A stretch of 7,685 nucleotides of DNA from Candidatus Helarchaeota ASGARD archaeon Hel_GB_B (GTDB taxonomy: Archaea; Asgardarchaeota; Lokiarchaeia; Helarchaeales; HEL-GB-B): contig SUPR01000131.1 in the NCBI GenBank assembly GCA_005191425.1, positions 1 through 7,685 on the forward strand, given 5' to 3'. Each line of letters starts with the position of its first letter. Position 1 is the first letter of the stretch. Positions 1 to 7,685 of the stretch are shown here, in pieces. The translations under genes were made by a program, and so were the position numbers. Below the pieces are notes generated by a model, which saw only the letters and a list, made by a program, of their open reading frames with translations, ran no database searches and was not told the origin of the DNA.

Positions 1-80
1 TTTTGTAGCCTTTTTAATATAAAATATGCCAATATAGTAATTGGTGCCACTATTATAAAATAATCTAAATTTCCATACAT
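1..80 (-). CDS. Possible 5' end of a membrane-anchored protein running off the left edge (MYGNLDYFIIVAPITILAYFILKRLQK…)
   Basis: Manual translation: ATG at 80, open to the window edge. AAGGT lies a few nt upstream. A hydrophobic stretch is followed by KR. Only about 26 codons are visible and it is not in the ORF track. Confidence 0.4.
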   Translation of the reverse strand, partial: MYGNLDYFIIVAPITILAYFILKRLQ

Positions 81-178
81 TCTGATGACCTTGTTTTTCT
101 ATATTTAATGTAGAATTTTTTTAGAAACATAATTATTTCTAATATTAACAAACCAAATTAAATATTTAGAATTTTAAA

Positions 179-1435
179 TTATTCCCTGACCTGACCATTT
201 CCATAAATAATGAATTTTGTGCTTGTGAGTTCATTTAAACTCATTGGACCTCTAGCATGTAGTTTCTGTGTGCTAATACCGATTTCGGCTCCTAAGCCAA
301 ATTGCCCTCCATCTGTAAATCTTGTTGATGCATTTACATAAACTGCTGCTGCATCTACTTCATTTAAAAACTTTTGAGCATCTGAATAGTTATTGGTAAT
401 AATTGTTTCGGAATGTTTAGAGTCATTTTCAGTAATTATTTCTATTGCTTCATCAATTGAAGATACTATTTTAATAGCAATAATAAGGTCTAAAAATTCA
501 GTTTTCCAATCTTGTTGGGAGGCTTCTATCACATTTGGAAGAATTTTACGAGTTTTAGAGCATCCTCTTATTTGCACATTATATTCATTTAATGCTTTTT
601 CAATAAATGGTAAAAATTTTTCTGCGATTTTTTCGTGGATCAAAATTTTATCAGCTGCATTACAGACTGCTGGTCTTTGGGTTTTAGCATTAATAATAAT
701 TTTTTTAGCCATTTCAAAATCCGCATCATAATTTACAAAAATACTCACAATACCTTCTCCTGTTTCGATAGTTGGTACCGTAGAATTTTGTACTACTTTT
801 TGTATCAGATCTCTCCCGCCTCTTGGGATGATTACATCTATGTATTTATTTAATTTAAGCATTAAATCTACTAATTTTCTATCGGTAATTTCGATTAGTT
901 GAATACAATTTTGAGGTGCTCCTGCTTTTACCGATACCTCAGATATTATTTTGGTTATTATTTTGTTTGAATTTATGGCTTCACTACCACCTCTCAGAAT
1001 GACCGAATTACCGGATTTAAGACAGATACCCGCTGCATCTGAAGTGACATTTGGTCTTGATTCATAAATAATTCCGATAACACCAAGTGGAACTCTTACT
1101 CTTCCAATTAAAAGGCCATTTGGGCGCTTCCACATTGAAATTATTTCTCCAATTGGATCATTCAAAGGAATTAAATCTCTTAGTCCATTGGACATATCTT
1201 TAATTCGTTTTTCGTTTAAAATTAATCTGTCAATTTTAGCTTTAGATATTCCTTTTTCACGAGCTTTCTCTATATCCTTAATATTTTCTCCAATTATTAT
1301 GTCCGCATTTTTTTCTAGAGCATCTGCCATACTGTCTAGGATTTTATTTTTAATATCTGAAGATAGTAGGGCTAATTTTCGAGATGCTATCTTAGCCCTT
1401 TCACCAATTTCAGTAATGTATTTTTCATAATCCAT
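179..1435 (-). CDS. proA: Gamma-glutamyl phosphate reductase (glutamate-5-semialdehyde dehydrogenase)
   Basis: Motifs PLGVIGIIYESRPNVT, GNSVILRGGSEA, IIPRGG, KTQRPAVCNA (catalytic Cys), VNASTRFTDG and GAEIGISTQKLHARGP. Start set at ATG 1435 (MDYEKY), preceded by GTGATG. ATG 1441 is an alternative. The track start at 1474 overlaps proB. Confidence 0.96.
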   Translation of the reverse strand: MDYEKYITEIGERAKIASRKLALLSSDIKNKILDSMADALEKNADIIIGENIKDIEKAREKGISKAKIDRLILNEKRIKDMSNGLRDLIPLNDPIGEIISMWKRPNGLLIGRVRVPLGVIGIIYESRPNVTSDAAGICLKSGNSVILRGGSEAINSNKIITKIISEVSVKAGAPQNCIQLIEITDRKLVDLMLKLNKYIDVIIPRGGRDLIQKVVQNSTVPTIETGEGIVSIFVNYDADFEMAKKIIINAKTQRPAVCNAADKILIHEKIAEKFLPFIEKALNEYNVQIRGCSKTRKILPNVIEASQQDWKTEFLDLIIAIKIVSSIDEAIEIITENDSKHSETIITNNYSDAQKFLNEVDAAAVYVNASTRFTDGGQFGLGAEIGISTQKLHARGPMSLNELTSTKFIIYGNGQVRE

Positions 1436-1445
1436 AATCATCACA

Positions 1446-2216
1446 TTATTTCTCGGGTAAGAATAAAGTACCAATTATTTTACCTTTTAAAATATCAATT
1501 ATCACATTATCTTGAGTGCCATTAGCTATAACAACAGGGATACCAACATTAATCAATTTTTTAGTAGCATTAATTTTACTTTTCATACCCCCAATTGATA
1601 AATTAGACTCAAAATCTTGTGATAATTTTTCAATTTCATGGGTAATTTTTTGAACTTCGTGTATAATTGAAAATTTTGGATTTTTTTGAGGATTACAATC
1701 GCATAATCCATCAATTGTTGATAGAAAAATAACAATGTCCACAAACATTAAAAGCCCTACCAAGGCGGTGAGTGTATCGTTATCTCCAAAAGTAATTTCC
1801 TCAACAGCAACTGTATCATTTTCATTTATAATTGGTAAAATATCAAGTTCAATTAGTTCAGAAATTGTATTTCTTAAATGGGTTCGTCTAATAGAATCTT
1901 TAGTATCTTCTTTTGTCATTAATATTTGTCCAATTTTTATGTTATATTTATTAAATATTTTTTCATAAATACTCATTAAATGTGGTTGTCCAATTGCTGC
2001 AAGAGCTTGTAATTGCTCTAATTTGCTAGGTCTTTCTTTTATTTTTTGAATTTTCATTCCGCATCCAATTGCTCCACTGCTCACTAAAATAACTTTTTTT
2101 CCGGCATTTTTTAATTCGGCTATTTGTTTGACAATTTTTTCGATAATATCATAATAAATTATGTCCTTTCCATCAGTCAGTAAATTTGTTCCAACTTTTA
2201 TTATTATACTTTCCAT
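1446..2216 (-). CDS. proB: Glutamate 5-kinase, short form without PUA domain
   Basis: Motifs IIIKVGTN, VSSGAI, AAIGQ, PIINENDTV, FGDNDTL and GGMKSK. Ends after the kinase domain. Adjacent to proA. Start more likely ATG 2216 (MESIIIKVG) than 2243. Confidence 0.95.
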   Translation of the reverse strand: MESIIIKVGTNLLTDGKDIIYYDIIEKIVKQIAELKNAGKKVILVSSGAIGCGMKIQKIKERPSKLEQLQALAAIGQPHLMSIYEKIFNKYNIKIGQILMTKEDTKDSIRRTHLRNTISELIELDILPIINENDTVAVEEITFGDNDTLTALVGLLMFVDIVIFLSTIDGLCDCNPQKNPKFSIIHEVQKITHEIEKLSQDFESNLSIGGMKSKINATKKLINVGIPVVIANGTQDNVIIDILKGKIIGTLFLPEK

Positions 2217-2414
2217 TTTATGATTTAAAAAGAAAGATCTCATTTATTTTTACCTAATATATTTTAATTTTCTACTATTAAATATAATACTCTAGAATAT
2301 TTAACAAATTATTAATTTATTAAATTAAAGTTTTATTTAAAATGTAATTGTAAATGTAATTTTTAAAAAAATATTAACGTTCAATTTAATTTGTTTTTTA
2401 TGATGATAAAGATT

Positions 2415-3632
2415 TTAATATTTTCTAACCTTTTCCTCTTCTTTTAATCTTCTTATCTCTCTTGTAATTGCTGGCACGACTTTATGTAAATCGCCTACTA
2501 TTCCATAATGTGCGATTTCAAATATTGGTGCATTAGGGTCTTTATTTATAGCAACAATAATGTCTGAACACAATATTCCCACTTTATGTTGAATTGCTCC
2601 AGAGATCCCGCATGCAATATAAAGTCTAGGTGAAATTGTTTTACCTGTTTGACCCACTTGTCGTTCTGGGTCTATCCACCCTAATTCTACGGCTACTCTA
2701 GACCCTGCAACTTCAGCATTTAATTCTTTGGCTAAATCTTTGATAATCTTAAAATTTTCTTTGCTACCAATACCTCTTCCCCCAGCAACAACTATCTGGG
2801 CTTCCTCCAGATTAATCCTTTTTTTTCCGCGTTTTATTATTTTAACAATATTTGTGGAAATATCTGATTCTTTAAATTTACCTTCTATAATCTTAATTTT
2901 AGGCTTCTTGTCCATCTTTTTTGGAACTTTAAACATTCCTGGCCTAATTGTGCTCATTTGTGGTCTGCTATTTGGTGTTCTTATTGTAGCCATGATATTT
3001 CCTCCGAATGTGGGTCTTGTTTGTAATAATAGGTTTCTGGTCTCTTGGTCTATATCTAATCCTGTACAATCGGCTGTTAACCCTGTTTGAAGCCTTTTAG
3101 ATATTCTTGGTGCAAAATCTCTCCCAATTGGAGTTGCTCCTACTAACACTATTTCTGGTTTATATTCAATTATTAGATCTGTAATCACATTAACATAAAT
3201 TTCTGAATAATAATTTCGTAATAGCGGCGATTTCACATATATAACTCTATCAGCGCCATACATCCCTAATTCTTCTAAATTTTCATCTAATTCTGAACCC
3301 AACAAAATAAGTGTTAATTCAACTTTTAATTTATCTGCAAGTTCACGTCCCTTACCTAATAATTGATAAACATAATTCTTTATTTTATTGTTATAATGTT
3401 CACCTATTATCCAAACTCCTTTATATTGCGAAATATCGATTTTTTTTTCTTTTTTCTCGTCTTTAATTATTATTGCACCGACAGGACATGCTTCTACACA
3501 TGCTCCGCATAAAATACATTTTTCAGGAATTAGTTTTGCTTTTCCATCAAAAAGCGTTATTCCTCCATAAAGACATGAATTAATACAACTACCGCAACCA
3601 GTACAGTTTTCTCTATCTATTTTAATTGACAT
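2415..3632 (-). CDS. etfA: Electron transfer flavoprotein alpha subunit with N-terminal 2x[4Fe-4S] ferredoxin domain
   Basis: N-terminal C10-C13-C16-C20 and C39-C42-C45-C49-P motifs. ETF alpha motifs LTADCT, RPTFGGN, VAGGRG, QVGQTGK, GISGAIQH and AINKDPNAPIF. Confidence 0.95.
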   Translation of the reverse strand: MSIKIDRENCTGCGSCINSCLYGGITLFDGKAKLIPEKCILCGACVEACPVGAIIIKDEKKEKKIDISQYKGVWIIGEHYNNKIKNYVYQLLGKGRELADKLKVELTLILLGSELDENLEELGMYGADRVIYVKSPLLRNYYSEIYVNVITDLIIEYKPEIVLVGATPIGRDFAPRISKRLQTGLTADCTGLDIDQETRNLLLQTRPTFGGNIMATIRTPNSRPQMSTIRPGMFKVPKKMDKKPKIKIIEGKFKESDISTNIVKIIKRGKKRINLEEAQIVVAGGRGIGSKENFKIIKDLAKELNAEVAGSRVAVELGWIDPERQVGQTGKTISPRLYIACGISGAIQHKVGILCSDIIVAINKDPNAPIFEIAHYGIVGDLHKVVPAITREIRRLKEEEKVRKY

Positions 3633-3642
3633 TTTTTATCAT

Positions 3643-4449
3643 CTACAAAATTTTGTCTTCCTTTAATTTCTGACATAAATCTTTTGCCACGTCCTCTATT
3701 GTACCAGATAATTTAATATATTCATTTTTTTGTGGCGGAATAAAAATTTTATAAACTTGAGTTCTTGATCCTTCTAACCCAATTTTTTGTATATCTGCAT
3801 CTAAATCTTTAGCATTCCAATGAACGACCTCTTTATAATCAAAAGCATCTACTATTCCAGAAATTGTTGGAAATCTTGGTACATTTAACTCCTTCAAAAC
3901 TGTAATAAGAACTGGTAATTTACACTCTATAACCGCTATTTCATCAGATTGAAAAATACTTTCTGCAATGATTTTATTTTCGCTTAATTCAACATATCTT
4001 ACATTTGTTATTTGAGGTATATTCAACTCTTCAGCTAATTCAGGACCAACTTGTGCCGTATCCCCATCAATTGCTTGAGCGCCACAAACTACGAGATAAT
4101 TTTTGGATTCTTCAGTTTCTTTTAAAATCTTCTTAATTGCTAATGATAAAGTATAGGAAGTAGCTAAAGTATCAGCACCACCAAAAGCTCTGTCTGTCAA
4201 TAAATAGGCCTTGTCGATTCCCATAGCTAGCGATTCCCTTAATATTTCTTCAGCTTGAGGTGGACCCATACTTAACGCAATTACATCTGCACCAGTATTT
4301 TCTTTGATTGATAATGCCAATTCAAGCGCATTCTTGTCCATAGGATTTATCATTCCGGGAACCCCTTCCCTGACTAATGTCCCTGTTTTCCTATCAATCT
4401 TCACCTCAGAAATTGCCGGTACCTGCTTAATACAAACAAAAATTTTCAT
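3643..4449 (-). CDS. etfB: Electron transfer flavoprotein beta subunit
   Basis: Motifs MKIFVCIKQVP, INPMD, SMGPP, DRAFGGADTLATS and QAIDGDTAQVGP. Ends 10 nt upstream of etfA. AAGGA precedes the ATG. Confidence 0.95.
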   Translation of the reverse strand: MKIFVCIKQVPAISEVKIDRKTGTLVREGVPGMINPMDKNALELALSIKENTGADVIALSMGPPQAEEILRESLAMGIDKAYLLTDRAFGGADTLATSYTLSLAIKKILKETEESKNYLVVCGAQAIDGDTAQVGPELAEELNIPQITNVRYVELSENKIIAESIFQSDEIAVIECKLPVLITVLKELNVPRFPTISGIVDAFDYKEVVHWNAKDLDADIQKIGLEGSRTQVYKIFIPPQKNEYIKLSGTIEDVAKDLCQKLKEDKIL

Positions 4450-4806
4450 TAGAATTTCCTTTTATTCAAATTAATTTTTAAAGATTGTTTATTATCCTTA
4501 AATTATTAATATTTATTGGTTTAAATACAAAATTCATTATATATATCAAAAATATATAATTTTTATTTTAAACTTTTTATGTCCTAAATTAAGCCAATTT
4601 TTTGTGCTCAAACCTTAAAAAACCTAAATAATATTTTTTCATCAATAATTTAAATATAAACGCTTAACTAATTTTGTTGAAATTATTTTCCAATAAAAAT
4701 TTTTTTCTAAAAATTATTAAGATAAAATATTATCAGAAAAAAATATAAACGAATAACGAATTTTTACCAAAATTCATATCCAATCAAAATCTTTTATTTA
4801 TATAAT

Positions 4807-4825
4807 AAAAAAGAATATAAAAAAA
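4807..4825 (-). terminator. Possible oligo-U terminator downstream of the ACAD gene
   Basis: T7 (4825-4819) and T6 (4812-4807) tracts on the minus strand about 40 nt after the TGA at 4863. Weak evidence in such AT-rich DNA. Confidence 0.25.
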
Positions 4826-4862
4826 TTAATTAGTATGTTCTAATTTATTTACAGTTCTTTTA

Positions 4863-6048
4863 TCAATGTATGTCTTTTAATAATCTCCTTGCTATCACCA
4901 TTCTTTGTATTTCAGAGGTGCCCTCATAGATTTTAGCCATATAATAACTAATGTTAAGATATTTCGGCCATCTTAGCATCTCTAAAATAACGTTCTACTT
5001 GGTATGCCTTCATTAGACCATAACCACCATGCACTTGAACTGCCATATGAGCGGCTTTCATGGCAGCTTCACTTGCCATTAATTTAGCCATAGACGATTC
5101 CAAGCCATAATCTAATCCTTGATCGCAAAGATAAGCTGATTTATAGGTAAGAAGTCTAGCAGACTCAATAGTGCAACCCATATCGGCAATTTTCCACTGA
5201 ACTCCTTGAAATTGAGCTATTTTTCTACCAAATTGTTCTCTTTCATTAGCATATCTTATAGATGCTTCTAAACACGCTTGTGCAAGCCCAACACATTGAG
5301 CAGCGATTATTATTCTTCCAAAATCCAAAATTTTCAATACGATTTTAAATCCATTACCAATACCGCCTAAAATGTTTTCTTTGGGTACTCTAACATCTTG
5401 GAACACAAGTTCTGAAGTATTTGAAGCTCTAACCCCTAACTTATCTTCTTTTACCCCTACGGAGAACCCTGGTGTATCTGTATCAACTATAAATACGGTA
5501 AAACTTGGGTGTTTGCCTTTCTCACCTGTTCTGGCTGCAACTAATAAAGTTTTAGCTATACCACCATTTGTAGCAAAAATCTTACTTCCATTTAACACCC
5601 ATTCATCACCATCAAGATATGCATTCGTTTCTATACCAGCTGCATCAGACCCTGCATTCGCTTCTGTTAAAGCAAAAGCACCTAACCGCTCACCAGTGGC
5701 TAATGGATATAAAAACTTTTGACGCTGATATTCATTACCAAAAATCCAAAGAGGATATGCAACAACACTACAATGTACTCCGACTGTAATTGCCCAAGAA
5801 GCATCAATTCTCCCAATTTCCTCTATTATTATTGCAAAACTAACTGTGTCATTTTGTAATCCTGCTCCTCCGTATTTTTTTGGAATGCAAATACCAAAAT
5901 AGTTCATTTTCTTCATTAATTCAAAAACTTTCTGGTTAAGTTCTTGCTTTTTATCACTCTCTTCCGCAATAGGTGCTATATATTCTTCGACAAATTCTCT
6001 GGTTATTCTCCTGATCATTTTCTGTTTTTCAGTAATTGAAAAATCCAT
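4863..6048 (-). CDS. Acyl-CoA dehydrogenase (short-chain/butyryl-CoA dehydrogenase-like), split gene: complement(join(4863..4932,4964..6048)), 384 aa after removal of a 31-nt intron
   Basis: Exon 1 has GAFALTEANAGSD, LNGSKIFATNG, KLGVRAS, REQFG, QVHGGYG and ERYFRDAK. The conserved C-terminus IYEGTSEIQRMVIARRLL lies in the +1 frame at 4931..4866, with TGA at 4865..4863. Start taken as ATG 6048 (MDFSITE), preceded by GTGGT. The ACAD family call is secure. The spliced model is a prediction. Confidence 0.9.
4933..4963 (-). other. Putative 31-nt bulge-helix-bulge (archaeal tRNA-endonuclease-type) mRNA intron, AAUAUCUUAACAUUAGUUAUUAUAUGGCUAA
   Basis: Outer helix AGAU(4973-4970)/AUCU(4931-4928). 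Central 4-bp helix GGCC(4969-4966)/GGCU(4938-4935). Three-nt bulges GAA(4965-4963) and AAA(4934-4932). Inner helix AUAU(4962-4959)/AUAU(4942-4939), then UAAC/GUUA closing an AUUA loop. Cleavage after the 2nd nt of each bulge gives GA|A AUC UAU GAG and restores the frame. Confidence 0.85.
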
Positions 6049-6229
6049 TTTTACCACAAAATTATAATTAATTTCCAATTTTCTTTAAATTTAAATTAAA
6101 AACAAATATTTACTTAATTAATTTCACAAAAATTTATTATAAATAGGATTGATTAATAAAAAAATAATTACTAACATATTTAAATTAAAGATAAATTTGA
6201 TAATTGATTCATTTTGTAAGTGGAAAAAT
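6049..6229. promoter_or_regulatory. Divergent intergenic region, likely holding promoters for ACAD (-) and the TPR-BKACE-SDR unit (+)
   Basis: Flanking genes point away from each other. A-rich run followed by TTTATTATAAAT near 6127-6144 resembles BRE/TATA. Exact elements cannot be assigned. Confidence 0.4.
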
Positions 6230-6739
6230 ATGGAAAATAATAATGTAGTTCGGGATTATTCTGAAGAATATCAAATATCTAAAGATATGTTTGATTCTTA
6301 TAATAAATCTAAAATCCTAAAAGAAATGGGAATAAAAATTAGTAAAACAAATCCCGAAAAAGCTTTAGATTATTTTCAGAAATCTTTAAGATCAATAAAA
6401 AAGCTGAGAATAAAGTCAAAAAATGACTCTTTAAAGAAATATTATCTTAAATCTGAATTATTTTTTAATATAGGAAAAATATATCAAGAATTAAATGATA
6501 TCAAAAAAGCCTTGCATTTCTTTAAATTTGCAAGTAAAGCTTGTAAACGGACTGAAAACAAAATTTTATCTGCAGCAATTGCCACTTCGATTTTATCAAT
6601 TAATTTTAATCTAGATTACAATAATAAATCAAAGGAAAATAAAATTAAGAACCAAATTAAATTTAATTGGATGTTTTTAATGGCAAATATTTTGTTTGGG
6701 GTATTAATTTTAATAATGATTTTTCTATTTTTTAAATAA
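6230..6739 (+). CDS. Hypothetical TPR-like helical protein with C-terminal transmembrane anchor
   Basis: Two TPR-like units (KILKEMGIKISKTNPEKALDYFQKSL; ELFFNIGKIYQELNDIKKALHFFKFAS) and a terminal hydrophobic segment FNWMFLMANILFGVLILIMIFLFFK*. Start more likely ATG 6230 than 6149. Confidence 0.65.
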   Translation: MENNNVVRDYSEEYQISKDMFDSYNKSKILKEMGIKISKTNPEKALDYFQKSLRSIKKLRIKSKNDSLKKYYLKSELFFNIGKIYQELNDIKKALHFFKFASKACKRTENKILSAAIATSILSINFNLDYNNKSKENKIKNQIKFNWMFLMANILFGVLILIMIFLFFK

Positions 6740-6778
6740 GTAATTTAGAATTATAAAGAAGTAAAAGTGAATTAAAAA

Positions 6779-7579
6779 TTGAAGGAAAAATTAATAATTA
6801 CTGCAACTAATGCAAATTCATGGATCTATCCTGATGTGAAAAACTGGCCAAATCCAGAAAATGTGGACGAACTTGTTGAAGATGTTATAAAATCATATAA
6901 AGCAGGGGCAAGTATAGCGCATATTCATCTCCCTCTTAGTAAAGAAGCAGAAACCGTTAATAAAATTAGAGAGCAGTGTGATATAATTATTCAAGCTGGG
7001 ATGTCTAGCTATCCTTTAAGTGAACGTTCTGCAACATTTGAAGCGAAACCTGACATGATTTCCATAATTTTAAACCACCATGATGAACATTTTACTCAGT
7101 TGCATGTTAATCAAATACATTCTCTTGAGGAATTAGAACAATATTGTGCCATGTGCAAAAAATATAAAATTAAACCAGAATGGGAAGTTTGGCATACTGG
7201 TTCATTTTGGAATTTAAAATATCTCATTGAGAAAAAATTAATAGAACCTCCACATGTTTTAACTTTCTTTTTTAATTGGCCCGGTGGTACTTGGAGTCCT
7301 CCAGTCCCTGAAGAATATCTACATCGTTTAAAATTCATGCCGATAAATTGCAAACATACTGTAAGTATTATGGGGAAAGAACAGACAACAATAGCTACAT
7401 TAGCAATTGCATTAGGTGGAAATGTAAGAGTAGGAACTGAAGATTATCCTTTTATCCAAGAAAATGTCCCTGCAAAAGACACATCCGAATTAGTATCAAG
7501 AATGGTTAGAATTTCAAAGGAAATGGGTAGAGAAATTGCCAAACCATCAGAAGCTAGAAAAATTTTAGGTATAAAATGA
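6779..7579 (+). CDS. Beta-keto acid cleavage enzyme family protein (BKACE/DUF849, Kce-like)
   Basis: KLIITA start, GASIAHIH (metal HxH), IKPEWEVW, ALGGNVRVGTED (family GGxVRVGLED) and AKPSEARKILG end. TTG start preceded by GTGA. Confidence 0.88.
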   Translation: MKEKLIITATNANSWIYPDVKNWPNPENVDELVEDVIKSYKAGASIAHIHLPLSKEAETVNKIREQCDIIIQAGMSSYPLSERSATFEAKPDMISIILNHHDEHFTQLHVNQIHSLEELEQYCAMCKKYKIKPEWEVWHTGSFWNLKYLIEKKLIEPPHVLTFFFNWPGGTWSPPVPEEYLHRLKFMPINCKHTVSIMGKEQTTIATLAIALGGNVRVGTEDYPFIQENVPAKDTSELVSRMVRISKEMGREIAKPSEARKILGIK

Positions 7580-7588
7580 GGTAAAATT

Positions 7589-7685
7589 ATGAAGTTAAAG
7601 GATAAAGTTGCTATTATAACTGGAGCTGGAGCAGGAATTGGAAAAGCAACGGCGTTTTTATTTGCTAAAGAAGGTGCAAAAGTAG
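7589..7685 (+). CDS. Short-chain dehydrogenase/reductase, 5' part (truncated by window)
   Basis: [32 protein letters not shown] contains the TGxxxGIG Rossmann motif. GAGGT RBS at 7578-7582. Confidence 0.9.

What the first reader, a model, noticed from the sequence alone, without database searches (positions are those of the whole stretch)
4928..4973. Canonical bulge-helix-bulge intron inside an acyl-CoA dehydrogenase mRNA
Seen in sequence: the mRNA reads …AGAU GGCC GAA AUAU CU UAAC AUUA GUUA UU AUAU GGCU AAA AUCU…. This folds as helix (AGAU/AUCU), 3-nt bulge, 4-bp helix (GGCC/GGCU), 3-nt bulge, helix (AUAU/AUAU), with each bulge 3' of the central helix on its strand. Established: archaeal splicing endonuclease (EndA) recognises this geometry and cuts after the 2nd bulge nucleotide, and RtcB ligates the exons. 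Applying that rule excises 31 nt (4963..4933), removes the premature UAA, fixes the +1 frameshift and yields M-A-E-I-Y-E-G-T-S-E-I-Q-R, matching the ACAD consensus. The structure-derived and protein-derived boundaries agree independently. Inference: a tRNA-type intron in the mRNA of a central-metabolism gene. The archaeal precedent I know is crenarchaeal cbf5. Standard annotation would call this a truncated gene or pseudogene. I cannot verify novelty without a literature search.
Basis: partly seen in the sequence, partly recalled or inferred. Interest (0 to 1): 0.96.

Follow-up and report, generated by a model that had tools for sequence, protein, structure and literature searches.

The report
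tRNA-type intron in Asgard dehydrogenase gene
A 31-base insert that breaks a butyryl-CoA-dehydrogenase-like gene of an Asgard archaeon has the RNA shape cut by the archaeal tRNA-splicing enzyme. Relatives carry co-varying inserts at the same codon, so the mRNA almost certainly has to be spliced before an active enzyme can be made. Published examples of such splicing in archaeal protein genes are very few.

Summary

- **Structure:** on the minus strand, 4973..4928 folds as an exact helix-bulge-helix-bulge-helix motif. Cutting after the second base of each bulge removes 31 nt (4963..4933). The result is an intact 384-aa acyl-CoA dehydrogenase reading DAKMAE|IYEGTSEIQR.
- **Host:** an Asgard archaeon (28% GC) with a catalytic and a non-catalytic EndA paralogue and RtcB.
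- **Relatives:** 6 genomes of the same class and 11 metagenome contigs carry a 30-nt insert at the same codon. Their BHB is 93.7% paired, against 30-40% for slid controls, with 8 pairs showing compensatory changes.
- **Selection and DNA:** exon 2 is under purifying selection. The insert is identical in DNA contigs from other studies.
- **Missing:** no RNA run was listed, so splicing is inferred.
- **Distribution:** patchy, needing at least 5-6 gains or losses on the gene tree. The nearest relatives lack the insert.
- **Known before:** in the literature I could search, EndA-spliced archaeal mRNAs are cbf5 (Crenarchaeota) and HVO_1309 (Haloferax). This scan has already noted the same kind of mini-intron on other DNA: rfcS and dnaG in this genome, and radA, rpoA1, uppS and others in other Asgard genomes. 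It had not noted the ACAD site.

I call it a new member of a known kind.

The parts
4964..6048 (-). Exon 1 of the acyl-CoA dehydrogenase gene: 361 codons from ATG 6048 (MDFS...) plus the first two bases (GA) of the Glu codon.
   Evidence: Pfam Acyl-CoA_dh_N, _M and _1 all match, and the C-terminal domain match stops at profile position 133 of 150.
4933..4963 (-). 31-nt BHB intron. It contains the premature UAA (4956-4954) and shifts the frame by +1.
   Evidence: Removing it restores the frame and the conserved motif.
4863..4932 (-). Exon 2: the third base of the Glu codon, then IYEGTSEIQRMVIARRLLKDIH and TGA. It holds the YEG glutamate, the catalytic base of short- and medium-chain ACADs by established knowledge.
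   Evidence: alignment to Bcd 5OL2_C: DAKITEIYEGTSEVQR. One search shows purifying selection on exon 2 among intron-bearing genes.
4928..4973 (-). The complete hBHBh' motif: outer helix AGAU/AUCU, central helix GGCC/GGCU, bulges GAA and AAA, and an inner helix AUAU/AUAU extended by UAAC/GUUA.
   Evidence: minimum-free-energy fold; 4/4 central and 4/4 outer pairs.
3643..4449 (-). etfB-like gene directly downstream (operon context).
   Evidence: PF01012.
2415..3632 (-). etfA-like gene with an N-terminal 2x[4Fe-4S] ferredoxin domain (operon context).
   Evidence: Fer4, ETF, ETF_alpha.

Best explanation
The 31 nt at 4963..4933 are a bulge-helix-bulge (tRNA-type) intron inside the coding sequence of a Bcd-like acyl-CoA dehydrogenase of an Asgard archaeon.

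**How it most likely works.** In the transcript, exon 1 (AGAU GGCC) pairs with the 3' end of the intron (GGCU) and with exon 2 (AUCU). This presents two 3-nt bulges four base pairs apart. The heteromeric (alpha-beta)2-type splicing endonuclease EndA cuts after the second base of each bulge, and RtcB joins the exons (...AUGGCCGA + AAUCUAUGAG...). The intron is released, probably as a small circle.

**Consequence.** Only the spliced mRNA encodes the last 23 residues, which include the YEG catalytic glutamate. Unspliced mRNA gives a truncated protein that is presumably inactive.

**Shown:**
- the structure;
- restoration of the frame and the conserved motif;
- conservation and covariation at the same site in relatives;
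- selection on exon 2;
- presence of the enzymes;
- presence of the insert in independent DNA.

**Inferred:** cleavage and ligation in vivo.
For: 1. **Geometry.** The unconstrained fold is an exact hBHBh'.
2. **Product.** Excision by the standard rule gives a 384-aa ORF reading DAKMAEIYEGTSEIQR. Intron-less orthologues read the same.
3. **Same-site inserts in relatives.**
   - Six other genomes of the class, in 3 genera, and 11 metagenome contigs carry one at the same GA|A codon position. All of these are 30 nt.
   - 93.7% of cells are paired, against 30-40% when partners are slid.
   - 8 pairs show changes on both sides, and 0 of 500 shuffles reach this (for the first six).
   - Exon codon GCN (Ala) pairs with intron G, and GGN (Gly) pairs with intron C or U.
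   - RNAalifold recovers the central helix, the bulge and the 9-bp stem without being told.
4. **Outer helix.** Its one variable pair joins two synonymous sites, Lys AAR and Ile AUH. It is pairable in all 7 intron-bearing genomes but in only 21 of 39 intron-less orthologues.
5. **Selection.** Among intron-bearing genes exon 2 has pS 0.16-0.94 against pN 0-0.20.
6. **Intact genes.** 13 intron-bearing copies with enough contig are full length after excision.
7. **Enzymes.**
   - The EndA alpha-like paralogue matches the Aeropyrum pernix EndA chain 3P1Z_B at E = 2.5e-42. It keeps the Y/H/K region.
   - A second paralogue lacks the His.
   - RtcB is present.
   - Asgard EndA is reported as (alpha-beta)2 with the broad-specificity loop (PMC5829648).
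8. **Real DNA.** The insert is identical in contigs of other studies.
9. **Second case in this genome.** rfcS carries a 30-nt intron of the same build.
Against: - No RNA evidence: no spliced junction or circular intron has been seen.
- The 31-nt intron of this genome is a single sequence. Its own inner hairpin has no covariation support, and its similarity to the 30-nt family is not demonstrable.
- The fold energy is not better than shuffles. The AU-rich outer helix is left open by RNAalifold.
- In 6 of the 15 distinct 30-nt sequences the central helix has one G.A mismatch, so the motif is relaxed there.
- The genome has 10 ACAD paralogues, so this copy need not be essential.
- Two intron-bearing copies elsewhere are otherwise damaged: G064 lacks about 50 residues and L123 is a 3' fragment.
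Confidence: 0.88

Rival explanations
1. Decaying pseudogene. A small insertion or duplication (note the near-repeat ATGGCCGAAAT / ATGGCTAAAAT) broke one of ten ACAD paralogues, and the BHB look is coincidence.
For: - There are ten paralogues.
- The nearest relative G001 and the rest of the order have no insert.
- Two intron-bearing copies elsewhere carry other lesions.
- The fold energy is unremarkable.
Against: - There is no other lesion in 384 codons.
- The same site is occupied in 17 other sequences with compensatory changes that keep the BHB.
- Exon 2 is under purifying selection downstream of the supposed break.
- The chance of a strict BHB in the right register is about 1e-4.
- The near-repeat follows from the two-fold symmetry of a BHB with a palindromic GGCC helix.
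Confidence: 0.05
2. Translational recoding. Ribosomes bypass the insert (as in T4 gene 60) or shift frame, without RNA splicing.
For: In this genome a hop from GCC to GCU 31 nt downstream is formally possible, and a stop follows the take-off region.
Against: - That hop would give Lys where every orthologue has Glu.
- The 30-nt family has no matching take-off and landing codons.
- What is conserved and co-varies is the BHB, including pairs between exon and intron. A bypass has no need of these.
Confidence: 0.02
3. The BHB is cut by EndA but serves mainly as a switch or decay site. Splicing is partial or conditional and sets how much active enzyme is made. This is a variant of the main reading, not its opposite.
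For: - The intron lies three codons before the catalytic Glu.
- All 30-nt introns keep an in-frame stop.
- Down-regulation was proposed for cbf5 (PMC2738675).
Against: - The patchy presence among very close relatives argues for a neutral or selfish element rather than a conserved regulator.
- There are no expression data.
Confidence: 0.1

Closest known systems
cbf5 pre-mRNA intron of Crenarchaeota (Aeropyrum, Sulfolobales, Desulfurococcales; Watanabe 2002, Yoshinari 2006, Yokobori 2009 = PMC2738675)
   Same: - A short BHB-type intron inside a protein-coding sequence.
- The host has a heteromeric EndA.
- The motif is partly relaxed.
- Lineage-specific presence and loss.
- Routinely mis-annotated.
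   Different: - A different gene: a metabolic flavoenzyme, not an RNA-modification enzyme.
- A different phylum: Asgard.
- Much patchier turnover among close relatives.
- Splicing of cbf5 was shown experimentally; here it is inferred.
HVO_1309 mRNA of Haloferax volcanii (PMC7714728; review PMC10485636)
   Same: An mRNA with a BHB that is cut by EndA, and whose spliced form is seen.
   Different: - The host is a euryarchaeon with the alpha2-type TSEN described in the review (PMC10485636).
- By my recollection, not checked here, that BHB lies in the 5' UTR rather than in the coding frame.
- The ACAD intron interrupts the coding frame just before the catalytic motif.
Non-canonical BHB introns of archaeal tRNA genes, including the heavily interrupted Asgard tRNAs (Marck & Grosjean 2003; bioRxiv 10.64898/2026.10.13.758758)
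   Same: - The same motif, cut rule and enzymes.
- Similar size.
- Repeated gain and loss.
   Different: - The substrate is an mRNA.
- The exon halves of the helices are constrained by codons, so covariation runs between codon positions and intron bases.
HAC1/XBP1 unconventional mRNA splicing (Ire1 plus tRNA ligase/RtcB)
   Same: Non-spliceosomal excision by a protein endonuclease, followed by joining with a tRNA ligase such as RtcB. It changes the C-terminal reading frame.
   Different: - The endonuclease is Ire1, not EndA.
- The signal is twin stem-loops, not a BHB.
- It is a regulated stress response.

Membership tests
Archaeal BHB (tRNA-type) intron | Two 3-nt bulges on opposite strands separated by a 4-bp helix | tested here: met
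   GGCC/GGCU with bulges GAA and AAA, 4 of 4 pairs.
Archaeal BHB (tRNA-type) intron | Flanking helices on both sides (h and h') | tested here: met
   outer helix AGAU/AUCU (4 bp) and inner helix AUAU/AUAU plus UAAC/GUUA. The outer helix is AU-rich and thermodynamically marginal.
Archaeal BHB (tRNA-type) intron | Cuts after the second base of each bulge give a functional joined product | tested here: met
   an intact 384-aa ORF. The junction is identical to that of intron-less orthologues.
Archaeal BHB (tRNA-type) intron | Structure kept by compensatory changes in homologues | tested here: met
   for the 30-nt family at the same site. The 31-nt intron of this genome is a singleton: its exon-intron helices fit the pattern, but its inner hairpin cannot be tested.
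Archaeal BHB (tRNA-type) intron | Host encodes splicing endonuclease EndA and ligase RtcB | tested here: met
   alpha-like and beta-like EndA paralogues, and RtcB at E = 9e-171.
Archaeal BHB (tRNA-type) intron | Spliced RNA or excised (circular) intron observed; cleavage by EndA in vitro | not testable with these tools
   No RNA run was listed.
Programmed translational bypass (T4 gene 60 type) | Matched take-off and landing codons conserved across homologues | tested here: not met
   there is no matching codon pair in the 30-nt family. In G000 the only candidate (GCC to GCU) would replace the invariant Glu.
Pseudogene | Further lesions and relaxed selection downstream of the break | tested here: not met
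   no other lesion; exon 2 pN/pS about 0-0.3.

The most novel reading that the evidence does not exclude
The ACAD intron is one visible member of a population of about 30-nt BHB mini-introns in Asgard protein-coding genes that is still turning over. Under this reading, the 31-nt intron of this genome is an independent gain at the same 'proto-splice site' (ARAUGGNNGA|AAUYU, whose exon halves already pair) that the 30-nt family uses in another family of the class. That would imply an active route of intron insertion into mRNAs in the closest archaeal relatives of eukaryotes, for example reversal of the EndA/RtcB reaction followed by copying back into DNA.
Probability: 0.25. Interest if true: 0.92.

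Novelty: new member of a known kind. Interest (0 to 1): 0.78.

Why it matters
- **How rare this is.** Published cases of protein-enzyme (EndA/RtcB) splicing of archaeal mRNAs number two genes, cbf5 and HVO_1309. A 2023 review expected more (PMC10485636).
- **What this case adds.** It is in an Asgard archaeon and in a central-metabolism gene: a Bcd/Etf-type butyryl-CoA dehydrogenase operon. The comparative support is unusually clean, because codon positions of the exons co-vary with intron bases.
- **Wider picture.** Together with the rfcS intron verified in the same genome, and the many similar notes of this scan, it suggests that Asgard protein genes are interrupted far more often than annotation shows.
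- **Practical consequences.** Such genes are called truncated or pseudogenes, which distorts metabolic reconstructions of Asgard archaea. It also raises the question of how these introns arise and spread in the lineage nearest to eukaryotes.

Tried and rejected
- **RNA evidence.** No RNA holder was listed for the gene. The only read-laying run was therefore spent on DNA contigs.
- **Genome-wide census of hidden mRNA introns in G000.** I combined strict or mini-intron BHB geometry with an ORF-joining filter. It gave about 460-820 candidates, with no excess over controls whose 3' cut was shifted by 1-4 nt. The filter is uninformative in a 28% GC genome and says nothing either way. It also missed rfcS because of its short exon 1.
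- **Repeat or mobile-element reading.** blastn-short of the intron and the motif against the whole genome found only chance-level short matches.
- **Known RNA family.** Rfam found none in the window at E <= 1.
- **Phylum-wide pattern search.** Among 400 genomes there was no further ACAD insert outside the class. The extra hits (G005, G082, G085, G146, G303, G334, G335, G363, G376) show no such insert in the matched letters; only L115 (G303) was translated and is not ACAD.
- **MAFFT alignment of G000 with the 30-nt family.** It misplaced the gap, so G000 was analysed separately.
- **ARAGORN with intron mode.** It found only 6 tRNA genes, so tRNA introns of this genome could not serve as a local control for the cut rule.
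- **Assembly artefact.** Rejected and by the 17 same-site inserts in other assemblies.

Full report
**1. The observation**

- **The ORF and its premature stop.** On the minus strand an acyl-CoA dehydrogenase (ACAD) ORF runs from 6048 (MDFS...) and stops at a TAA at 4956-4954, right after ...RDAKMAEIS.
- **Domains and what lies downstream.** Pfam finds all three ACAD domains, but the C-terminal domain match ends at profile position 133 of 150. Downstream, in another frame, lies IYEGTSEIQRMVIARRLLKDIH*.
- **The motif.** The stretch 4973..4928 reads AGAU GGCC GAA [24 nt] GGCU AAA AUCU.
- **The fold.** The unconstrained minimum-free-energy fold of 4983..4918 is exactly helix / 3-nt bulge / 4-bp helix / 3-nt bulge / helix. 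Each bulge lies 3' of the central helix on its strand.
- **The splice.** Cutting after the second base of each bulge removes 4963..4933 (31 nt). It joins GA (4965-4964) to A (4932), which restores the Glu codon and the frame. The product is a 384-aa protein. The cut position agrees with the solved EndA-RNA complexes (PMC12397907).
- **Limits of the thermodynamic evidence.** The fold energy is not better than shuffles (z = -0.62), as expected for a short AU-rich hairpin. The weight therefore lies on geometry and comparison.
- **Chance.** Strict motifs occur at about 5e-5 per position and length in this genome. An arbitrary insert framed by one in the frame-restoring register is roughly a 1e-4 event.

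**2. Real DNA, archaeal host**

- **Genome.** The window is a whole contig of a 3.54-Mb, 28% GC genome that is 94% complete.
- **Identity.** Close orthologues come from MAGs titled Promethearchaeota (Asgard), with Thor-, Hermod- and Hodarchaeota labels.
- **Enzymes.** The genome has two EndA paralogues and RtcB.
  - One EndA matches the Aeropyrum pernix EndA chain 3P1Z_B at E = 2.5e-42. It keeps the GPGIDHAPF catalytic region.
  - The other has Ala where the catalytic His aligns.
  - This fits the (alpha-beta)2 enzyme with the broad-specificity loop reported for Asgard and TACK archaea (PMC5829648) and seen in 44 of 60 Asgard genomes (bioRxiv 10.64898/2026.10.13.758758).
- **Independent DNA.** DNA contigs of other studies hold the insert letter for letter (X3 record 4 over 4859-5100; X2 from 4941).

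**3. Comparative evidence**

*Same-site inserts*
- About 20 orthologues from relatives are intron-less. They read ...AAR AUG GNN GAA AUH UAU GAR GG..., which is the predicted spliced sequence.
- A pattern search over the 161 genomes of the class found six more genomes, in three genera, with an insert at the same GA|A position. A metagenome scan found 11 more contigs. All of these inserts are 30 nt.
- They share one build: outer helix 4 bp, central helix 4 nt, bulge 3, a 9-bp stem with a 5-nt loop, central 4, bulge 3, outer 4.

*Covariation in the 17-sequence alignment (15 distinct sequences)*
- 93.7% of cells pair, against 30-40% when partners are slid.
- Eight pairs change on both sides, and no shuffle out of 500 reaches this.
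- RNAalifold, not told the structure, returns three of the four central-helix pairs, the 5' bulge and the 9-bp stem.
- The central helix links codon and intron:

| Exon strand | Intron partner(s) |
|---|---|
| GGCC | GGCU / GGUU |
| GGCU | AGCU |
| GGGU | AUCC / ACCU / ACCC |
| GGGU | ACCA / GCCA / GCUA (one G.A mismatch) |
| GGGG | ACCU (one G.A mismatch) |

*Outer helix*
- Its one variable pair joins the third positions of the Lys and Ile codons.
- It is pairable in all 7 intron-bearing genomes, but in only 21 of 39 intron-less orthologues.

*Gene integrity and selection*
- After excision, 13 copies with enough contig are full length.
- Exon 2 shows pS 0.16-0.94 against pN 0-0.20 among intron-bearing genes. 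It is therefore translated in the spliced frame.

**4. What the gene is**

- The best solved relatives are the electron-bifurcating butyryl-CoA dehydrogenases of Clostridioides difficile (5OL2_C, E = 2e-120) and Acidaminococcus (4L1F).
- The gene is followed by etfB and by an etfA with a ferredoxin domain.
- The intron sits three codons before the YEG glutamate, the catalytic base of short- and medium-chain ACADs by established knowledge. An unspliced message therefore cannot give an active enzyme.
- The genome has nine other, uninterrupted ACAD paralogues.

**5. Distribution**

- On the gene tree the intron-bearing rows are scattered, and at least 5-6 changes are needed.
- The closest relatives of three intron-bearing genes lack the insert: G001 for G000, L050 for G081, and L018 for G135.
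- No insert was found at this site outside the class among 400 genomes of the phylum.
- The 30-nt introns are clearly homologous to each other.
- The 31-nt intron of this genome cannot be shown to be homologous to them. It lies in a clade that is otherwise intron-less. An ancient origin with many precise losses and a second gain at the same site therefore both remain open.
- The intron has no other copy in the genome and matches no Rfam family.

**6. Rivals**

- **Pseudogene.** Contradicted by the intact ORF, by selection on exon 2, and by conservation of the structure.
- **Translational bypass.** It would need matched take-off and landing codons. These are absent in the 30-nt family, and in G000 the only candidate hop would replace the invariant Glu.
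- **Assembly artefact.** Excluded and by the inserts in other assemblies.
- **Regulatory role of partial splicing.** Possible but untested.

**7. Known and new**

- The library holds cbf5 of Crenarchaeota (PMC2738675) and HVO_1309 of Haloferax (PMC7714728; PMC10485636: 'at least two archaeal genes ... more remain to be discovered') as EndA-spliced mRNAs.
- Searches for Asgard or Lokiarchaeota with BHB, intron and mRNA or protein-coding found nothing on protein genes.
- The October 2026 preprint on Asgard tRNA introns does not treat mRNAs.
- Earlier notes of this scan report the same kind of mini-intron in rfcS and dnaG of this genome, and in radA, rpoA1, uppS, Roadblock, aEF-2p, fbp and an ABC ATPase of other Asgard genomes. 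None concerns ACAD.
- I checked one of them. At G000:C131:8417-8446 a 30-nt hBHBh' intron splits rfcS, and its removal gives a complete RFC small subunit.
- ARAGORN finds only six tRNA genes in this genome. That is in line with heavily interrupted tRNA genes.

**8. Verdict**

This is a real, conserved BHB intron in an Asgard ACAD gene. It is very probably removed by EndA and RtcB (confidence 0.88). It is a new member of a known but very small kind. The missing piece is RNA evidence.

Noticed in passing
G000:C131:8417-8446 (+), not in the window: A 30-nt hBHBh' intron (AGGC CACG AAA / 9-bp stem, 5-nt loop / CGUG AUC GCUU) splits the RFC small-subunit gene. Removing it gives a complete protein of about 320 aa starting at ATG 8362. 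It has the same build as the 30-nt ACAD introns.
   Followed up: yes
whole genome G000: ARAGORN with intron mode detects only 6 tRNA genes in a 3.54-Mb genome that is 94% complete. This fits tRNA genes broken by multiple non-canonical introns.
   Followed up: partly
L026 (G064:C379) and L123 (Ga0209976_10008223): Two intron-bearing ACAD copies are otherwise damaged. G064 lacks about 50 N-terminal residues in frame. In L123 the ACAD homology starts only at residue 236.
   Followed up: partly
L026-L033 and L120-L130, the 30-nt introns: In the six genome copies translated, an in-frame UAA or UAG is formed by the last pair of the inner helix plus the first base of the central helix. By eye the 11 metagenome contigs share the same UA+A/G letters there. 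An unspliced message would therefore be truncated rather than carry a 10-residue insertion.
   Followed up: no
window 179-4449 (-) and 6149-7579 (+): Context genes: etfB; an etfA with an N-terminal 2x[4Fe-4S] domain; an amino-acid kinase plus aldehyde dehydrogenase pair (proB/proA-like); and, on the other strand, a TPR protein and a BKACE-family enzyme.
   Followed up: no
window 4905-5044, run X2 record 2: A short contig from a relative replaces 82 letters with 51, which is 31 fewer. An intron-less relative therefore occurs in the same run (X2).
   Followed up: no
whole genome G000: There are ten ACAD paralogues. Only the one in this window is interrupted.
   Followed up: partly

Follow-up and report, generated by a model that had tools for sequence, protein, structure and literature searches.

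Layout of the Interrupted Gene

The window, by which we mean the whole stretch of 7,685 nucleotides that was analyzed, is one complete 7.7-kb contig of a MAG (3.54 Mb, 28% GC, 182 contigs) of the Candidatus Helarchaeota archaeon Hel_GB_B. Its minus strand carries two reading frames of an acyl-CoA dehydrogenase (ACAD), which lie 31 nt apart and in different frames, and downstream of them the genes for EtfB (3643-4449, minus strand; Pfam ETF) and for EtfA fused to a ferredoxin domain (2415-3632, minus strand; Pfam ETF_alpha and Fer4), which together span 2415..4449(-). The first ACAD frame is an ORF at 4954..6078(-) that terminates in ...RYFRDAKMAEIS (KMAEIS) with a TAA stop at 4956-4954, and the second, at 4932..4863(-), translates as (E)IYEGTSEIQRMVIARRLLKDIH*. 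Deletion of the 31 nt at 4963..4933 fuses the GA of one frame (4965-4964) with the A of the other (4932) into a Glu codon and regains KMAEIYEGT (KMAEIYEGTSEIQR) exactly, with the same motif length as in 44 intronless orthologs and no residue gained or lost. The DNA itself contains the insert. From a public run comes a 1231-nt contig that matches 4775-6005, insert included, with no differences, and a second contig, from a different study, covers 4801-4966.

On the ORF, its translation, and the Pfam matches (Acyl-CoA_dh_N/M/1), exon 1 of this Bcd-like ACAD occupies 4964..6048(-), numbered from the ATG at 6048, and its last two bases (GA, 4965-4964) are positions 1 and 2 of the Glu362 codon. A TTG at 6078, upstream of that ATG, is also open as an ACAD start; the intronless ortholog from the same genus, 88% identical, has its ORF called from a TTG and begins at the aligned MDFSITEKQK position. 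Exon 2 (4863..4932, minus strand), placed by its ORF, by Pfam, and by alignment to solved Bcd structures, supplies the third base of Glu362 followed by Ile, Tyr, Glu365 (codon GAG at 4925-4923), and the last helix, and ends in a TGA stop at 4865-4863. All three ACAD domains (PF02771, PF02770, and PF00441) are matched by exon 1 and the last 21 profile positions by exon 2; on the 150 positions of Acyl-CoA_dh_1, exon 1 accounts for 1-133 and exon 2 for 130-150. The 31 nt between them (4933..4963, minus strand) are assigned as a bulge-helix-bulge (BHB) intron from an unconstrained MFE fold, from the frame and motif regained by their removal, and from inserts at the homologous position in six other genomes. 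The spliced message would read K-M-A-E362-I-Y-E365-G-T within a 384-amino acid protein, with the intron in phase 2 of Glu362 and Glu365 three codons further on.

The gene appears closest to the butyryl-CoA dehydrogenases of Bcd-EtfAB complexes. The intronless ortholog has as its best solved relatives the butyryl-CoA dehydrogenases of such complexes (5OL2_C and 4L1F), 1BUC, SCAD, and CarC, and it also matches 1JQI and 3MDD. In that ortholog RDAKMSEIYEGTSEIQR lines up, column by column, with RDAKITEIYEGTSEVQR of 5OL2_C and likewise with 4L1F, and the alignment of the same-genus protein to the Bcd/SCAD/MCAD structures 5OL2_C, 4L1F, and 1BUC runs through RDAKxxEIYEGTSEIQR. The catalytic base of Bcd/SCAD/MCAD enzymes is the Glu of YEG, which is E376 in MCAD, E367 in Megasphaera elsdenii BCD and, by alignment, Glu365 here.

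An earlier reading of this DNA, made from the sequence alone, had claimed that the junction splits the Glu codon of MAE and that the Glu of YEG and the terminal helix lie in exon 2. Both points hold, the first from the two ORFs and the frame restoration between them, the second from the GAG at 4925-4923, Pfam positions 130-150, and the structure alignment. We likewise agree with it that the unspliced product, ...MAEIS*, would lack the catalytic base. Read without splicing, the RNA meets a TAA stop two codons inside the intron (4954..4956), giving a 364-residue product that ends in MAEIS, carries no catalytic Glu, and is almost certainly inactive. Hence ACAD activity would depend on splicing, which on these sequences is predicted to be obligatory.

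A Canonical Bulge-Helix-Bulge Structure at the Exon-Intron Borders

The unconstrained MFE fold of 4990-4915(-) yields a canonical hBHBh' motif, AGAU-GGCC-[GA/A]-AUAU...AUAU-GGCU-[AA/A]-AUCU, in which all 4+4+4 pairs are standard. The outer helix pairs AGAU of exon 1 (4973-4970) with AUCU of exon 2 (4931-4928), the central helix pairs GGCC of exon 1 (4969-4966) with GGCU at the 3' end of the intron (4938-4935), and the inner helix pairs AUAU (4962-4959) with AUAU (4942-4939) within the intron, enclosing a hairpin with its loop; the exonic 5' strands of the outer and central helices thus occupy 4966..4973. The two 3-nt bulges lie on opposite strands with the 4-bp helix between them. Relative to the central helix, the 5' bulge (GAA, 4965-4963) lies inward and the 3' bulge (AAA, 4934-4932) outward, as in pre-tRNA substrates, and the 3' bulge together with the exonic AUCU strand of the outer helix takes up 4928..4934. 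Beyond the motif, the exons pair further with each other in the MFE fold (4989-4980 with 4917-4908; 4978-4975 with 4922-4919), and this long stem flanks the BHB, so that the whole structured element extends over 4908..4989(-) and holds the catalytic GAG in a 5-nt internal loop (4927-4923).

In the cbf5 introns, cleavage falls between the second and third residues of the bulge (PMC2738675). By that rule the cuts are predicted between 4964 and 4963 and between 4933 and 4932, so that the intron begins with the third base of the 5' bulge and ends with the second base of the 3' bulge. The cut sites predicted from the structure are the same as the deletion predicted from homology.

This agreement matters, as loose BHB motifs are frequent in a genome this rich in AT, and ORFs are joined by chance a few times even under the strict motif. 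A genome scan combining a loose BHB with ORF joining gave ∼2075 matches compared with 1940 in a parallel-pairing control, and ∼1050 with or without a 1-2-nt shift of the 3' splice site; the strict canonical scan gave 3 matches, the ACAD gene included, against 1-7 in shifted controls. The scan of this genome thus found no excess over frame-shifted controls, and since its filter of at least 80 open codons upstream is blind to the two further introns described below, in an RFC subunit and in rfcS, it is no census of mRNA introns. The BHB motif alone is therefore not convincing, and it is the agreement with homology and with the comparative data that carries the case.

Other classes of element were considered and rejected. 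A group I/II self-splicing or mobile intron does not fit an insert of 31 nt that holds no ORF and has no second copy in the genome, and the window has no Rfam match at E ≤ 1. A multi-copy mobile element was rejected as well; blastn-short against the genome returned chance AT-rich matches only.

Splicing Enzymes Encoded in the Same Genome

The genome encodes two members of the EndA family (PF01974; C36 with 98.6 bits and C98 with 75.1 bits) and one RtcB (PF01139; C105 with 568 bits), all above the Pfam cut-offs. When the ORFs were read by eye, the first EndA was seen to keep the Tyr/His/Lys pattern, and the second has no His at the aligned place; in our reading they would be an α-like and a β-like subunit. 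An (αβ)2 EndA with an L1 loop has been reported for Asgard archaea (PMC5829648), and the two ORFs would fit such an enzyme. ARAGORN in its intron mode found six tRNAs in the whole genome. The search for an IRE1-type RNase (PF06479) returned no match in this genome and none in the control genomes either, which makes it uninformative. The sole candidate nuclease for the intron is the housekeeping EndA. With a canonical hBHBh' motif, exact restoration of the frame, and both enzyme families encoded, the assignment of the insert to the EndA/RtcB type by the sequence-only reading looks sound.

Introns at the Same Site in Related Genomes

A degenerate pattern search detected a phase-2 insert of 30-31 nt at the same site in 7 of the 161 genomes of the class, which belong to two orders, and in none of 239 further genomes searched from the phylum; pattern matches in G146, G335, and G376 turned out to be unrelated in-frame sequences and were rejected as introns. 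Among 30 close orthologs drawn from 41 relatives, 28 are uninterrupted, the one from the same genus included, and no interruption was found at the Glu362 site in the other ACAD paralogs of the MAG. All seven introns are in phase 2 of the identical Glu codon. The six other than that of the window, which we group as family f4, are 30 nt long, and each has a UAA or UAG in frame.

The outer helix is paired at 4/4 positions in all seven intron-bearing genes, compared with 25 of 44 intronless ones, and pairing in the central helix is complete (4/4) in three of the introns and 3/4 in the other four, which makes the motif of those four a relaxed one. When the six f4 sequences were compared on a common 31-pair structure, 89.8% of the cells were paired, against 31-44% for slid structures, and six pairs have changed on both sides, a number reached by 0 of 500 shuffles. 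The border helices are thus conserved with compensatory change across homologous introns. The 5' junction in two genomes (G081 and G088) adds a separate point: it reads GA/U, which encodes Asp if unspliced and Glu if spliced, since the third base of the spliced codon comes from exon 2. Such junctions would be hard to explain unless splicing took place exactly at the predicted site.

Precise and Repeated Loss or Gain

The sequence-only reading had raised the question of whether the site is recurrent. In a tree of 51 Asgard orthologs, the seven intron-bearing genes are scattered, each with a close intronless sister, and one such pair is 97% identical in protein. At least six changes of state are needed to explain intron presence on the gene tree, and for the intron-bearing genes monophyly is rejected (ΔlnL 475, p-AU 5.6e-54), with the counts of gain and loss being limited by the sampling of MAGs. 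Every intronless allele keeps the motif intact and has no scar. Given this scattered distribution and the scarless intronless alleles, removal or insertion must be both precise and frequent, and evidently the intron has been lost or gained precisely and repeatedly in related lineages.

The six f4 introns are significantly alike in sequence and so have a common origin. The window's intron has no detectable sequence similarity to these six, and either it would be an independent gain at the site or it has diverged too far for a relationship to be told; already within the genus, synonymous sites have reached saturation (pS 0.79). In view of this lack of detectable similarity it is conceivable that BHB introns have repeatedly entered this site in the catalytic motif, which would then be a preferred landing pad.

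Probable Adaptation of the Flanking Exons

Duplex energies computed from 30 nt of exon on each side of the junction separate genes with and without the intron. In the seven intron-bearing genes the exon-exon duplex ranges from -14.1 to -18.9 kcal/mol (-18.7 in the gene studied here), against a mean of -7.6 kcal/mol for the 44 intronless orthologs, of which only three are at or below -14. The stem is stronger with the intron in six of six sister comparisons; a sign test on independent pairs, of which four are well supported and too few for significance, gave three in the same direction, none in the opposite one, and one tie (p = 0.25). The Ile codon that follows the junction is AUA in none of the intron-bearing genes, although AUA is common in the intronless ones. 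These data suggest that synonymous sites of the flanking exons are under selection to keep the splicing structure, and such an adaptation of the exons supports real splicing. They also hint that carrying the intron may bear a cost. Compared with the same-genus ortholog, pN is 0.089 and pS 0.79, which indicates strong purifying selection on the protein.

Further Introns of the Same Kind

At least two other genes of the genome carry such introns. In an RFC subunit (C107) the Walker A loop is interrupted by a 27-nt BHB insert that includes a stop codon, and taking the insert out gives GPPGIGKT again; rfcS (C131) has a 30-nt insert after EKYRPR with all helices paired. All three introns, that of the ACAD gene included, lie within highly conserved motifs. 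This location may be a matter of ascertainment, or introns may survive better where protein constraint freezes the exonic strands of the helices.

Probably a Tolerated Intron Rather than a Regulatory Gate

It is highly probable that the ACAD insert is a genuine intron spliced by EndA and RtcB. We give a probability of about 0.75 to the fuller reading that it is a genuine BHB intron which is most likely spliced constitutively, as we assume, and which is a tolerated passenger and not a regulator of acyl-CoA metabolism; it looks like one of several micro-introns in this genome.

The mechanism that we propose begins in the pre-mRNA, where AGAU and GGCC of exon 1 would pair with AUCU of exon 2 and GGCU of the intron, respectively, presenting two 3-nt bulges around a 4-bp helix that is buttressed by 14 further exon-exon pairs. 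The heteromeric (αβ)2 endonuclease would then cut after the second base of each bulge, and RtcB would ligate the exons and probably circularize the intron. The product would be an mRNA for the 384-amino acid enzyme with Glu365 and its last helix in place. Synonymous selection on the flanking exons would keep splicing efficient, and in related lineages the intron would repeatedly have been precisely lost or regained.

The sequence-only reading had gone further and proposed that EndA/RtcB activity could control the enzyme after transcription and couple tRNA-processing capacity to acyl-CoA redox metabolism. In such a gate EndA/RtcB capacity, or a competition between splicing and coupled translation, would set the amount of active Bcd-type dehydrogenase. 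In its sharper form, the spliced fraction would be set by a race of EndA/RtcB against coupled translation or by the load of tRNA splicing; the race suggests itself because the intron comes so late in the coding sequence, at its very 3' end, and because translation of exon 1 requires ribosomes to open the 5' half of the BHB. If true, active Bcd would be tuned to the RNA-processing state of the cell. The strict dependence of the catalytic Glu on splicing would suit such a gate, as would the stop two codons into the intron, which gives a clean truncation if unspliced, and the strong, apparently selected exon stem, so that folding at the site matters. Splicing of HAC1/XBP1 with RtcB offers one precedent. 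Another is the BHB intron in the 5' UTR of HVO_1309, removal of which seems important for efficient expression in Haloferax (PMC7714728). Against this, an intron retained in only 7 of 161 class genomes, with at least six changes on the tree, is found in too few orthologs for a regulatory device, and both the same-genus relative and the 97% identical sister do without it. The six related introns conserve structure and show no obvious ligand- or protein-binding sequence, the window has no Rfam match, similar introns in unrelated housekeeping genes of the genome, in the RFC Walker A loop and in rfcS, point to a general spread of introns, and the nuclease and the ligase are general, housekeeping enzymes of tRNA splicing. 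We consider regulation improbable on these grounds. The alternative offered with it, a selfish element that sits at a conserved motif and cannot be lost imprecisely, stands in part: whether selfish or neutral, an element at a conserved site explains the data better than regulation does, but the at least six changes and the rejected monophyly speak for loss or gain that is precise and repeated.

It is less probable still that the ACAD gene is dead, frameshifted by a 31-nt insertion whose BHB-like fold is a coincidence of AT-rich sequence. The scans lend this idea some weight, with about 1000 loose matches in this 28% GC genome, as in the controls, and strict matches no more numerous than in theirs (3 against 1-7). 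However, the predicted cuts regain the exact ortholog alignment, and outside the insert the gene is intact, with strong purifying selection acting on it. Inserts at the identical nucleotide are kept in six other genomes, where the helices covary, and codon choice maintains the exon stem only where the insert is present.

Less likely again is a translational solution, in which ribosomes bypass or read through the insert, or a two-piece enzyme is made by starting at an AUG at 4940 (MAKIYEGTSEIQ..., MAKIYEG...) in the frame of exon 2. The 3' end of the intron does nearly repeat the end of exon 1 (AUGGCCGAAAU compared with AUGGCUAAAAU), and the repeat supplies that in-frame AUG. Yet a BHB with two-fold symmetry and palindromic GGCC and AUAU helices produces this repeat of itself, none of the six related introns has such an AUG and each has an in-frame stop (UAA or UAG), matched take-off and landing codons are absent, and a 25-residue peptide bearing the catalytic base would need to be fitted into the active site. 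An assembly or sequencing artefact, which the short contig of a 182-contig MAG might bring to mind, is the least likely of all, given the contigs from the public run and the other study that contain the site and the inserts at the same position in six other MAGs.

Comparison with Known Systems

One non-spliceosomal splicing of mRNA to compare is that of HAC1/XBP1 by IRE1 and RtcB. Its endonuclease is a stress sensor that acts on twin stem-loops, and RNA stays unspliced by default, under regulation. The predicted ACAD splicing is alike in that excision of a short mRNA segment alters the C-terminal part of the protein and in its RtcB-type ligation. It differs in that the nuclease would be a housekeeping tRNA enzyme and in that there is no sign of regulation.

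A second comparison is with the BHB introns at non-canonical positions of archaeal tRNA genes, which are abundant in Asgard archaea and for which repeated gains have been reported (10.64898/2026.10.13.758758; PMC5829648). They share the motif, the length of about 30 nt, and the enzymes. The ACAD substrate, however, is a translated mRNA, and removal of the intron must restore the frame and competes with ribosomes. Our literature search on Asgard mRNA introns found tRNA studies only.

In the literature that we searched, introns of the BHB type have been confirmed in two archaeal mRNAs, that of cbf5 in Crenarchaeota (PMC2738675) and the 5' UTR of HVO_1309 in Haloferax volcanii (PMC7714728). The HVO_1309 intron is, as we predict for that of the ACAD gene, an EndA substrate in an mRNA; unlike the latter it lies in the untranslated leader, where no frame is interrupted, and it has been shown by circRNA-seq and in vitro cleavage.

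The cbf5 pre-mRNA intron of Crenarchaeota, in a gene for a pseudouridine synthase (Watanabe 2002; Yoshinari 2006; Yokobori 2009, PMC2738675), is the nearest parallel. Both introns are short, lie within a coding sequence, and are protein-spliced, in the ACAD case by prediction; both have a BHB at the exon-intron borders with the cut between the second and third bulge residues and a host with a heteromeric EndA; and in both the interior of the intron varies, the border helices are conserved, and there is lineage-specific loss, which has been inferred for cbf5 as well (PMC2738675). The differences are that the host gene here encodes a metabolic flavoenzyme and not an RNA-modification enzyme, in an Asgard archaeon and not a crenarchaeote, that relaxed motifs, the majority in cbf5, contrast with a strictly canonical one in the ACAD gene, that the ACAD intron is near the 3' end and adjoins the catalytic residue, that it comes and goes in a far patchier manner (7 of 161 genomes, at least six changes), and that its splicing is a prediction from DNA.

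The published protein-spliced introns in archaeal coding sequences come essentially from one gene, cbf5, and the same mechanism is needed here for a core metabolic flavoenzyme of an Asgard archaeon. In MAG annotation, genes of this sort are wrongly called truncated or split, and reconstructions of Asgard metabolism are biased as a result; β-oxidation or butyryl-CoA steps, for instance, could be scored as broken. The ACAD intron also offers a tractable case of gain, retention, and precise loss of an mRNA intron in the closest prokaryotic relatives of eukaryotes, and of how splicing coexists with coupled translation. Set beside cbf5, it is a new host gene and a new lineage for the same type of mRNA BHB intron; its motif is unusually clean, and its comparative record is informative.

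BHB inserts elsewhere in the genome

Besides the acyl-CoA dehydrogenase (ACAD) gene, bulge-helix-bulge (BHB) inserts interrupt two other genes of the same genome (G000). The first, of 27 nt, lies in the Walker A loop of an RFC-family subunit encoded on the reverse strand of contig C107 (locus L125, about 47.5-48.4 kb of the contig), with a central helix of 4/4 pairs and an outer helix of 3/4. This insert contains a stop codon, and its excision restores LLLYGPPGIGKTS. The second is a 30-nt insert in rfcS on contig C131 (locus L124, around locus position 810-900), which follows ...WVEKYRPR, pairs 4/4 in both the central and the outer helices and has an inner helix of 9 bp; without it the gene reads ...EKYRPRTLSEIINQ.

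At the 3' end of the ACAD intron itself, a near-repeat of the end of exon 1 (4940-4929, minus strand; AUGGCCGAAAU versus AUGGCUAAAAU) arises because the BHB helices are palindromic, and it creates an AUG in the frame of exon 2. No such AUG-making near-repeat was found in any of the six related introns at the same ACAD site in other genomes of the class. Separately, one intron-bearing ortholog (L115, G064:C379) lacks about 46 residues near its N terminus, in frame, such that MDFSLSKKQ runs directly into EIGAGLQDDT in a product of 341 aa. The gene may be decaying, or the gap may mark either a second intervening sequence that has gone unrecognised or a problem in the assembly of the MAG.

Genomic context

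Directly downstream of the ACAD gene, on the minus strand (2415-4449), are EtfB and an EtfA carrying an N-terminal 2x[4Fe-4S] ferredoxin domain. The solved structures closest to the ACAD are CarC and the Bcd of electron-bifurcating Bcd-EtfAB complexes, and the three genes are a candidate bifurcating or ferredoxin-linked module. The flanking genes (179-2243, minus strand, and 6149-7579, plus strand) encode amino-acid kinase and aldehyde dehydrogenase family proteins, possibly a proB/proA-like pair, together with a TPR protein and a beta-keto acid cleavage enzyme (BKACE). Between the ACAD stop codon and EtfB lies a dispersed repeat of ~85-100 nt (4739-4830), of which other contigs of the genome carry at least 20 copies that are 85-97% identical. 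This repeat, possibly an intergenic element of the MITE or REP type, coincides with a depth spike in public contigs (4753-4803).

Only six tRNA genes were reported by ARAGORN in intron mode for the 3.5-Mb genome. This low count would fit tRNA genes so heavily interrupted that standard finders overlook them, as have been described for Asgard archaea (2026 preprint, 10.64898/2026.10.13.758758).

Follow-up and report, generated by a model that had tools for sequence, protein, structure and literature searches.

Very short introns near the 3' end of a coding sequence are found in HAC1 and XBP1 (26 nt in XBP1), where removal of the intron changes the reading frame. The RNA is cut at twin stem-loops by the protein endonuclease IRE1, the exons are joined by RtcB in metazoans, and the process is stress-regulated. 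Archaeal bulge-helix-bulge (BHB) introns are known from tRNA genes, including those of Asgard archaea (Marck and Grosjean 2003; bioRxiv 10.64898/2026.10.13.758758), and from the cbf5 pre-mRNA of Crenarchaeota (Watanabe 2002; Yokobori 2009, PMC2738675), where a short intron splits the codon of the catalytic Asp (PMC2738675). The crenarchaeal cbf5 introns are the only archaeal BHB introns inside a coding sequence in the searchable literature, and a further EndA site is located in a Haloferax 5' UTR (PMC7714728, PMC2738675). The same literature gave neither BHB introns in protein-coding genes of Asgard archaea nor synonymous selection on BHB exons.

The locus compared here with these systems lies in a 3.54-Mb metagenome-assembled genome of 28% GC, in what we call the window, i.e. 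the whole 7,685-nt stretch of DNA analysed (contig C38). Our modelling makes it probable that an EndA-type intron, located in a butyryl-CoA-dehydrogenase-like mRNA of an Asgard archaeon, has a splice substrate to which a 15-bp helix formed between two exons belongs as a functional element. We infer that splicing occurs and requires this helix, hereafter the clamp, and that the clamp is kept by purifying selection on synonymous sites.

The interrupted gene and its predicted splice sites

The minus strand of the window carries an acyl-CoA dehydrogenase gene (ATG at 6048), with ETF-beta and ferredoxin-domain ETF-alpha genes following it. A promoter and terminator scan of the 415-nt spacer gave no more than shuffled sequences did. 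The dehydrogenase has the Pfam domains Acyl-CoA_dh_N/M/1 (N, M and C domains), and the closest solved structure, found with the orthologue L004 as query, is the butyryl-CoA dehydrogenase Bcd (5ol2_C, E = 1.6e-114), other solved relatives being 4l1f (butyryl-CoA dehydrogenase) and SCAD 1jqi. The three ACAD domains together with the C-terminal YEG place the gene, as judged from its sequence, among the acyl-CoA dehydrogenases of the short-chain/butyryl-CoA type.

Read without splicing, the frame ends at a TAA (4956-4954) after ...RDAKMAEIS, and the C domain then stops at profile position 133 of 150. The remaining part of the protein, IYEGTSEIQRMVIARRLLKDIH, is found in another frame from 4931, and by tblastn IYEGTSEIQ comes from this second part. 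The predicted gene structure is therefore exon 1 (4964..6048), running from the ATG to the GA of a Glu codon (4965-4964), a 31-nt intron (4933..4963), and exon 2 (4863..4932), whose first base is the last of that Glu codon and which encodes IYEGTSEIQRMVIARRLLKDIH and ends with the stop TGA (4865-4863). The insert shifts the frame by +1 and has no counterpart in about 125 orthologue alleles. Excising 4963-4933 restores the frame to give ...RDAKMAEIYEGTSEIQ..., exactly as read in these about 125 intron-less alleles, and the predicted join is that of ...GAUGGCCGA to AAUCUAUGAG... (also ...AAGAUGGCCGA to AAUCUAUGAGGGC...). The glutamate codon of YEG, GAG at 4925-4923, lies inside exon 2 according to tblastn and to alignment with the Bcd and SCAD structures. 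We take this residue, from established knowledge of SCAD, MCAD and Bcd, to be the catalytic base, so no active enzyme would be expected from the unspliced mRNA.

The RNA around the junction can form an hBHBh' structure, with two 3-nt bulges flanking a 4-bp helix and with flanking helices h (exon-exon) and h' (intron-intron). In the MFE fold the outer helix h pairs AGAU of exon 1 (4970..4973) with AUCU of exon 2 (4928..4931; the Ile codon ATC and position 1 of Tyr), and the central helix H pairs GGCC of exon 1 (4966..4969; Met position 3 and the Ala codon GCC) with GGCU of the intron (4935-4938). The 5' bulge is GAA (4963..4965) and the 3' bulge AAA (4932..4934), and the inner helix h' (AUAU/AUAU, 4962-4959/4942-4939) lies inside the intron together with a small hairpin (4956-4953/4948-4945). 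By the published rule (PMC2738675) the cut is placed after the 2nd and before the 3rd nucleotide of the bulge, and with the geometry of this fold the predicted cuts fall between 4964 and 4963 and between 4933 and 4932. The junction residue is Glu (GAA or GAG) in all 102 intron-less alleles examined; GAU (Asp) is read in exon 1 of three intron alleles, and the canonical cut nevertheless leads to GAA (Glu) in 9/9. This restoration of Glu is an independent check which supports the predicted splice sites.

Rfam and ARAGORN found nothing in the window. When the intron and its BHB flanks were compared with the whole genome by blastn-short, there was no second copy and only chance-level matches of <=22 nt, and a repeated or mobile element was rejected on this ground. 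Overall, the in silico evidence points to an archaeal BHB intron at this site, the removal of which would depend on EndA.

Two EndA paralogues (PF01974/PF02778; C36 and C98) are encoded in the genome, both about 195 aa in length and each corresponding to a single repeat of the two-repeat enzyme; RtcB (C105) is encoded as well. Asgard archaea are reported to have an (alpha-beta)2 EndA with an L1 loop (PMC5829648), which the sequences of the two paralogues would fit. ARAGORN detected 6 tRNA genes and Rfam 15 above the gathering cut-off, 9 of these 15 being 82-122 nt long, and EndA probably has many BHB substrates in this organism. A genome-wide scan for strict hBHBh' motifs (relaxed motifs lying outside it) gave 38,555 geometric matches, 304 of them extending an ORF, and the ACAD site was the only one in the scan with 3 G-C pairs in the central helix together with clear homology across the junction. 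Nearly all were rejected as AT-rich chance motifs that fuse neighbouring genes. Other candidates in the scan are C176:+:1750 (57 nt), C182:-:49835 (35 nt) and C39:+:2606 (32 nt).

The clamp and its codons

An earlier note on this DNA had described a pairing on the minus strand of UAUUUUAGAGAUGCU (4989-4975) with GGCACCUCUGAAAUA (4922-4908) at 14 of 15 positions. This pairing can be read directly from the sequence and is reproduced by the MFE fold, with 12 Watson-Crick pairs, two G-U pairs (U4984-G4913 and U4975-G4922) and one mismatch (A4979.C4918). The 5' arm (4975..4989) consists of the codons Tyr-Phe-Arg-Asp-Ala and the 3' arm (4908..4922) of Gly-Thr-Ser-Glu-Ile (GGC ACC UCU GAA AUA). As also proposed there, the clamp extends the 4-bp outer BHB helix across a small internal loop, which is of the 1x5 type with A4974 opposite AUGAG (4927-4923). 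The RNAfold MFE in a 96-nt context is -22.8 kcal/mol (z = -3.19 against dinucleotide shuffles, of which 1 in 200 was as good), and hBHBh' with the clamp is also the MFE structure within 251 nt.

The arms are in a register of codon against codon, with third positions opposite first and second opposite second. Reversed and complemented, GGC ACC UCU GAA AUA reads UAU UUC AGA GGU GCC, coding for Y F R G A, and the conserved ACAD peptides YFRDA and GTSEI are thereby nearly antisense, second positions pairing in 4/5 codon pairs. The sole mismatch opposes position 2 of Asp to position 2 of Thr and is beyond synonymous repair; the pairs that involve a third position are formed in 10/10 cases, every synonymously tunable position being set to pair by rare G/C-ending codons. 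Part of the helix is given by the near-antisense YFRDA and GTSEI motifs, and the rest by codon choice.

The codons at the junction which had been pointed out as atypical for this DNA are indeed seldom used within their families (AAG 0.156, GCC 0.093, ATC 0.112, GGC 0.115, ACC 0.107). Genome GC3 is 0.205, and no other 12-codon window of the gene is as rich in GC3 as the junction (7/12). The G-C pairs assigned to their third positions are all present, namely G4972 of AAG with C4929 of ATC, C4966 of GCC with G4938 of the intron, C4920 of GGC with G4977, and C4917 of ACC with G4980. The Met-Ala dipeptide had been noted as the source of the GGCC of the central helix. It does supply this strand through Met position 3 and the GCC codon, but adaptation to the intron does not account for it: the whole Asgard orthologue group has M-A or M-G here, also where no intron is present. 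The dipeptide is ancestral to the group, and at M-A only the GCC codon is unusual. GCU instead of GCC at this Ala would still pair (U-G).

The dependence of the fold on codon choice was estimated by recoding the 21 flanking codons synonymously 3000 times according to genome codon usage, with the intron fixed. A fraction of 0.0013 of the recodings was equally extreme in the number of structure pairs; judged by MFE the fraction was 0.013, and by the energy under the BHB constraint 0.0003, i.e. the native fold beats 99-99.9% of them, and P(BHB) was 0.175 for the native sequence vs. a median of 1e-4 in the synonymous null. At the homologous positions, the intron-less ACAD paralogues of this genome form only 6-8 of 15 pairs, with energies of -1.6 to -5.6 kcal/mol. 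Neither of the two outcomes named beforehand as speaking against a selected stem, a folding energy no better than in synonymous shuffles or the same stem in intron-less paralogues, was thus observed.

Intron alleles, selection and alternative explanations

A search of 161 genomes of the class gave the orthologue in 108, seven of which are interrupted at the same codon: the genome of the window (G000, 31 nt) and G040, G048, G096, G102, G140 and G082 (30 nt). The 30-nt introns are in frame with a conserved UAA/UAG. Two further 30-nt alleles, L229 and L241, were obtained on metagenome contigs in a metagenome scan, giving a total of nine intron alleles at this codon among about 135 Asgard orthologue alleles.

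The mature hairpin was evaluated by folding a 51-nt segment, from the Tyr codon to the Ile codon, of every allele. The nine intron alleles formed 16-18 of 19 pairs at -11.6 to -17.2 kcal/mol, vs. a median of -5.2 kcal/mol for 102 intron-less alleles, among which five were at -11.6 or lower (among them L039 at -14.4, L012 at -13.5, L125 at -13.4 and L004 at -13.1). Intron-less alleles have 9-15 of 19 pairs (median 12), all nine intron alleles are in the top few percent, and the window allele (18/19 pairs, -16.1 kcal/mol) is matched by 0/102. The codons differ in the same sense between the seven genome intron alleles and the 102 intron-less ones: GGC is present in 6/7 vs. 6/102, ACC in 7/7 vs. 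12/102, a TCN rather than AGY codon for Ser in 7/7 vs. 40/102 and GAT in 7/7 vs. 72/102, while ATA, which breaks the outer helix, is found in 0/7 vs. 20/102. Compared with the intron-less allele closest to it in upstream identity, each intron allele has more pairs and a stronger hairpin (9/9 cases); the window and its same-genus relative have 18 vs. 13 pairs, L057 and L238 are 96% identical upstream and only 82% in the stem segment, and the values for L229 and L233 are 95% and 86%. When the window's intron was grafted into the exons of relatives, P(BHB) fell from 0.19 to 0.083 (L004), 0.007 (L220) and 1e-13 (L002). These models indicate that the helix is functionally coupled to the intron and part of the splice substrate. 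For the 30-nt alleles thermodynamic P(BHB) is unreliable due to an enforced central-helix mismatch; several of them have one such mismatch and a low P(BHB), and the energy model alone therefore does not predict cleavage.

Compensatory changes, which had been suggested as a check, are clear for the full structure of the 30-nt alleles and weak within the exon helix. In the six 30-nt genome alleles the full hBHBh' with clamp is 87% paired vs. 30-43% at slid registers, and six pairs show double changes, a number reached by 0/500 shuffles; from these alignments the 30-nt introns appear to be a real structured intron family. The exon helices are also 87% paired (28-51% at slid registers), but only two pairs covary there, which is matched in 45/500 shuffles, and the signal is mostly conservation. 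One of the two links position 1 of Arg to position 3 of Ser and shows an AU/CG exchange (AGA-UCU vs. CGN-UCG), and the other is a GC/AU/GU exchange at one pair of the outer helix, which is paired in 7/7 aligned intron alleles. The window's 31-nt intron is a singleton without homologue, and the covariation support comes from the 30-nt family at the same site and not from its own structure. Its architecture resembles that of the family (inner helix, small hairpin, GCU-AAA end), the sequences being too short and AU-rich to decide on homology, and MAFFT breaks the register.

On a tree built from the upstream 347 aa only, the intron state changes six times, and the six independent pairs all differ in the same direction, three of them on well-supported branches. 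The allele L057 is a mosaic: its 5' 850 nt are 98% identical to the intron-less L045, while over its 3' 350 nt, including the intron and exon 2, identity is 93-97% with L161 and no more than 65-82% with L045, and the introns of L057 and L161 are identical. Recombination thus appears, from the sequences, to carry the intron with 200-350 nt of flank. The intron alleles are therefore not fully independent, and the shared GGC-ACC-TCN codons may partly reflect common descent.

The suggestion that the intron is maintained rather than recent was not borne out for the lineage of the window, whose 31-nt intron is a singleton; G001, of the same genus and with 88% aa identity, has no intron there and shows 13/19 pairs and -2.4 kcal/mol. 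Comparison of the window with G001, L220 and G002-G005 meets saturation at synonymous sites (about 75% nt identity) and gave no reliable ancestral states from which to order codon changes and intron gain. The proposed selection on synonymous sites holds insofar as the stem is tied to the intron, depends on codons and beats synonymous recodings; selection after insertion is inseparable from a pre-existing helix, and the intron-less L004/G002 already has AAG, ATC, GGC and ACC.

In the mechanism we propose, the pre-mRNA would fold such that the clamp holds the weak, AU-rich BHB core in hBHBh' geometry inside the long mRNA, a role corresponding to that of the anticodon stem in pre-tRNA. The heteromeric splicing endonuclease EndA would then cut both bulges, at 4964/4963 and 4933/4932, and RtcB would join the exons to give ...RDAKMAE-IYEGT..., with the catalytic Glu supplied by exon 2 and the 31-nt intron released. 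An alternative is that introns arrive at random and survive only where the codons already form the clamp, the helix drifting after intron loss. Near-complete helices do occur in the intron-less L004, L012, L125, L039 and L157; L004, which belongs to the same order as the window's archaeon and reads AAG-ATG-GCT-GAA-ATC-TAT-GAG-GGC-ACC, supports the intron of the window with a P(BHB) of 0.083, four of the five second-position pairs come from the protein motifs alone, and Asgard tRNA introns are reported to have been gained repeatedly where a BHB can form (bioRxiv 10.64898/2026.10.13.758758). Yet the introns are 30-43% diverged and third positions in the flanks are saturated while all tunable stem positions are still paired, and maintenance is therefore needed and not just an entry filter. 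Such a filter as the whole explanation is in our opinion rather unlikely, and it is not mutually exclusive with a clamp kept by selection. As to the clamp itself, we lean towards selection on the helix after insertion, and the remaining weight falls on the helix as a precondition for establishment of the intron.

The L057 mosaic and the identical introns of L057 and L161 are also what would be expected if intron and exon flanks were one cassette of single origin, spread by homologous recombination, with rare codons identical by descent and uninformative on function. The window's intron has another length and sequence with the same codon set, and the Arg/Ser codon pair covaries. Furthermore, third positions of stem codons are more alike between diverged intron alleles than in intron-less pairs (identity 0.65 vs. 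0.53), whereas those just outside the stem do not differ (0.50 between distant intron alleles vs. 0.54), and we consider descent of a single cassette improbable. The stem could also be a by-product of the YFRDA and GTSEI motifs and codon noise, in line with the near-antisense relation of the motifs and the intron-less baseline of 9-15 pairs. Against a synonymous recoding p of about 0.001, the absence of 18/19 pairs or -16.1 kcal/mol among the 102 intron-less alleles and the 6-8 of 15 pairs in paralogues, this is very hard to believe. Hardest of all to reconcile with the data is a locus that is not spliced, whether by programmed translational bypassing of the T4 gene 60 type or as a decaying pseudogene with a leftover 3' fragment. 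A take-off codon GCC (4968-4966) and a possible landing codon GCU (4937-4935), both Ala, are indeed present in the near-repeat AUGGCCGAAAU/AUGGCUAAAAU, but a BHB whose GGCC/AU core is self-complementary has two-fold symmetry, from which this repeat follows. Bypassing would give MAK-IYEG, with Lys where 102/102 intron-less alleles have Glu, and matched take-off and landing codons are absent from the 30-nt family. The exon 2 protein sequence is perfectly conserved in the nine interrupted alleles, and it is very improbable that a random insertion would be enclosed by a perfect hBHBh'.

Comparison with known systems

Splicing of a clamp-held intron, as favoured here, might gate the production of active enzyme, since exon 2 carries the catalytic base. 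It would imply a testable rule on where introns of the endonuclease type can reside in coding sequence, namely only in an mRNA whose codons form the exon side of the BHB motif, and would be a clean example of an RNA-structure constraint on synonymous sites, for which the nine interrupted alleles of a metabolic enzyme gene in Asgard archaea are natural replicates. Presence and absence of the intron among alleles that are 96-98% identical, together with the mosaics, allow the gain and loss of introns to be observed directly in the lineage that is closest to eukaryotes. A wider and tentative reading, which we hold to be doubtful at present, is that BHB mini-introns of 30-31 nt are in active turnover in a protein gene of the Lokiarchaeia class, being gained, lost and exchanged between lineages through homologous recombination in a cassette that brings the exon clamp with it, and that synonymous sites of the host co-evolve with them such that splicing is preserved. 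If true, intron-exon co-adaptation and the spread of introns would be documented here for the first time in protein genes of the archaea most closely related to eukaryotes.

The likeness to HAC1 and XBP1 consists in a short intron at the 3' end, a change of frame upon removal, an endonuclease acting at RNA stem-loops and, in metazoans, joining by RtcB; the nuclease IRE1, the twin stem-loops in place of a BHB and the stress regulation are different. The HVO_1309 mRNA of Haloferax volcanii likewise contains an EndA substrate, a BHB element in its 5' UTR (PMC7714728), but this is placed in an untranslated leader, without reading-frame or codon constraint. BHB introns of archaeal and Asgard tRNAs share motif and enzymes with the present locus. 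There too, exon-exon pairing, in the form of the anticodon stem, is the outer helix, the introns occupy sites at which the exon sequence permits the motif, and lineage-specific gains are repeated. The locus described here differs from them in that the RNA is a translated mRNA, where the helix is written in codons, limited by the protein and reached by synonymous choice.

Closest is the cbf5 intron, likewise a short BHB intron interrupting a protein-coding gene. The two have in common a predicted cut by heteromeric EndA between the 2nd and 3rd bulge nucleotides, a position adjoining the codon of a catalytic residue, so that the unspliced mRNA would be without active enzyme, and a patchy distribution with inferred gains and losses. 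They differ in the gene, pseudouridine synthase vs. acyl-CoA dehydrogenase, and in phylum (here Asgard/Promethearchaeota), temperature and GC regime, and the cbf5 motifs are mostly relaxed whereas that of the window is a fully canonical hBHBh'. A long exon-exon helix tuned by rare codons and a recombination-borne spread are undescribed for cbf5 in the searchable literature. The machinery and the motif are thus known, and the novelty lies in the host lineage, in the gene, and in a codon-encoded exon clamp with recombination-borne turnover.

Introns of 30 nt at the same codon and a mosaic allele

A family of 30-nt introns occupies exactly the codon of the window's intron (31 nt, 4963-4933, minus strand) in the orthologous acyl-CoA dehydrogenase (ACAD) gene of other genera of the Lokiarchaeia class. 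The alleles that carry it are L017 (G040:C13), L113 (G048:C60), L159 (G140:C73), L161 (G102:C40), L163 (G082:C379) and L057/L160 (G096:C46, JAHPZE010000005.1), together with L229 (SDBT01022586.1) and L241 (SDBV01029716.1). Every copy is in frame and all keep UAA or UAG at the eighth intron codon, so that an unspliced mRNA would be truncated instead of gaining a 10-residue insertion by read-through. Several have one mismatch in the central helix, corresponding to a relaxed bulge-helix-bulge (BHB) motif.

One of these alleles, L057, is a mosaic when compared with L045, L161 and L113 (gene alignment columns about 850-1215). Over its 5' 850 nt it shares 98% identity with an intron-less allele; over its 3' 350 nt, the part with the intron and exon 2, it shares 93-97% identity with another lineage that has the intron. 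The intron state and its flanks have therefore been switched jointly by homologous recombination.

Near-repeat at the intron ends

The end of exon 1 and the end of the intron carry the near-repeat AUGGCCGAAAU / AUGGCUAAAAU (window 4961-4971 and 4931-4941, minus strand). This similarity arises because the BHB is two-fold symmetric, the central helix (GGCC) and the adjoining AU steps being self-complementary, and it need not be read as a target-site duplication.

Other possibly interrupted or broken genes

Three further strict hBHBh' candidates in the Hel_GB_B genome lie at C176:+:1750 (57 nt), C182:-:49835 (35 nt) and C39:+:2606 (32 nt); removal of any one would lengthen an ORF of >400 codons. 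In this AT-rich genome, most such ORF-extending matches are due to chance. ARAGORN detected 6 tRNA genes and Rfam RF00005 15 above cut-off, 9 of the latter with lengths of 82-122 nt, in the Hel_GB_B assembly, which has a completeness of 94%; most of the tRNA genes are probably either heavily interrupted or absent from the assembly. In the second orthologue copy of genome G043 (L117, G043:C179:1-1618) the reading frame breaks near residue 45, and TGA and TAA stops occur in frame; this may be a broken gene copy or an assembly error.

Spacer and downstream electron-transfer flavoprotein genes

A spacer of 415 nt, with a GC content of about 17.5-21%, separates the stop codon of the ACAD gene from the start codon of ETF-beta (window 4450-4862). 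An ORF, an Rfam match, a terminator and an excess of promoter-like sites were sought in it and none was found; in the relatives L002-L005 and L016, ETF-beta starts about 10-20 nt past the ACAD stop. Both electron-transfer flavoprotein genes lie directly downstream of the dehydrogenase gene on the minus strand, ETF-beta at 3643-4449 and ETF-alpha at 2415-3632, the latter carrying a 2x[4Fe-4S] ferredoxin domain at its N terminus. This order of dehydrogenase, ETF-beta and ETF-alpha is the layout of complexes of the Bcd/Etf type, which are possibly electron-bifurcating.
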